21,466 nucleotides of DNA, taken from positions 1 to 21,466 of the IMG/VR virus record IMGVR_UViG_2703718792_000016; one strand, 5' to 3'. Every line of letters begins with the position of its first letter. Within the stretch, counting starts at the first letter, position 1. This document shows positions 1 through 21,466 of this stretch, piece by piece. This DNA comes from a virus. Taxonomy: Duplodnaviria; Heunggongvirae; Uroviricota; Caudoviricetes. A program made the position numbers and the translations under genes. A model generated the notes under the pieces. The model was given only the letters and a program-made list of their open reading frames with translations. It had not been told where the DNA came from and did not search any database.

Positions 1-567
1 TATCGCGTCCTCAACAATGAATTTTGTGATGCGGTGCCTGGTGCCTCCAGGTGACGTTAACCAGTTAACAATTAACGCCGGATACAGAGAATCCACCCAT
101 AACACTGTTTTTGGTTTTAACTGTTCCGCGTGCGCTGAGCCGCATTCACCGCATCACAAAATTCACTTTAAAAAGGGCGGCAGAGCAGTCACGGAGTAGA
201 ACTGATACCGCCAAAAGTCACCAGAAAATTGATAACAGAGGGCGTTGTAGCGGGGTTGTCACTTAAGTGTATGGTCAACCTGACAACCCGGTGTCCTCAA
301 CGGGGAAGGAATAACCCCGCCATACTTACCGCCGCGCCATTTCGCGGAGTGCCACAACCGGAAGCGCACGGTCGACGAAAATTTAACGACAGGCTATCTA
401 TGAACCAGCTACCTCGCCGTGCGCTTTCGCGTTATGGTCTGACTTTTCAGGGAAATATCCTTTCAGTAAACTGTCAGTGCCGGATGCTCACCCGTGTCCG
501 GCGCACGTACTCCACCTTACCCGTGGAGAACTCCTTAATTACCAACCTTAGCTTCGTTGGTTAGCTA

Positions 568-786
568 TTAACGCGGGTATGTAATCATTCTGGCAATGCT
601 CAATGCCGCTGCTTTTTCCAGATTGGTGATATCCTGCTCCAGAGCGGACAGATTTTCAGCCTGCTTAGCCCTGGCTTCATTGGCCCATTTCAGATCCTGC
701 GCTGCATTAATTTTCTGGCGCATCCACTCATAAAGTTCATCATCGGTATAGTCTGGCGCGATGATGACGGGTTCTCGTTTCTGCAT
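568..786 (-). CDS. hypothetical small protein (72 aa), last gene of the leftward early operon in this window
   Basis: Intact ORF with GAGGAA Shine-Dalgarno about 7 nt upstream of the ATG; same strand and tight spacing with the two small ORFs upstream. No family recognised. Confidence 0.5.
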   Translation of the reverse strand: MQKREPVIIAPDYTDDELYEWMRQKINAAQDLKWANEARAKQAENLSALEQDITNLEKAAALSIARMITYPR

Positions 787-816
787 ACTGATTCCTCGCG
801 GTGCTGCTTCGCTTAT

Positions 817-944
817 CAGCCGTTAGATTTTGCCGAGCTGGAAAGCGCCTGTTTAAACTCACTGAAGCTGAGAGCTTCTTCGCCTTCGGCAAGGCCTTCG
901 AAGTATTCTTCGTAAGCCTTTTCCATGATTGTGTCGAAATCCAT
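817..944 (-). CDS. hypothetical small acidic protein (42 aa; MDFDTIMEKAYEEYFEGLAEGEEALSFSEFKQALSSSAKSNG)
   Basis: Not in the ORF track (under 60 aa); found by manual translation. AGGTGA Shine-Dalgarno 6 nt upstream; its ATG lies 2 nt after the stop of the upstream ORF, suggesting translational coupling. Confidence 0.4.
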
Positions 945-945
945 A

Positions 946-1101
946 TCACTCACCTGAGTTTCTTTCCAGCCAGCGACGGGCACCATTTTCGGTTTTAAAC
1001 GTTTTGCTTTTGGTATACGTCATCGCGGTGAACGTGCCGTCCTGGTTGGGAAACACGCCGTACACTAGAGATTCGTTGTTGCCAAGATCGATAGTATCCA
1101 T
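946..1101 (-). CDS. small prophage protein (51 aa, MDTIDLGNNESLVYGVFPNQDGTF...), resembles Rac-type YdaF/DUF1391 proteins
   Basis: Internal ATG at 1101 preceded by GAGGT 5 nt upstream; the 27 codons upstream in the 78-aa track ORF look non-coding. Family assignment is from memory and tentative. Confidence 0.5.
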   Translation of the reverse strand: MDTIDLGNNESLVYGVFPNQDGTFTAMTYTKSKTFKTENGARRWLERNSGE

Positions 1102-1182
1102 GTTGACCTCATTTCCCCTTAACGCCGGGGTAGCGGAACAAAAACCTGCTGCATAGTTATTAAAGTTGAACCCTGCCGTCAT

Positions 1183-1392
1183 GTTCTTACGCCTCGGGCT
1201 GGCTACTTAACCCCTGACCACAGCCTGGTAACTCGAAGTATTGCCCTGCGTTCTGTGGGGCGGGATGAGGGAATGAATGGAGTTTAGAAAAGTGAACTTT
1301 TTAGGTCAATGTTTTTTATCAAAACATTTTAGGCAGGCAGCTGTTAAGCCATCAGCACGATGGCATACAGTTAATCAAATAGATGAGGTTGG
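1183..1392. promoter_or_regulatory. candidate left operator/promoter region (OL/pL-like) between the repressor gene and the leftward small-gene operon
   Basis: Non-coding gap with an about 21-bp palindrome AATGTTTTTTATCAAAACATT (1308-1328) sharing GTTTT/AAAAC arms with sites in the cI-cro gap. Confidence 0.35.
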
Positions 1393-2031
1393 TTAAATAT
1401 CTTGTTGAATTTTAAAGCATACGCCCAATATGCAAGATAGATCATCCAGCATAATTGAAGGGTAGCGAGGATTCGTGGGGACTAAAAGAATATCCGGCCC
1501 TTCTATCTCCAGTTTACGAATGACAGGTGTTGTGGTCCCTTTGGGTAAGGCAAGGACAATATTTCCTGGTTGTACGGTTCGATCGGGATCAACAAAAACT
1601 GTTGAACCATTTGGAATGGAAACTCCCCCACCAGATGTTGACATACTGTCACTCTCTAGAACAACTGCAAAGGTATTGGCCGGGATTTCTCCGACAAGCT
1701 GCACACAAGAGGTTATTGAGGAATTTTTCATATAATCACTCCAGCTTGCTGCCTGCTGAAGTGATAGTAGCGGAACCGTTTTTATCGGCGGTAAAGATAG
1801 ATCAAGCGAATCACCTGTATTTAACTCTCCTCCATTAAGAAGCCAATTTTCGTTTACTTTCAATATCTTTGCCAGTGAACTTATGTAACGCGAGGACGGC
1901 GCTCCTCCACCGTTCATCCATTGACTTACGGAGCCTTTTGATGCGCCAGTGGCATTGACAAGGTCTTTGCCTTTCAGGTTTAGCGCATGCATACGTTGGG
2001 TTATGCGTTCAGATATTGTTTGCTTGCTCAT
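1393..2031 (-). CDS. cI: CI-like prophage repressor (N-terminal HTH, C-terminal S24 LexA-like autopeptidase domain)
   Basis: 212 aa; N-terminal HTH-like segment (...GASKGSVSQWMNGG...), C-terminal SDSM motif and downstream Lys typical of the S24 Ser-Lys dyad; divergent from a cro-like gene. Confidence 0.85.
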   Translation of the reverse strand: MSKQTISERITQRMHALNLKGKDLVNATGASKGSVSQWMNGGGAPSSRYISSLAKILKVNENWLLNGGELNTGDSLDLSLPPIKTVPLLSLQQAASWSDYMKNSSITSCVQLVGEIPANTFAVVLESDSMSTSGGGVSIPNGSTVFVDPDRTVQPGNIVLALPKGTTTPVIRKLEIEGPDILLVPTNPRYPSIMLDDLSCILGVCFKIQQDI

Positions 2032-2122
2032 GTTTTGATTTTAAAACACAGATGGTTTTGTTTCTTGACTTTCTTTGGTTTTGATTATTAAACTTTTGGC
2101 GTTCAGTTTTATGGAGCGACTC
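2032..2122. promoter_or_regulatory. candidate right operator/promoter region (OR with divergent pRM/pR-like promoters)
   Basis: 91-bp gap between divergent repressor and cro-like genes; inverted repeat AAAAC-N7-GTTTT (2043-2059), a second GTTTT..AAAC element (2078-2093), TTGACT -35-like hexamer at 2065-2070. Confidence 0.5.
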
Positions 2123-2353
2123 ATGAAAAAATCAGAAGTATTAGGCTATTTTGGCGGAGTTGTTAAAACAGCCGCAGCTCTAGGAACGTCAAAAACCACA
2201 GTCAGCATGTGGGGGGAAGAGGTTCCGTGGAAATGGGCGTTGCTAATTCAGGCAGTCACTGCCGGGGCGCTCAAATATGAGTTACACATACCGACGGTTG
2301 TCATTCCCGGTTCTGATCATAATCCGCCTTCTAACCAAGGGGGGGATTCATGA
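2123..2353 (+). CDS. cro: Cro-like / YdaS-like small HTH regulator
   Basis: 76 aa from the ATG at 2123 (GGAG 6 nt upstream); divergent from repressor; stop overlaps the next start (ATGA). The track ORF start at 2075 is probably an over-extension. Confidence 0.7.
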   Translation: MKKSEVLGYFGGVVKTAAALGTSKTTVSMWGEEVPWKWALLIQAVTAGALKYELHIPTVVIPGSDHNPPSNQGGDS

Positions 2354-2775
2354 AAATCAAGCATGAACACATCCGCATGGCGATGAATGCCTGGGCGCGT
2401 CCTGATGGCGAAAAAGTTCCAGCAGCTGGAATAACCCAGGCTTATTTTGAGTTGGGTATGACGTTTCCTGAACTGTATGACGACAGCCATCCGGAAGCCC
2501 TGGCTCGCAATACCCAGAAAATTTTCCGCTGGGTAGAGAAAGACACCCCTGATGCAGTTGAAAAAATTCAGGCGTTGTTACCAGCGATCGAAAAGGCAAT
2601 GCCACCTTTGCTGGTGGCCAGAATGCGCAGCCACAGTTCAGCTTATTTTCGGGAGCTAGTGGAGACGCGGGAGCGACTGGTGAGAGACGCTGATGATTTT
2701 GTCGCAGTGGCAATCGCCGGTTTCAATCAGATGAACCGTGGTGGCCCGGCAGGAAATGCTGTGGCAGTACATTGA
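2350..2775 (+). CDS. YdaT-like protein (proposed functional analogue of lambda CII in Rac/CP-933P-type prophages)
   Basis: 141 aa starting MKIKHEHI, immediately downstream of and coupled to the cro-like gene, matching the Rac-type racR/ydaS/ydaT layout. Family recalled from memory. Confidence 0.6.
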   Translation: MKIKHEHIRMAMNAWARPDGEKVPAAGITQAYFELGMTFPELYDDSHPEALARNTQKIFRWVEKDTPDAVEKIQALLPAIEKAMPPLLVARMRSHSSAYFRELVETRERLVRDADDFVAVAIAGFNQMNRGGPAGNAVAVH

Positions 2776-2846
2776 CTGACAATAGCCATATCGAATCGCT
2801 TCCGGCAACTCGTGAGTAAAAAGATTCGGTATCAGAAGAGGTGAGT

Positions 2847-3917
2847 ATGGCTAACGCCTGGCTCAGATTATGGCATGACATGCCAAATGACCCTAAGTGG
2901 CGAACAATTGCCAGGGTGTCAGGGCAGCCAATTGCAACAGTGATGGCAGTGTATATCCACCTCCTGGTGAGTGCGTCACGAAATGTCACGCGAGGTCACA
3001 TTGATGTCACGACAGAAGATTTGGCAAGTGCGCTCGACGTGACAGAAGAGGTAATTGATTCAATTTTGCAGACGATGCAGGGGCGGGTACTTGATGGTGA
3101 TTTAATCACTGGATGGGAAAAACGCCAGGTGCTTAAAGAGGACAACGGCAATATTTCGCAAACCGCAAAATCTCCTGCAGAGCGCAAGAGGGCGCAGCGA
3201 GAGAGGGAAAGAAAGCGGGAACAAAATGGCGATTGTCACGGCGCGTCACGAAATGTCACGCACATGTCACGACGAGTCACGACAGATAAAGATACAGATA
3301 AAGATACAGATCAAGAAGATCAAAACACTATGGTCCATGGCGTAAAAAACGCCACGAACCAGGCAGGGGATGTTCAGACCGTCAATCCTGGTCAGCCAGC
3401 AGGCACGACACCGGAAGCCGATTCAGCGTATGCGCTGAAAGCCGATTCGGGCGCTGTGCAGCAGGCGATGACCGCAGGGTCGGAGCAATCACACCAACTG
3501 CAGCAGCCTGAAGCCGATTCCGCCATTCAGCGGGAAGCCGATCGGGTAGTCCCGAAAAACACCGGGCAGCCTGTGGGACGAGTGGATTATCCGGATGTGT
3601 TCGAACAGATCTGGCGGGAGTACCCGTTGCGTGCCGGGGCAAACCCGAAGAAATCCGCTTTCAGTGCCTGGAAGGCCAGATTACGCGAGGGGGTGCCACC
3701 AGAGGCCATGCTGGATGGCGTGAGGCGTTACGCAAGATACCTAGCGGTTACCGGGAAAACGGGAACGGAATTTGTTCAGCGGGCGACGACGTTTTTTGGA
3801 CCGGACCGGAATTTTGAAAACCCCTGGTTGCTCCCGGTAAGCGGCACGAACAACCAGCGTTGTGTGAATCATATTTCTGAACCGGATACCGAAATTCCGC
3901 CGGGCTTCAGGGGGTAA
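2847..3917 (+). CDS. replication initiation / replisome organiser protein (lambda O-like role) carrying its own iterons
   Basis: 356 aa from the ATG at 2847 (GAGGTGA upstream); low-complexity acidic/Q-A-P-rich linker; two clusters of phased GTCACG repeats inside the coding sequence, as the lambda ori lies inside O. Confidence 0.7.
   Translation: MANAWLRLWHDMPNDPKWRTIARVSGQPIATVMAVYIHLLVSASRNVTRGHIDVTTEDLASALDVTEEVIDSILQTMQGRVLDGDLITGWEKRQVLKEDNGNISQTAKSPAERKRAQRERERKREQNGDCHGASRNVTHMSRRVTTDKDTDKDTDQEDQNTMVHGVKNATNQAGDVQTVNPGQPAGTTPEADSAYALKADSGAVQQAMTAGSEQSHQLQQPEADSAIQREADRVVPKNTGQPVGRVDYPDVFEQIWREYPLRAGANPKKSAFSAWKARLREGVPPEAMLDGVRRYARYLAVTGKTGTEFVQRATTFFGPDRNFENPWLLPVSGTNNQRCVNHISEPDTEIPPGFRG
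2974..3011. repeat. iteron cluster 1: four GTCAC(G/A) copies at 10-11 bp phasing
   Basis: Copies start at 2975, 2985, 2995 and 3006; the 17-mer CGTCACGAAATGTCACG (2974-2990) is repeated exactly at 3244-3260. Confidence 0.55.
3235..3330. repeat. iteron cluster 2 (five GTCACG copies at 10-11 bp phasing) plus adjacent A/T-rich tandem repeat; candidate origin of replication
   Basis: GTCACG at 3235, 3245, 3255, 3266, 3276, followed by ACAGATAAAGAT tandem copies and an A-rich stretch (3282-3330); same architecture as lambda ori (iterons then AT-rich). Confidence 0.55.
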
Positions 3918-3957
3918 GTGTTTATTTCAGCTCATGAGGTAATTATCAGGAGGAGTT

Positions 3958-4383
3958 GTGGCAAAAGTTTTTACACAAGAAGAGCGGGAAAAAATTAAAG
4001 GGCAGGTTGTTGAACTTGTACGCCAGAGTGGGCGCGAGACGTTACGGCAACTGGAAGCCAAGACAGGTGCGACAAGATATCTGATGAGTGTTCTCGCCAG
4101 AGAGCTGGTTGCCAGTGGCGGTGTATACAATTCTGGCTACGGGTTATTCCCGTCTGAACAGGCTCGTAAAGACTGGCAAAACGCCCGCAAAAAATTATCG
4201 AGGGCAAAGCTGAAGAAACCGGTTGTGGTTGATCCTGACCTTATATGGTCATTACCAGATGGAGAAATACGTCGCTACGACAGGCACCTGAATATAATCT
4301 GTCGCGAGTGCCGGGAGAGCGAAGTTATGCAGCGCATACTGGCATTTTATCAAGGAAATGTTAGGTATTTTAGACGTTACTAG
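3958..4383 (+). CDS. hypothetical protein (141 aa), GTG start, immediately after the replication gene
   Basis: ORF with AGGAGG Shine-Dalgarno directly upstream of the GTG; basic, Cys-containing C-terminus; no family recognised. Confidence 0.55.
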   Translation: MAKVFTQEEREKIKGQVVELVRQSGRETLRQLEAKTGATRYLMSVLARELVASGGVYNSGYGLFPSEQARKDWQNARKKLSRAKLKKPVVVDPDLIWSLPDGEIRRYDRHLNIICRECRESEVMQRILAFYQGNVRYFRRY

Positions 4384-4611
4384 ATTAAAGAGCATTAGTT
4401 CAGATGTGAATTGACATTTTCATGGCGCAGGGTAGAGCTAGCGTGGTAGTTTTCTTTGTGCCAGAAACGGCATTTGCAAATATGGCCATGCGCTGTCACT
4501 TAGAGAGGAGCACAGGATTTACCTGTGCTCAAGTTCAATAGTAAAGATGAAAATATTATGAAGATGGTGGGGGAAATGTAACTGCAGTGATACTTTGTGC
4601 AAAAGTAGTAA

Positions 4612-5118
4612 TTATTTCTTTGCAGCCAGAATCAGGCCGTCAAGCCACTCCTGGTGACCATTGAGCATTGGGTTCGGACGAGTATTTGCCAGGTCTTTTG
4701 CTGGAACTCCGTTCTGCGTTTCCTGTGTCAGGATACGGAGTCTGTTACCCGAGAGTTCCTCCAGTAGCCACGCATGATGAACATCTAGGCGTTGTACAGT
4801 ATCTTTTTCACCGGACCATCCGTGCCATGCCAAACGAGCAGGTTTACCTTCAGTAGGTGGAATAAATTCCACGACCTGAGCTTCAACCGGAAATCCAAAT
4901 GTGCTGAAGTAAAAGCGCACGCCATTTTCCAGCTCCGGACCTTTATTGTTATAAAAGCGCACATCTGCTGAATTTTTATAGTATTCCGGCCATAGTAATG
5001 GCTGACTAAGGAGTGGCCAAACATCATTGATGTTCAGACCGGAGATGATCATTTCATTAGACACAAAGTTATCAGTAAATCCCGGAACAAAGCCTTCTGG
5101 CCAGTGAATAGCGTTCAT
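4612..5118 (-). CDS. SRPBCC (Bet v1-like / polyketide cyclase-like) superfamily protein, cargo gene
   Basis: 168 aa from the ATG at 5118 (GGAGG upstream); the track ORF start at 5130 is a TTG extension. Superfamily call from overall sequence character, not a search. Confidence 0.6.
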   Translation of the reverse strand: MNAIHWPEGFVPGFTDNFVSNEMIISGLNINDVWPLLSQPLLWPEYYKNSADVRFYNNKGPELENGVRFYFSTFGFPVEAQVVEFIPPTEGKPARLAWHGWSGEKDTVQRLDVHHAWLLEELSGNRLRILTQETQNGVPAKDLANTRPNPMLNGHQEWLDGLILAAKK

Positions 5119-5253
5119 AAATGCCTCCAATTGCGGTAGTTAATTGTACTGGGTTTGCTGCGTTACGACCGCAACACGATGGCAGTGATTATTAGCGCAA
5201 TGAAGTTATAAGGCGAATTATGATTACTTATAATCTTAATAAGATAAATTATA

Positions 5254-6162
5254 TCAGGAGCCAGTATCTTGGCTAACTTCTACGCATAAAGCCCGAATCC
5301 ACTGATGGCTAGGGTCACGATGAGTTCGTTCATGCCAGGCCATACTCTTGGTAAAGCCCGGAACTTTCAGGGGCAAAGGGAGTATGATTAGATCGTTGTT
5401 AGTCAGGACCATGCGGTGGGGGACAACAGCGATCATATCAGTCACTTGCAATATATCAGGAACTACTTGAAAACTATTAACTGACATGCCTACTCGTCGT
5501 GTCAGACTGAGCTTAGCCAGTGCTTCATCTGTAACACCGGAGAAGCTACCTTCTGAAGACACCAGAATATGTTCCTGTTTGCAAAATTGTTCGAGAGTCA
5601 TTTCTGAATTCGCTGACAACGGATGATTCCGTCGTGCTATGCAAACATAATCTTCTTCATAAAGTGCTCTGCCGTGCAGCTCTCCGGGAGTGGTTTGTGG
5701 TGTTACCAAAGCCAGATCAACTTCTCCCTGAGATAACTGCTGATATATTCGTTTATTGTCTACAGGCCGCACAGAGATTTTAATATTCGGTGCTCGATGT
5801 TTCAGCGCAGCCATCAATGGGACAACAACAGCCTTAACTGCATAGTCCGTTGCGACAATGGTATAAGTTAGTTCTGCCGTCATGGGGTCAAATTTACTTG
5901 GTTTCAGCAGAATCGTGATATCGGTGAGAATTTGTTTTACCGGCATAGCAAGTTCTTTAGCACGGAGTGTGGGAACCATACCGTGACTGGTGCGAACAAA
6001 GAGAGGATCGCAAAAATAATCACGTAATCGAATAAGCATGCCACTGACAGCGGGCTGCGTCAGGGAAAGTCGCTGCGCAGCCCGAGTCACGCTTCCCTCA
6101 TCCATTAACGCATCAAAGGTCTTAAGTAAGTTAAGGTCGAGGGTTTTGATATCATTTTTCAT
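5254..6162 (-). CDS. LysR-family transcriptional regulator
   Basis: 302 aa; N-terminal HTH signature (...LNLLKTFDALMDEGSVTRAAQRLSLTQPAVSGMLIRLRD...) and a C-terminal substrate-binding-type domain of typical length. Confidence 0.9.
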   Translation of the reverse strand: MKNDIKTLDLNLLKTFDALMDEGSVTRAAQRLSLTQPAVSGMLIRLRDYFCDPLFVRTSHGMVPTLRAKELAMPVKQILTDITILLKPSKFDPMTAELTYTIVATDYAVKAVVVPLMAALKHRAPNIKISVRPVDNKRIYQQLSQGEVDLALVTPQTTPGELHGRALYEEDYVCIARRNHPLSANSEMTLEQFCKQEHILVSSEGSFSGVTDEALAKLSLTRRVGMSVNSFQVVPDILQVTDMIAVVPHRMVLTNNDLIILPLPLKVPGFTKSMAWHERTHRDPSHQWIRALCVEVSQDTGS

Positions 6163-6493
6163 AATGAGGTCACCTGACAGATATAAAAATGTTGATTGAG
6201 GCTAATTGCCCCGATGAAGGTTGTCGAGGGGAACCAGGAGTTTTTTCTTTTGGGTGATTTCCATTGCTGGATAGTTCCCTTGTACAGATAAGTCCGTTCT
6301 TCGCACAAAGCGGACTGGAAGGTTAGCTTGAGTCGGACTTTGCGTATTAAAAGAAGTGCTGGTGGTGACTGGTTCTTTAGCCCCATTTCCCCAGAAAAAA
6401 TCAGAGAAACTATACCCAATAGTTGTATTGATTCACTGACGAGACGGCCTCATATTGATAGGGACTAGTGTGCATCCAATACAGGAGGTTGTT

Positions 6494-6583
6494 GTGCTGG
6501 TTCTCAAATGTGCGCTGGCTATTGCGGCTGTAATGGCAATTTATTGTCTTGCTGTTGTTCTTATGGATCGCCTTTCTGATTGA
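6494..6583 (+). CDS. small hydrophobic peptide (29 aa, VLVLKCALAIAAVMAIYCLAVVLMDRLSD), possible membrane peptide or type I toxin-like
   Basis: Not in the ORF track; GTG start with AGGAGG 6 nt upstream; one predicted transmembrane helix with a charged C-terminus; divergent from the LysR gene. Confidence 0.35.
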   Translation: MLVLKCALAIAAVMAIYCLAVVLMDRLSD

Positions 6584-6737
6584 TTTCATATTGGCGAGGT
6601 AACGGTAGTTAAGTAGAATTGCTGCGGGTGCTTGAGGCTATCTGCCTCGGGCATGAACACCAACGGCAGATAGAGAAAAGCCCCAGTTAACATTACGCGT
6701 CCTGCAAGACGTTTAACATTAATCTGAGGCCATATCT

Positions 6738-6797
6738 ATGCGACACATAGAGATTAGCCTCTTACGGACCGAAAGGTCAAGGAGAAGCAGGCTATGA
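6738..6797 (+). CDS. mok-like leader ORF overlapping the hok start
   Basis: 19-codon ORF whose stop overlaps the hok ATG (ATGA), the kind of coupling seen in hok/mok loci. Speculative. Confidence 0.25.
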   Translation: MRHIEISLLRTERSRRSRL

Positions 6798-6949
6798 AGC
6801 AGCAAAAGGCGATGTTAATCGCCCTGATCGTCATCTGTTTAACCGTCATAGTGACGGCACTGGTAACGAGGAAAGACCTCTGCGAGGTACGAATCCGAAC
6901 CGGCCAGACGGAGGTCGCTGTCTTCACAGCTTACGAACCTGAGGAGTAA
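6794..6949 (+). CDS. hokD: Hok/Gef-family type I toxin (HokD/RelF-like)
   Basis: 51 aa MKQQKAMLIALIVICLTVIVTALVTRKDLCEVRIRTGQTEVAVFTAYEPEE; aligns with R1 Hok ([20 protein letters not shown]) and matches my recollection of E. coli RelF/HokD; GGAG Shine-Dalgarno upstream. Confidence 0.85.
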   Translation: MKQQKAMLIALIVICLTVIVTALVTRKDLCEVRIRTGQTEVAVFTAYEPEE

Positions 6950-6987
6950 GAGACCAGGCGAGGGAGAAATCCCTCGCCACCTCTGAT

Positions 6988-7395
6988 GTGTCAGGCATCC
7001 TCAACGCACCCGCACGTAACCCGCTTCGGCGGGTTTTGTTTTTTCCTGGCATTCTGGTTTACAATTCGCACGCCAGCCTGAACAACTGGCACCTGCTGCG
7101 CCAGCAGAGACAACCGATGGCGCGCGATACCAAATTACACAATTCTAATGATTCTGCCGTCTTTGCCAGTAGGTGCGGACGGCGTTTTCACGCATTCAAA
7201 TCAGACTGGTTCCAGCATCCTCCATGCACTGAAGAGCAGGCGGAATGGATAATTCAGTGTTACCGCAGGCGCGGATACGAGGTTAAGAAAGCTCTTAGCC
7301 TCGACTACCGTCACTGGATAATCTCAGTCAGACTCCCTTACTCCGAACGCCCACCGCGTTCATCCCGCACATTCCAGCAACGCATCTGGAGGTAA
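6988..7395 (+). CDS. hypothetical protein in the nin-like region (possibly Rem-like); start uncertain (GTG 6988 or ATG 7117)
   Basis: ORF ends 1 nt before the DUF968 gene start; preceded by a stem-loop (6959-6976) after hok. A 92-aa product from 7117 is equally possible. Confidence 0.45.
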   Translation: MSGILNAPARNPLRRVLFFPGILVYNSHASLNNWHLLRQQRQPMARDTKLHNSNDSAVFASRCGRRFHAFKSDWFQHPPCTEEQAEWIIQCYRRRGYEVKKALSLDYRHWIISVRLPYSERPPRSSRTFQQRIWR

Positions 7396-7396
7396 C

Positions 7397-8452
7397 GTGC
7401 GGGTATTACTTCGACCTGTTCTGGTACCGGAACTCGGGCTGGTGATCGTTAAGCCGGGCCGTGAATCCATGCCGGTATTCCACAATACCCGGGTATTGGT
7501 GGAGCCGGAACCGAAAAGCATGCGTAATCTGCCGTCCGGGGTCGTTCCTGCCGTTCGCCAGCCGCTGGTGGAAGACAAAACATTGCTGCCGTTTTTCAGT
7601 AACGCACGGGTGATTCGTGCTGCTGGTGGTGCTGGTGCATTGTCTGACTGGCTGTTGCGCCATATTAAATCCTGCCAGTGGCCACACGGCGATTATCATC
7701 ACAGCGAAACCGTCATTCACCGTTATGGTACCGGCGCAATGGTGTTGTGCTGGCACTGCGACAACCAGCTGCGTGACCAGACATCCGAATCACTCGAGCA
7801 ACTTGCTCATCAAAACCTGTCAGCATGGATGATTGACGTCATCGGTCACGCAATAAGCGGTACGCAGGAGCGTGAATTATCTTTGGCTGAATTATCCTGG
7901 TGGGCGGTCCGCAATCAGGTGGCGGACGCGCTACCGGAAGCGGTATTACGTCGTTCGCTGGGGTTGCGTGCGGAAAAAATCCGCTCAATGTACCGTGAAA
8001 GCGACATCGTACCGGGAGAGCAGACCGCCACCATCATACTGAAGCAGCGCACAAAAAATCTTGCGCCGCTGCCTCACGCCCACCAGCAAAACCCGCCACA
8101 GGAAAAGACGGTGGTCAGCATTGCCGTTGATCCGGAGTCACCGGCTCAGTATCTCCAGCGCCAGAAACCACAACGGGAAGAGATGCCTGTATACACGCGC
8201 TGGGTAAAAACGCAGAAATGCATGACGTGCGGTAATCAGGCAGATGATCTGCATCACATCATTGGTCATGGACTGGGAGGGATGGGAACAAAGGCTGATG
8301 ATTTGTTTGTTATTCCGCTGTGCCGTAAATGTCATAACGAACTGCACGCCGGGGTAAAAGATTTTGAAGAAAAACACGGCAGCCAGCTGTTGTTGCTGAT
8401 TCGTTTTTTAATGCACGCGAGAAATTCGGGTGTCCTGAAGTGGAAAGCATAA
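7397..8452 (+). CDS. DUF968-family prophage protein (YdfU-like) with C-terminal HNH-like Cys/His motif
   Basis: 351 aa, GTG start with GGAGG upstream; C-terminal CMTCGN...DDLHHIIGHG...CRKCHNELH pattern; position matches ydfU in Qin-type prophages. Confidence 0.8.
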   Translation: MRVLLRPVLVPELGLVIVKPGRESMPVFHNTRVLVEPEPKSMRNLPSGVVPAVRQPLVEDKTLLPFFSNARVIRAAGGAGALSDWLLRHIKSCQWPHGDYHHSETVIHRYGTGAMVLCWHCDNQLRDQTSESLEQLAHQNLSAWMIDVIGHAISGTQERELSLAELSWWAVRNQVADALPEAVLRRSLGLRAEKIRSMYRESDIVPGEQTATIILKQRTKNLAPLPHAHQQNPPQEKTVVSIAVDPESPAQYLQRQKPQREEMPVYTRWVKTQKCMTCGNQADDLHHIIGHGLGGMGTKADDLFVIPLCRKCHNELHAGVKDFEEKHGSQLLLLIRFLMHARNSGVLKWKA

Positions 8453-8818
8453 ATGACTGAGCGCATAGAATTTGTTTTGCCTTACCCGCCGTCGGTGAAC
8501 ACCTACTGGCGCCGTCGTGGTGGCGTATATTTTGTATCAAAAGCCGGTGAGCGTTATCGCCGGGATGTGGCGCTTATTGTTCGCCAGCAGCGACTGAAAT
8601 TAAATCTGTCCGGTAGATTGGCAATCAGGATTATTGCAGAGCCACCGGATAAGCGCCGCCGCGACCTGGACAATATCCTGAAGGCACCACTGGATGCACT
8701 GACACATGCAGGACTGCTTATCGACGATGAGCAGTTTGATGAAATCAATATTGTGCGCGGTCAGCTCGTTCCTGGTGGGCGGCTGGGGATAAAAATCACA
8801 GAACTGGAGTGCGCATGA
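8453..8818 (+). CDS. rusA: RusA-family Holliday junction resolvase
   Basis: 121 aa with the RusA core ...PDKRRRDLDNILKAPLDALTHAGLLIDDEQ...; start directly follows the upstream stop. Confidence 0.9.
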   Translation: MTERIEFVLPYPPSVNTYWRRRGGVYFVSKAGERYRRDVALIVRQQRLKLNLSGRLAIRIIAEPPDKRRRDLDNILKAPLDALTHAGLLIDDEQFDEINIVRGQLVPGGRLGIKITELECA

Positions 8819-9504
8819 ATAACCAGTATTTACAGTTTGTGCGTGAGCAGCTCATTATCGCCACCGCTGATTTGAGTGGGGCAACAAAAGGTCAGCTTGA
8901 AGCCTGGCAGGAGAATGCCATGTTCGATACAGGGCGTTACAGGCGAAAAAAAATCCGGTACCGCGATGAAGTGACTGGAAAAATGATAACGCGGAATAAT
9001 CAACCAATCCCGGGAAAGCAATCGCTGGCGAAGGGGACGTCAATTCCTCTGGTCAGTCCGGTTGAGTTTTCGACATCATCGTGGCGGCGGGCTGTTCTGT
9101 CTCTTGAAGAACATCATAAAGCCTGGTTGTTGTGGTGTTACAGCGGGAGTATTTGTTGGGAATATCAGATCGCGATAACACAGTGGGCGTGGAATGAATT
9201 TAATACTCAATCCGGTACCAGAAAAATTGCAGGGAAAACGCAGGAACGCCTGAAAAAATTAATCTGGCTGACGGCGCAGGCAGTAAAAGCAGAACTTTTG
9301 GGTGGGGAAGGTTATGAATACCAGGATCTGGCATTACTGGCGGGAGTGACAACTAAAAACTGGTCCAAAACATTTACTCGTCACTGGGTTGCAATGAAAC
9401 ACATTTTTCACCGACTGGATAGTGAGGCTTTATTGTTTGTAATGAGAACACGTTCAAAACAAAAGGCGGCATTTTCAAAGCAAAGTGTTGCAAAAGTAGA
9501 TTGA
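8815..9504 (+). CDS. putative late-gene antiterminator (Q-like)
   Basis: 229 aa; ATG overlaps the rusA stop; located after the nin-like genes and before a promoter/terminator module, tRNAs and the lysis cassette. Assignment rests on position, not recognised motifs. Confidence 0.55.
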   Translation: MNNQYLQFVREQLIIATADLSGATKGQLEAWQENAMFDTGRYRRKKIRYRDEVTGKMITRNNQPIPGKQSLAKGTSIPLVSPVEFSTSSWRRAVLSLEEHHKAWLLWCYSGSICWEYQIAITQWAWNEFNTQSGTRKIAGKTQERLKKLIWLTAQAVKAELLGGEGYEYQDLALLAGVTTKNWSKTFTRHWVAMKHIFHRLDSEALLFVMRTRSKQKAAFSKQSVAKVD

Positions 9505-9516
9505 AAGGCATATATT
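9488..9516 (+). promoter_or_regulatory. candidate late promoter (pR'-like): -35 TTGCAA, 17-bp spacer, -10 TATATT
   Basis: Hexamers at 9488-9493 and 9511-9516, overlapping the 3' end of the Q-like gene, about 55 nt upstream of an intrinsic terminator. Confidence 0.35.
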
Positions 9517-9570
9517 TCATGCAAATCTGATATTTTGCCGATTTTGTACGTGATGGCAAAAGCAAACAAA

Positions 9571-9594
9571 ACCCGCCCACAAGCGGGTTTTTTG
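9571..9594 (+). terminator. intrinsic terminator (tR'-like) downstream of the Q-like gene
   Basis: ACCCGC / GCGGGT stem with CCACAA loop followed by a run of six T. Confidence 0.6.
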
Positions 9595-9675
9595 TGCCAC
9601 TTATCTCGGATAGACATGGTGAATGCGCTGGTGGAGGAAGTAAGGGTAATTTTTAATCAGGTGATTCTTGAATGC

Positions 9676-9704
9676 TTGCAACATTGATTTCGTAACGTTA
9701 TTAT
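9676..9704 (+). promoter_or_regulatory. candidate sigma70 promoter for the tRNA array: -35 TTGCAA, 17-bp spacer, -10 TATTAT
   Basis: Hexamers at 9676-9681 and 9699-9704, ending about 10 nt before the first tRNA. Confidence 0.4.
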
Positions 9705-9713
9705 CCTGCGCCC

Positions 9714-9789
9714 GGCCCTTTAGCTCAGTGGTGAGAGCGAGCGACTCATAATCGCCAGGTCGCTGGTTCAAATCCAGCAAGGGCCACCA
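9714..9789 (+). tRNA. tRNA with CAT anticodon, most similar to tRNA-Ile2 (lysidine, ileX/ileZ-like); Met not excluded
   Basis: 76 nt; cloverleaf with 7-bp acceptor stem GGCCCTT/AAGGGCC, anticodon loop CTCATAA, T-loop TTCAAAT, CCA encoded; close to my recollection of E. coli ileX. Confidence 0.85.
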
Positions 9790-9790
9790 A

Positions 9791-9867
9791 CCGCCACTAG
9801 CTCATCAGGAAAGAGCGTCAACCCTTTAAGTTGAGTGTGCGAGGTTCGAGTCCCCGGTGGCGGTCCA
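9791..9867 (+). tRNA. tRNA-like gene with non-canonical anticodon loop CCTTTAA (formal anticodon TTT, Lys); isotype uncertain
   Basis: 77 nt; acceptor stem CCGCCAC/GTGGCGG, T-loop TTCGAGT, CCA encoded, but C at position 33 and an A-C mismatch in the T-stem. Confidence 0.55.
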
Positions 9868-9869
9868 GT

Positions 9870-9945
<76 letters not shown>

Positions 9946-9948
9946 TAT

Positions 9949-10023
<75 letters not shown>

Positions 10024-10186
10024 GTATTTATCTGCATATTTCCTTTTGAATCCCGTTTTGTTAGAGGTATTGGGCTGTTGACGGGGCTGATATCCACTCT
10101 CCACCTTTCAGGGAGATAGGATTTAAGGAGCCAACCGGTTAGAGTCTGCTTTGTTCCTAACCAGTTGGTTATGTTATTTGAGATGG

Positions 10187-10750
10187 TTAGTTTTTATTCG
10201 CCGTCCATTTACCACAAATTGGTCTGGAGAAGATTGCCAGAATGGCAATAAAGGATATTTCAATTGAAACAGACCAGCATATATGTCCAATCAGTTCGCT
10301 CCAGAATTCATAGCCGTTTAGATTCCATAGCCATCCTCTTTCATGGCCGGGAAGATACGCGGGAAATCTGAAGCCCAGCGCGGGTATTAAAATACCATGC
10401 ATGACTAATGTAATAAGAATTCCATATACAGCCCCATACCACATGCGGACTCGTGGAATAAAAACAGACAGGTATATGTATACAAAGGCAAAAATGAAAC
10501 TAAAAAGCCAATGGTAGAGCATAACAGCTCCGGGAATTGTTACTCCTTGGTAAATGTAATCCAGCGAGTGTGAATTTATTCCCAGAAAACCCAACCAGGC
10601 GTCGATATTCATTGCTGGTGGAGAAATTTCTCCGGCCATTCTTGGGGGCATGTTAGCTTCAGTTCCTGATTTCACCAGAGAGCTGATCGCGCCACCGACC
10701 AGTGTTGCCCAAAGTATGATTTTTAGATTTACGCTATTCCATTTACACAT
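10187..10750 (-). CDS. DUF1440-family inner membrane protein (YagU-like), moron between tRNAs and lysis genes
   Basis: 187 aa from the ATG at 10750 (GAGG upstream); several hydrophobic helices; C-terminal ...SELIGHICWSVSIEI... resembles the YagU signature. The 93-codon upstream extension in the track ORF is low-complexity and probably untranslated. Confidence 0.7.
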   Translation of the reverse strand: MCKWNSVNLKIILWATLVGGAISSLVKSGTEANMPPRMAGEISPPAMNIDAWLGFLGINSHSLDYIYQGVTIPGAVMLYHWLFSFIFAFVYIYLSVFIPRVRMWYGAVYGILITLVMHGILIPALGFRFPAYLPGHERGWLWNLNGYEFWSELIGHICWSVSIEISFIAILAIFSRPICGKWTANKN

Positions 10751-11043
10751 AAACAACCTCTTGTTTGTTGGGTTGGGGTTATCATACATGACTGCTTGTT
10801 GCGATTTTGCATCGTAATGTTTCTGTTTGTTGTCTTTTGTGTTGTTTGTCTCTTTAGTGTTCTGTGTGTGACTATGTACACTCTGTATAGTGGGGGCTCC
10901 CGTTGGTGCAGAGAATAACGAAATCTGAAAATAACCGTTTTCAGTTGTGGCGCCCGCAACAAAAGCGCATGCTGACTGTGCGAAGATAATCCCGCTGTGA
11001 CGAGTAATCTCGAACGTCATTGTTTTCATTTATGCCAGTTACC

Positions 11044-11070
11044 CAAAGCTGGCTTTTTTTGAGGTCTGCT
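11044..11070 (+). terminator. intrinsic terminator-like hairpin with T7 run (plus orientation)
   Basis: GCCAG / CTGGC stem followed by TTTTTTT. Confidence 0.5.
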
Positions 11071-11073
11071 CCG

Positions 11074-11097
11074 GCAGGCTTTTTTTATTCCGGCATA
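11074..11097 (+). terminator. intrinsic terminator-like hairpin with T-run (plus orientation)
   Basis: GTCTGC / GCAGGC stem with TCCG tetraloop followed by seven T. Confidence 0.5.
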
Positions 11098-11301
11098 TAT
11101 AACTATGGAGTATTGCGACAACCTGATAAAAGTCTGCATATCGCGATCCAACGGTAGAAGCGATAAACGAGCTGAGCGATATGTTTCCAGAGGAGAAGAG
11201 GTTGAGCGATACGAAGAAACAGCTAAGTATATTAAGAGAATGTTAATGTGCTTCATTGCTGATCAGAAGCTATCGGGATAATCATCAGTTTTTTGTATTG
11301 A

Positions 11302-11324
11302 GGCTCGCTACGGCGGGCCTTTTT
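11302..11324 (+). terminator. intrinsic terminator-like hairpin with T-run (plus orientation)
   Basis: GGCTCGC / GCGGGCC stem (one G-U pair), TACG loop, then TTTTT. Confidence 0.5.
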
Positions 11325-11465
11325 CACATCCGCGTCACGCCCGGCGCACATCACATCAGATAACGCTATACAAAAGGCATCTTCGGGTGCCTTTGATGGG
11401 GGGGCGGGCCGCTGGTGGCTTTTTTTGTTTCCATTACACAGCACCCGCATCTGCGAGGTGGGGTT

Positions 11466-11681
11466 ATGAAATCCATGGATAAGTTAACAACGGGTGTCGC
11501 CTATGGCACCTCAGCAGGTAGTGCCGGGTACTGGTTTTTACAGTTGCTCGATAAAGTCACGCCCTCACAGTGGGCGGCAATAGGTGTGCTGGGTAGTCTG
11601 GTATTTGGCTTGCTGACGTATCTGACAAACCTTTATTTCAAGATTAAAGAAGATAAGCGTAAGGCTGCGAGAGGTGAATAA
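11466..11681 (+). CDS. S: class II holin (phage 21 S21-type pinholin) with dual-start motif MKSM
   Basis: 71 aa [71 protein letters not shown], close to my recollection of S21; GAGGTGG Shine-Dalgarno; two Met codons three codons apart. Confidence 0.85.
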
Positions 11682-12178
11682 TGTCGCCATCATTACGCAA
11701 GGCTATTGCTGCTGCTATTGGTGGTGGGGCTGTTGCCATAGCGTCTGTGCTCATCACTGGTCCGAGTGGTGACGATGGCCTGGAAGGTGTCAGCTACATA
11801 CCATACAAAGATATCGTTGGCGTATGGACTGTATGTCACGGACACACCGGAAAAGACATCATGCTCGGTAAAACGTATACCGAAGCAGAATGCAAAGCCC
11901 TCCTGAATAAAGACCTTGCCACGGTCGCCAGACAAATTAACCCGTACATAAAAGTCGATATACCGGAAACAACGCGCGGCGCTCTTTACTCGTTCGTTTA
12001 CAACGTGGGCGCTGGCAATTTCAGAACATCGACGCTTCTTCGCAAAATAAACCAGGGCGATATCAAAGGCGCATGTGATCAGCTACGGCGCTGGACATAC
12101 GCTGGCGGTAAGCAATGGAAAGGGCTGATGACTCGCCGTGAGATTGAGCGTGAAGTCTGTTTGTGGGGGCAGAAATGA
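11681..12178 (+). CDS. R: SAR endolysin (R21-type lysozyme with N-terminal signal-arrest-release domain)
   Basis: 165 aa; Gly/Ala-rich weakly hydrophobic N-terminus ([20 protein letters not shown]) followed by a LEG...YxD...T lysozyme catalytic region; start overlaps the holin stop. Confidence 0.85.
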
Positions 12179-12642
12179 GCAGAGTAACCGCGATTATCTC
12201 CGCTCTGGTTATCTGCATCATCGTCTGCCTGTCATGGACTGTTAATCATTACCGTGATAACGCCATCGCCTACAAAGAACAGCGTGATAAAAAAGTCAGT
12301 GAGCTGGAGCAGGCGATCGCCACCATCGCTGACATGCAGCAGCGTCAGCGTGATGTTGCTGTGCTCGATGCAAAGTACTCGAGAGAATTAGCCAATGCGA
12401 AAGCTGAAAATGAAACTCTGCGCGCTGATGTTGCCGCTGGTCGTAAGCGCCTGCGGGTCAATGCCAGTTGCTCCGCAGCCGTGCGTGAAGCCACCGGACC
12501 CACCCGCGTGGATAATGCAACCAGCCCCCGACTGGCAGACACCGCTGAACGGGATTATTTCACCCTCAGAGAACGGCTGATGACAATGCAAAAGCAACTG
12601 GAAGGGGCACAGGAATATATCCGTACCCAGTGTATACCGTGA
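12175..12642 (+). CDS. Rz: Rz-like i-spanin (inner membrane spanin subunit)
   Basis: 155 aa from the ATG at 12175 overlapping the endolysin stop; N-terminal transmembrane helix then coiled-coil-like sequence; contains the embedded Rz1 frame. Confidence 0.8.
12395..12580 (+). CDS. Rz1: Rz1-like o-spanin lipoprotein embedded in the +1 frame of Rz
   Basis: 61 aa with signal peptide and lipobox (LVVSAC) followed by a Pro-rich mature region, entirely inside Rz. Confidence 0.65.
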
Positions 12643-13107
12643 TGTTTTGTTATAAAGGTGTTGATGGTTGTGTTAGGGGGGATTTAACAAAAAGCCAGTT
12701 CTGGACTTTATAGTGTGCTCAGATCATGGCCAAAAACGATTTCTGTGATAAATATTTTGAATATTATTTACAGGTAAATGACGTGGGTCGCATGAATGAA
12801 AATATTACAATAGAGTATTAAGTATATGCTCATATTGTATGGGCTGAGAAGGCAAAACACGGTAATTCCTTATGTTGCTGTGATACCTGATTGGCAGAAT
12901 AGTTATTTGGTCTTGAGTATATAGTCAGCGTTTTTTGTTCAGTAATAGATCTTTCAGTTAAAAACAATAAATAGCGTGATTATTTCTGTTTGTTATTTGT
13001 ATTTTTGTTTGTTGTTTTATTGTCTTTCTGTGGAGGGGGGAGTATTGTTCCCTTATTAAGGGCAGGTAAATTTAGAATGGTAATCTGTAGATAATTGGAG
13101 GTCACTT

Positions 13108-13422
13108 ATGCTACATGATCACCAGGCTGAATGTCTGGAGAAAAAAGGACTGTACCGGAGAGCGGCTGCACGATGGGCAAAAGTGATGGTACAGCTAAGT
13201 GATGATCAGAAAAGAAAAATCGCGGCACAGAAACGAGCAGAGTGTTTGCGTAAGGCGCGCCGGACTTCGGTTGCACCGGTGAATCTGACAGAAATAAAGC
13301 AAGCGGTCAACAGACTACATTCTGAGTTGGGAATGGGATTTGAAGAGCGGCGGATATTCCGACGATATAAAGGGACAGGAGAACAGAATACGTCCGGAAA
13401 CGCGCGCTCAAAAAAATGCTAA
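13108..13422 (+). CDS. PerC-family transcriptional regulator (Pch-like), moron between lysis genes and cos
   Basis: 104 aa; N-terminal ...LEKKGLYRRAAARWAKVM... matches the PerC/Pch signature as I recall it; preceded by about 460 bp of A/T-rich non-coding DNA and followed by a terminator. Confidence 0.6.
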   Translation: MLHDHQAECLEKKGLYRRAAARWAKVMVQLSDDQKRKIAAQKRAECLRKARRTSVAPVNLTEIKQAVNRLHSELGMGFEERRIFRRYKGTGEQNTSGNARSKKC

Positions 13423-13463
13423 AAAATATTTGAGAAAGTTATTGCCTGTTACCATAAGAAAAA

Positions 13464-13485
13464 GCGACTTTAGTAGTCGCTTTTT
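13464..13485 (+). terminator. intrinsic terminator after the PerC-like gene (A-run before and T-run after, possibly bidirectional)
   Basis: GCGACT / AGTCGC stem with TTAGT loop, then TTTTT; preceded by AAAAA. Confidence 0.6.
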
Positions 13486-13590
13486 GTGTCATATATAAGT
13501 CGTTTAAGTAAACCTGTCCGAACAGGTGCTCTGGTCGTGTTTGTTTTTGTTGGGTACAAATTGAGAATGTTTTTCATTAATTAGTCTTCT

Positions 13591-13728
13591 TCAGCAGACT
13601 TCAATAATCCACGCTGAAAAAATTCCTGAACCTTTCTGACCAAAAGCGATGTTAATTTGTTCAATAATCTGGTTTGGAAATCGGATGTTGAGGGCTGTTG
13701 TTCTGCGGGTTCTGTTCTTTGATGACAT
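13591..13728 (-). CDS. small ORF (45 aa, MSSKNRTRRTTALNIRFPNQIIEQINIAFGQKGSGIFSAWIIEVC), possible ribbon-helix-helix-like protein
   Basis: Not in the ORF track; found by manual translation; basic N-terminus and an ALNIRFP strand-like segment; weak Shine-Dalgarno. Confidence 0.3.
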   Translation of the reverse strand: MSSKNRTRRTTALNIRFPNQIIEQINIAFGQKGSGIFSAWIIEVC

Positions 13729-13930
13729 AATGTTGCCCCATATTCAGTGTTGCTGGTTTGTATTTTCTGAAATTGCTTTTACGTTAATTTAATGTGGATC
13801 AATTGATGCAATGCCTGCGTCATAATTGATCATTTCTTGTGGTTAGATTGCGCACACACACGTTCAGATGAGTCATCATGAAGATGATAACTATTCTCAT
13901 TTTTGTGGGTCCTTTCCGGCGATCTGACAG

Positions 13931-14105
13931 GCTACGGGGCGGAAGGCGCGCGGGTTTTCGCTATTTATGAAAATTTTCCGGTTTAAGGCGTTTCCGTTCT
14001 TCTTCGCCGTAACTTCATGTTTTTATTTAAAACACCCCCTGAAAAGAAAGGAAACGACAGATGCTGAAAACGGGCTTTTTGGCCTTTGTCGTTTCCTTTC
14101 TCTGT
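13931..14105. other. cos site: cosN (about 13937-13948) and cosB with R3/R2/R1-like repeats upstream of Nu1
   Basis: Sequence from about 13949 onward (CGCGGGTTTTCGCTATTTATGAAAATTTTCCGGTTTAAGGCGTTTCCGTTC...) matches the lambda left end as I recall it; GGAAACGACAG / CTGTCGTTTCC inverted elements at 14047-14060 and 14086-14100. Confidence 0.7.
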
Positions 14106-14125
14106 TTTTGTCCGTGGAATGAACA

Positions 14126-14645
14126 ATGGAAGTCAACAAAAAGCAGCTGGCTGACATTTTCGGTGCGAGTATCCGTACCATTCAGAACTGGCAGGAGCAG
14201 GGAATGCCCGTTCTGCGAGGCGGTGGGAAGGGTAATGAGGTGCTTTATGACTCTGCCGCCGTCATAAAATGGTATGCCGAAAGGGATGCTGAAATTGAGA
14301 ACGAAAAGCTGCGCCGGGAAGTTGAAGAACTGCGGCAGGCCAGCGAGGCAGATCTCCAGCCAGGGACTATTGAGTACGAACGCCATCGACTTACGCGTGC
14401 GCAGGCCGACGCACAGGAGCTGAAGAATGCCAGAGACTCCGCTGAAGTGGTGGAAACCGCATTCTGTACTTTCGTGCTGTCGCGGATCGCAGGTGAAATT
14501 GCCAGTATTCTCGACGGGATCCCCCTGTCGGTGCAGCGGCGTTTTCCGGAACTGGAAAACCGACATGTTGATTTCCTGAAACGGGATATCATCAAAGCCA
14601 TGAACAAAGCAGCCGCGCTGGATGAACTGATACCGGGGTTGCTGA

Positions 14646-14671
<26 letters not shown>
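14126..14671 (+). CDS. nu1: terminase small subunit Nu1
   Basis: 181 aa MEVNKKQLADIFGASIRTIQNWQEQGMPVLRGGGKGNEVLYDSAAVIKWY..., matching lambda gpNu1 from memory; 26-nt overlap with the next gene as in lambda. Confidence 0.95.
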
Positions 14672-18249
<3,578 letters not shown>

Positions 18250-18352
18250 GTCCGTGAAACGATGGAGCGCCGCGCGGCTGGTCTTAAACCGCCCGCCTGG
18301 GCGGCTGCGGCATTTGAATCCGGGCTGCGACAATCAACAGAGGAGGAGAAGA

Positions 18353-19672
18353 GTGACAGCAGAGCTGCGTAATCTCCCGCATATTGCCAGTATGGCCTTT
18401 AATGAGCCGCTGATGCTTGAACCCGCCTATGCGCGGGTTTTCTTTTGTGCGCTTGCAGGCCAGCTTGGGATCAGCCGCCTGACGGATGCGGTATCCGGCG
18501 ACAGCCTGACTGCCGGAGAGGCACCCGCGGCGCTGGCGTTATCCGGTGATGATGACGGACCACGACAGGCCCGCAGTTATCAGGTCATGAACGGCATCGC
18601 CGTGCTGCCGGTGTCCGGCACGCTGGTCAGTCGGACGCGGGCGCTGCAGCCGTATTCGGGGATGACCGGTTACAACGGCATTATCGCCCGTCTGCAACAG
18701 GCTGCCAGCGACCCGATGGTGGACGGCATTCTGCTCGATATGGATACGCCAGGCGGGATGGTGGCAGGGGCATTTGACTGCGCTGACATCATCGCCCGTG
18801 TGCGTGACATAAAGCCGGTATGGGCGCTGGCCAACGACATGAACTGCAGTGCAGGTCAGTTGCTTGCCAGCGCCGCCTCCCGGCGTCTGGTCACGCAGAC
18901 CGCCCGGACAGGCTCCATCGGCGTCATGATGGCTCACAGTAATTACGGTGCTGCGCTGGAGAAACAGGGCGTGGAAATCACGCTGATTTACAGCGGCAGC
19001 CATAAGGTGGATGGCAACCCCTACAGCCATCTACCGGATGATGTCCGGGAAACACTGCAGTCCCGGATGGATGCAACCCGCCGGATGTTTGCACAGAAGG
19101 TGTCGGCATATACCGGCCTGTCCGTGCAGGCTGTGCTGGATACCGAGGCTGCAGTGTACAGCGGTCAGGAGGCCATTGATGCCGGACTGGCTGATGAACT
19201 TGTTAACAGTACCGATGCGATCACCGTCATGCGTGATGCACTGGATGCACGTAAATCCCGTCTCTCAGGAGGGCGAATGACCAAAGAGACTCAATCAACA
19301 ACTGTTTCAGCCACTGCTTCGCAGGCTGACGTTACTGGCGTGGTGCAAGCGACGGAGGGCGAGCACGCCAGCGCTGCGCAGCCGGACGTGAACGCGCAGA
19401 TCACCGCAGCGGTTGCGGCAGAAAACAGTCGCATTATGGGGATCCTCAACTGTGAGGAGGCTCACGGACGCGAAGAACAGGCACGCGTGCTGGCCGAAAC
19501 CCCCGGTATGACCGTGGAAACGGCCCGCCGCATTCTGGCAGCTGCACCACAGAGTGCACAGGCGCGCAGTGACACTGCGCTGGATCGTCTGATGCAGGGG
19601 GCACCGGCACCGCTGGCTGCAGGTAACCCGGCATCTGATGCCGTTAACGATTTGCTGAACACACCAGTGTAA
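18353..19672 (+). CDS. C: prohead protease / scaffold protein C
   Basis: 439 aa from the GTG at 18353 (VTAELRNLPHIASMAFNEPLMLEPAYARVFF...); same coordinates relative to B as in lambda. The track ORF start at 18206 is an upstream over-extension. Confidence 0.9.
   Translation: MTAELRNLPHIASMAFNEPLMLEPAYARVFFCALAGQLGISRLTDAVSGDSLTAGEAPAALALSGDDDGPRQARSYQVMNGIAVLPVSGTLVSRTRALQPYSGMTGYNGIIARLQQAASDPMVDGILLDMDTPGGMVAGAFDCADIIARVRDIKPVWALANDMNCSAGQLLASAASRRLVTQTARTGSIGVMMAHSNYGAALEKQGVEITLIYSGSHKVDGNPYSHLPDDVRETLQSRMDATRRMFAQKVSAYTGLSVQAVLDTEAAVYSGQEAIDAGLADELVNSTDAITVMRDALDARKSRLSGGRMTKETQSTTVSATASQADVTGVVQATEGEHASAAQPDVNAQITAAVAAENSRIMGILNCEEAHGREEQARVLAETPGMTVETARRILAAAPQSAQARSDTALDRLMQGAPAPLAAGNPASDAVNDLLNTPV
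19067..19672 (+). CDS. nu3: scaffolding protein Nu3 (in-frame internal start within C)
   Basis: ATG at 19067 in the C frame gives a 201-aa product sharing the C stop; position corresponds to lambda Nu3. Confidence 0.65.
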   Translation: MDATRRMFAQKVSAYTGLSVQAVLDTEAAVYSGQEAIDAGLADELVNSTDAITVMRDALDARKSRLSGGRMTKETQSTTVSATASQADVTGVVQATEGEHASAAQPDVNAQITAAVAAENSRIMGILNCEEAHGREEQARVLAETPGMTVETARRILAAAPQSAQARSDTALDRLMQGAPAPLAAGNPASDAVNDLLNTPV

Positions 19673-19681
19673 GGGATGTTT

Positions 19682-20014
19682 ATGACGAGCAAAGAAACCT
19701 TTACCCATTACCAGCCGCTGGGCAACAGTGACCCGGCACATACGGCAACCGCGCCCGGCGGATTGAGTGCGAAAGCGCCTGCAATGACCCCGCTGATGCT
19801 GGATACCTCCACCCGTAAGCTGGTTGCGTGGGATGGCACCACCGACGGTGCTGCCGTTGGCATTCTGGCGGTTGATGCTGACCAGACCAGCACCACGCTG
19901 ACGTTCTACAAGTCCGGCACGTTCCGTTATGAGGATGTGCTCTGGCCGGGGGCTGCCAGCGACGAGACGAAAAAACGGACCGCGTTTGCCGGAACGGCAA
20001 TCAGCATCGTTTAA
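19682..20014 (+). CDS. D: head decoration protein D
   Basis: 110 aa [43 protein letters not shown]...; the track start at 19676 adds two codons not present in lambda. Confidence 0.9.
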
Positions 20015-20069
20015 CTTTACCCTTCATCACTAAAGGCTGCCTGTGCGGCTTTTTTTACGGGATTTTTTT

Positions 20070-21095
20070 ATGTCGATGTACACAACCGCCCAGCTGCTGG
20101 CGGCAAATGAGCAGAAATTTAAGTTTGATCCGCTGTTTCTGCGTCTCTTTTTCCGTGAGAGCTATCCCTTCACTACGGAGAAAGTCTATCTCTCACAAAT
20201 TCCGGGACTGGTAAACATGGCGCTGTACGTTTCGCCGATTGTTTCCGGTGAGGTTATCCGTTCCCGTGGCGGCTCCACCTCTGAATTTACGCCGGGATAT
20301 GTCAAACCCAAGCATGAAGTGAATCCGCAGATGACCCTGCGTCGCCTGCCGGATGAAGATCCGCAGAGTCTGGCGGACCCGGCTTACCGCCGCCGTCGCA
20401 TCATCATGCAGAACATGCGTGACGAAGAGCTGGCCATTGCTCAGGTCGAAGAGATGCAGGCAGTTTCTGCCGTGCTTAAGGGCAAATACACCATGACCGG
20501 TGAAGCCTTCGATCCGGTTGAGGTGGATATGGGCCGCAGTGCGGCGAACAATATCACGCAGTCCGGCGGCACGGAGTGGAGCAAGCGTGACAAGTCCACG
20601 TATGACCCGACCGACGATATCGAAGCCTACGCGCTGAACGCCAGCGGCGTGGTGAATATCATCGTGTTTGACCCGAAAGGCTGGGCGCTGTTCCGTTCCT
20701 TCAAAGCCGTCAGGGAGAAGCTGGATACCCGTCGCGGCTCTCATTCCGAGCTGGAGACAGCGGTAAAAGACCTGGGCGAAGCGGTGTCCTATAAGGGGAT
20801 GTATGGCGATACGGCGATCGTCGTGTATTCCGGACAGTACGTGGAAAACGACGTCAAAAAGAACTTCCTGCCGGACAACACGATGGTGCTGGGGAACACT
20901 CAGGCACGCGGTCTGCGCACCTATGGCTGCATTCAGGATGCGGACGCACAGCGCGAAGGTATTAACGCCTCTGCCCGCTACCCGAAAAACTGGGTGACCA
21001 CCGGCGATCCGGCGCGTGAGTTCACCATGATTCAGTCAGCACCGCTGATGCTGCTGGCTGACCCTGATGCGTTCGTGTCCGTACAACTGGCGTAA
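20070..21095 (+). CDS. E: major capsid protein E
   Basis: 341 aa from MSMYTTAQLLAANEQKFKFDPLFLRLFF...; the track ORF start at 20043 is an over-extension. Confidence 0.95.
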   Translation: MSMYTTAQLLAANEQKFKFDPLFLRLFFRESYPFTTEKVYLSQIPGLVNMALYVSPIVSGEVIRSRGGSTSEFTPGYVKPKHEVNPQMTLRRLPDEDPQSLADPAYRRRRIIMQNMRDEELAIAQVEEMQAVSAVLKGKYTMTGEAFDPVEVDMGRSAANNITQSGGTEWSKRDKSTYDPTDDIEAYALNASGVVNIIVFDPKGWALFRSFKAVREKLDTRRGSHSELETAVKDLGEAVSYKGMYGDTAIVVYSGQYVENDVKKNFLPDNTMVLGNTQARGLRTYGCIQDADAQREGINASARYPKNWVTTGDPAREFTMIQSAPLMLLADPDAFVSVQLA

Positions 21096-21136
21096 TCATG
21101 GCCCTTCGGGGCCATTTTCTCTCTGTGGAGGAGTCC

Positions 21137-21466
21137 ATGACGAAAGATGAACTGATTGCCCGTCTTCAGGTGCTGGGTGAGCAACTGAACCGTGATGTCA
21201 GCCTGACGGGGACGAAAGAAGAACTGGCACTCCGTGTGGCAGAGCTGGAAGAGGAGCTTGATGACACGGATGACGCTGCTGGTCAGGACACATCTGTCAG
21301 CCCGGAAAATGCGCTGACCGGACATGAAAATGAGGTTGTATCAGCGCAGCCGGATACCGTGACTGATACGGCTGATCTGGTCACGGTTGTGGCACTGGTG
21401 ACGCTGCATACTGATGCACTTCACGCCACGCGGGATGAGGCTGTGGCATTTGTGCTGCCGGGAACG
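21137..21466 (+). CDS. FI: DNA packaging protein FI (3' end cut by the window edge)
   Basis: MTKDELIARLQVLGEQLNRDVSLTGTKEELALRVAELEEELDD...; ORF runs off the end of the window. Confidence 0.85.
   Translation, partial: MTKDELIARLQVLGEQLNRDVSLTGTKEELALRVAELEEELDDTDDAAGQDTSVSPENALTGHENEVVSAQPDTVTDTADLVTVVALVTLHTDALHATRDEAVAFVLPGT

Follow-up and report, generated by a model that had tools for sequence, protein, structure and literature searches.

The two hexamer arrays and the A/T-rich tract found within the gene at 2847 to 3917 of the window (the whole stretch of 21,466 nucleotides that was analysed) probably constitute the replication origin of a lambdoid E. coli prophage, contained within the gene of its own initiator. 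The hexamers would be bound by the product of the same gene and unwinding would take place at the A/T tract, followed by helicase recruitment through the C-terminal part of the protein, the route of which is speculative because the C-terminal domain was not modelled with confidence (AF2 model, pLDDT 52). A candidate origin had been proposed in the preliminary description, and this reading is supported by the presence of an initiator gene at the lambda-O position, by selection at the DNA level, by the co-variation of the two clusters and by the tract that follows cluster 2. The features were located as follows.

2847 to 3917, plus strand: replication initiator ('phage replisome organizer') gene, 356 aa, with ATG at 2847 and a GAGGTG Shine-Dalgarno just upstream.
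2974 to 3011, plus strand: iteron cluster 1, GTCACG at 2975, GTCACG at 2985, GTCACA at 2995 and GTCACG at 3006, spacing 10/10/11 bp; encodes A43-T55 (ASRNVTRGHIDVT), the end of helix 3 and the loop before the HTH.
3038 to 3043, minus strand: inverted hexamer (tenth copy), GTCACG on the minus strand; encodes D64-V65-T66, the turn of the HTH.
3234 to 3281, plus strand: iteron cluster 2, five direct GTCACG at 3235, 3245, 3255, 3266 and 3276, spacing 10/10/11/10 bp; encodes C130-T145 in the disordered linker.
3282 to 3329, no strand assigned: A/T-rich purine-skewed tract, ACAGATAAAGAT x2.9 and then CAAGAAGATCAAAACACT, with two GATC sites; encodes TDKDTDKDTDQEDQNT.
3331 to 3361, no strand assigned: imperfect palindrome, TGGTCCATGGCG-TAAAAAA-CGCCACGAACCA, with 10/12 Watson-Crick pairs counted by eye.
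3855 to 3914, plus strand: C-terminal tail of the protein, QRCVNHISEPDTEIPPGFRG, nearly identical to the E. coli DnaT C-terminus; not part of the origin DNA.

The gene was found at the lambda-O position in the early-right operon of a lambdoid E. coli prophage, in the order CI-like S24 repressor (minus strand), Cro, cII/YdaT-like gene, gene 2847-3917 and Ren-like DUF977 gene. Its product was found to match PHROG 3729 'replication initiation protein' over the full length, and close relatives were present in the isolated phages Tritos and Evi. The NCBI name given to close relatives is 'phage replisome organizer'. The same gene was also found in a Pseudomonas element, between cII and a DnaB-like helicase gene. 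From its N-terminus, the protein consists of a winged-helix domain (residues 1-95), a helix at 110-127 and a disordered linker (~129-165); beyond these lie a low-complexity segment of acidic character, a C-terminal domain that is small and helical, and a tail resembling that of DnaT. The N-domain was predicted to be a DnaD-like winged helix, its structural matches being generic winged helices, and residues 5-123 were aligned to model positions 1-119 of 121 in Pfam PF09681 Phage_rep_org_N (16.5 bits, below the 23.3 cutoff; E=0.0085); both the generic matches and the low score weigh against the origin reading. No Pfam O-family match to the protein was found, even at E<=10 on the N-domain, and where GenBank phage records use the label 'DNA replication protein O', the annotation is positional; as far as these profiles tell, the protein is not a lambda-O homolog.

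No helicase or loader gene was found anywhere in the 21-kb window, the next gene being the DUF977/Ren-like gene, with no P-like gene; the relative PhiR5_2, which has only the C-terminal module in common with the window, was found to contain a DnaC-like partner gene. The C-terminal tail was found by phmmer against the PDB to match the DnaT chains 6aep, 2ru8 and 9zbt_D, aligned to the last 22-24 residues (E=0.002-0.01), and positions 156-179 of the NCBIfam DnaT model, and is a candidate host-primosome contact motif. A search at E<=10 gave no match of the window protein to the DnaT DNA-binding domain PF17948, its resemblance to DnaT being confined to the last 20-24 residues, whereas the sister alleles P0017 and P0064 do contain PF17948. 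A term search of the preprimosome paper (PMC13377028) found no mention of a 'tail' or of the last residues of DnaT, and the sections consulted describe no role for them. The homolog search with the C-terminal domain returned mostly truncated or frameshifted E. coli fragments, and its PHROG label is 'DnaD-like helicase loader'.

The hexamer GTCAC(G/A) was found in nine direct copies on the plus strand, eight of them GTCACG and the one at 2995 GTCACA, with one copy per helical turn in each of two clusters that lie ~230 bp apart within the gene. The core of 6 bp is non-palindromic and directly repeated. The nine copies, the two clusters, the spacing of 10-11 bp and all coordinates were correctly given in the preliminary description, which had overlooked the inverted copy. 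The 17-mer CGTCACGAAATGTCACG, also reported earlier as an exact duplication, was found exactly twice (0 expected), at 2974 and 3244, and the offset of 270 bp is in frame, so that ASRNVT is encoded twice. The repeats had further been said to be in frame and to give ASRNVT peptides in the linker. The former is true of the 270-bp duplication only, as the hexamers of the window occupy all three codon phases and are read as S-R, V-T and G/C-H, plus once on the opposite strand; the latter is true of the second copy, the first being residues 43-48 of the folded N-terminal domain. Cluster 1 falls within the codons of a folded domain, where the constraints on protein and on DNA are entangled, which counts against the origin reading.

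Shuffled versions of the 21-kb window contained GTCACG 9.2 +/- 3.0 times, the window itself 24 times. When 5-mers of any sequence were chained at 10/11-nt steps, the longest chain in the window had 5 members, against 2 (187/200) or 3 (13/200) in dinucleotide shuffles, and no other phased array was found in the window by repeat and chain scans. DnaA boxes (TTWTNCACA, up to 1 mismatch) were rejected as a feature, since their number (36) was close to expectation (38) and the origin core contained none; this lack of enrichment counts against the origin reading. A -35-like GTGACA on the minus strand was merely the iteron complement. The counts of the promoter and terminator scan were at shuffle level and were not used apart from the palindrome at 3331-3361. 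GATC was under-represented in the window (58 against 79 expected), and the pair at 3309/3318 was unremarkable and was not counted as evidence. Further downstream, the motif recurrence noted earlier around 3413-3545 was identified as RAAGCCGAT in four copies (3414, 3438, 3510 and 3534; 0.4 expected), and the peptide repeat is enough to explain them because all four were found in one codon phase (E/K-A-D).

The tandem A/T-rich copies that had been reported after the second cluster were confirmed by TRF (ACAGATAAAGAT x2.9 at 3282-3316). Over the 48 nt of 3282-3329 the GC content was 29%, where the gene as a whole has 54%, and purines made up 71% of the top strand. GC reaches its minimum for the gene inside this stretch, which is a candidate DNA-unwinding element and helicase entry site. 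The palindrome just right of the tract was found to form 13 pairs with G-T allowed (terminator-like scan) and was also present in the ssDNA fold. It was kept in PhiR5_2, which has this part of the gene in common, so that function and shared ancestry are not separable; with low confidence, it may belong to the origin.

The conservation of these elements was followed in 39 homologous genes from diverse Proteobacteria, and codons were counted in 22 genes with a gene GC of 0.42-0.68 (N-domain pairwise amino acid identity of 21 of them, minimum 63%, median 73%). The positions of cluster 1 were found to be constant at +116/126/136/147 from the W5 codon in ~25 homologs. Within the cluster 1 hexamers, Val was encoded by GTC in 22/22 genes (background 20%), Thr by ACG in 22/22 (24%), Gly by GGT in 22/22 (16%) and Ser by TCA in 21/22 (16%), and the Arg codon between the hexamers was found to vary freely (CGA 9, CGT 6, CGC 6, CGG 1). 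As a control within the gene, a single codon was found in 6/8 of the conserved columns overlapping the hexamers against 0/36 of the other conserved columns, with a mean top-codon frequency of 0.96 against 0.54 (Mann-Whitney p=1e-5).

In cluster 2 of the homologs, the hexamers were found in all three codon phases (28/37/35), with Ser TCA in 33/36, Val-Thr GTC-ACn in 35/35 and x-His nGT-CAC in 28/31. Most homologs contained 3-4 copies in this cluster, and the window was found to contain 21 bp (two hexamers, seven codons) more than the three-copy genes. The inverted copy, GTGAC at +180, was present in most GTCAC-type homologs, and Val65 was encoded by GTG in 19/19 of the GTCAC-type genes that keep D-V-T (background GTG 38%), but by the synonymous GTT in the GTAACG-type gene L108, by which an inverted GTAACG is formed. 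Both clusters were found to change together, containing GTCACG in most genes, GTAACG in L104, L108, L114 and L116, and CGAACG in L111, L113 and L115. The phasing of 10-11 bp was found in nearly all homologs, whichever the hexamer type. No clear hexamer was found in three AT-rich homologs (L110, L112 and L117), though the tract was kept, and these genes count against the origin reading. As synonymous sites are fixed inside the hexamers and free between them, and as all codon phases are used, the codon evidence shows that the hexamers are under selection as DNA, irrespective of what they encode.

In ~30/38 homologs, including genes of 65-68% GC, the 40-mer with the least GC in the entire gene was found to start at most ~12 nt from the last cluster 2 hexamer, and the tract words (A)GATAAAGATAAAGA were kept even where the iteron type differs. 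Asp codons were GAT:GAC 123:4 inside the tract against 388:377 outside, a bias that is partly circular since the tract was chosen by minimum GC. Immediately beyond the tract the C-terminal modules were found to differ, some homologs having a DnaT-like C-terminus and others a different one; such mosaicism would be expected of an N-domain that forms one specificity unit with its sites. The window and PhiR5_2 have a common part only from about residue 133 onward. PhiR5_2, with a different N-domain, was found to contain three exact copies of AGGGGCTTC in an analogous layout; 3 matches at up to 1 mismatch were reached in 28/200 shuffles, and these repeats are only suggestive of an analogous array. 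A protein-regex proxy for the array in 107 family representatives found 41 with both signatures, but the regexes were too strict (SQ/SH/CH variants were missed) and were discarded as evidence.

In the proposed mechanism, the N-terminal winged-helix domain would bind the GTCACG hexamers, and with one hexamer per helical turn the bound protomers would be aligned on one face of the DNA. Five sites would be occupied at cluster 2, and four direct sites plus an inverted one at cluster 1; looping or wrapping probably lets the two arrays cooperate, giving a nucleoprotein complex comparable to the lambda O-some. Binding by this protein is supported indirectly, and only so, by the winged-helix fold of its N-domain and by the joint transfer of arrays and gene. 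The strain, aided by transcription through the gene from pR, would open the adjoining (GATAAA)n tract, followed by the C-terminal part of the protein bringing in host DnaB/DnaC. No helicase or loader gene is present in the window, and the protein carries at its end a copy of the C-terminal tail of DnaT.

Lambda iterons are ~19 bp long and plasmid iterons (P1 RepA, F RepE, RK2 TrfA, pPS10 RepA) are ~17-22 bp long with a spacing of ~22 bp, outside the rep coding sequence. Unlike plasmid iterons, the window arrays have a period of one helical turn and are coding. The core of only 6 bp (perhaps 7-8 with flanks) is far shorter than classical iterons, an observation that counts against the origin reading. 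In PLSDB, only 11 matches to the module were found, which gives no independent proof of replicon function because all 11 were prophage-like or phage-like; the module is essentially absent from true plasmids.

The lambda ori lies inside O, each of its iterons is an inverted repeat, and the two extra iterons of the six-iteron variants of Stx phages add 13 aa in frame (PMC7466680). The layout in the window had been called the same as that of lambda ori inside O, which is correct for iterons followed by an A/T-rich tract inside an initiator gene in the same orientation (PMC7466680). As in lambda, the proposed origin lies in the initiator gene after cII in the pR operon, with the repeats preceding the tract in the direction of transcription and the region encoding a flexible inter-domain part. 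Extra repeats add in-frame residues in both (two hexamers of the window give 7 aa), and the N-terminal specificity module appears to be exchanged together with its sites as a unit. The equation with lambda fails in other respects, as the gene has no sequence relationship to O and no P-like loader gene follows it, and unlike the single lambda cluster of four, the window contains a 6-bp core directly repeated every 10-11 bp in two clusters, the first in the coding sequence of a folded domain, plus one inverted copy.

In SPP1, oriL is embedded in gene 38 and contains repeated 'AB boxes' bound by G38P beside an A/T-rich DUE; G38P is without an AAA+ domain and also binds a second separate region, oriR (PMC5737612). 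The window gene likewise contains the repeats and an A/T-rich element, with a second repeat region present. Unlike in SPP1, where the second region is a separate part of the genome, this second array lies ~230 bp away in the same gene; the repeats of the two systems have unrelated sequences, and the helicase and loader that SPP1 encodes (G40P and G39P) are both missing from the window. The Pfam name of Phage_rep_org_N is 'N-terminal phage replisome organiser', and G38P is the type member of this family (PF09681). The likeness to DnaD lies in the fold of the N-domain and that to DnaT in the C-terminal tail, with a DnaT domain in sister alleles; the C-domain of the window, unlike that of DnaT, is not PF17948. 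Neither DnaD nor DnaT is known to recognise iterons specifically or to have its binding sites within its own gene.

Two further readings, taken jointly, are possible though unlikely. According to the first, specificity would be self-encoded. The Arg/Asn/Thr/His-rich loop (SRNVTRGH) beside the HTH is encoded by cluster 1, and the peptide recurs in the linker, where cluster 2 encodes it. In the sub-families with a changed hexamer (GTCACG, GTAACG, CGAACG) the peptides change too while the HTH helices stay similar. Should the hexamer be contacted by this loop, a single stretch of DNA would serve both as binding site and as reading element, and switches of specificity would be intrinsically coupled. 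According to the second, the protein would be a DnaA-like two-step initiator hijacking the host restart primosome, in which the winged helix binds the duplex hexamers and the DnaT-like C-terminal parts (only the tail in the window protein, but the complete DnaT domain in sister alleles) then engage the family-wide (GATAAA)n strand and PriA/DnaB-DnaC. If true, this would explain the absence of a phage-encoded loader.

That the arrays are real protein-binding sites serving control, with the start site elsewhere, is rather improbable. Such control might be autoregulation, titration or handcuffing (incompatibility) like that of plasmid inc iterons, or the arrays might be the sites of another phage or host protein. 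The conservation and co-variation show only that a sequence-specific factor reads the hexamers, cluster 1 is without an adjoining A/T tract, and two-cluster arrangements of plasmid iterons often divide initiation and control between the clusters. The A/T-rich, strand-skewed tract conserved directly after cluster 2 in almost every homolog, at any host GC, is, however, the signature of an unwinding element and not of an operator, and the absence of any other phased array from the window also speaks against control alone. The arrays were moreover found to travel with the gene into unrelated hosts with differing neighbour genes, which makes the gene's own product the simplest binder. The roles in control and in initiation are compatible and not mutually exclusive.

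It is very improbable that the conserved DNA, in particular the (GATAAA)n at the domain boundary, is mainly a recombination joint for swaps of N- and C-terminal modules among lambdoid phages. The switch of C-terminal modules immediately past the tract, the likeness to PhiR5_2 from ~residue 133 only and the retention of the tract words across sub-families with different iterons would fit such a joint, but it leaves unexplained why the hexamers are helically phased, why synonymous sites of cluster 1 inside the N-domain are fixed, and why the motif switches in both clusters are concerted. Since the O genes of lambdoid phages are known to exchange modules at ori as a by-product, recombination is more readily understood as a consequence of the arrangement than as its function. 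The reading of the repeats as only a repeated peptide (ASRNVT / SR-VT) or an mRNA feature without DNA function, which the in-frame 17-mer duplication and the invariance of the encoded residues in the protein alignment would favour, is effectively refuted by the codon evidence, as the hexamer is read in three phases and once on the opposite strand with synonymous positions fixed inside it and free beside it, cluster 2 lies in a disordered and otherwise poorly conserved linker, and RNA structure over 2960-3340 was rejected (fold z=-0.39, no better than shuffles).

The origin preferred here belongs to a widespread module, which was found at >=80% coverage in 1647/5426 complete E. coli genomes (~30%), mostly labelled 'hypothetical protein', and its N-domain family, when grouped at 50% identity, comprises >2000 clusters spread over the Proteobacteria. 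The searchable literature gave no description of the origin (replisome organizer + iterons, DnaT + phage, GTCACG + origin, lambdoid + direct repeats). The kind of element is ordinary, an origin of iterons and an unwinding element; the version with short phased hexamers, two clusters and no phage loader is previously undescribed. The analysis gives predictions of cis-elements at the level of base pairs (a hexamer consensus, two arrays and an unwinding tract) and identifies the natural specificity variants GTCACG, GTAACG and CGAACG. These may be used for annotating prophage origins, for interpreting prophage induction and marker-frequency data, and for the design of replicons derived from the phage or of interference based on its origin, such as has been described for phage-encoded resistance. 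The same hexamer, carried in three frames and on both strands, is an unusually clean overlap of protein and DNA codes, and the system may serve for studying how host DnaB is recruited by a phage without its own helicase loader.

The lambdoid E. coli prophage was found to contain, in order from the CI-like repressor gene, P22-Cro-like, YdaT/cII-like, initiator and DUF977/Ren-like genes, followed farther along the window by HNH/NinG-like, RusA, Q, lysis and head genes. The initiator gene (356 codons) was matched end to end by PHROG 3729 'replication initiation protein' (E=4e-254). Copies of 93-97% identity were present in deposited phage genomes (Tritos, Evi and several vB_Eco isolates), labelled variously 'DNA replication protein O', 'primosomal protein I' or 'N-terminal phage replisome organiser', and 1647 of 5426 complete E. 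coli genomes contained the gene at no less than 80% coverage, usually as 'hypothetical protein'. No helicase or helicase loader was found to be encoded in the 21-kb window; the same candidate origin module was paired with a DnaB-like helicase in a Pseudomonas relative (L122). Two leftward ORFs between the replication and nin-like regions (4612-5130 and 5254-6162, minus strand) look like moron cargo, the 172-aa product of one having no PHROG match and the 302-aa product of the other belonging to the function-unassigned family PHROG 3736. The features were located as follows.

1393-2031, minus strand, S24/HTH CI-like repressor gene
2847-3917, plus strand, initiator gene (ATG at 2847, stop at 3917)
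2975, 2985, 2995 and 3006 (starts), direct GTCAC copies of cluster 1
3038-3043, one inverted GTCACG copy
3235, 3245, 3255, 3266 and 3276 (starts), direct GTCAC copies of cluster 2
3282-3316, tandem repeat ACAGATAAAGAT, 2.9 copies (Tandem Repeats Finder)
3331-3361, imperfect palindrome TGGTCCATGGCG-N7-CGCCACGAACCA, immediately right of the A/T-rich tract
3414, 3438, 3510 and 3534 (region 3414-3542), four RAAGCCGAT copies at 24/72/24 spacing in one codon phase
3958-4383, DUF977/Ren-like (LygF) gene directly after the initiator, not P, DnaC or helicase

The two phased clusters of GTCAC(G/A) reported in the preliminary description were found to be real, with all start positions confirmed. Eight of the nine direct GTCAC copies were GTCACG. 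The longest chain of any 5-mer at 10/11-nt steps, both strands considered, reached 5 members in the window, whereas 200 dinucleotide shuffles gave 2 in 187 cases and 3 in the other 13. The exact duplication of the 17-mer CGTCACGAAATGTCACG, present only at 2974 and 3244, was likewise borne out, as was the A/T-rich tandem repeat after the second cluster, which lies in a (GATAAA)n tract (3282-3329, 48 nt) of 29% GC and 71% top-strand purine containing the lowest-GC stretch of the initiator gene. The repeats had been called in frame; the hexamers were found to occupy all three codon phases. The ASRNVT peptides are duplicated as described, only the second copy being located in the linker. Other tandem repeats were detected by Tandem Repeats Finder at 10824-10861, 12980-13023 and 15396-15437, comprising T-rich 18-19-nt units (2.1-2.3 copies) at two of these positions, plus a 21-nt unit (2 copies) in the large-terminase region.

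Judged from sequence, the simplest account of the arrays and the tract is an iteron-plus-unwinding-element replication origin inside its own initiator gene. The winged-helix N-terminal domain would bind the hexamers of both clusters along a single DNA face, one at each helical turn, the nucleoprotein complex, possibly looping the ~230 bp between the clusters, would open the adjacent purine-skewed tract, and the C-terminal part would recruit host DnaB/DnaC. The arrays may be control sites and not the start site, particularly cluster 1; a control role and an origin role are not mutually exclusive.

The N-terminal ~125 residues were found to be 60-75% identical among homologs of Enterobacterales, Pseudomonas, Bordetella, Acidovorax, Chromobacterium, Stenotrophomonas and others, and an exhaustive search (E<=1e-3) placed 2238 clusters at 50% identity in this domain family. 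DNA was compared at 39 loci, one genome per species. The GTCACG consensus, proposed for comparison with related genes, was found at nearly constant positions in GTCAC-type genes, nearly all containing cluster 1 at +116/126/136/147 and the inverted copy at +180 from the W5 codon. Cluster 2 contained 3-5 hexamers at 10-11 bp steps, always followed directly by an (A/T/C)AGATAAAGATAAAGA-like sequence. In about 30 of 38 genes, some of them 65-68% GC, the 40-mer of lowest GC anywhere in the gene started within ~12 nt of the last cluster-2 hexamer. Copy number varied by 21-bp steps (two hexamers, seven codons), as in cluster 2 of the window relative to most homologs and in cluster 1 of L084, and therefore both reading frame and helical phase are kept. 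Elsewhere the consensus did not hold: sub-families without GTCAC kept the layout, both clusters carrying a substitute hexamer, either GTAACG (Pantoea L104, Enterobacter L108, Marinobacter L114 and Sphingomonas L116) or CGAACG (L111, L113 and L115, at +118/128/138 and +346/356/366), and three AT-rich homologs contained no clear hexamer and kept the tract. The inverted copy of L108 contained a synonymous GTG to GTT change, giving inverted GTAACG. The same layout was found in a circular 50.9-kb Pseudomonas element, in a gene between cII and a DnaB-like helicase. Two distant N-domain homologs (L119 1501-2691, Serratia; L120 1501-2805, Pantoea) contained neither hexamers nor the (GATAAA)n tract; an inserted segment replaces the linker, with a weak, sub-threshold match in L119 only (E=0.004) to MUG113, a GIY-YIG-related family, and ACTACG repeats are present at ~+313 to +346. 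These two may use the shared scaffold for another mode of initiation.

The tract might also be read mainly as a recombination joint, which is probably a consequence rather than its function; the C-terminal modules of relatives diverge after it, and it is common to sub-families with differing iterons. A Pfam DnaT domain was present in sister E. coli alleles and many other relatives, whereas the C-domain of the window protein appears to be another helical type, common to phage PhiR5_2. The last 20 residues QRCVNHISEPDTEIPPGFRG (3855-3914) are nearly identical to the E. coli DnaT C-terminus, and the same tail also ends several relatives with otherwise different C-domains; it may be a short mimic motif engaging the host primosome. 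The PEADSA-like motif reported downstream was recovered as the four RAAGCCGAT copies, encoding PEADSA, LKADSG, PEADSA and READRV in an acidic low-complexity segment; all being in one codon phase, they need no DNA-level explanation and a peptide repeat is enough. In PhiR5_2 they are retained, apart from a single synonymous change (GCA in place of GCC).

The palindrome at 3331-3361 recalls lambda ori, which contains an inverted repeat right of its A/T-rich region. A different palindrome, GCGCACGTGCGC or GCGCATGTGCGC, was observed at the equivalent position in L084 and L088, which carry other C-modules, preceded by CCCCACACA, common to L116. PhiR5_2 (L001), with an N-domain unrelated to that of the window and its initiator gene followed by a DnaC-like gene, contained AGGGGCTTC exactly three times: a direct pair spaced 11 bp apart where the N-domain is encoded (2085-2104) and an inverted copy in the linker (2338-2346), after which comes a purine-rich (CAGGAA)n tract (2365-2400). 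PhiR5_2 may use another motif in the same origin architecture, on weak statistics.

The hexamer was found to be read in three ways, as S-R (nnG TCA CGn), V-T (GTC ACn) and G/C-H (nGT CAC). The invariant residues of ASRNVTRGHxDVT were exactly the hexamer-encoded ones, as were the conserved residues of CHxxSRxVTTDKD, an island in the otherwise variable linker. Codon choice was not selected for by the search, since WHDMPND, one of its two patterns, is independent of the hexamers and present in every gene used. In the 22 peptide-keeping genes, the hexamer codons were Val GTC, Thr ACG, Gly GGT and His CAC in 22/22 and Ser TCA in 21/22 (elsewhere in the same genes 20, 24, 16, 60 and 16%, respectively), whereas the Arg codon between hexamers varied (CGA 9, CGT 6, CGC 6, CGG 1). 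Among 44 conserved, codon-degenerate N-domain columns, a single codon was found in 6 of the 8 overlapping hexamers and in 0 of the other 36, with mean top-codon frequencies of 0.96 and 0.54, respectively (Mann-Whitney p=1e-5). Cluster 2 of the homologs contained V-T GTC in 35/35, S-R Ser TCA in 33/36 and nGT-CAC in 28/31, its hexamers being distributed 28/37/35 over the three codon phases, and Val65 of the inverted copy was GTG in 19/19 GTCAC-type genes. The reading of the repeats as peptide or RNA features only is refuted, because a peptide repeat cannot account for fixed synonymous codons, three-phase hexamers or a conserved inverted copy, and the RNA fold was no better than shuffles (z=-0.39).

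The lambda origin lies midway along the O gene (PMC7466680) and SPP1 oriL inside gene 38, where AB boxes accompany a DUE (PMC5737612). The candidate origin is likewise embedded in its initiator gene, by analogy the same kind as lambda ori/O and SPP1 oriL/G38P, although the window protein is no homolog of lambda O and matches the Pfam organizer family only below threshold. Its iterons are unusually short (6-bp core) and direct, one per helical turn, in two clusters, one of which lies where the folded DNA-binding domain is encoded, in a phage without its own loader. No description of this candidate origin was found in the literature searched. A specialist would expect an origin at such a place, but the evolutionary support is unusually clear-cut, the module occurs very commonly, and the predictions lend themselves to direct testing.

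Follow-up and report, generated by a model that had tools for sequence, protein, structure and literature searches.

Positions 4449–6315 of the window form a self-contained, horizontally mobile two-gene cassette that lies in a variable cargo slot of a lambdoid prophage. The window is the whole stretch of DNA that was analysed, 21,466 nucleotides from a virus, and it belongs to an E. coli lambdoid prophage of the Rac/Qin type. The cassette encodes a LysR-type transcriptional regulator and a protein with the SRPBCC fold, and is bracketed by two short palindromes, A′ and B′. We hold with moderate confidence that this mobile LysR–SRPBCC cassette provides a small-molecule stress or detoxification trait that is switched by LysR, and that it entered the lambdoid slot by way of A′ and B′. 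The gene pair is ordinary prophage cargo, a LysR-type transcriptional regulator (LTTR) with its target, and the boundary sites are the interesting lead.

The prophage features of the window are organized in the following order:

175–226, minus strand: DicF small RNA
1393–2031, minus strand: CI-like S24 repressor
2075–2353, plus strand: P22-Cro-like gene
2350–2775, plus strand: YdaT
2841–3917, plus strand: replication organiser
3958–4383, plus strand: DUF977 (YdaW-like) gene, the final gene of the phage replication block (PF06163 at 5.7e-28)
between DUF977 and sok/hok, minus strand: LysR and SRPBCC gene pair
6626–6949, plus strand: sok RNA and hok toxin, a type I toxin–antitoxin system (Rfam RF01794, 101 bits; PF01848 at 1.2e-23)
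7397–8452, plus strand: DUF968
8453–8818, plus strand: RusA
8809–9504, plus strand: Q
downstream of Q: four tRNA genes, holin, lysozyme, Rz, a PerC-family gene, Nu1, terminase and portal

The DUF977 gene forms the left backbone edge of the cargo slot, and sok/hok is the backbone neighbour of the slot on the right. The early region of E. coli ChlosBP-23-1 is near-identical and is annotated in the same way. An Rfam search of the island and its flanks matched sok only. The G+C content is 0.43–0.45 over positions 4501–6500, compared with 0.51–0.54 in the phage genes on the flanks. The cassette contains the following elements:

4449–4472, no strand: left site A′, window copy GTTTTCTTTGTGCCAGAAACGGCA, consensus GTCCGCTTTGTGCCAGAAGCGGAC; degenerate
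4508–4530, minus strand: 9-bp stem-loop GAGCACAGG-ATTTA-CCTGTGCTC, read from the sequence and the alignment
4612–5118, minus strand: gene of the SRPBCC-fold protein, 168 aa from the ATG at 5118
5131–5253, minus strand: intergenic control region, a 123-bp spacer with three conserved elements
5254–6162, minus strand: LysR-type transcriptional regulator gene, 302 aa, ATG start
6163–6291, minus strand: region upstream of the LysR gene, inside the 1.86-kb block common to other genera
6292–6315, no strand: right site B′, window copy GTCCGTTCTTCGCACAAAGCGGAC, one mismatch; consensus GTCCGCT(C/T)TTCGCTCAAAGCGGAC

A sequence-only reading of this DNA had proposed that two same-strand genes at 4612–6162, a LysR regulator and an SRPBCC-superfamily protein, constitute a cargo island oriented opposite to the flanking phage genes, at a place typical for accessory or exclusion genes. 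This description agrees with our results: both open reading frames are on the minus strand and the flanks on the plus strand, phage genes are located on both sides, the contents of the slot vary among related phages, and the regulator is identified by Pfam profiles. The SRPBCC assignment is supported by the fold, with PDB 4R7K as the closest structure, and the protein matches no sequence family.

Copies of the cassette outside E. coli define its boundaries. Positions 4454–6315 align at approximately 85% to Yokenella, Atlantibacter, S. enterica subsp. salamae, and Ca. Pantoea alvi. The unit of approximately 1.87 kb is 93–99.6% identical among these four and a plasmid-like record of K. michiganensis, and the 3 kb on either side of the five copies have no detectable similarity in any pair. 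The flanks are ordinary chromosomal or plasmid genes; a phage origin of these copies was rejected, since no phage gene of the window is present within 6 kb. The similarity to the copies of other genera begins inside A′, and the similarity among copies stops at the centre of the palindromes A′ and B′, so that the cargo-side arm is common and the outer arm is context-specific. Two copies that differ by 0.4% inside have outer arms that differ at 3 of 9 and at least 4 of 9 positions, the counts on the B′ side being approximate because of small indels in B′. The common lambdoid backbone starts at B′: the megablast alignment to more than 4000 E. coli genomes begins at position 6292.

A′ and B′, which were found by aligning the junctions, are 24-bp imperfect palindromes that bracket the slot. 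Divided into arms and centre, A′ is GTCCGCTTT-GTGCCA-GAAGCGGAC and B′ is GTCCGCTTT-TCGCTC-AAAGCGGAC. A′ is identical to the reverse complement of B′ at 20–21 of 24 positions, and to B′ itself at 18–19 of 24. The centre TCGCTC is the most conserved part. The consensus of A′ forms an 8-bp hairpin (−7.6 kcal/mol, z −4.7), and the A′ of the window does not fold. In the window both sites have degenerated, A′ strongly, and the cassette may therefore no longer be mobile here.

The two sites are paired in many phages. A scan with an exact pattern for A′ returned 100 viral contigs, and in 65 of them B′, with at most four mismatches, is located 398–4086 bp downstream of A′, where chance would be expected to place approximately none. 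Because A′ was selected by its pattern, the independent evidence is limited to B′ and to the pairing of A′ with B′. Together with the window, E. coli D3, and phage Evi, these contigs provide 68 A′…B′ intervals. Their cargo groups into 31 unrelated clusters, a small number of which have a gene in common. Conservation over 30 types of cargo is 0.89–0.96 in the motif columns, 0.40 in the 60 nucleotides on the cargo side, and 0.50 in the 60 nucleotides on the backbone side. A DUF977 gene is positioned upstream of A′ in 49 of 97 viral contigs and hok downstream of B′ in 33 of 55, which indicates that the sites are not tied to one backbone. Units of A′, cargo, and B′ also occur in tandem, with the next A′ starting 37–46 nucleotides after the start of the preceding B′ and variable linkers of 13–22 nucleotides. 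Such tandem units are present in viral contigs, Pantoea, Yokenella, Rahnella, and E. coli CT02, the last with AraC and TauE as cargo. In the Klebsiella record, the sites bracket an SDR gene. In the Qin prophage of K-12 they bracket flxA, inverted relative to the backbone; relBE of Qin was considered as a cassette and rejected, as flxA alone is bracketed.

Several known classes of repeat were compared with A′ and B′. The low copy number excluded REP/BIME repeats in E. coli: genomes with any site have them at a median of one place and at seven at most. A search of approximately 0.77 Mb of other Proteobacteria loci, many from Pantoea and Erwinia, found no strong sites. Intrinsic terminators were rejected because no T tract follows the sites on either strand. 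Conserved RNA or DNA hairpins are not supported: most changes in the arms disrupt pairing, with six C·A mismatches against one compensated pair, and the arms do not covary.

From the position of the breakpoints we infer that recombination with its centre in A′ and B′ brought in the cassette. The exchange may occur through short homology between pre-existing sites; Red/RecET systems work with arms as short as A′ and B′, and the host prophages that carry the island encode a RecE-like exonuclease. Alternatively, a dedicated protein may act on the sites. The six contexts of the cassette have no visible target-site duplication at its ends, no transposase or integrase is linked to it, and our search identified no enzyme acting on A′ or B′. 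Candidates that occur near the sites in one or two cases are RecE-like exonucleases, Rpn-family nucleases, and fragments of the IS91 or Tn3 family. The searchable literature, which was limited, yielded no description of these palindromes or of palindrome-flanked lambdoid cargo. We tentatively propose, as a possibility that we rate below an even chance, that A′ and B′ are the recombination sites of an undescribed Enterobacterales cassette-exchange system. Its units, each with one to four genes oriented either way, single or in tandem, would cross over at mid-site between lambdoid prophages, plasmids, and chromosomes, and would fill the hot spot that separates the replication genes from hok/nin with defence systems and other cargo; the LysR–SRPBCC pair would be one cassette, found in six unrelated contexts. 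If A′ and B′ are true exchange points, they would explain how the slot samples defence and metabolic genes from the chromosomes and plasmids of several genera, and they would offer a simple sequence tag for cataloguing such cargo.

The cassette is rare in E. coli. The whole window is absent from the E. coli collection, with the best match covering 84% of it, and the intact island with both flanks is present in four of 5426 complete genomes, with one additional disrupted copy. All five copies occupy the same slot and all are in prophages. The late regions of the carrier prophages differ, which places the island in at least three mosaic prophage backgrounds. These observations rule against the two conditions under which the cargo interpretation would have failed, namely that the genes are common housekeeping paralogues with a known metabolic role or that the region is not borne by a prophage; the SRPBCC family has no characterised member. 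Homologues are encoded by 157 plasmids, and none was detected among 50,697 phage records. Outside E. coli, the family is found in ordinary chromosomal and plasmid settings beside its own LysR and redox or detoxification enzymes.

The disrupted copy, in strain RM9088, is interrupted by IS66 and IS3 elements and carries a frameshift, which indicates that the module is dispensable in E. coli. This copy, the low frequency, and the degradation of both boundary sites in the window would fit a functionless passenger, captured recently by accident, unexpressed, and decaying. The state of the remaining copies makes that explanation unlikely, however. The island is 99.5–99.9% identical in the four complete genomes, and the open reading frames, Shine–Dalgarno sequence, and conserved control elements are intact both there and in the window. 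Furthermore, the E. coli lineage has diverged by approximately 15% in DNA from the other genera, yet the protein is 92–93% identical, which implies purifying selection since the split.

The 302-aa regulator has the length of approximately 300 aa and the domain arrangement of LTTRs, with an N-terminal HTH_1 domain (PF00126 at 1.3e-17, residues 10–67) and a C-terminal LysR_substrate domain (PF03466 at 9.3e-37, residues 99–296). The top NCBIfam models score below their cut-offs: BsrA (NF050187) reaches 206 of the required 480 bits, and LeuO (NF007063) 172 of 262. The regulator was thus ruled out as an equivalog of LeuO or BsrA. Its nearest solved relatives are DntR entries, which align over the full length (residues 4–297) with an E-value of 1e-53, followed by PcpR and MexT. 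By these matches the regulator is a member of the DntR/NahR/PcpR-like branch. DntR is a NahR-type regulator that responds to salicylate and nitroaromatics, and PcpR responds to chlorophenols. The literature search found no studied ortholog of the regulator of the window. The region at 6163–6291 presumably holds the LysR promoter, and no strong consensus promoter was called in it.

The regulator is closely associated with the SRPBCC gene. A scan that took a single genome from each species detected this gene in at least 573 species, and 80 species loci were taken from the scan. At 68 of the 80 loci, a LysR protein that scores at least 250 bits against that of the window is encoded within 4 kb of the SRPBCC gene; unrelated LysR proteins at the same loci reach only 20–60 bits. 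The closest Enterobacterales have the tandem order LysR, a spacer of 112–151 bp, and SRPBCC, while the two genes are divergent in most other Proteobacteria. Divergent genes are the classical layout of LTTRs, for which a tandem order is atypical. Judged by this gene order, LysR–SRPBCC is a conserved regulator–target module. In the window, the spacer between the two genes contains the following elements:

5243–5255: LTTR-box-like dyad GATATAATTTATC, which overlaps the LysR stop codon
5205–5212: conserved element CTTATAAC
5188–5194: -10-like TAATAAT

The blocks GATATAA-TTATC, CTTATAAC, and a -10-like ATAATCA are conserved across 17 tandem-type loci. The dyad ATAA-N6-TTAT is present in 15 of the 17, approximately 125–135 nucleotides upstream of the SRPBCC start codon, and a related dyad, ATCA-N7-TGAT, is present in 12 of 30 divergent loci. 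The promoter scan additionally indicated a promoter-like site at 5275–5248. Because the synteny is conserved and conserved dyads are located upstream of the SRPBCC gene, we infer that LysR is a dedicated local activator of the SRPBCC promoter, with the dyad as its predicted binding site.

It is improbable that the LysR gene is instead the key gene of the cassette, with the SRPBCC gene as a minor target. LysR would then be a global regulator in the manner of LeuO or MexT and would alter the expression of host or prophage genes, for instance by opposing H-NS or adjusting induction. LeuO is the second-best NCBIfam model (172 bits), the effector domains of LeuO and MexT are among the PDB matches of the regulator, prophage-encoded regulators of host genes are well known, and the window carries a PerC-family activator as well. 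Nevertheless, the scores are far under the cut-offs of LeuO and BsrA, and DntR matches the regulator far better than LeuO does (1e-53 and 7e-12, respectively). The strict synteny of LysR and SRPBCC in 68 of 80 species, whatever surrounds the pair, is the signature of a local regulator.

The SRPBCC gene probably starts at the ATG at 5118. A longer call covers 4612–5130 and starts at a TTG (172 aa), but the ATG is more likely to be the true start, as it is preceded by GGAGG 7 nucleotides upstream, is the start used by NCBI in identical genomes, and is common to all homologues. Approximately 80 nucleotides past the stop codon, the stem-loop at 4508–4530 may mark the end of the transcript; it is partly kept in the cassette copies, has no T tract, and was not called by the terminator scan.

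The 168-aa protein has the helix-grip fold of the SRPBCC superfamily, an antiparallel beta-sheet around a long C-terminal helix. The fold assignment is confident, and the closest structure is H. pylori jhp0584 (PDB: 4R7K), which was also the sole match of a PDB search with a profile of 30 homologues. SRPBCC is a fold with a ligand cavity. The protein has zero matches in Pfam (E up to 10), NCBIfam, PHROGs, and PADLOC, and the SRPBCC sequence models, such as Polyketide_cyc, Polyketide_cyc2, and AHSA1, do not match it. The family comprises 1552 clusters at 90% identity, and its members are 65–90% identical between Enterobacterales, Rhizobium, Sphingomonas, Acinetobacter, Gluconobacter, and other Proteobacteria; 62 positions are invariant among 30 diverse members. 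The literature search found no studied member of the jhp0584/4R7K family.

The genes next to the SRPBCC gene at the 80 loci provide indications of the chemistry. The most frequent neighbours are Oxidored_FMN enzymes (NADH:flavin oxidoreductases of the old-yellow-enzyme type, OYE), at 18 loci, followed by ADH_N proteins (zinc alcohol dehydrogenase- or quinone-oxidoreductase-like) at nine, HIBADH-like dehydrogenases and DJ-1/PfpI proteins at eight each, glyoxalase-fold proteins at seven, SDR at five, and aldo-keto reductases at four. In Sphingomonas and Gluconobacter, the SRPBCC gene is the last in a LysR-divergent operon of glyoxalase or DJ-1, ADH, and OYE genes. In H. pylori J99, jhp0585, the next locus tag after jhp0584, encodes a HIBADH-like enzyme (PMC3120642). 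The redox enzymes occur at a minority of the loci only, and the chemical assignment is thus one of guilt by association. The enzyme neighbours and the likeness of the regulator to DntR, PcpR, and MexT point to an aromatic, quinone, or reactive-carbonyl compound as what the module responds to. Most likely, the gene pair has a role in small-molecule-induced stress or detoxification.

Related phages carry other cargo in the slot, which lies after the last replication gene and before hok. In E. coli D3 it encodes a 1210-aa Tmn-like protein, and in phage Evi a regulator and an acetyltransferase. Elsewhere the cargo includes NUDIX and HAD hydrolases, an HTH-cupin regulator with a GNAT acetyltransferase, a ParA-like ATPase, and a RelA/SpoT-domain protein, as well as defence genes recognised by PADLOC: PDC-S39, Tmn, a CBASS-type cyclase, NsnA/PD-T4-2, and a retron reverse transcriptase of type III-A. 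It is very improbable that the SRPBCC protein targets ribosomes as a toxin like RatA, or arrests growth in another way, repressed or induced by LysR as part of an abortive-infection or exclusion module: these defence genes in the slots of other phages, the adjoining hok/sok, and the fold superfamily that it shares with RatA are in favour, but the pair has no antitoxin-type partner gene, PADLOC matches neither protein at E-values up to 1, the phage records contain no homologue, and the slow evolution and chromosomal redox context are unlike those of defence genes. A RatA-like toxin or phage-defence role is not supported. The sequence-only reading had considered a regulated accessory or toxin-like function; the accessory part persists as the LysR-paired module, and the toxin-like part is dropped.

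The favoured explanation, a LysR-switched trait of small-molecule stress or detoxification, can be outlined as follows. LysR would bind the conserved dyad in the 123-bp spacer, its predicted site, and, on sensing a small aromatic, phenolic, or electrophilic compound, would turn on the SRPBCC promoter. The SRPBCC protein would bind or convert the sensed compound or a related one. The lysogen would gain an accessory stress-tolerance or detoxification trait expressed from the cassette's own promoters, antisense to the repressed early-right operon. Entry of the cassette would occur by recombination in A′ and B′, which bound the slot in many phages and the cassette in other genera. For a few E. coli lysogens, the pair would mean an additional trait that is rare and probably related to chemical stress. 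An uncharacterised, highly conserved 4R7K-like family that has no Pfam model is now tied to a dedicated LysR sensor, and this tie provides an experimental handle, as the inducer would reveal the function.

Compared with known SRPBCC proteins, the 168-aa protein shares the helix-grip fold with RatA (YfjG), polyketide cyclases, PYR/PYL, Bet v 1, and AHSA1, but is only 5–20% identical to RatA and other SRPBCC proteins and has no sequence-profile match to them. RatA is no nearer to it than are dozens of other SRPBCC proteins: the RatA/CoQ10-like structure 1T17 ranks 56th in the fold comparison, with 7% identity, and PF03364 (RatA/CoQ10) does not match. The closest structure, jhp0584 (PDB: 4R7K), is a "hypothetical protein" from structural genomics, for which the literature search found no function, ligand, or publication; it has an arginine at the position of His99 of the window protein.

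As in the DntR, NahR, and PcpR systems, the regulator adjoins its presumed target, with a dyad of the T-N11-A type as its predicted binding site, and its effector domain also resembles those of PcpR and MexT. Unlike these named regulators, the LysR of the window is an ortholog of none of them, as all NCBIfam scores are below the cut-offs; the order in Enterobacterales is tandem instead of divergent, and the target is a single SRPBCC gene rather than a catabolic operon.

The LysR–SRPBCC pair is carried by a prophage, and otherwise similar phages differ in whether they have it, as is characteristic of morons. Like prophage morons and the cargo and defence hot spots of lambda (rex, sieB, bor, lom), P2, and P4 (Rousset et al. 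2022, PMC9122126), it is an autonomous prophage unit. The island is also moron-like in that it is absent from close relatives, has a lower G+C content, is on the opposite strand, and resides in a slot with alternative cargos that include defence systems. It differs from such cargo in that it encodes a regulator and a putative small-molecule-handling protein, with no recognised defence or virulence gene. Unlike the P2, P4, and lambda cargo sites, this slot has a specific pair of 24-bp palindromes at its limits, as does the cassette.

Mobile cassettes with short terminal sites include integron cassettes (attC), the pdif modules of Acinetobacter plasmids, and mobile insertion cassettes with IS-type inverted repeats. 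To our knowledge, A′ and B′ resemble neither attC nor dif. Unlike in those cassettes, each unit has two sites with common arms and different centres, and the cargo occurs in either orientation, presumably with its own promoter, with no associated integrase or transposase and no target duplication seen. Nevertheless, the A′/B′ units resemble all three in containing one to four genes between fixed ends, without a recombinase of their own, in forming tandem arrays whose junctions are short, and in recurring in unrelated settings in several genera.

The cargo slot that holds the LysR and SRPBCC-fold genes is bounded by A' on the left and B' on the right, a pair of imperfect 24-bp palindromes that have common arms and unlike centres. 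Approximately 30 unrelated cargos in lambdoid phages are framed by A' and B', and tandem arrays of A'-cargo-B' units are also present. The LysR-SRPBCC cassette ends at A' and B' in six unrelated contexts, and the breakpoint of similarity between its copies is at the centre of the sites. No published description of the sites was found in the searchable literature, which was limited. The sites were seen in the window and in other loci compared (L-numbers):

Window 4449-4472 and 6292-6315, A' and B'
L092 893-916 and 5001-5024, A'/B' sites
L093 2583-2606 and 4001-4024, A'/B' sites
L004 3441-3502, A'/B' sites
L012 4757-4826 and 6646-6669, A'/B' sites
L194 3503-3563 and 5310-5333, A'/B' sites
L195 7982-8005 and 8973-8996, A'/B' sites
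L196 9955-10880, A'/B' sites
L157, L158, and L145, A'/B' arrays

Gene fragments of Tn3-family and IS91-family transposases and an Rpn-family nuclease gene are located no more than approximately 1.2 kb from A'/B' in three separate contexts (jointly, L003 8774-9244; L194 1920-2361; L196 3879-4424 and 8768-9730). Their proximity could be due to chance, or could offer a clue as to the agent that acts on A'/B'.

E. coli has just one other version of the island, which comes from strain RM9088 (L002 4812-9070) and is disrupted. ISCro1, of the IS66 family, is inserted between the LysR and SRPBCC genes, an IS3 element is positioned immediately upstream of the LysR gene, and the LysR gene is frameshifted.

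The window contains additional RNA genes, a toxin-antitoxin locus, and other cargo:

175-226, minus strand, DicF sRNA at the left edge (Rfam, 71.5 bits)
6626-6949, plus strand, complete hok/sok type I toxin-antitoxin locus
9714-10023, plus strand, four-tRNA cluster directly 3' of the Q antiterminator gene
10187-11450, minus strand, three ORFs separating the tRNA cluster from the holin gene
13108-13422, plus strand, PerC-family transcriptional activator gene (PF06069, 6.8e-42)

The hok/sok locus directly adjoins the right side of the cargo slot. The tRNAs were identified by ARAGORN as Met(CAT), Lys(TTT), Thr(TGT), and Gly(TCC), whereas the RefSeq annotation of a related genome assigns the CAT tRNA to Ile. 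The three ORFs, one of which encodes a 280-aa DUF1440 protein while those of 76 and 65 aa have no family match, form a further opposite-strand cargo block downstream of Q. The PerC-family gene, the surroundings of which have a low G+C content of 0.39-0.43, is flanked by the lysis genes on one side and Nu1/terminase on the other, and is a second moron-like insert in the window. The family of the encoded activator also includes the Pch/PerC regulators found in attaching-effacing E. coli.

Follow-up and report, generated by a model that had tools for sequence, protein, structure and literature searches.

Evidence for a full hok/mok/sok toxin-antitoxin module (type I, hokD/hokW subfamily) in a Qin-like lambdoid E. 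coli prophage

The hokW-sokW locus of Sakai prophage 5 (Sp5, the Stx2 phage VT2-Sakai) has been shown experimentally to be a toxin-antitoxin system of type I, one that promotes the release of Sp5 (Takada et al. 2021, PMC8621323). Mutations in the -10 element of the sokW promoter abolished antitoxin activity, and HokW, closely related to the toxin described here, has 44% protein identity to Hok of plasmid R1 (PMC8621323). The R1 system is plasmid-borne, and its role is post-segregational killing. Its mok frame encodes 70 amino acids and overlaps nearly all of hok. According to mutagenesis in R1, translation of mok is needed only up to the hok Shine-Dalgarno sequence and start codon, mok stop codons downstream of the hok start leave hok translation unimpaired, and mutations in the last stem-loop of the truncated hok mRNA destabilise that mRNA (PMC9841398). 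A further family member, hokD of E. coli K-12, encodes a protein that is toxic when expressed (bioRxiv 10.1101/2025.08.07.668861).

The locus described here lies in a tailed-phage sequence of 21,466 nucleotides, the whole of which is called the window below (positions 1 to 21,466 of IMG/VR record IMGVR_UViG_2703718792_000016). Its closest studied relative is hokW-sokW, with 92.6% nucleotide identity over 415 nt. The full module spans approximately 6591 to 7045. With high confidence it belongs to the hokD/hokW subfamily of type I toxin-antitoxin systems, has every part of hok/mok/sok, and is carried as a self-contained cassette by a Qin-like lambdoid E. coli prophage. Genes for DUF968, RusA and Q follow downstream of hok in the same orientation, and the cassette is placed in the early-right (nin/Q-proximal) region, with a promoter and a terminator of its own. 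The module is already known; this is an ordinary intact copy of hok/mok/sok, not a discovery. A preliminary description had placed the locus at 6420-6990, a span that misses the fbi element and the terminator and takes in about 170 nt of upstream sequence that is not hok, as 6420-6590 lies outside the hok transcription unit.

The toxin gene occupies 6794-6949 on the plus strand and encodes 51 amino acids, 100% identical to K-12 HokD, which bears out its initial reading as a Hok/Gef toxin. The protein scores 82.9 bits with the Pfam model HOK_GEF (PF01848; cut-off 22), and it matches PHROG 251, "MokW-like host killing", with E = 2.8e-33. Its scores against NCBIfam Hok models are under the curated cut-offs (48.5 vs 73 and 40.2 vs 89). 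The hok Shine-Dalgarno sequence, AGGAGA, is at 6780-6785, and identity with K-12 hokD starts exactly at 6780. Among 93 unique relatives that bear the leader, a single one has an interrupted hok reading frame.

Nucleotide identity with K-12 hokD is limited to 6780 to about 7044; it begins 14 nt before the ATG and extends as far as the terminator. Because the match starts only 14 nt 5' of the ATG, K-12 hokD is read as a 5'-truncated derivative: recombination at this point in K-12 would have replaced the promoter, leader, mok and sok, creating relBE-hokD. PMC12214031, citing Pedersen & Gerdes 1999, already treats the K-12 copy as a truncated derivative. The relBEF arrangement of K-12 does not occur here. 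The 168-nt leader is present, there is no open reading frame above 59 amino acids in 6420-6793, in agreement with the preliminary description's failure to see a relBE-sized frame upstream, and tblastn with RelB and RelE gave no match anywhere in the window, ruling out relBE elsewhere in it. The description was thus accurate for the window, but the oddity it implied does not hold, as lack of relBE is the commoner condition. At least 80% of 6585-7045 is present in 3928 of 5426 complete E. coli genomes, against 1167 of 5426 with the K-12 relE-hokD junction. Absence of relBE is evidently the common and ancestral state, and relBE-hokD of K-12 a rearranged minority form. An intact cassette with all of its RNA control elements in this window corrects the perspective set by K-12 as the textbook reference.

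A promoter for mok-hok is found at 6591-6619, with -35 TTGGCG (6591-6596), a 17-nt spacer and -10 TAGAAT (6614-6619). It is the sole sigma-70-like site reported by a generic scan of 6300-7150, and Sp5 hokW and phage Rac share its -10 element and the next bases exactly. Transcription is predicted to start at about 6626, 7 nt past the -10 element. Rfam model RF01794 starts there too, matching the 168-nt leader across its full model length at 101.3 bits (gathering score 59, E = 2.7e-22, cmscan). RF01794 carries the name "sok", but the strand matched is the sense one and the match stops at the AUG of hok; the model is treated as one of the hok leader, and the match is not taken as evidence of a plus-strand Sok gene. 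The predicted full-length mRNA runs from 6626 to 7045, about 420 nt between promoter and terminator, with a 5' end placed to within 3 nt and a 3' end within the terminator T-run. Its computed fold has a free energy of -174.9 kcal/mol (z = -8.8 vs shuffles), with the 5' end paired with the 3' UTR. The leader is retained in 93 of 95 unique IMG/VR loci.

Two hairpins make up much of the leader. Hairpin I, 6636-6675, holds the repeat arms CTATCTGCC (6638-6646) and GGCAGATAG (6665-6673). These 9-nt arms are exact and unique in the window, as first noticed, but the pairing is not long-range as then described: it forms a local hairpin with an 18-nt loop and is the core of a longer one pairing 6627-6646 with 6665-6684. 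Across 72 unique leaders the pair 6640:6671 covaries (A-T 51, G-C 12, T-A 3), and compensatory changes occur at 6646:6665 as well as at 6640:6671. When the Rfam structure is projected onto a plain MAFFT alignment several pairs appear unpaired, likely through mis-register of the alignment and through columns of the model at which this subfamily is non-canonical; only clearly covarying pairs were used. Next comes AAGCCCC at 6678-6684, the putative ucb or anti-SD element, whose roles are assigned by analogy with R1 hok (PMC9841398). It would pair with tac in the open form or with the mok Shine-Dalgarno sequence in the closed form. The pairing of 6626-6633 with 6678-6684 in the Rfam structure holds in 70-72 of the 72 leaders, and in the minimum free energy (MFE) fold of the full-length RNA the CCC of ucb pairs with GAGG of the mok Shine-Dalgarno sequence. 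Hairpin II, 6685-6725, is shown by the cmscan alignment to carry 16 inserted nucleotides that the Rfam consensus does not have, and in the minus-strand fold its complement is the terminator hairpin of the predicted Sok RNA.

The mok-like leader frame was correctly recognised in the preliminary description, together with its ATGA overlap with hok. It runs from the ATG at 6738 through 19 codons (MRHIEISLLRTERSRRSRL) to a UGA at 6795-6797 that overlaps the hok AUG. Its Shine-Dalgarno sequence, GAGGC at 6726-6730, lies 8 nt 5' of the ATG and shows no variation when aligned with R1-type hok, and the ATG itself aligns with the mok starts of R1-type hok, Sp5 mokW and phage Rac mok. The frame is -1 relative to hok, with the mok ATG 56 nt upstream of that of hok. 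This 56-nt form is found in 9 of the 93 unique relatives, in several distinct sequences, while 81 of the 93 have a 57-nt form that is in frame. By its geometry, the 19-codon frame may couple hok by strict termination-reinitiation at AUGA.

The reading frame of mok varies freely among near-identical loci. Three frames, with intervals of 56, 57 and 58 nt, occur side by side among close relatives, and therefore neither the Mok peptide nor its frame is seemingly under constraint.

A search of the minus strand for a Sok promoter, proposed in the preliminary description, yielded a candidate at 6780-6751, followed by a hairpin and U-tract. It has -35 TTGACC (6780-6775), an 18-nt spacer and -10 TAATCT (6756-6751), and its position is homologous to that of the sokW promoter of Sp5, TTGCCT-17-TAACCT. 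The generic sigma-70 scan of 6300-7150 did not report this promoter because its -10 hexamer matches only 3 of 6 consensus positions; it was found by homology instead. Both hexamers as in the window occur in 11 of the 93 unique relatives. The antisense RNA predicted from it, 6744 to 6674 on the minus strand, is about 70 nt long, with predicted ends, and would comprise a single-stranded 5' tail, a long hairpin and a U-rich 3' end. Its fold of -26 kcal/mol (z = -4.2) ends in a hairpin and U-tract terminator. Relative to the hok ATG it lies at -50 to -120, compared with annotated positions of -44 to -103 for K-12 sokE and -48 to -104 for sokB, and the sokW probe YO-592 spans the homologous stretch. 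The predicted 5' tail is complementary to a plus-strand hairpin around the mok start (6732-6754), an inverted repeat that is also a helix of the Rfam model. This is the predicted Sok target region, the equivalent of sokT.

The fold-back structure suggested at the outset is supported by the RF01794 match and by long-range complementarity, found as inverted repeats, between 6623-6644 and 6992-7014, the latter arm lying beyond the span first assigned to the locus. Element tac, GGGUGCUUGAGG at 6626-6637, forms the 5' end of the predicted mRNA; its partner in the full-length fold is fbi, and it can alternatively pair with ucb at 6678-6684. Element fbi, CCUCAA-C-GCACCC at 6999-7011, is complementary to tac and begins 49 nt after the stop codon. 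The MFE fold of 6626-7045 includes this duplex, of 12 bp with one bulge (-21.5 kcal/mol). The tac sequence is conserved in R1-type hok, hokB, hokC and hokE, and the R1-type equivalent of the pairing is GGCGCUU:AAGCGCC. In hokC and hokB the fbi element has the same offset, 48 nt, with compensatory changes in hokB; the pairing covaries in R1-type hok too. K-12 hokE has no fbi region, owing to an IS186 insertion 19 nt past its stop codon, and K-12 hokA was left out of the leader comparison because IS150 interrupts its leader. The MFE fold of the 3'-truncated RNA did not reproduce the open tac/ucb form, giving instead a metastable-type 5' hairpin with the mok Shine-Dalgarno sequence paired; refolding is therefore not claimed as thermodynamically predicted.

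Beyond the hok stop codon, the stem-loop first noted at 6959-6976 is confirmed as a hairpin at 6957-6978, GGCGAGGGA-GAAA-TCCCTCGCC, with 9 perfect base pairs and a 4-nt loop. Sp5 and Rac keep it, with base changes that compensate one another, and R1-type hok has a similar G+C-rich hairpin at this place. A role as terminator was rejected because the T-run is absent; the hairpin is expected to lie near the 3' end of the processed hok mRNA. The intrinsic terminator is at 7018-7045, where a terminator scan finds a hairpin (7018-7035) plus a T-run, the last segment in common with K-12 hokD.

Upstream of hok, at 6494-6583, is a conserved and mostly unannotated open reading frame, whose putative product is a hydrophobic membrane protein of 29 amino acids. 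It has a strong Shine-Dalgarno sequence, and its stop codon is 8 nt before the hok -35 element. In about a third of E. coli genomes the frame immediately precedes hokD (linkage inspected in three sampled genomes). It carries no PGAP annotation in sampled E. coli records and has no match in Pfam, NCBIfam or PHROGs. Identity with K-12 YnfS, also of 29 amino acids, was rejected, the sequences being unrelated. That it encodes a real small membrane protein working with hok/sok, for instance as a second toxin, a modulator or an immunity factor, is doubtful; if true, annotation would have overlooked a three-gene module.

The mechanism proposed for the locus is modelled on R1 hok/sok and Sp5 hokW-sokW, the parts computed here being the tac/fbi complementarity and fold and the sequence and homology of the Sok promoter. 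A stable mRNA of about 420 nt would be made from the promoter at 6591-6619, its 5' tac pairing with its 3' fbi. This pairing would lock the mok Shine-Dalgarno sequence against ucb, and neither mok nor hok would be translated. Slow trimming of the 3' end would remove fbi, upon which tac would pair with ucb, exposing the mok Shine-Dalgarno sequence and the Sok target hairpin. Short-lived Sok of about 70 nt would then pair with the mok start region, blocking mok translation and leading to cleavage by RNase III. The supply of Sok would end when the element is lost, transcription is shut off, the prophage is induced or a phage attacks. Ribosomes would then read the 19-codon mok through the hok Shine-Dalgarno sequence and stop at the mok UGA, which overlaps the AUG of hok, with coupled translation of hok. 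The 51-amino-acid Hok would enter the inner membrane and collapse the membrane potential, causing cell death or lysis. By analogy, likely benefits to the prophage are retention or abortive infection and, on induction, earlier lysis and more phage release, as measured for hokW-sokW.

According to another reading of the locus, which is unlikely but has some claim to consideration, hok is expressed mainly from the early-right transcript of the prophage on induction, as an accessory lysis gene, and sok, tac and fbi are secondary. The co-direction of hok with DUF968, rusA and Q would fit this, as would two findings for Sp5, that HokW after mitomycin C requires RecA and that loss of hokW-sokW halves the phage yield; in K-12, moreover, a leaderless hokD has no expression other than as third gene of the relBE operon. 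The locus has its own promoter and terminator, however, and conservation extends to the whole set of antisense and fold-back elements, for which a simple late gene would have no use. This reading does not contradict that of an Sok-controlled module and can stand beside it.

A locus that looks intact may also be silent, a decaying chromosomal hok copy passively carried by the prophage with toxin never at harmful levels, and we regard this as highly improbable. Chromosomal hok loci are reported to have given no post-segregational killing in tests of the 1990s, whose authors suggested that such loci are inactive; hokA (E. coli C), hokB (K-12) and hokC (ECOR24) reportedly gave neither post-segregational killing nor a response to rifampicin (both as summarised in bioRxiv 10.1101/2025.08.07.668861). 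The mok frame of the window is, besides, a minority variant. Against silence, every regulatory element is present and complementary, Hok is identical to a protein of known toxicity in K-12, hokW-sokW, a close relative, shows activity in the prophage that naturally carries it, and R1 hok in single chromosomal copy is lethal without Sok (PMC9841398). The near-absence of broken hok frames among the 93 relatives, together with the compensatory changes in the leader, indicates selection on RNA structure. Least credible of all is that the 56-nt mok-hok interval, 1 nt shorter than the in-frame 57 nt of most relatives, is a frameshift that uncouples hok and leaves it untranslatable, with sok an orphan antisense RNA, for R1 needs mok translation only as far as the hok Shine-Dalgarno sequence and start (PMC9841398), the window frame passes the former and stops at the AUG-overlapping UGA in classic termination-reinitiation geometry, close relatives have all three intervals, and the 56-nt allele recurs in 9 distinct sequences, a number similar to the 11 that, counted separately, have the more consensus-like Sok -35 TTGACC.

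A functional, Sok-controlled module remains the preferred reading, and the known systems resemble it to different degrees. The mRNA of hokW-sokW agrees with that of the window throughout its 5' 50 nt, and primer YO-351 of the hokW study matches window 6624-6673 without a difference over its initial 50 nt. The tac and fbi elements are the same, the candidate Sok promoter is homologous, and both loci belong to lambdoid prophages. Both toxins have 51 amino acids and differ at 5 C-terminal residues. The Sok promoters differ in sequence (TTGACC-18-TAATCT in the window), and MokW of Sp5 is a 70-amino-acid frame in phase with hokW, its ATG 57 nt upstream, whereas mok of the window is out of frame. 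The Sp5 copy diverges past fbi, lacking the terminator sequence of 7018-7045, and it lies near the ea/int end of its phage genome, whereas the window locus lies upstream of DUF968-rusA-Q.

Compared with R1/IncF hok/mok/sok (parB), the promoter, the tac to fbi order of elements, a mok ATG 19 codons before hok and the 3' hairpin are common to both. The leader is identical in length, 168 nt, and the same Rfam and Pfam families apply. An invariant block, TAGCCTCTTAC...CAAGGAGAAG, holds the Sok promoter, a candidate in the window, and the hok Shine-Dalgarno sequence. Nucleotide identity to R1-type hok is only patchy, and hairpin II is 16 nt longer in the window.

Among the chromosomal loci, hokC (gef) has a leader about 71% identical, hokC and hokB have tac/fbi at the same offset, and Sok RNAs at the sokC/sokB/sokE loci are annotated at the equivalent position (sokB, sokE). 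The hokC, hokB and hokE loci have fixed positions in the core genome, and in K-12 IS elements have often disrupted them, whereas the window locus is prophage-borne and intact. K-12 hokD (relF, third gene of relBEF in the Qin prophage) occupies the same slot in the prophage backbone, upstream of DUF968 (ydfU) and Q, and its hok Shine-Dalgarno sequence, coding region, 3' UTR, fbi and terminator are near-identical (6780-7044). Where the window locus has the hok promoter, tac, ucb, mok and the predicted sok, K-12 has relB-relE, which the window lacks.

The coding sequence at 6794-6949 on the plus strand specifies a 51-residue product, MKQQKAMLIALIVICLTVIVTALVTRKDLCEVRIRTGQTEVAVFTAYEPEE, that shows 100% identity to HokD of E. 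coli K-12 and scores 82.9 bits against Pfam model HOK_GEF (cut-off 22) and E = 2.8e-33 against PHROG 251, 'MokW-like host killing'; matches to the NCBIfam Hok models all fall below their curated cut-offs. The gene is a Hok/Gef-family toxin gene, as the preliminary description proposed. The absence of relBE, which it also reported, holds as well: tblastn searches of the whole window with RelB and RelE of K-12 return no match, and no ORF longer than 59 aa occurs in 6420-6793. Its interpretation of the locus was essentially right, and by homology the locus is most likely a working type I toxin-antitoxin cassette. Codon 47 of hok is TAC followed by G (UACG; 6932-6935, plus strand); in K-12, hokD mRNA is reported to undergo low-level A-to-I editing that changes the C-terminal Tyr to Cys (PMC12214031; bioRxiv 10.1101/2025.08.07.668861).

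A promoter scan of 6300-7150 returned a single sigma-70-like site, TTGGCG-17-TAGAAT at 6591-6619 (+), and further downstream 7018-7035 (+) forms, with the T-run after it, an intrinsic terminator. Rfam covariance model RF01794 gives a full-length match at 6626-6796 (+), with 101.3 bits against a gathering threshold of 59 (E = 2.7e-22), on the sense strand and ending at the hok AUG. Though named 'sok antitoxin', this model in practice describes the hok mRNA leader, and automated annotation based on it would assign 'sok' to the wrong strand.

The hok mRNAs are defined by a fold-back between the 5' end, tac, and a 3' partner, fbi (PMC9841398). The fold of 6626-7045 exceeds shuffled controls in stability by 8.8 standard deviations, and in it the first 12 nt of the mRNA (tac, 6626-6637; GGGUGCUUGAGG) pair with CCUCAA-C-GCACCC at 6999-7011 (fbi), in keeping with the hok-like fold-back that had been anticipated. 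The tac/fbi pairing of hokC and hokB occurs at an equal distance past the stop codon, in hokB with compensatory changes (GGGUGCCUGAGA with UCUCA-U-GGCACCC), and R1-type hok pairs GGCGCUU with AAGCGCC. Both the true long-range partner and the terminator lie beyond 6990, the right limit of the region first described. The inverted repeat taken there as long-range has 9-nt arms that are exact and unique in the window, but these form the core of a local hairpin (6627-6646 with 6665-6684). Likewise the stem-loop noted after the gene exists, as a perfect 9-bp stem at 6957-6978, but it is not the terminator. A perfect 8-nt complementarity, TGGCGAGG/CCTCGCCA, between 6592-6599 in the hok -35 region and 6972-6979 in the 3' arm of the 3'-UTR hairpin is probably due to chance, because transcription is predicted to start downstream of its 5' arm.

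An alternative stem between tac and the ucb box (5' GGG-GCUU with AAGC-CCC, 6678-6684) belongs to the Rfam structure, and 70-72 of 72 unique leaders preserve it. The CCC of this box is paired with the mok Shine-Dalgarno (SD) sequence (GAGG, 6726-6729) in the full-length fold. When the RNA is cut before fbi and folded, the 5' end rearranges into a local metastable-type hairpin rather than the tac/ucb stem, so we do not claim that energy minimisation reproduces the tac/ucb switch. Leader hairpin II has, in the stretch 6695-6714 (+), a 16-nt insertion that the Rfam consensus lacks and that adds a CGUC/GACG stem; prophage Sp5 of the Sakai strain (VT2-Sakai) and phage Rac have this insertion too, whereas a subgroup shorter by 22 nt (tac at -147, six unique loci) does not.

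Element-by-element alignment of the window with R1-type IncFII hok, Sp5 hokW and phage Rac hok bears on the antisense RNA, which the preliminary description had found not evident. The search for a Sok promoter on the minus strand yields a candidate at 6780-6751, TTGACC (6780-6775), 18 nt, TAATCT (6756-6751), within the most conserved part of the leader, TAGCCTCTTAC...CAAGGAGAAG. It is homologous to the mutation-tested sokW promoter of Sp5, where the hexamers are TTGCCT-17-TAACCT; the primers of the 'promoter-less' sokW construct of Takada et al. alter exactly that -10, and protection against HokW was abolished (PMC8621323). The generic promoter scan does not list the site because its -10 agrees with the consensus at just three positions. 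A Sok promoter of the window type is found in 11 of 93 unique loci. The predicted transcript would start at about 6744, some 7 nt past the -10, and run for about 70 nt (fold -26 kcal/mol, z = -4.2), with an unpaired 5' tail complementary to the mok start region, a long hairpin, and a G+C-rich stem base followed by UUUUCUCU. It would span -50 to about -120 relative to the hok ATG, compared with -44 to -103 for sokE and -48 to -104 for sokB as annotated in K-12; the extra length (about 70 nt vs 57-64 nt) is explained by the 16-nt insertion in hairpin II. The predicted Sok is well supported by homology. The main alternative to a working cassette is that this copy of hok is silent, in line with reports on some chromosomal hok loci, but it is disfavoured: all elements are intact and covarying, and R1 hok in single copy is lethal without Sok.

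The leader ORF, mok, extends from ATG 6738 to TGA 6795-6797 (+), its 19 codons ending in the ATGA overlap with the hok ATG that had been described as coupling the two. The mok frame is not conserved across near-identical hokD/hokW loci, as tallied in 93 unique leader-bearing loci from IMG/VR (window vs loci L006-L125). In 81 of the 93, the mok ATG precedes that of hok by 57 nt; 80 of these have mok in frame with hok, giving the 70-aa product annotated as 'MokW', so that translation from the mok ATG would yield an N-terminally extended Hok, and one encodes 56 aa. The window type, with 56 nt and 19 codons ending at AUGA, accounts for nine loci, and the classical overlapping mok of 68 aa (58 nt), as annotated in phage Rac, for three. 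In R1 hok, saturation mutagenesis has shown translation of mok to be needed only as far as the hok SD and start, later stops being harmless (PMC9841398), and R1 resembles the window in having exactly 19 mok codons ahead of hok. The short mok is therefore long enough for the known requirement, and a disabling frameshift is unlikely. In the window, mok and hok are probably coupled by termination-reinitiation.

Outside the hok unit, but within the region first described, lies a hydrophobic 29-codon ORF, MLVLKCALAIAAVMAIYCLAVVLMDRLSD, at 6494-6583 (+), with a GTG start, an SD sequence AGGAGG at 6484-6489, and a stop 8 nt before the hok -35. This upstream block is common to about 20 of 120 IMG/VR loci at roughly 90% identity. 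Of 5426 E. coli genomes, 1958 contain the ORF region, which PGAP leaves unannotated there; a few records label it 'putative membrane protein' or 'hypothetical protein'. In each of the three genomes sampled, hokD follows it at a distance of about 205 nt, and the genes further upstream differ. Variable sites among 15 alleles fall at 13 third, 5 first and 5 second codon positions, the amino-acid substitutions are conservative, and a single divergent allele starts with ATG and has lost 3 nt in frame. No family in Pfam, NCBIfam or PHROG matches it; the ORF probably encodes a genuine small membrane protein.

The window is part of a Qin-like lambdoid prophage of E. coli. The DicF sRNA gene (175-226, minus strand; 71.5 bits) is followed to the right by the immunity and replication region and then, directly upstream of the hok block, by two cargo genes (4612-6162) on the minus strand, opposite to the phage early-right direction: a polyketide-cyclase-like gene (4612-5130) and a LysR-family regulator (5254-6162). 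Elsewhere the hok block stands behind quite different cargo, namely an S1 peptidase, DUF2326 or DUF977. To the right of hok come, in order, the genes for DUF968, rusA and the antiterminator Q, then a cluster of four tRNA genes (9714-10020, +), and finally lysis and terminase genes. The tRNAs are annotated as Ile, Lys, Thr and Gly in the near-identical strain ChlosBP-23-1, whose chromosome has a 99.6% identical stretch with 'hokD' as the sole annotated feature under the hok locus. A 92-aa ORF between hok and DUF968 (7117-7395, +) belongs to PHROG 1212, of unknown function, has no match in Pfam or NCBIfam, and holds the slot taken by rem in K-12; two other genomes (L137, L138) carry a 279-nt homologue beside rem or another ORF.

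Window and K-12 share this backbone slot, upstream of the DUF968 (ydfU) and Q genes. Alignment with K-12 relE-hokD-rem shows near-identity only between 6780, at the hok SD and 14 nt ahead of the ATG, and about 7044, where the terminator ends; sequences upstream are unrelated. K-12 hokD thus keeps the SD, coding sequence, 3' hairpin, fbi and terminator, and has lost promoter, tac, ucb, mok and sok, with relBE in their place. In agreement, the literature describes K-12 hokD as missing canonical toxin-antitoxin components through rearrangement (PMC12214031, citing Pedersen & Gerdes 1999). The locus (at least 80% of 6585-7045 covered) occurs in 3928 of 5426 complete E. coli genomes, and the K-12 relE-hokD junction in 1167; related leaders, paralogues hokA/B/C/E included, are found in all 5426. 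Among 95 unique hokD-type IMG/VR loci, 93 keep the leader and two are K-12-like. By these counts the absence of relBE is the rule, not the exception. The locus is also carried by 110 phage records, among them Evi (96%), Tritos (94%), VT2-Sakai/Sp5 with many Stx2 phages (92.6%), and P1-like phages (89%), as well as by P1-like and other plasmids.

The cassette would work through a stable, closed hok mRNA that is slowly activated by 3' trimming, while an unstable Sok would block translation of mok and hence of hok; once Sok synthesis stops, Hok would be made and the inner membrane permeabilised. Because hok is oriented as the early-right genes are, we infer that read-through in an induced prophage could both supply further hok transcript and disturb the Sok promoter, which is convergent. 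Prophage retention and abortive infection against other phages are equally possible roles. The locus is an ordinary, well-described element. In hokW-sokW of Sp5, its closest studied relative, HokW is toxic and is counteracted by sokW in a manner partly dependent on RNase III and Hfq; on mitomycin C treatment sokW disappears and HokW increases, which depends on RecA, and deletion of hokW-sokW halves phage release.

Follow-up and report, generated by a model that had tools for sequence, protein, structure and literature searches.

A conserved small open reading frame directly upstream of a prophage hok/sok locus very probably encodes a hydrophobic peptide

We describe a small open reading frame (ORF) that, to judge from the way in which its sequence has changed among related prophages, is very probably a genuine conserved protein-coding gene. 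It lies at positions 6494 to 6583 on the plus strand of the window, by which we mean the whole stretch of 21,466 nucleotides analyzed here, and its 29 codons specify the peptide VLVLKCALAIAAVMAIYCLAVVLMDRLSD. We consider it probable that this prophage-borne product is a single-pass inner-membrane peptide, one that would bind a membrane protein rather than kill the cell.

Results

The small ORF and its surroundings

The window is a lambdoid, Qin-like prophage. Its plus strand carries, in this order, a DUF977 gene (3958-4383), the small ORF, the hok locus, a DUF968 gene, RusA, the antiterminator Q, and lysis and packaging genes, while a DicF RNA is found on the minus strand at 175-226 and four tRNA genes at 9714-10020. 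Two cargo genes on the minus strand, one of the SRPBCC or 'polyketide cyclase' type (4612-5130) and one of the LysR family (5254-6162), stand between the DUF977 gene and the small ORF. The preliminary description had placed the ORF between the LysR gene and hok, and the coordinates of the two genes (the latter at 6794-6949, plus strand) agree with this.

The ORF starts with a GTG at 6494-6496 and ends with a TGA at 6581-6583; both the sequence and the ORF list return the GTG-initiated frame and the peptide that had been proposed. The AGGAGG motif that was said to lie 6 nt upstream is present as a Shine-Dalgarno sequence at 6483-6488 (plus strand), but the spacer to the GTG measures 5 nt (TTGTT), not 6. 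The plus-strand sequence across the ribosome-binding site and the ORF is ACAGGAGGTTGTTGTGCTGGTT. AGGAGG occurs six times on the plus strand of the window, and a start codon follows 4-9 nt downstream in five of these cases; three of the five starts open ORFs of 131-439 codons, and the remaining two belong to the small ORF and to a 33-codon ORF at 19167. The ORF list gives the same frame as a longer version of 42 amino acids (6455-6583) from a TTG further upstream. This extension lacks a ribosome-binding site, its residues are entirely different from one lineage to another, and a 2-nt insertion 5' of the ribosome-binding site puts it out of frame in one locus (L024). We therefore take the GTG at 6494 as the start codon. 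It is preserved in every lineage compared, as is a GGAG core at constant spacing, with the variants GGAGG, GGGAGG, CAGGAGA and TGGAGA.

The peptide has one predicted transmembrane helix, spanning approximately residues 6-24, and ends in a charged tail, DRLSD. Averaged over 19 residues, its Kyte-Doolittle hydrophobicity peaks at 2.70, compared with 3.07 for the helix of Hok, and only 2 of the 400 stop-to-stop segments of 25-60 amino acids in the window attain this level (approximately 2.6-2.70). With its single predicted helix, its strong ribosome-binding site and its conservation, the product fits the small membrane peptide that the preliminary description had seen in it. The AGGAGG with its start codon, the hydrophobicity and the coding signature described below exceed what is expected by chance.

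The hok promoter returned by our promoter scan (TTGGCG-17-TAGAAT, 6591-6619, plus strand) begins 8 nt past the stop codon of the small ORF, which is therefore wholly outside the hok transcript. The hok mRNA leader, with mok and the Sok target region (6626-6796, plus strand), matches the Rfam family RF01794 'sok' over its full length (101.3 bits, E = 2.7e-22). The match starts at 6626, which is consistent with a transcription start 6-7 nt past the hok -10 element. The hok gene itself, taken from the ORF list, is of the HokD type and encodes 51 amino acids; PGAP annotates it in an identical region as 'type I toxin-antitoxin system toxin HokD'. The terminator scan gave a single convincing intrinsic terminator, a 7-bp GC-rich stem followed by a T-run at 7018-7045 (plus strand), which lies 3' of hok and is the first downstream of the small ORF.

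Substitutions within the ORF

To count substitutions we compared the ORF of the window with its closest relatives, which we call type A. Since our first sample of viral contigs had been picked by peptide identity and was thus biased to low dN, we excluded it from these counts and drew a second sample of IMG/VR loci with a 33-nt pattern of the hok promoter and 5' end, blind to the ORF; E. coli loci chosen by DNA similarity were added to it. Conservation in homologous prophage regions, one of the two points on which the preliminary description had let the gene stand or fall, was evident: every one of the 44 type A loci that had been sampled without regard to the ORF carried it intact, and its substitutions were of the coding type. 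Among all 99 type A loci collected, none had a frameshift or nonsense allele.

The 15 DNA haplotypes, which come from closely related loci with few alleles, contained 12 synonymous and 12 non-synonymous alleles over 21.7 synonymous and 62.3 non-synonymous sites, corresponding to an omega of approximately 0.35 (binomial P = 0.0095). In the other two frames of the same haplotypes the ratios of synonymous to non-synonymous alleles were 5:18 and 4:19, near the neutral expectation. The amino acid changes in type A were conservative, namely exchanges among A, T and V, between V and I, among D, E and N, and between S and T.

We then looked at four lineages whose upstream regions have diverged. Upstream of the ORF the conserved islands were CATATT (see below), the GGAG core and the GTG, and conservation was continuous from the GTG onward. 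The only change in length within the ORF was one in-frame codon, compared with indels of 1 nt and 14 nt in the flanks.

Distribution of the module

The small ORF is part of a conserved module (6292-6625, plus strand), whose left edge is a recombination boundary with variable cargo and whose right edge is the hok transcription start. The left boundary is marked by a hairpin, GTCCGTT...AGCGGAC (6292-6315), with no T-run on either strand, and it is at this hairpin that homology between prophages with different cargo begins. In 1655 of 5426 complete E. coli genomes (approximately 30%) at least 80% of the module was present, at 88-93% identity, and the small ORF was almost always left unannotated. 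E. coli 55989 (NC_011748.1, approximately 1,790,014-1,790,348) is one of its carriers, and the phages mEp460, Evi and Tritos have it too. The junction between the LysR gene and the module was detectable in 8 of the 5426 genomes, and elsewhere the cargo upstream of the module consisted of a DUF5677 gene, an S1 peptidase with a DUF2254 gene, IS3 or hypothetical genes. The module thus forms the conserved right-hand border of a hotspot of cargo at which defence-like genes are exchanged. Because the LysR junction occurs in so few genomes, when compared with the many in which the module adjoins unrelated cargo, we regard the adjacency to LysR as incidental. The divergent orientation noted in the preliminary description is real, but it reflects passing cargo and not a lasting context. 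For the same lack of conserved co-occurrence we rejected the small ORF as a target of a divergent LysR regulator.

The ORF had been called unannotated. This is correct for most RefSeq E. coli genomes, where its place is blank, but PGAP reports it in some as the hypothetical protein WP_000960667.1, and the entry GCZ25347.1, also a 'hypothetical protein', is the exact peptide with Met replacing the GTG-encoded first residue. In the protein collection the family members are named 'hypothetical' or 'putative membrane protein' only, and all of them come from Escherichia. The family has therefore already been seen, as RefSeq hypothetical proteins and through one member of a published ribosome-profiling catalogue (see below). 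Types A, B and C (the latter two are introduced below) had no significant match in NCBIfam, Pfam, PHROGs or PADLOC. A literature search with the peptide strings and WP accessions found no papers, the peptide was not among the entries of the Enterobacteriaceae microproteome supplements, and the peptides described in the accessible part of a preprint on CFT073 small proteins could not be matched to that of the window.

A word-indexed search of 5.8 billion proteins gave no entries from outside Escherichia, and a scan of GTDB species representatives returned Escherichia and Shigella only, apart from three short contigs of MAGs for which contamination is the probable cause. The family is restricted to lambdoid prophages, both Qin-like and Stx-like, of Escherichia and Shigella.

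Diverged homologs upstream of hok

In the sample anchored on hok we recognized three kinds of small ORFs for hydrophobic peptides 5' of the hok promoter, each with a ribosome-binding site. Besides type A, which is the ORF of the window, these were type B, of 34 amino acids (MSDDISLAMEGALAVIAVVGVYCLVVFLMDRLGN), and type C (MTWPEAFTTVGIAMAVALVVYSICRWG). Type C often precedes A or B. We rejected kinship between type C and the other two (hhalign probability of 2%) and treated it as unrelated. Weak matches of types C and B to KdpF and SecE were below the Pfam and NCBIfam cut-offs.

Over 28 residues types A and B are 54% identical, in an alignment (E = 5e-10) that runs without gaps to the C-terminus of both. 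Their codons divide into 8 identical, 8 with synonymous changes only and 13 with replacements. The synonymous divergence exceeds 1, and the nucleotide identity at codon positions 1, 2 and 3 is 0.61, 0.82 and 0.50, with a dN/dS of approximately 0.31. One control frame had a pS/pN near that of the coding frame, and this control frame contains stop codons. A type B relative was present in a further 672 E. coli genomes, those with Stx-type prophages of O157:H7 included. In O157:H7 it is annotated by PGAP as WP_001278450.1, 245 nt upstream of hokD.

When we compared a profile of types A and B with 1.84 billion representative proteins, we obtained 27 matches, all within the family itself. These included P0090 (MLAALKGFVAILAVVAIYCLVVVLMDRLSD) and P0095 (MLIIKGVLAIVIVVAIYCLVVTLWERLSD). 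The P0090 locus (L224) is in a lambdoid prophage, directly 5' of mok/hok, and its ORF differs from that of the window by a one-codon in-frame insertion, with 11 identical codons, 9 with synonymous changes only and 7 replacements. Three features are invariant or nearly so throughout the family: K5, the motif IYCL (Y17-C18-L19) and a tail of the form (D/E)(R/H)LSD.

Ribosome profiling of the type B homolog

Type B corresponds to 'XECs145' in a study of RNA-seq combined with ribosome profiling of O157:H7 Sakai (Hücker et al. 2017, PLoS One; PMC5597208), whose authors classed it as 'real' and predicted it to reside in the inner membrane. In LB the RNA and footprint RPKM were 79.1 and 346.1, with a ribosome coverage value (RCV) of 4.35 and a coverage of 0.99; in BHI they were 121.3 and 150.1 (RCV 1.14, coverage 0.84), and under BHI stress 73.3 and 1.1 (RCV 0.01, coverage 0.37; PMC5597208 S2 Table). 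These values are to be read with the fact that type B has several near-identical copies per genome. The RNA and the footprints indicate that the type B homolog is transcribed and covered by ribosomes in the uninduced lysogen. The profiled homolog is 54% identical to the peptide of the window.

XECs145 and the window ORF have in common the C-terminal motif YCLxVxLMDRL, a single predicted helix and the position just 5' of the prophage hok promoter. Unlike the window ORF, type B is 34 amino acids long, starts with ATG and is extended at its N-terminus by an acidic segment; it has type C closely upstream and no promoter footprint, and a 22-bp palindrome stands before the hok promoter.

A putative promoter of the small gene

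Upstream of the ORF we identified a putative -35 element, TTGATT (6428-6433, plus strand), which reads TTGAAT or TTGAAG in relatives, and a putative -10 element, CATATT (6451-6456, plus strand), which is invariant in all nine aligned sequences. L224, in which a gene upstream adjoins the small ORF, lacks it, as it lacks the promoter altogether. All four lineages with diverged upstream regions retain CATATT, and three of them retain TTGAAx as well, at a spacing of 17 nt, with spacer and flanks diverged; the exception is the E. albertii locus L023, in which the -35 hexamer is not preserved. TTGATT-17-CATATT agrees with the consensus at 8 of 12 positions, which is below the threshold of our promoter scan, and the scan did not report it. 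Most likely the small gene has a modest sigma-70 promoter of its own in this window. Transcription would then start at approximately 6463-6465, giving a leader of approximately 30 nt. As there is no terminator between the small ORF and hok, the transcript of the small gene probably runs through hok/sok.

Discussion

Our preferred reading is that of a real gene for a small inner-membrane peptide, and we weighed it against three others. One of them denies the gene altogether: the stretch would be kept for its DNA or RNA, perhaps as a recombination module, as a non-coding RNA or as an element upstream of the hok promoter, and the frame would be incidental. The whole module, non-coding parts included, is indeed approximately 90% conserved in close relatives, the final 22-36 nt of the ORF stay with the hok promoter where the remainder has been replaced, and most annotation pipelines skip the ORF. 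However, in the diverged lineages it is at the ribosome-binding site and start codon that conservation abruptly sets in, third codon positions have more than their share of the substitutions in this frame only, and the one change in length respects the frame, unlike the indels of the flanks. Together with the absence of disrupted alleles and the footprints on the type B homolog, this makes an incidental frame very improbable.

The proposal that the peptide is a type I toxin, which the preliminary description had raised, calls for a membrane-depolarizing product whose mRNA is repressed by a small RNA that is antisense to it or lies nearby, so that a second toxin-antitoxin unit would lie beside hok/sok. 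The size of less than 60 amino acids fits, and so do the lone hydrophobic helix with its charged tail and the intergenic location in a prophage adjoining a bona fide type I locus; overproduction, moreover, renders many small hydrophobic peptides toxic. The signs of RNA control are against it. The search for an antisense RNA, which the preliminary description had suggested, gave no sigma-70-like promoter on the strand opposite the small ORF, no complementary repeat of at least 11 nt in 6160-7100 other than the hairpin arms of the hok leader itself, and, among Rfam families at E up to 10, nothing in 6200-6640 but chance matches to snoRNA and SRP. These antisense tests are computational, and an unconventional RNA is conceivable. 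The leader, which we put at approximately 30 nt, would have no long stable 5' fold, and the GGAGG sits in the loop of a hairpin. The fold of 6462-6625 (-45.2 kcal/mol, compared with a shuffle mean of -41.6, z = -1.0) gave no significant sign of a conserved RNA structure at the ribosome-binding site, and by inspection the stem of this hairpin loses three pairs in the L107 lineage. In growing O157:H7 the type B homolog is among the more heavily ribosome-covered novel ORFs. Taking this homolog as a proxy, tight translational repression is not to be expected with the RCV that it reaches in LB.

Similarity to Hok is equally lacking. The peptide had no Pfam match to Hok/Gef (PF01848) at E up to 10, and hhalign of the family alignment against the Hok of the window gave a probability of 0.9% over five aligned columns. 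We had also considered a decayed duplicate of hok (GGTTAGCTTGAG at 6321; YCLAVV compared with ICLTVIV in Hok), and rejected it on the same hhalign result, there being no second RF01794 match at E up to 10 and no HOK_GEF match. With the type I toxins Hok/Gef, Ldr, TisB, ZorO, ShoB, DinQ and Ibs the small ORF thus shares a short hydrophobic helix and a polar tail, and it also adjoins hok/sok; it differs from them in having no homology to Hok, no detected antitoxin RNA, no long structured leader and a homolog that is actively translated. We judge a type I toxin to be unlikely.

The constant neighborhood of hok also suggests a functional accessory of hok/sok, either as a peptide that contacts Hok in the membrane, or through transcription or translation of the ORF across the hok promoter that tunes hok. 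The ORF stops just before the hok -35 element with no terminator in between, types A and B and P0090 are all directly upstream of hok despite the synonymous divergence of A and B, and approximately two thirds of the sampled hok loci have some small ORF for a hydrophobic peptide, with a ribosome-binding site, at this place. Against this, the gene is missing from many hok loci that have the same promoter and leader, or is reduced there to its last codons. Loci without such an ORF make up approximately one third of the sample as counted with regular expressions, which undercount, and in some a QueH gene, a Sll1717-type ATPase or a restriction-modification pair replaces all of the ORF except its last 22-36 nt in front of the same hok promoter. 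The small gene is therefore dispensable for hok. Conversely, a remnant in Shigella flexneri (L019) has an intact ORF with no hok downstream. The linkage could also come from the shared ancestry of a mosaic module, and selection at the amino acid level speaks against a purely cis-acting role. Altogether an accessory of hok/sok appears quite improbable.

We therefore favor, as probable, the small membrane peptide introduced at the outset. The gene would be transcribed from the sigma-70 promoter TTGATT-17-CATATT into an mRNA with a leader of approximately 30 nt, and translated from its GTG start with the help of the strong ribosome-binding site; the transcript would continue into the hok/sok locus. 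Expression in the lysogen, as an accessory gene of the moron type, is probable for this member too. The product, in which the conserved tail (D/E)(R/H)LSD comes after approximately 19 hydrophobic residues, is predicted from its hydrophobicity to insert into the inner membrane as a single helix, where it may, in the manner of other small bacterial membrane proteins, bind a membrane protein or complex larger than itself. In its size, single helix and ribosome-binding site it resembles MgtS, MgrB, AcrZ, PmrR, KdpF and CydX, inner-membrane modulators of larger membrane proteins in E. coli and Salmonella, which are generally known as peptides of approximately 30-50 amino acids with one helix and a strong ribosome-binding site that annotation often misses (PMC10903887; bioRxiv 10.64898/2026.09.28.754932). 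The family has no sequence similarity to them (no Pfam or NCBIfam match above threshold) and, unlike them, it is prophage-borne and confined to one genus.

A more far-reaching version, which we put forward as speculative and unlikely to be right, is that prophage hok/sok loci have a third, protein component. Peptides of approximately 30 residues (types A and B, and perhaps the unrelated type C) would in that case modulate Hok, as helix-helix partners in immunity or priming, or would serve in lysogens as a membrane toxin or exclusion factor that is independent of an antitoxin RNA.

With the peptide described here, the small membrane proteome of prophages gains a testable member, whose main appeal lies in its prevalence and in its constant place beside hok/sok. 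If the peptide truly affects Hok, phage exclusion or the membrane physiology of the lysogen, this would be new biology.

Cargo genes and flanks of the small-ORF/hok module

The region from the DUF977 gene to the small-ORF/hok module (4384-6291 in the window) is a cargo hotspot, whose contents vary by prophage when the window is compared with the equivalent positions in the sampled loci L002-L009, L015-L017 and L223. The window carries a LysR gene and an SRPBCC gene there, neither of whose products is recognized by PADLOC. The cargo of the other prophages comprises a DUF5677 gene, an S1 peptidase with a DUF2254 gene, a Sll1717-type P-loop ATPase, QueH, a cytosine methyltransferase with an NgoMIV-type endonuclease, or IS3.

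Just 5' of the LysR start codon, 21 nt at 6193-6213 (TGATTGAGGCTAATTGCCCCG) resemble the 5' end of the hok mRNA at 6629-6649 (TGCTTGAGGCTATCTGCCTCG), with 17 of 21 positions matching. By a rough estimate, about 0.05 matches of this quality are expected within 941 nt. The stretch may be the leftover of another hok locus that was imported with the cargo, or the resemblance may be due to chance.

On the other side of the hotspot, the approximately 135 nt that separate the boundary hairpin from the putative small-ORF promoter (6292-6427) are about 90% conserved within the main lineage of type A, the ORF of the 29-aa putative membrane peptide (6494-6583, plus strand). Since this conserved stretch shows indels of 1 nt and 14 nt in the main lineage, it is non-coding. 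It contains an invariant 20-mer, AGAAACTATACCCAATAGTT, in which a small hairpin is possible, and is missing in the other type A lineages.

The type A module is also found without hok. In a Shigella flexneri locus (L019, CP182557.1, positions 1295-1602) the module is kept and the type A ORF is intact; homology stops shortly past the type A stop codon, and a DUF1971-like gene comes next, occupying the place of hok.

A second small ORF family and a recurrent palindrome

In many lambdoid prophages, a second small ORF family (type C), unrelated to type A or to type B, its 34-aa homologue in O157:H7 prophages, lies directly 5' of either hok or the type A/B gene. Its 27-aa product is MTWPEAFTTVGIAMAVALVVYSICRWG, and the ORF has its own ribosome-binding site, GGAGG. 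We found type C upstream of the hok pattern (33 nt from the hok promoter and 5' end) in L114, L123 and L129, at approximately 3880-3965 in L010, and ahead of type B in L124 and L171. The ORF is left out of the PGAP annotation of Xuzhou21, some copies (L126, L167) have in-frame stops, and the window contains no type C copy.

Just 5' of the hok promoter there is also a recurrent, perfect 22-bp palindrome, CGATATGGGAATTCCCATATCG, which occurs in type B prophages and in some prophages without any small ORF. In L124, L110, L119, L139 and L192 it is flanked by the hok promoter on one side and by the type B stop codon or other cargo on the other. No T-run follows the palindrome; it possibly serves as an operator or marks a processing site.

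Other features of the window

Within the structural gene region, another AGGAGG precedes an ATG that opens a 33-codon ORF at approximately 19179 (19167-19280, plus strand). A T-rich stretch near 13000 (12949-13094, plus strand) gives several hydrophobic stop-to-stop segments. The window further contains a DicF small RNA (175-226, minus strand, 71.5 bits) and four clustered tRNA genes (9714-10020, plus strand) that follow the Q antiterminator gene. Both features are ordinary in Qin-like and Stx-like prophages.

Follow-up and report, generated by a model that had tools for sequence, protein, structure and literature searches.

The Q-to-S interval of this lambdoid Escherichia coli prophage is an ordinary locus, in which a rare membrane-protein cargo gene lies backwards in the usual slot beside standard prophage terminator parts. 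The account that we consider probable is that a low-GC cassette was inserted after the tRNA array, that the terminators to its right either pre-existed or came with other cargo, and that the lysis genes are shielded. The window, i.e. the whole stretch of 21,466 nucleotides that was analysed, is identified as a lambdoid E. coli prophage with a context of Q, PR'/tR', tRNA, S-R-Rz, hok/sok, DicF and CI-like repressor genes or sites, and the interval concerned is the classical slot for morons; sRNA genes are found, and morons tolerated, in the region downstream of a Q-antiterminated PR' promoter (Tree et al. 2014, PMC4104026). The features that define the start of the late operon are as follows.

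8809 to 9504, plus strand: Q antiterminator gene (Pfam PF06323, Phage_antiter_Q, E 7e-91; its counterpart in prophage L001, which is 99% identical, carries the annotation Q).
9488 to 9516, plus strand: candidate late promoter PR' (TTGCAA-17-TATATT; 9 of 12 matches in a consensus scan in which such matches occur at the rate expected by chance).
9568 to 9593, plus strand: tR'-like terminator (9-bp GC stem followed by U6; -16.8 kcal/mol, z -3.8).
9676 to 9704, plus strand: candidate tRNA-array promoter (TTGCAA-17-TATTAT; also 9 of 12 in that scan, with the same chance expectation).
9714 to 10023, plus strand: four tRNA genes, CAT, Lys-TTT, Thr-TGT and Gly-TCC (ARAGORN; Rfam tRNA, 44-74 bits; RefSeq annotation of L001).
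11466 to 11681, plus strand: S21-type holin gene (Pfam PF04971, E 3.8e-35).

The putative PR' overlaps the end of Q and lies directly upstream of tR', and the candidate tRNA-array promoter is situated 10 nt before the first tRNA gene, the CAT tRNA being assigned to Met by ARAGORN and to Ile by RefSeq. The holin gene has a dual start (ATG 11466 and ATG 11475, read directly from the sequence) and, together with the lysozyme and Rz genes, spans 11466-12642 on the plus strand, with terminase also downstream. The layout of a Q-dependent late operon is thus present: Q, then a PR'-like site with tR', and late genes downstream on the same strand. This arrangement resembles lambda-type Q antitermination in its Q-family protein, its promoter-like site and strong terminator after Q and its same-strand late genes, but differs from it in the several extra terminators, derived from the tRNA array and from cargo cassettes, that separate tR' from the holin gene; lambda itself has only tR' in this stretch.

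The cargo gene occupies the following position.

10187 to 10750, minus strand: gene for a YagU-like DUF1440 membrane protein of 187 aa (Pfam PF07274).

A DUF1440 identity had been proposed from the letters of the sequence, and was borne out by the Pfam profile search, in which PF07274 was matched at E 8e-38 and 130 bits (against a cutoff of 34.7) over model positions 2-135 of 135; RefSeq calls the L001 copy 'YagU family protein'. The gene does, as had also been suggested, run opposite to late transcription, being on the minus strand and antisense to Q, the four tRNA genes and holin/lysozyme/Rz. An AF2 model (mean pLDDT 86, pTM 0.80) contains long helices of 22-29 residues at 6-31, 74-97, 103-124 and 146-174 and a short helix at 44-56, from which a multi-helix integral membrane architecture is predicted. 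Compared with a 96% identical copy in prophage L002, the codon changes comprise eight synonymous and two nonsynonymous, and the closest relatives, at 63-81% identity, are stand-alone chromosomal genes of many Gamma-, Beta- and Alphaproteobacteria in varied non-phage contexts; taken together, the ratio of changes and the identity to chromosomal homologues indicate that the cargo gene is intact and constrained. The nearest members of the subfamily come from Enterobacter, Serratia, Erwinia, Photobacterium and Vibrio, and around 60 residues, many of them His, Glu and Arg, are invariant in it across proteobacterial classes; no structural relative of the subfamily was found.

A 280-aa form of the protein with an N-terminal extension, for which the frame is open back to 11029 and whose start is used by database cluster P0001, was considered and rejected: in L002 the open frame reaches back no further than MYDNPN (200 aa), and all homologues are of 180-190 aa. 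The extension is an artefact of stop-poor, CA-rich sequence.

The boundaries of the inserted DNA were located by comparison with related prophages, and define three features.

10026 to 10911, no strand assigned: moron proper, or cassette (absent from related prophages with the same flanks).
10131 to 10168, no strand assigned: 13-bp hairpin between tRNA-Gly and the stop codon of the yagU-like gene (-18.2 kcal/mol, z -4.4, minus strand).
10751 to 10911, minus strand: cassette region upstream of the gene, CA-rich in the mRNA sense and with the Shine-Dalgarno sequence AAGAGG (defined by composition; mostly conserved with L002).

The cassette measures 886 bp, holds a single gene and has a GC content of 42.4%, against 50.7% for the window. 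Its left edge falls right after tRNA-Gly, as judged by comparison with phages PhiR47_1 and 683R6, and its right edge is the point at which homology to prophage L003 resumes; it is missing from prophages L003, L017 and L018, which share the left flank (the tRNA array), L003 also sharing the right flank, i.e. the block from 10912. These alignments place the true insert at 10026-10911. The cassette was found in only two of 5426 complete E. coli genomes. With regard to a donor, the flanks of the chromosomal homologues in Klebsiella, Cedecea and a metagenomic enterobacterial contig were unrelated on both sides, no chromosomal homologue above 81% identity was found (none above 78% in species-representative genomes), and no close plasmid copy was found.

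An unusually long T/G-rich leader had been described at 10751-11040. The T/G-richness holds for 10751-10911, where 114 of 161 plus-strand bases are T or G, but a single long leader does not, since 10912-11040 is backbone sequence that is also present in prophages without the gene. A sigma-70 consensus search of the minus strand across 10751-11110 gave no promoter with at least 9 of 12 matches; TATGAT at 10781-10786, accompanied by a poor -35, is the one conserved hexamer upstream of the gene that resembles a -10. A separate idea, that the CA-rich upstream region might be a GcvB target or an anti-GcvB mimic, arose from a 10-nt perfect complement to GcvB R1 at 10837-10846 (E 0.38), and was dropped after an RNAduplex test against the real K-12 GcvB R1 region, in which 8% of shuffles and 16% of other window segments reached the same energy.

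Downstream of the gene no canonical minus-strand terminator was found. The hairpin at 10131-10168, which is conserved in L002, lies 18 nt past the stop codon and is followed by UUAUGUUAUUU on the plus strand and by CUCCUUAAAUCC, which contains no U-tract, on the minus strand; it is possible that it acts as a weak convergent terminator or as a 3' stabiliser. Known Q-S morons include stx in 933W/Sp5 and membrane-protein genes such as ECs_0816 in Sakai Sp3, and the cassette resembles lambdoid Q-S morons in being single-gene extra DNA of deviant GC, absent from close relatives and placed in the hot spot after Q, PR' and the tRNAs. It differs from those named in its rare DUF1440 cargo and in having no recognisable promoter or terminator of its own. 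The classic example of a cargo gene that is antisense and expressed in the lysogen is lambda bor, to which the present gene corresponds in opposing late transcription.

The right-hand side of the cassette, up to the holin gene, contains the following elements.

10912 to 11033, plus strand: conserved non-coding backbone block before T1 (91% identical to prophage L003).
11034 to 11060, plus strand: terminator T1 (GCCAG..CTGGC followed by U7; stem 11034-11053, T7 11054-11060, -10.3 kcal/mol).
11061 to 11086, plus strand: terminator T2 (GAGGTCTGC-TCCG-GCAGGCTTT followed by a U run; stem 11061-11082, T run to 11086, -12.9 kcal/mol).
11090 to 11299, plus strand: 3' remnant of a gene for a 173-aa hypothetical protein (80% DNA match to four genomes).
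11300 to 11324, plus strand: terminator T3 (GAGGCTCGC-UACG-GCGGGCCUU followed by U5; stem 11300-11321, T5 run 11320-11324, -16.7 kcal/mol, z -6.0).
11373 to 11394, no strand assigned: UUCG-loop hairpin H4 (core 11376-11391; -12.5 kcal/mol on the plus strand, -7.4 on the minus strand).
11406 to 11426, plus strand: T5, a degenerate holin-proximal terminator (weak stem followed by U7; stem -5.5 kcal/mol, no better than shuffles).

Taking an intrinsic terminator to be a GC-rich stem-loop directly before a run of at least five U, T1, T2 and T3 qualify, H4 does not (only UUU follows its stem) and T5 is marginal. Directly after the H4 stem stand UUUG on the plus and UUUUGU on the minus strand; L003, L004 and L018 retain the hairpin with UGCG as its loop. 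The sequence-only reading had listed at least three plus-strand hairpin and T-run terminators before the holin gene; these exist, with the first two lying about 10 nt away from the positions it gave (11044-11070 and 11074-11097), whilst the core of the UUCG hairpin sits exactly where it was placed, at 11376-11391, and the T7 run at 11420-11426 is real. A stricter scan returned nine plus-strand sites in 21.5 kb, of which four lie within 370 nt, against about 0.16 expected there; the clustering exceeds chance. The moron is not, however, bracketed by terminators as had been thought: all canonical ones are on one side, and the other has only the 13-bp hairpin, which lacks a clean U-tract.

It had been proposed that these sites make lysis-gene expression strictly dependent on Q and insulate the moron, that is, that they form a selected stack built for the purpose, a reading that we regard as possible and rather doubtful. 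Four to five plus-strand terminator-like sites between moron and holin, far above chance, speak for it, as do the presence of the Q gene and tR' and the plausibility of redundancy where leakage of holin would be lethal. Strict Q-dependence is in keeping with the Q gene, the PR'-like promoter and tR', but tR' alone already imposes it. Insulation fails on direction: the sites face the late direction, cannot stop a minus-strand transcript and therefore protect only the lysis genes from plus-strand read-through, without ending the moron transcript. Each element is, moreover, separately derived and shared with prophages that have no moron, and the decay of T5 in the window speaks against a stack selected to be maximal.

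The separate derivations can be followed element by element. In L003 the backbone block directly follows the tRNAs; together with T1 and T2 it occurs in 13 of 5426 E. coli genomes and in no phage record, so that 'backbone' here denotes a block that is itself rare and shared only with a few cassette-free relatives. T2 and T3 form a direct repeat (family D2) with one compensatory stem change, and are two alleles or copies of a common prophage tRNA-array terminator. A T3-type hairpin with the box that follows it, TCCGCGYCACGCCCGGCGCA, is found in 997 of 5426 E. coli genomes; counted with its TCCGCG box, the T2/T3 hairpin reaches up to seven copies per genome, and in all four loci inspected the distance from the last prophage tRNA to a T3-type hairpin is 12-15 nt. 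In the window T3 closes the truncated 173-aa gene, of which only residues 116-173 are left, encoded by ORF 11105-11281 with 69% protein identity to the C-terminus of WP_032185421. The site homologous to T5 is intact in L003 (GGGCC/GGCCC, -10.8 kcal/mol), and a holin-proximal terminator-like hairpin recurs in about four other phages or prophages, some homologous to T5 (L003 and L004) and some analogous with unrelated sequence (Sakai Sp3, E2348/69 PP2 and PhiR47_1). Since T2/T3 is a common tRNA-array terminator, T3 ends an unrelated truncated gene and the holin-proximal hairpin recurs elsewhere, the stack is mainly inherited backbone and recombination debris, and was not built around the moron.

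A different explanation of the same elements is that they are mainly the 3' ends of prophage sRNAs, with 10912-11060/11086 being an unrecognised sRNA or the 3' trailer of the tRNA operon, and H4, on the minus strand, ending a convergent RNA; we consider this unlikely. The interval is one in which such RNAs occur: convergent sRNA genes are described in the Q-S region of Sp3, Sp4, Sp5, Sp9, Sp10, Sp11, Sp15 and Sp17 (Tree et al. 2014, PMC4104026), Hfq-type sRNAs and anti-sRNAs (AgvB/AsxR/EcOnc or PasA/C/D) occupy it in EHEC and EPEC prophages, and the Pas sRNAs adjoin the holin/lysozyme operon. The backbone block is more stably folded than its shuffled versions (z -3.1), T1 is preceded by a U-rich stretch and the tails are U7, as in Hfq-binding sRNAs, the T1 stem is invariant and its loop variable across seven homologues, and on the minus strand UUUUGU comes after H4. 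The elements accordingly share with AgvB, AsxR, EcOnc03, EcOnc13/PasD and PasA/PasC both the genomic niche and the architecture of hairpin and poly-U, and in Sakai Sp3 and E2348/69 PP2 sRNAs coexist with a holin-proximal terminator.

In contrast, they differ from those RNAs in having no sequence or covariance-model similarity to them. No Rfam match to AgvB (RF02702), AsxR (RF02703), Esr41, STnc100 or any other family was obtained at E up to 5 in 9400-11700, and there was no BLAST similarity to the AgvB, AsxR, EcOnc03, EcOnc27 probe, PasA or PasD1/2 sequences, nor any similarity to the Sakai Sp3 or E2348/69 PP2/PP5 loci. Ahead of the block the homologues share no conserved sequence, hence there is no conserved promoter; structural conservation within the block is limited to hairpin 1, T1 and T2, and its interior shows neither conserved structure nor covariation; and T2 and T3 are accounted for by their position directly after tRNA arrays elsewhere. 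The specific case in which 10912-11086 is an unrecognised stable RNA (a tRNA-operon 3' trailer or an Hfq-type sRNA), with the cassette wedged between it and the tRNAs, we judge, together with a related reading of T2/T3, to be quite unlikely. Were it true, read-through from the tRNA operon would yield an antisense transcript of about 900 nt across the cargo gene, and cargo expression and the trailer RNA would both depend on how active the tRNA operon is and cease once Q drives late transcription. In the related reading, the T2/T3 hairpin and its TCCGCG box could form a recombination boundary at which cargo cassettes are swapped.

The preferred account, insertion into an existing array of terminators, can be set out as a putative sequence of events. 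The 886-bp cassette would have been inserted right after the prophage tRNA array with its gene against late transcription, T1 and T2 being the end of a backbone block that directly follows the tRNAs in cassette-free relatives. T3 would be a second copy of the tRNA-array terminator family, brought in by another, now truncated cargo gene, and T5 a decayed copy of a holin-proximal terminator-like hairpin. For the function of the locus we infer that, in the lysogen, ordinary polymerase from the tRNA or cargo promoters would be halted at the terminators, leaving the holin and endolysin genes silent, and that read-through of the tRNA operon past the weak hairpin at 10131-10168 may run antisense across the yagU-like gene up to T1/T2. 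After induction, Q-modified polymerase from PR' would pass tR' and T1-T5, allowing expression of the lysis genes, and would collide with, or silence, the antisense cargo gene. Plausibly, then, the stack prevents transcription of the tRNAs and the moron from running on into the lysis genes whilst Q-modified polymerase reads through.

As to what the protein does, a weak analogy makes a role as a lysogenic-conversion factor in envelope or acid-stress physiology the most likely. E. coli K-12 YagU (b0287, an inner-membrane protein) belongs to the same Pfam family and has a similar length and the N-terminal motif VK.G.E...PPR, but is only 30% identical, with 37 gap positions in 173 aligned columns, the cargo protein falling in a separate and very conserved subfamily. 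Orthology to K-12 YagU was discarded, the nearest relatives lying in this other subfamily at the much higher identities given above. Acid induction of K-12 yagU and a contribution to acid resistance have been reported (PMC2270276), and at 30% identity the transfer of that role to the cargo protein is weak.

It is very unlikely, in our estimation, that the DUF1440 protein instead serves the phage, acting at the inner membrane in superinfection exclusion, in defence or in the timing of lysis. Exclusion is a common activity of small inner-membrane proteins from prophage morons, the gene adjoins the lysis cassette, and the protein matches a PHROG of function unknown at E 4.6e-17, indicating that distant DUF1440 proteins do occur in phage genomes. 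However, a PADLOC defence search gave no match, the chromosomal, non-phage settings of the closest relatives point to a conserved cellular function captured by the phage, and a part in the lytic programme is made less likely by the antisense orientation of the gene. Among INPHARED phage records there was no DUF1440 homologue above 34% identity. The subfamily may merit functional study, a question that is not specific to this phage.

More generally, the interval illustrates that terminator stacks before lysis genes can arise without design, by repeated cargo insertion and recombination at a tRNA-array terminator. Its value is mainly for annotation: the 280-aa ORF of some gene finders should be shortened to the DUF1440 protein of 187 aa, ORF 11105-11281 is a gene remnant, ORF 11253-11450 is probably noise, and the unannotated hairpins belong to recognisable prophage modules.

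The window is a lambdoid prophage, and the features on which the following argument draws are these:

175-226, minus: DicF antisense sRNA (full-length Rfam match, 71.5 bits; gathering score 48)
1393-2031, minus: CI-like S24 repressor gene
6626-6796, plus: sok of a hok/sok locus (hokD-like type I toxin-antitoxin; Rfam 101 bits)
Upstream of Q: DUF968 and RusA genes
8809-9504: Q (PF06323, E 7e-91)
9488-9516: promoter-like site directly after Q, PR' candidate
9568-9593: strong hairpin with U6, tR' candidate (-16.8 kcal/mol)
9676-9704: second promoter-like site, 10 nt ahead of the first tRNA
9714-10023: four tRNA genes
10187-10750, minus: yagU-like gene
11034-11060, plus: terminator-like site T1 (-10.3 kcal/mol, U7)
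11061-11086, plus: terminator-like site T2 (-12.9 kcal/mol, U7)
11300-11324, plus: terminator-like site T3 (-16.7 kcal/mol, z -6.0, U5)
11373-11394: UUCG hairpin H4 (-12.5 kcal/mol; plus-strand tail UUUG only, minus-strand tail UUUUGU)
11420-11426, plus: T7 run of site T5, behind a stem that is weak (-5.5 kcal/mol) and not more stable than shuffles
11466-11681: S21-type holin gene, then lysozyme and Rz genes
Downstream of the lysis genes: PerC and terminase genes

DicF at the left end indicates a Qin/Kim-like immunity-proximal region there, whilst the promoter-like site and hairpin behind Q are, judged by sequence, what would be expected of a lambda-type PR'/tR' pair (late promoter and terminator). 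The PR'-to-tR' region (9520-9593, plus strand) gives weak, sub-threshold Rfam matches to two prophage sRNAs of Salmonella, IsrK (22.7 bits, E 0.039) and IsrJ (24.5 bits, E 0.1), which may reflect a shared PR'-leader architecture. The first tRNA (9714-9789), with anticodon CAT, is called Met by ARAGORN and tRNA-Ile by RefSeq on an identical gene, the latter reading being the lysidine-modified ileX/ileZ type, as in Stx phages. Across the yagU-like/terminator region, E. coli 377323_2f carries a prophage with 99% identity, and one IMG/VR contig is 100% identical to 8800-12200.

The yagU-like cassette (10026-10911) is a moron of typical kind, sited at the lambdoid Q-S hot spot and carrying an uncommon DUF1440 cargo. 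Translated from its ATG at 10750, the minus-strand ORF gives 187 aa and matches the whole DUF1440 Pfam model (130 bits), confirming the family assignment made from sequence alone. The frame is open upstream to 11029; an N-terminally extended ORF was rejected, and the 187-aa form retained, because the extension is not conserved in a 96% identical cassette copy in the related prophage L002 and homologues measure 180-190 aa. The protein belongs to a tight subfamily, 63-81% identical to it and unusually conserved over Gamma-, Beta- and Alphaproteobacteria (alignment A3), whose members stand alone as chromosomal genes in Enterobacter, Serratia, Erwinia, Klebsiella michiganensis, Photobacterium, Vibrio, Bordetella, Mesorhizobium and others. 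Their neighbourhoods differ (MgtE/NikR genes, a fimbrial operon, a transposase), and no relation was found between their flanking DNA and that of the phage copy. Some 60 residues are invariant, among them K27, E31, R37, E41, H61, D64, H80, R102, H118, R128, E148, E152, H156 and E164; this pattern is more suggestive of an enzyme or transporter than of a passive membrane protein, and the predicted fold found no relative in the PDB. Acid strongly induces yagU in K-12, and the gene is reported to contribute to acid resistance (PMC2270276); at 30% identity between K-12 YagU and the phage-borne protein, this analogy offers a weak lead, the sole functional one. An exclusion or defence role for the protein is unlikely.

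The ATG has a Shine-Dalgarno sequence (AAGAGG) ahead of it. The sequence-only reading had described a long T/G-rich leader, and base composition bears out T/G-richness, on the plus strand, for the 161 nt upstream of the gene. The 5' UTR may be short, and the CA-rich stretch promoter-upstream DNA rather than leader, since no sigma-70 promoter of at least 9/12 was found on the minus strand in 10751-11110 and the sole promoter-like element that L002 shares is a TATGAT hexamer (10781-10786) whose -35 is poor. At 10820-10851 this upstream region carries an imperfect tandem duplication of 16 nt (TTTCTGTTTGTTGTCT / TTTGTGTTGTTTGTCT).

The plus-strand hairpin and T-run elements previously noticed between the gene and the holin are real, being recovered by scan and by folding, with the first two displaced by about 10 nt from where they had been placed. 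A stricter scan of the 21.5-kb window returned nine plus-strand sites, four of them inside 370 nt where about 0.16 would be expected, so this clustering is not chance. They do not bracket the gene as had been claimed: nothing stands on its opposite side but a 13-bp hairpin (10131-10168), whose U-rich tail is ragged on the plus strand and missing on the minus strand, and T1-T5, oriented in the late direction, are unable to terminate the gene's own transcript.

BLAST and MAFFT comparison with nine related prophage or phage loci (L001-L004, L014, L016-L018, L084) splits the interval from tRNA array to holin into five pieces. The first is the cassette proper: phages PhiR47_1 and vB_EcoS-683R6 have the tRNAs in common and diverge exactly behind tRNA-Gly, homology to the cassette-free prophage L003 restarts at 10912, GC content is 42.4% against 50.7% in the window, and the cassette occurs in 2 of 5426 complete E. 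coli genomes and three IMG/VR contigs. The second is a non-coding block (10912-11089) ending in T1 and T2, which in L003 and relatives lies directly behind the tRNAs; with T1/T2 it is uncommon (13/5426 genomes), and no INPHARED phage record matched. It is here that the main alternative, that hairpins of the T1-T5 type are 3' ends of sRNAs, must be weighed. In many Sakai prophages this very interval holds convergent Hfq-bound sRNAs (Tree et al. 2014, PMC4104026), Pas sRNAs adjoin the holin operon, the block folds better than shuffles (z -3.1) and a U-rich stretch precedes T1; however, the block shows no covariation, no upstream promoter conservation was found among its homologues, and neither Rfam nor sequence searches linked it to a described sRNA family, and we consider this explanation unlikely.

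On sequence comparison the stack is a mosaic, made up of backbone elements and what is left of another cargo gene. That remnant, the third piece (11090-11299), represents the 3' third of a hypothetical gene of 173 aa: ORF 11105-11281 shares 69% identity with WP_032185421 residues 116-173. Strain GE3 has the gene intact, with the same hairpin type on either side. The fourth, T3, is an allele of T2 (32-nt direct repeat, 75% identity), their two stems (GGTCTGC/GCAGGCC and GGCTCGC/GCGGGCC) differing by one fully compensatory pair. The T3-type hairpin with box TCCGCGYCACGCCCGGCGCA occurs in 997/5426 genomes, in up to seven copies per genome, and its placement 12-15 nt behind the last prophage tRNA at each of the four loci examined (GE3, O157:H7 strain 9234, ATCC 43886 and 2013C-3250) identifies it as a prophage tRNA-array terminator. 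The fifth, H4 with T5, is a conserved module immediately upstream of holin genes (L003, L004, L018, E. coli 042), including holins of different families; the T5 stem GGGCC/GGCCC is intact in L003 (-10.8 kcal/mol) and L004 and decayed in the window. Unrelated hairpins with U-runs stand 30-50 nt ahead of the holin start in Sakai Sp3 (-15.7 kcal/mol), E2348/69 PP2 (-21.2) and PhiR47_1 (-11.5). Given this mosaic origin, the stack is not a structure tied to the yagU-like gene, and the adjoining terminators are mostly generic prophage parts accumulated through recombination. A stack purpose-built for the moron, proposed earlier as rendering lysis Q-dependent and insulating the cargo, is less likely, its pieces being shared with other prophages; the earlier description was sound, its coordinates slightly off and its design over-read.

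From this anatomy and established lambdoid biology, the likeliest mechanism may be inferred. In the lysogen T1, T2 and T3, plus T5 where intact, would halt polymerases from the tRNA promoter or cargo promoters, keeping holin and endolysin off; as the inserted cassette separates the tRNAs from their terminators, read-through beyond the 10131-10168 hairpin would be antisense to the yagU-like gene. Upon induction, Q-modified polymerase from PR' would pass tR' and every downstream terminator and express the lysis and morphogenesis genes, and this convergent transcription would shut the cargo gene off.

H4 segment 11377-11390 is 79% complementary to 11441-11454, in the holin 5' UTR beside the Shine-Dalgarno sequence, and it is conceivable that alternative pairing affects the choice of holin translation start. 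Just past the lysis cassette, a PerC-family transcriptional activator homologue (13108-13422, plus; Pfam E 6.8e-42) is followed by a hairpin terminator that is bidirectional (13463-13485, AGCGACT..AGTCGCTTTTT on each strand), and a strong plus-strand terminator lies downstream of sok (~7018-7044). The early-right region holds a second antisense cargo pair (4612-6162, minus), comprising a LysR-family regulator (5254-6162) and a 172-aa ORF (4612-5130) with no Pfam match; at this place L002 carries a 'polyketide cyclase' gene and a LysR gene.

Follow-up and report, generated by a model that had tools for sequence, protein, structure and literature searches.

The locus considered here raises the question of which gene a lambdoid prophage carries between its lysis cassette and its packaging end, and in which way such a gene would act on the bacterium that harbors the prophage. 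The window, which denotes the whole stretch of DNA analysed (21,466 nucleotides), represents a lambdoid prophage, whose gene order starts with DicF, hok/sok, DUF968, RusA, Q, and four tRNAs, and continues with a YagU-like gene, holin, lysozyme, Rz/Rz1, pch, DUF3950, Nu1, terminase A, portal, and head genes. The analysis gives good reason for high confidence that the locus is a group-1 pch gene of a lambdoid E. coli prophage, arranged as a self-contained moron with the lysis cassette on one side and the cos/Nu1 packaging end on the other; its activity would follow from the published work on PchA. The gene and its ribosome-binding element are located as follows:

13108..13422, + strand: pch gene (group-1 PchABC type, PerC family), 104 aa, with a PF06069 match and 98/104 identity to Sakai PchA
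13097..13101, + strand: Shine-Dalgarno sequence GGAGG, 6 nt before the ATG, read from the sequence and kept in all alleles, including that of E. albertii

The open reading frame begins with ATG, ends with TAA, and encodes 104 aa. Its product begins MLHDHQAECLEKKGLYRRAAARW, so that the GLYRRAAARW motif (residues 14-23), through which the sequence-only reading had recognized a PerC-family activator, is genuine. The same reading had proposed an HMM search as a check, with a lack of PerC similarity as the outcome that would count against it; the search revealed a full-length match to the Pfam PerC model PF06069 (E 6.8e-42, 142.1 bits against a gathering score of 22.6 bits, residues 1-89 on model positions 1-89 of 90), which is far beyond chance, and the assignment stands. 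PHROG 994 also matches the product (E 9.4e-44), while a sequence-profile search of the PDB with the protein returned no relative. Compared with Sakai PchA (ECs_1091, O157:H7), which has equal length, 98 of the 104 residues are identical (94%), and O157:H7 proteins fall into one 90% cluster with the product. On the basis of its length and this identity, the product is classed by sequence comparison as a group-1 Pch, PchD and PchE being set apart by description.

The six substitutions relative to PchA are V6Q, E21A, V38I, P53S, S55A, and V83I, all of which lie at positions that are variable in a 40-member alignment of the PerC family. All invariant and near-invariant columns of this alignment are retained by the product, in which R17, R18, A19, W23, D4, A7, E8, L10, E11, G14, A20, R22, R43, C46, and G75 are kept. 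The exchange at residue 21, which is A here (AAARW) and E in PchA (AAERW), was considered as a damaging change and ruled out, because this position is variable and is most often A among the 40 members.

The gene type is by no means new. On 90 contigs of E. coli an identical protein already bears the annotation "PerC family transcriptional regulator"; earlier work covers the gene and its function as well as the family and the place in the prophage, and public genomes already contain the exact allele in annotated form. The locus is thus a further copy of a known gene type, which is useful for annotation and strain typing. The closest described systems are PchA, PchB, and PchC of Sakai (group-1, also "PerC1", in Sp4, Sp11, and Sp14), which likewise consist of 104 aa and are encoded after Rz in a module composed of an AT-rich upstream region, the ORF, and a terminator. 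From the Rz stop to about 13605, the module shares ~90% nucleotide identity with the Sakai pchA locus, upstream region and terminator included, the main difference being the length of a T-rich repeat; besides this and the six substitutions, the Sakai pchA allele differs by base changes at -12, +16..21, and +112..115. PerC of EPEC E2348/69 belongs to the same Pfam family (48% identity over residues 2-88) and also activates the LEE1 promoter. In contrast with Pch, which EHEC requires and which prophages encode as a monocistronic gene in multiple copies, EPEC PerC is carried on the pEAF plasmid within the perABC operon, together with the AraC-type PerA, and is often dispensable for LEE expression.

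The surroundings of the gene, which the sequence-only reading had taken for a moron with a long A/T-rich upstream region and a terminator of its own, comprise the following features:

12163..12642, + strand: Rz spanin gene in the left flank, the last of the lysis cassette (Pfam Phage_lysis, E 5.7e-49)
12643..13107, + strand: AT-rich upstream/regulatory region of pch, 465 bp, 33.5% GC, defined by composition and by ~90% identity to the Sakai pchA upstream region
12980..13023, + strand: T-rich imperfect tandem repeat (TRF: period ~19, 2.3 copies, score 61)
13459..13489, both strands: bidirectional intrinsic terminator with an 11-bp stem, a 5-nt loop, and a T run
13591..13728, - strand: small DUF3950 (YlcI/YnfO-type) gene in the right flank, convergent with pch (Pfam PF13132, E 1.2e-09)

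The terminator is genuine and is formed by hairpin arms at 13459-13469 and 13475-13485 with the GC core GCGACT/AGTCGC, followed by TTTTTGTGT, with a dG of about -14 kcal/mol. It folds on both strands, with folding z-scores of -2.1 on the + strand and -4.1 on the - strand, and is therefore regarded as bidirectional, serving pch as well as the convergent DUF3950 gene. The Sakai pchA locus possesses the terminator too. A simple terminator scan did not list the 13459-13485 hairpin, probably because the stem takes up the T run.

The order Rz, pch, DUF3950, Nu1 is common to the window, strain 377323_2f, and Sakai Sp4. In phages cdtI and phi467, whose R-Rz region is 96% identical, the module is missing and Rz leads straight into the packaging genes, the homology to the window stopping 7-12 bases before the Rz stop. 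Meanwhile, the right-flank segment 13520-14125, which extends from DUF3950 to the cos region, was found in 4419 of the 5426 complete E. coli genomes, mostly without pch, while the pch module is present in 673 of them. Since the module is absent from the R-Rz relatives and the right flank is commoner than pch, the locus is regarded as a discrete cargo module at the right-end position; together with the terminator and the atypical composition of the flanks, this bears out the moron designation. A 958-bp query covering the module matched 1881 places, compared with 1877 for the ORF alone, in the same 688 records, which suggests that the ORF and its upstream region move together.

The right end of lambdoid genomes is a classical cargo position, corresponding to the bor position in lambda. 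The morons found there resemble the pch module in being discrete cargo between Rz and cos/Nu1, with their own terminator and an odd composition, and in being absent from close relatives. The difference lies in the cargo, since the pch module encodes a transcription regulator on the late-operon strand, whereas bor, on the opposite strand, encodes an outer-membrane lipoprotein. A further block of this kind may exist in the early region, where a LysR-type regulator gene (5254-6162, -) adjoins a 168-172 aa ORF (4612-5130, -) without a Pfam match; 4612-6162 (-) looks like a second cargo block.

The upstream region is the most AT-rich 465-bp stretch of the window, only 0.07% of 465-bp windows being as AT-rich, and the next most AT-rich stretch lies just 3' of pch. 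Its GC content of 33.5% may be compared with 50.7% for the window, 53.7% for Rz, 48.6% for the pch ORF, and 36% for the flank after the ORF. It is presumed to hold the pch promoter and 5' UTR. The TGTTTG repeats described in the sequence-only reading were overstated: a T-rich imperfect tandem does exist at 12980-13023, and the exact hexamer occurs only twice, at 12987 and 13006, both times within this tandem. The repeat is length-polymorphic, strain 377323_2f having 19 additional bases and Sakai pchA another length. Upstream of the ATG, the allele of E. albertii NBRC 107761 (L014:2501-2791) shares just the nearest ~60 bp with the window; beyond these its sequence, likewise AT-rich, is unrelated, and its ORF comprises only 92 aa.

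Binding of H-NS to the AT-rich upstream region, which the sequence-only reading had likened to an H-NS-silenced promoter, is plausible from its AT content. The high-affinity H-NS nucleation motif TCGATAAATT had no match in 12643-13107 with up to 2 mismatches allowed, and across the whole window it showed no enrichment (14 matches against 19.7 expected). A search of 12500-14200 against Rfam, at the gathering thresholds and at E<=1, gave nothing credible in the module.

With regard to function, the course of action can be proposed from PchA. The small helical Pch would act at the LEE1 (ler) promoter and at other horizontally acquired virulence loci, where silencing by H-NS, StpA, and Hha would be relieved, so that Ler would be made and the genes for type III secretion and attachment would be turned on. 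In published mechanistic work, LEE1 is activated by Pch only under silencing by H-NS, StpA, Hha, and YdgT, the H-NS occupancy there falls, and no known DNA-binding protein is homologous to Pch (PMC4764244). Moreover, the group-1 pch genes are needed for ler, espA, and adherence, while PchD and PchE are not (PMC6265319, PMC4332760). Whether a protein activates or represses cannot be read from its membership of the PerC family, so the functional assignment is based on the 94% identity to PchA, by which the product would be expected to activate LEE1 as PchA does.

The same point gives rise to the best of the alternatives, namely that the product, though of the PerC family, has no activity on the LEE or acts on it with the opposite sign, in the manner of PchD, PchE, or the PICI protein EcCIMP1_025, and that its targets lie elsewhere, for example in curli/csgD, flagella, or metabolism. 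Membership is indeed no guide to activity, as PchD and PchE have little effect on the LEE (PMC6265319) and EcCIMP1_025 represses LEE1 (PMC11773190), and the six substitutions relative to PchA might be counted in its favor. However, the inactive or repressing members are only ~40% identical, whereas the product is 94% identical to PchA and of equal length, the family-conserved residues are all kept, and the changed positions are those that vary in the family. In addition, the module and its position are those of pchA, and LEE1 is present in 671 of the 673 genomes with this gene type. An inactive or opposite-sign protein is accordingly judged very improbable, and an activator of the PchA type is preferred.

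When such an activator would be made is a second matter. In the lysogen, a promoter of its own within the AT-rich region would drive pch; the pchA promoter is controlled by LrhA and by Lrp/butyrate (PMC4456613, PMC7279287). After induction, pch would also be read within the Q-antiterminated late transcript; this read-through is our own inference, since pch lies on the same strand as S-R-Rz and directly after it, with no terminator between, so that the Q-modified polymerase should read through it. A scan for + strand terminators within 12400-13100, between Rz and pch, found none. SOS induction raises the expression of group-1 pch genes (PMC6265319), which fits a position on the late-operon strand after Rz.

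From these observations it might be argued that pch is nothing but the tail of the late operon, transcribed only after induction, and that the AT-rich region is a mere spacer or a recombination scar. The arrangement on the S-R-Rz strand and the response to SOS induction are compatible with this proposal, and a tool scan together with a relaxed script found no consensus sigma-70 promoter on the + strand upstream of pch, the best candidates not being conserved between alleles. Against it, the native pchA promoter has been published as responsive to LrhA and Lrp/butyrate in uninduced cells, pch has been reported as needed for LEE expression under non-inducing conditions, and the upstream region is ~90% identical to that of pchA and accompanies the ORF in essentially all copies. 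Exclusive late transcription is thus considered very improbable, and transcription of pch from its own promoter in the lysogen, supplemented by read-through after induction, is retained as the more probable reading.

The LEE itself lies outside the window, and the link to it was addressed in a sample of 5426 complete E. coli genomes. The pch ORF occurred in 673 genomes (median copy number 3), and LEE1, represented by a 2.8-kb ler-escR fragment as the query, in 697, while a concatenated query of pch and LEE1 found 699. By inclusion-exclusion, 671 genomes have both, compared with ~86 expected if the two were independent; LEE1 is therefore found in 99.7% of the pch-positive genomes and group-1 pch in 96% of the LEE-positive ones. 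The exceptions obtained by the same calculation are 26 LEE1-positive genomes without group-1 pch and 2 pch-positive genomes without LEE1. With LEE1 in 671 of 673 pch-positive genomes, it is very likely at the population level that the host of the prophage carries the LEE, and the virulence link suggested in the sequence-only reading is borne out at this level. In EHEC and EPEC, group-1 pch genes serve as master switches for attaching-and-effacing virulence, whereby the prophage, and almost certainly its host too, is flagged as belonging to a LEE-positive pathotype. A LEE-negative host, in which Pch would regulate backbone genes or be idle cargo, can draw on the 2 exceptions among the 673 and on the many binding sites of Pch, the K-12 backbone included, but is extremely improbable in view of the 99.7% co-occurrence and of the nearest complete-genome relative, which is eae-positive.

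The prophage also encodes a small RNA with a published bearing on pchA:

175..226, - strand: DicF sRNA gene (Rfam RF00039, 71.5 bits)

Translation of pchA is blocked by pairing of its coding region with the ribosome-binding site, and under low oxygen this block is lifted by DicF (reviews PMC7769764, PMC9438474, PMC7873438). Sakai Sp4 likewise holds DicF (L002:15732-15783, -) together with pchA, so that in both the window and Sp4 the regulator RNA and its published target share one element, and the translation of pch in the window may be tuned by the DicF of the same prophage. In predicted foldings of Sakai pchA, the ribosome-binding region pairs with +24..31 or with +110..119, these predictions being unstable. 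The window allele differs from Sakai at or beside those segments, namely at 13096 (-12), 13123-13128 (+16..21), and 13219-13222 (+112..115), and the predicted probability that its Shine-Dalgarno sequence is unpaired is ~0.6, in the loop of a local hairpin, versus 0.24-0.5 in Sakai. As a weak lead from folding models, the pch allele of the window might be translated without DicF. Prediction of the DicF:pch pairing site was set aside as not interpretable, since duplexfold, windowed duplexes, and dimer cofolding each gave a different site.

At the level of the family, a resemblance to the ANR proteins deserves attention. The ANR family (Aar, Rnr) consists of small anti-activators that bind AraC-type regulators and H-NS, and like PerC and Pch they are small and helical, occur in enteric pathogens, and modulate H-NS silencing; PerC and Pch differ in having an extra C-terminal helix and tail and in activating rather than repressing. 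The NCBIfam ANR model NF033650 was matched by 46 of 49 PerC-family representatives at E<=0.1, in colinear alignments of residues ~6-52; the lowest E was 5e-07, and the scores of 18.8-28.5 bits all fall under the curated cut-off of 32 bits; the pch product scores 12.7 bits (E 0.087), below the same cut-off. Comparison of an Aar-clade profile with a PerC profile was not significant. Aar binds H-NS directly (PMC5570504), while the published result for co-precipitation of H-NS with PchA is negative. In a 2025 paper, ANR matches were noted in passing for a LEE1 repressor of the PerC family encoded by a PICI (PMC11773190). One may conjecture that the three N-terminal helices of Pch and PerC (residues ~6-52) form an ANR-type domain, that desilencing would proceed mainly through contacts with H-NS-family, Hha, or AraC-type proteins instead of sequence-specific DNA binding, and that the C-terminal helix and tail would set whether a member activates, does nothing, or represses; we regard this as improbable. 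The ANR-type reading would apply to the family and is not special to the window, and the 2025 paper already hints at it.

As for the distribution of the prophage and its module, positions 3108-21466 of the window show 99.99% identity to several draft E. coli assemblies; the exact prophage is present in GCA_012673725.1, GCA_001606835.1, GCA_016998035.1, GCA_001286465.1, and GCA_033843485.1. The closest relative in a complete genome is the prophage of strain 377323_2f, an eae+, stx2f+, bfp+ O63:H6 strain, with 96.7-96.8% identity. In a search of a phage collection the module was found in only two unannotated fragments, and among the GTDB species representatives pch is present only in E. albertii and one Escherichia sp. 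Two Rz-pch-DUF3950 modules in tandem were observed in GCA_033843485.1 (L005:9068-12635), where they adjoin chromosomal genes of the ZinT family, a ferric reductase, and a molybdopterin oxidoreductase; this tandem looks like a prophage remnant keeping two pch copies. A 138-aa database protein named "PchABC-homolog" joins a fragment of a terminase small subunit (PF03592), at its N-terminus, to a PerC domain beginning with LEKKGLYRR, and probably arose by rearrangement.

Some minor features of the prophage may be recorded as well. The nin region contains a hok/sok type I toxin-antitoxin locus at 6626-6949 (+), with a sok match of 101 bits in Rfam and a hok ORF at ~6794-6949. Four tRNA genes are situated 3' of Q at 9714-10023 (+), namely CAT, Lys-TTT, Thr-TGT, and Gly-TCC, the CAT tRNA being assigned to Met by ARAGORN and to Ile in the RefSeq relatives. 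After the tRNAs and before the holin lies a YagU/DUF1440 membrane-protein gene at 10187-10750 (-).

Follow-up and report, generated by a model that had tools for sequence, protein, structure and literature searches.

The cos region of the prophage

The window (the whole stretch of DNA analysed, 21,466 nucleotides) is a lambdoid Escherichia prophage, Qin/DLP12-like in its early region and lambda-like in its late one. Among complete genomes, that of E. coli 377323_2f comes closest and covers 84% of the window at 96.4% identity. Four tRNA genes (Met-CAT, Lys-TTT, Thr-TGT and Gly-TCC) are found at 9714-10023, downstream of the Q antiterminator gene; the same cluster is present in a related E. coli prophage, where Met-CAT is annotated as tRNA-Ile. 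Further to the right lies a cos site, followed on the plus strand by the terminase genes Nu1 (TerS, 14126-14671, 181 aa) and A (TerL, 14646-16571, 641 aa).

For comparison, the two ends of lambda (J02459) were put together, right end followed by left, and the window was aligned to the product. The packaging-termination signal cosQ, the heptamer GGGTCCT at 13907-13913 (plus strand), is the same as lambda 48473-48479 at all seven positions (function as given in PMC4669245). Across the cut site the window reads GGGTCCTTTCCGGCGATCTGACAGGCTACG, then the 12-mer GGGCGGAAGGCG at 13937-13948, then CGCGGGTTTTCGCTATTTATG; bases 1-12 of lambda are GGGCGGCGACCT. The left half of this predicted 12-nt 5' cohesive end (plus strand), GGGCGG, is as in lambda, and the right half, a variable hexamer at 13943-13948 (plus strand), is AAGGCG where lambda has CGACCT, with five of the six bases different. 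Counted along the overhang, the mismatches are at 7 (C to A), 8 (G to A), 9 (A to G), 10 (C to G) and 12 (T to G), and positions 1-6 and 11 are the same in both. The cosN core of 16 bp (13935-13950, without strand) consists of the 12-mer between two CG dinucleotides, both of which are conserved, and its spacing to R3 is unchanged. Through the replacement by AAGGCG, two of the five symmetric base-pair pairs of lambda are lost, and rotational symmetry is counted at 8 of the 16 positions in the variant versus 10 of the 16 in lambda.

To the right of the 12-mer, all 58 bases from +13 to +70 match lambda. The cosB subsites follow, with coordinates and roles taken from PMC9026076 and PMC4669245 (for R3, PMC9026076). 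R3, by homology the critical binding site of TerS (gpNu1), is at 13986-14001 on the plus strand, identical to lambda bp 50-65 (16/16) and at the same distance from cosN. It is followed by the I1 region between R3 and R2, the region of the IHF site, assigned by homology only (14007-14041, plus strand, 30/35 versus lambda 71-105), by the R2 region, which is inverted relative to R3 and R1 (14042-14061, minus strand, 19/20 versus lambda 106-125), and by the R1 region (14085-14105, plus strand, 20/21 versus lambda 150-170). From -30 to +135 the window and lambda align without a gap or indel at 150 of 165 positions, and the hexamer alone holds five of the 15 mismatches.

The terminase is essentially that of lambda, with more than 99% protein identity. 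Nu1 carries one substitution (L132I), gpA carries six (N9D, S21A, N37S, D185E, I459V and A596T) and the W protein is without change. Over Nu1, A and W the DNA is 98% identical, and the codon changes are 42 synonymous versus 7 nonsynonymous (30 versus 6 in gene A), which points to purifying selection.

The preliminary description of this DNA had reported a 12-nt cohesive end different from the lambda sequence, beside lambda-like following bases, cosB and Nu1/A. The alignment to the joined lambda ends bears this out on each count: lambda cos had been given correctly, the difference amounts to five positions, and the surroundings are as close to lambda as described above. Lambda-type sites have a 12-bp stagger, GGGC at overhang positions 1-4 and CG beside each nick (cited in PMC9303873, PMC4669245). 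In the window GGGC and both CG dinucleotides are in place, cosQ lies about 30 bp upstream of N1, R3-I1-R2-R1 stand at fixed spacing, and Nu1 and A are adjacent. Set against lambda cos, then, the site shows little or no change in cosQ, the left overhang half, the flanking CG, R2/R1, I1, or R3 and its spacing; overhang positions 7, 8, 9, 10 and 12 do differ, and all differences in the overhang fall within bp 7-12. Judging from the sequence, this is very probably an intact lambda-type cos (cosQ-cosN-cosB) of a lambdoid Escherichia prophage, with a tolerated variant of the right half of cosN.

Occurrence and exchange of the variant hexamer

The same 12-mer is found in two GenBank phages, YDC107_1 (CP025712) and PhiR46_1 (PV340565), both deposited as phage genomes; the standing of the PhiR records as viable phages is that given by the GenBank record text alone, and a literature search found no paper on these ECOR-derived records. 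E. coli 377323_2f shares the allele as well. A complete scan of IMG/VR for alleles with a base other than T at position 12 gave AAGGCG on 77 contigs, together with GGGCGTCAGGCG (15), CAGGCG (4), CAGACG (3), CGACCG (1), CTGACG (1) and GGGCGTCAGACG (1). Among the 120 IMG/VR matches listed for an allele-blind pattern, 115 were canonical, one was AAGGCG, two were GGGCGTCAGGCG, one CGACCG and one GGGCGACGACCT, and the left half of these 120 allele-unbiased sites changed only at position 6. Allele-specific 36-nt queries of 5,426 complete E. coli genomes located 166 copies of the variant, spread over 155 genomes, and 7,405 of the canonical sequence, spread over 4,097 genomes, so that AAGGCG makes up about 2% (2.2%) of the lambda-type cos sites in these genomes. 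A higher frequency from a 60-nt megablast (284 records at 99% or above) was rejected because this band also includes truncated alignments of canonical sites. In a collection with one genome per species, a scan that is uninformative on frequency, such an allele was found only in Escherichia sp. E1V33, which suggests a narrow host range.

All alleles from the scan for position 12 end in CG, as does that of N15. The alleles can be arranged in a graded series, CGACCT, CGACCG, C(T/A)GACG, CAGGCG and AAGGCG (IMG/VR loci L060, L213, L184 and L203), in which CGACCG and CAGACG are relatable by a compensating +A/-C pair of indels that keeps the 12-nt length.

Non-canonical cosN sequences (AAGGCG, GTCAGGCG, CAGACG and CTGACG) are also carried by satellite-like loci, in which a lambda-type cosQ-cosN is followed by a gene with about 35% identity to Nu1, a candidate Rpp, and gpA is absent (L128, 1-8600 with cos at about 4113; L132, L159, L166, L107, L185, L186, L195, L196, L202, L219, L221, L184, L187, L208 and L213). 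L128 encodes a D5-type primase, SSB, its own capsid-E-like and decoration-D-like proteins, AlpA and an Abi_C protein, and adjoins a truncated phage capsid gene and the tail gene Z. The cos-rpp modules of E. coli PICIs share the cosQ-cosN core of the window, but they have a TerS-like Rpp and neither R3/R2/R1 nor TerL, whereas the window has R3/R2/R1 and a genuine Nu1 and A. Since the cosB is a full lambda cosB and the Nu1-A pair a real one, the site in the window belongs to a phage rather than to a satellite.

Plasmid records are enriched about 37-fold for the variant (16 of its 166 places versus 19 of the 7,405 canonical ones). Examples are NZ_CP101200.1 (L227, cos at about 19800), NZ_CP055252.1, NZ_CP101226.1 and CP025712 (L003). 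The plasmid pEC21Z151-46K is an N15-like phage-plasmid (protelomerase, CyRepA1 and SopAB) with a lambda-type late region from Nu1 to J.

Two loci from the same IMG/VR metagenome (3300045988), L170 with the variant and L009 with the canonical hexamer, are 99.7% identical over 7,053 bp by blastn, and five of their 19 mismatches are in the hexamer. Its flanks match exactly, over 182 bp on the left and 721 bp on the right. This clustering of mismatches is far beyond chance, and the comparison of YDC107_1 with L009 gives the same pattern. In addition, the variant stands on at least 16 different 30-nt left flanks, the commonest of which are also borne by canonical sites. Since near-identical phages differ mainly at the hexamer, it behaves as a swappable cassette; it appears to be a discrete polymorphism that very close relatives exchange with one another as a short unit. 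The apparent divergence of L170 and L009 to the left in a gapless comparison was due to a 1-nt indel at -183. Three further mismatches between these loci cluster at +769, +770 and +772, within gene A and close to its start, and may mark a second short patch of conversion.

Such an exchange could come about through short-patch recombination at cos or when mismatched cohesive ends are resolved; such ends are viable and give both alleles among the progeny (PMC4669245). Both routes are plausible and the data do not separate them. The L170/L009 pair suggests that the allele exchange via mismatched cohesive ends obtained in the laboratory may also happen in nature. It is possible, though on balance unlikely, that AAGGCG is a mobile sticky-end cassette of 6-12 bp that circulates among near-identical lambda-like phages, N15-like phage-plasmids and PICI-like satellites, by heteroallelic-cos packaging followed by mismatched-end resolution or by short-patch recombination focused on cos, and that creates incompatibility groups. 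If this were true, cohesive-end incompatibility groups would partly isolate co-resident prophages from one another.

The preliminary description had suggested a recombination junction exactly at cos, with everything to the left being non-lambda. If two unrelated modules had been joined at the cut site, the hexamer would be the scar of that event, and the resolution of mismatched cohesive ends could in principle make junctions exactly at the nick (PMC4669245). Identity to lambda is indeed about 80% on the left and rises abruptly to 98% on the right, which puts cos near a module boundary, although homology runs through it. A segment homologous to the right end of lambda precedes cosQ (13581-13906, plus strand, approximately lambda 48156-48472, about 80% identity with small indels by blastn and local alignment); with cosQ and the bases up to the nick included, 13581-13936 aligns to lambda 48156-48502 at 79.8% over 356 bp (blastn against lambda 46000-48502), so that the left side is not wholly non-lambda. 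The Rz region (12209-12620) is 82.8% identical to lambda, and between Rz and cos lambda homology is absent only in 12643-13580. The corresponding interval of the closest relative holds a PerC-family transcriptional regulator, and the window has an ORF there at 13108-13422.

Close to the nick, 27 of the 30 bases from -30 to -1 are identical to lambda. Among about 170 related loci, -30 to -18 is nearly invariant and the poorly conserved, mosaic stretch is -31 to -60, upstream of cosQ and thus not at cosN. The hexamer moreover occurs in backgrounds that match canonical-allele phages on both sides, over the 182 bp and 721 bp given above, which argues for an allele rather than a join scar. A junction at the cut site is therefore quite improbable. 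From these alignments cos is a conserved island near a module boundary, with a hexamer that is not a scar.

Portal gene B (16771-18249) of the window has an in-frame amber codon at 18247-18249, where CAG (Gln493) of lambda is TAG, so that 492 of 533 aa would be made. The change is private, being seen in no other of the 57 homologous loci examined. The prophage may consequently be defective, and its own cos may never be used. This gives some ground for regarding the hexamer as mutational damage in a dead cos, but the wider record makes decay less probable still than a junction. The same allele is present at the 166 E. coli places, on the 77 viral contigs and in the two records submitted as phage genomes; Nu1 and gpA are full-length and intact in at least 26 carriers; the rest of cos is conserved, and purifying selection on Nu1/A/W is strong. 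Random damage would not strike five of six adjacent bases alike in independent lineages.

Terminase, and predicted nicking and annealing of the variant ends

By homology with lambda, gpNu1 and IHF would assemble on cosB (R3-I1-R2-R1), and this assembly would place gpA to nick 12 bp apart, after CG in CG/G on the top strand and after G in G/CG on the bottom strand. The N1 nick would thus fall between 13936 and 13937 of the top strand and N2 between 13948 and 13949 of the bottom strand, and the virion chromosome would be expected to have the 5' overhangs GGGCGGAAGGCG and CGCCTTCCGCCC. At 13946-13951 the variant makes a palindrome, GCG/CGC (a BssHII site), within an alternating GCGCGCG run, where lambda has CCT/CGC; its centre coincides exactly with the N2 nick as inferred here.

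In lambda the asymmetry of cosN comes from the cosB-bound TerS, which positions TerL for the bottom-strand nick (PMC4669245). If the cut on the N2 side is likewise positioned by the cosB anchor and not by base-specific contacts, bp 7-12 could change without a change in terminase. Many mutations in the right half have a minimal phenotype, while G2C in the left half lowers the yield about 10-fold; TerL-lambda is as efficient on cosN-N15 as on the cosN of lambda, and lambda with cosN-N15 has a wild-type burst (PMC4669245). These experiments covered single changes and the 2-bp N15 allele (PMC4669245), and the window has a replacement of five of the six bases. By analogy with them, the AAGGCG cosN would be cut efficiently.

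The alternative is that only a co-adapted gpA/Nu1 can cut the variant cosN, which would amount to a new packaging specificity. We compared the terminases of loci in which both proteins are full-length, 36 of them canonical and 26 variant. In this set no residue of gpA or Nu1 was fixed-different between the two alleles, and none of the substitutions seen in the window was fixed among the variant carriers. Two gpA sequences (L059/L140 and L118/L131) and five Nu1 sequences are found, in identical form, with both alleles; the terminase therefore does not co-vary with the cosN allele, and co-variation was rejected. On comparative evidence only, the right-half variant requires no matching terminase change. 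What could speak for co-adaptation are the six gpA substitutions in the window, with I459V and A596T in the C-terminal half, and the pair N9D and S21A, which is commoner beside the variant (13/26) than beside the canonical allele (2/36). This association is partial, however, and fits linkage to the adjacent cos; R3 is the same as in lambda, and TerL-lambda is indifferent to changes in the right half (PMC4669245). The allele is also found beside Nu1 chimeras about 82% identical to lambda Nu1 and beside N15-like pairs (53% for Nu1, 65% for gpA; L207 and L209). Taken together, a changed specificity is hardly credible. The implication of the preliminary description that a divergent cosN would be odd for a lambda-type terminase is not borne out, given that TerL is insensitive at bp 7-12 (PMC4669245) and that identical terminases occur beside both alleles.

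Least probable of all, to the point of being negligible, is an error of sequencing or assembly, for which nothing specific speaks except that the site is GC-rich, since the exact sequence recurs independently in hundreds of assemblies, complete genomes among them, and the allele is therefore real.

On the reading of a tolerated right-half variant, the annealing of the ends to those of lambda would be affected. With DNA nearest-neighbour parameters, the predicted duplex energies were -18.6 kcal/mol for the variant with itself, -19.0 for lambda with itself, -9.5 for the variant with lambda and -15.3 for lambda with N15. The two variant ends would thus hold together as firmly as those of lambda. 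Variant and lambda ends are predicted to pair only over the 6 bp of GGGCGG, and not to anneal productively. The lambda/N15 pair of ends causes a 4-fold loss of yield experimentally (PMC4669245); with the variant/lambda duplex being so much weaker, cyclisation would be poor for a chromosome whose two ends were cut at different alleles. The earlier claim that the sticky ends are altered is thus supported, provided that terminase nicks at the homologous positions, with the predicted energy going from about -19 to -9.5 kcal/mol.

Relation to known cosN variation

Lambda-like phages often differ at bp 7-12 (N15 and phiD326 at 9 and 12, Gifsy-1 at 8, 9 and 11) and conserve cosQ, the left half and the flanking CG (Feiss et al. 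2015, PMC4669245). The cosN of mEp213 and LLS is GGGCGGCGCGCT (PMC12315714), and that of the N15 record is GGGCGGCGTCCG, with G at position 12 as in the window. Such variation of the right half has been explained by the functional asymmetry of cosN that results from cosB anchoring (PMC4669245, PMC12315714). As in the window, variation in N15, phiD326, Gifsy-1 and mEp213/LLS lies within bp 7-12, and bp 1-6, the flanking CG and cosQ are kept. The window differs from these known right-half variants in changing five positions, versus two to three, and in being paired with the terminase of lambda itself, whereas the TerL of N15 is about 65% identical to that of lambda.

A text search of searchable phage papers for GGGCGGAAGGCG, its complement and related alleles returned only unrelated papers. 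Vahanian et al. (Virology 509:140, 2017) is reportedly a dedicated survey of natural cosN sequences. The allele has been sequenced before and apparently left undescribed; it belongs to a known and understood type of variation, brings no new mechanism and leaves the current understanding of the mechanism unchanged. For annotation, it means that the ends of a lambda-type prophage cannot be assumed to be GGGCGGCGACCT, as about 2% of such cos sites in complete E. coli genomes are AAGGCG and others have related alleles. In practice, neither lambda arms nor lambda cos ends would anneal with DNA from these phages. For the biology of the family, the variant can be regarded as a natural experiment that supports the model of Feiss, in which the cosB-proximal half of cosN would be read by its position and not by its sequence.

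Follow-up and report, generated by a model that had tools for sequence, protein, structure and literature searches.

A natural lambdoid prophage with a premature amber codon in its lambda-type portal gene B

The portal protein of phage lambda, gpB, is a member of the lambda family of portals (PF05136; PDB 8K38/8K39 and related entries) and is encoded in a head gene cluster of the order Nu1-A-W-B-C-D-E, in which the 3' end of B overlaps the start of C. The published structure of the lambda virion contains a gpB model that lacks only the final 20 residues and assigns residues 453-511 to the crown domain (PMC10721106), and a review describes the crown as contacting the packaged DNA (PMC7617512). 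Our literature search retrieved no direct test of the gpB C-terminus. In the Staphylococcus aureus phage 80alpha, a portal deleted for residues 488-511, the last 24 residues of the crown, still assembles and packages DNA, but the phage forms no plaques and its ejection protein is not incorporated (PMC12889711). Classical lambda B amber mutants (Bam), associated with supE hosts and exemplified by the lysogen C600 supE (lambda Bam1) (PMC4669245), would be conditional-lethal by host suppression; the map positions of these ambers were not found in the literature search. Defective portal genes have also been reported for prophages in the Sp pool of Escherichia coli O157 Sakai, where several lambdoid elements were scored in this way, and the defective prophages of this strain can still undergo induction, packaging and transfer and are sometimes rescued by co-resident prophages (PMC2669165).

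The DNA analyzed here (referred to as the window) comprises the 21,466 nucleotides of the IMG/VR record IMGVR_UViG_2703718792_000016, assigned to the Caudoviricetes. It represents a lambdoid prophage in which genes for an S24 repressor, a P22-Cro-like protein, YdaT, replication proteins, a DUF968 protein, RusA and Q are followed by a tRNA array, a YagU/DUF1440 gene, a lysis cassette, PerC and then the Nu1-A-W-B-C-D-E cluster. All seven head genes match their lambda counterparts over the full length and in the same order, and the 3' end of B overlaps the start of C as it does in lambda. Unlike in lambda, however, codon 493 of B is TAG instead of CAG, the predicted product has 492 rather than 533 residues, and the early region is of non-lambda type. 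The features relevant to this difference are the following:

9714-10023, plus strand: array of four tRNA genes located 3' of Q (8809-9504), predicted by ARAGORN, with the anticodons CAT, TTT (Lys), TGT (Thr) and TCC (Gly)
14126-16774, plus strand: Nu1, A and W, encoding the terminase subunits and the head-tail adaptor, intact and upstream of B, with full-length lambda matches at 99-100% identity
16771-18249, plus strand: truncated portal gene B, 492 codons and a TAG stop, identified from the list of open reading frames, its translation, Pfam and its identity to lambda B
18247-18249, plus strand: early amber stop, TAG in place of CAG (Gln493), created by the T at 18247
18250-18372, plus strand: untranslated remnant of B with codons 494-533 and the original TAA (18370-18372), delimited by translation and by comparison with lambda and strain MEI003
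18353-19672, plus strand: gene C, S49 prohead protease/scaffold, intact, with a full-length match to lambda C (439 aa) and the Pfam domain Peptidase_S49
19676-21095, plus strand: open reading frames holding D (19682-20011) and E (20070-21092), both intact, with full-length matches to lambda D and E

The product of B matches Phage_portal_2 (PF05136) over residues 32-400 (E 5e-96; 322 bits against a cut-off of 32.9), and the gene is colinear with lambda B (J02459, positions 2836-4437), from which it differs by 25 substitutions in 1,602 nt. Over all 533 codons, this corresponds to an identity of 98.4% at the nucleotide and 98.7% at the amino acid level. A base-by-base comparison shows that the CAG of lambda at codon 493 has become TAG through a single C-to-T change at position 18247. 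Translation of the ancestral frame (16771-18372) past this codon yields 40 more open codons before the TAA, and these specify the tail of lambda gpB with zero amino acid changes, the 4 nucleotide differences from lambda being all synonymous. Since such an exact lambda tail in the post-stop frame goes beyond what chance would produce, the amber codon truncates the B gene rather than marking the boundary of an open reading frame. B thus has the hallmarks of a pseudogene, namely an in-frame early stop relative to its intact orthologs and homology that runs on past this stop. By descent, it is a member of the lambda portal family, but its product is incomplete and lacks the full wing/stem/clip/crown architecture, because residues 493-511 of the crown (453-511) and the tail are removed. 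A preliminary description of this DNA, made from its letters and open reading frames, had already placed the amber at codon 493 and counted 41 lost residues and 40 further codons up to the TAA, and these counts are right. It had also stated that lambda carries CAG at this codon, which J02459 confirms, so that a stop in the lambda reference itself can be dismissed; similarly, its proposal of a single C-to-T change, which supE would read as Gln, is borne out by the alignment to lambda B. The ancestral context of the mutated base, judged by eye, is AGCAGG and not CCWGG, and a Dcm hotspot was therefore rejected as the origin of the transition. An in-frame ATG (18262-18264, plus strand), corresponding to Met498 of gpB, lies 13 nt past the amber codon and has no obvious Shine-Dalgarno sequence. 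Reinitiation at this site would yield a 36-residue peptide containing the conserved motif GLKPPAW.

Given that the crown spans residues 453-511 and the last residues of gpB were left unmodelled, truncation at codon 493 costs the protein about 19 ordered residues of the crown together with a flexible tail of 22 residues. The conservation of these two parts was determined in an alignment of lambda gpB with 23 full-length homologs, which reach down to 60% identity and come from Escherichia, Salmonella, Klebsiella, Serratia, Enterobacter, Citrobacter and other sources. All of these homologs (518-536 residues) retain the 493-511 segment, and Q492, Q493, E496, R500, G504, L505, P508 and W510 are invariant in all 24 aligned portals. 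The mean column identity reaches 0.735 at positions 493-511, compared with 0.73 for the whole protein and 0.417 at positions 512-533, suggesting that the lost ordered part is under as strong a selection as the rest of the portal. The strong conservation of this segment, together with the published structure, suggests that the truncation has most likely abolished or severely reduced portal function. An AlphaFold2 model of the full-length portal, built from an alignment of 23 sequences, had a mean pLDDT of only 39.6 and was left unused as too poor. The 90% cluster that contains this portal also includes short lambda-type entries, which were considered as natural C-terminal truncations; the two that were checked (507 and 496 aa) run off the ends of their contigs and are partial sequences rather than true truncations. 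Protein length alone overstates the number of portal pseudogenes, as many short entries in public clusters (496 aa, 507 aa and others) are artefactual.

The amber allele recurs in independent assemblies. The exact 492-residue product is contained in the contig VKJB01000074.1 of assembly GCA_009910095.1 (16 kb; 2 samples listed) and in the Logan assembly of SRR22324918 (8.4 kb; 5 samples), each 100% identical to the window, and in both the NCBI and the Logan contigs gene C and later genes continue 3' of the 492-residue reading frame. Its distribution was assessed with a 31-nt query centered on the mutated T, such that every 28-nt seed word necessarily includes this base. The TAG version had 0 matches in 5,426 complete E. 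coli genomes and 0 matches in 50,697 phage records; the corresponding CAG control was found at 4,413 places in 3,108 of the same 5,426 E. coli genomes. Likewise, an exact 23-mer with the TAG was absent from collections of viral sequences, species-representative genomes and metagenome contigs. A 71-nt BLAST search returned no 100% match either, a result that on its own does not distinguish a mismatch at the TAG from mismatches in the flanks. The amber allele is thus private to one small clone and, as far as the searched collections show, undescribed. The nearest B allele in a complete genome, that of strain MEI003, is intact (533 codons) and differs from the window at 2 nt, one of which is the amber, with zero differences downstream of it. 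This close relationship, the lack of any change past the stop and the full length of the other genes lead us to judge the mutation recent.

The other genes of the prophage appear undamaged. Those in the window are open reading frames that align over their full length to relatives, and the contig of the same clone, which is 100% identical to positions 12142-21466 of the window, extends this picture from Nu1 to the tail gene L, with genes of lambda-like length that align over their full length to those of MEI003. The amber in B is therefore the sole lesion among the genes seen, from the immunity region to the tail gene L. In this respect, the prophage resembles the Sp prophages of O157 Sakai, which are also lambdoid elements with an inactivated morphogenesis gene, but it differs from them in having one visible lesion in a remainder that is seen intact, so that decay would be at its very start rather than affecting multiple genes. 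It likewise shares with the classical Bam mutants an amber codon in gene B, which would be expected to act as conditional-lethal on suppressor and non-suppressor hosts. Unlike these, however, it represents a wild, non-lambda haplotype in natural isolates, and the likeness concerns the gene and the type of codon.

The most probable explanation for these findings is that the B allele arose by a recent spontaneous C-to-T mutation to amber in the prophage of a natural E. coli clone, that portal function has most likely been lost or crippled, and that the prophage is in an early state of decay. A transition at position 18247 would have turned Gln493 (CAG) of the resident B gene into a stop, and in a non-suppressing host translation would end at residue 492, giving a portal whose crown lacks its conserved end. 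Such a prophage could still induce, replicate and lyse its host cell but, unaided, would release few or no infectious particles. For C, D, E and the tail genes, expression should stay close to normal. Gene C starts with a GTG at 18353 within the B remnant, preceded by a GGAGG motif 6 nt upstream, and the late transcription of lambdoid phages is Q-antiterminated; owing to its own Shine-Dalgarno sequence and this antitermination, polarity from the amber codon onto the downstream head genes would not be expected. The amber in B would then represent the first visible step of prophage decay. Several factors could soften these consequences. The truncated protein (gpB 1-492) may, by analogy with the 80alpha portal, keep partial activity, and natural low-level readthrough of the UAG could allow some particles to form. 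As many as six lambda-type portal genes occur in a single E. coli genome, which makes complementation by, or recombination with, a co-resident lambdoid prophage plausible, a process that would alter the consequence of the allele but not its nature.

The preliminary description had listed four outcomes, namely a defective portal, tolerance of the truncation, dependence on a host amber suppressor and descent from a laboratory amber allele. The first is best supported, given that ordered, invariant crown residues are lost and that the allele is missing from the 4,413 other copies. It is unlikely, if conceivable, that gpB 1-492 still functions as a portal and leaves the prophage viable, if perhaps less fit. 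The last 22 residues of gpB are poorly conserved (mean column identity 0.42), the last 20 are unmodelled in the virion structure, and the remainder of the prophage is intact, all of which would be in line with a dispensable C-terminus. The 80alpha portal lacking residues 488-511, which still assembles and packages DNA (PMC12889711), further illustrates that truncation does not necessarily abolish portal function. The present allele resembles this deletion in that a siphophage portal is missing the C-terminal helices of its crown, but the two portals are unrelated in sequence, and the 80alpha deletion was engineered and its phenotype measured, whereas the lambda-type truncation is known from sequence. 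To our knowledge, lambda has no counterpart of the 80alpha ejection protein in that role. Tolerance is less easily reconciled with the nature of residues 493-511, an ordered crown segment with seven invariant positions, Q493 included. Moreover, among the matches listed, no homolog truly ends early, the entries of 496 and 507 residues being contig-end partials, and the amber allele is absent from all phage records as well as from the other E. coli copies. The 80alpha truncation itself abolished plaque formation (PMC12889711). A tolerated truncation is less likely than a defective portal. Still less probable is the broader notion that the amber is being kept instead of decaying, either because the clone contains a natural suppressor or because gpB 1-492 works, perhaps together with a peptide reinitiated at Met498. 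If gpB 1-492 did work, the conserved end of the lambda crown would be dispensable for assembly and packaging; if the clone did carry a natural amber suppressor, the element would be a wild conditional prophage.

Restoration of full-length gpB by a host suppressor, such as a glnV/supE-type tRNA-Gln with a CUA anticodon, is a remote prospect. It has the attraction that supE inserts Gln at amber codons and would recreate the ancestral residue 493 exactly, and Marshall and Levy, writing in Nature in 1980, reportedly found amber suppressors in some natural coliforms. However, wild E. coli rarely carry suppressor alleles, and nothing in the data points to one; our literature search yielded nothing usable on the prevalence of natural amber suppressors. 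None of the four tRNAs predicted by ARAGORN in the window has a CTA anticodon, in agreement with the preliminary description, and another gene of the same prophage (3958-4383) ends at a TAG (4381-4383) as its ordinary stop. A sequencing or assembly error with a true C at 18247 would account for a single-base difference from the nearest intact allele, but it is very improbable: the same product with identical flanks was recovered from an NCBI assembly and from separate Logan assemblies (2 and 5 samples listed), all of which show a T at the position where a resequenced C would have overturned the finding, and the change is a substitution, not a homopolymer indel. It is hardly credible, finally, that the codon derives from a laboratory lambda B amber allele or serves programmed UAG readthrough or recoding. 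Many classical ambers fall at Gln codons, as this one does, and some other phages recode TAG to Gln. The laboratory origin is contradicted by the 25 differences from lambda B, by a wild haplotype only 2 nt away from MEI003 and by the non-lambda immunity and replication region. Against recoding, the genes seen contain only one in-frame TAG, with all other reading frames open, and there is no CTA tRNA in the window. In addition, folding of the RNA 3' of the stop in comparison with shuffled sequences revealed no readthrough-stimulating element downstream of the TAG (z +0.92, no more structured than the shuffles). The unstructured RNA after the stop, together with the TAG that ends another gene of the prophage, thus gives no sign of programmed readthrough or recoding.

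Recent mutational loss of the portal, the reading that we favor, is an ordinary event, as nonsense-inactivated morphogenesis genes are a well-known kind of prophage lesion, and it involves no new mechanism. For annotation, it means that B should be recorded as a portal pseudogene interrupted by an internal stop, and that the entry for the prophage should note a probable inability to produce infectious particles on its own. In this allele, the decay of a prophage is seen at its onset. Beyond this, its value is modest: since a single codon separates the prophage from an intact state and MEI003 carries a nearly identical intact relative, it offers a natural, otherwise isogenic single-codon test of the need for the conserved end of the lambda portal crown.

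The early and accessory regions of the window display several additional features. The immunity region (1393-2353) is mosaic. Its S24/HTH repressor gene (1393-2031, minus strand) and the Cro-like gene within the open reading frame at 2075-2353 (plus strand) encode products with only 31% and 38% identity, respectively, to those of the otherwise closest prophage, whereas the flanking genes are 92-98% identical. A segment at about 4400-6900 is lacking in the prophage that is otherwise most similar and looks like inserted cargo that separates the replication genes from the hokD/DUF968 region; it contains a gene for a LysR-family regulator (5254-6162, minus strand) and an open reading frame (4612-5130, minus strand) with no Pfam match. 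The tRNA array is also found in related prophages, and its CAT tRNA, called Met by ARAGORN, has a homolog in NZ_CP039404 that is annotated as tRNA-Ile by PGAP. Between this array and the lysis cassette, in a moron position, lies a YagU/DUF1440-family gene (10190-10750, minus strand; the mechanically defined open reading frame reaches 11029), whose protein is 100% identical to the copy in strain 377323_2f. A PerC-family transcriptional activator (13108-13422, plus strand; Pfam E 7e-42) is encoded between the lysis cassette and Nu1 and is present in a related prophage as well.
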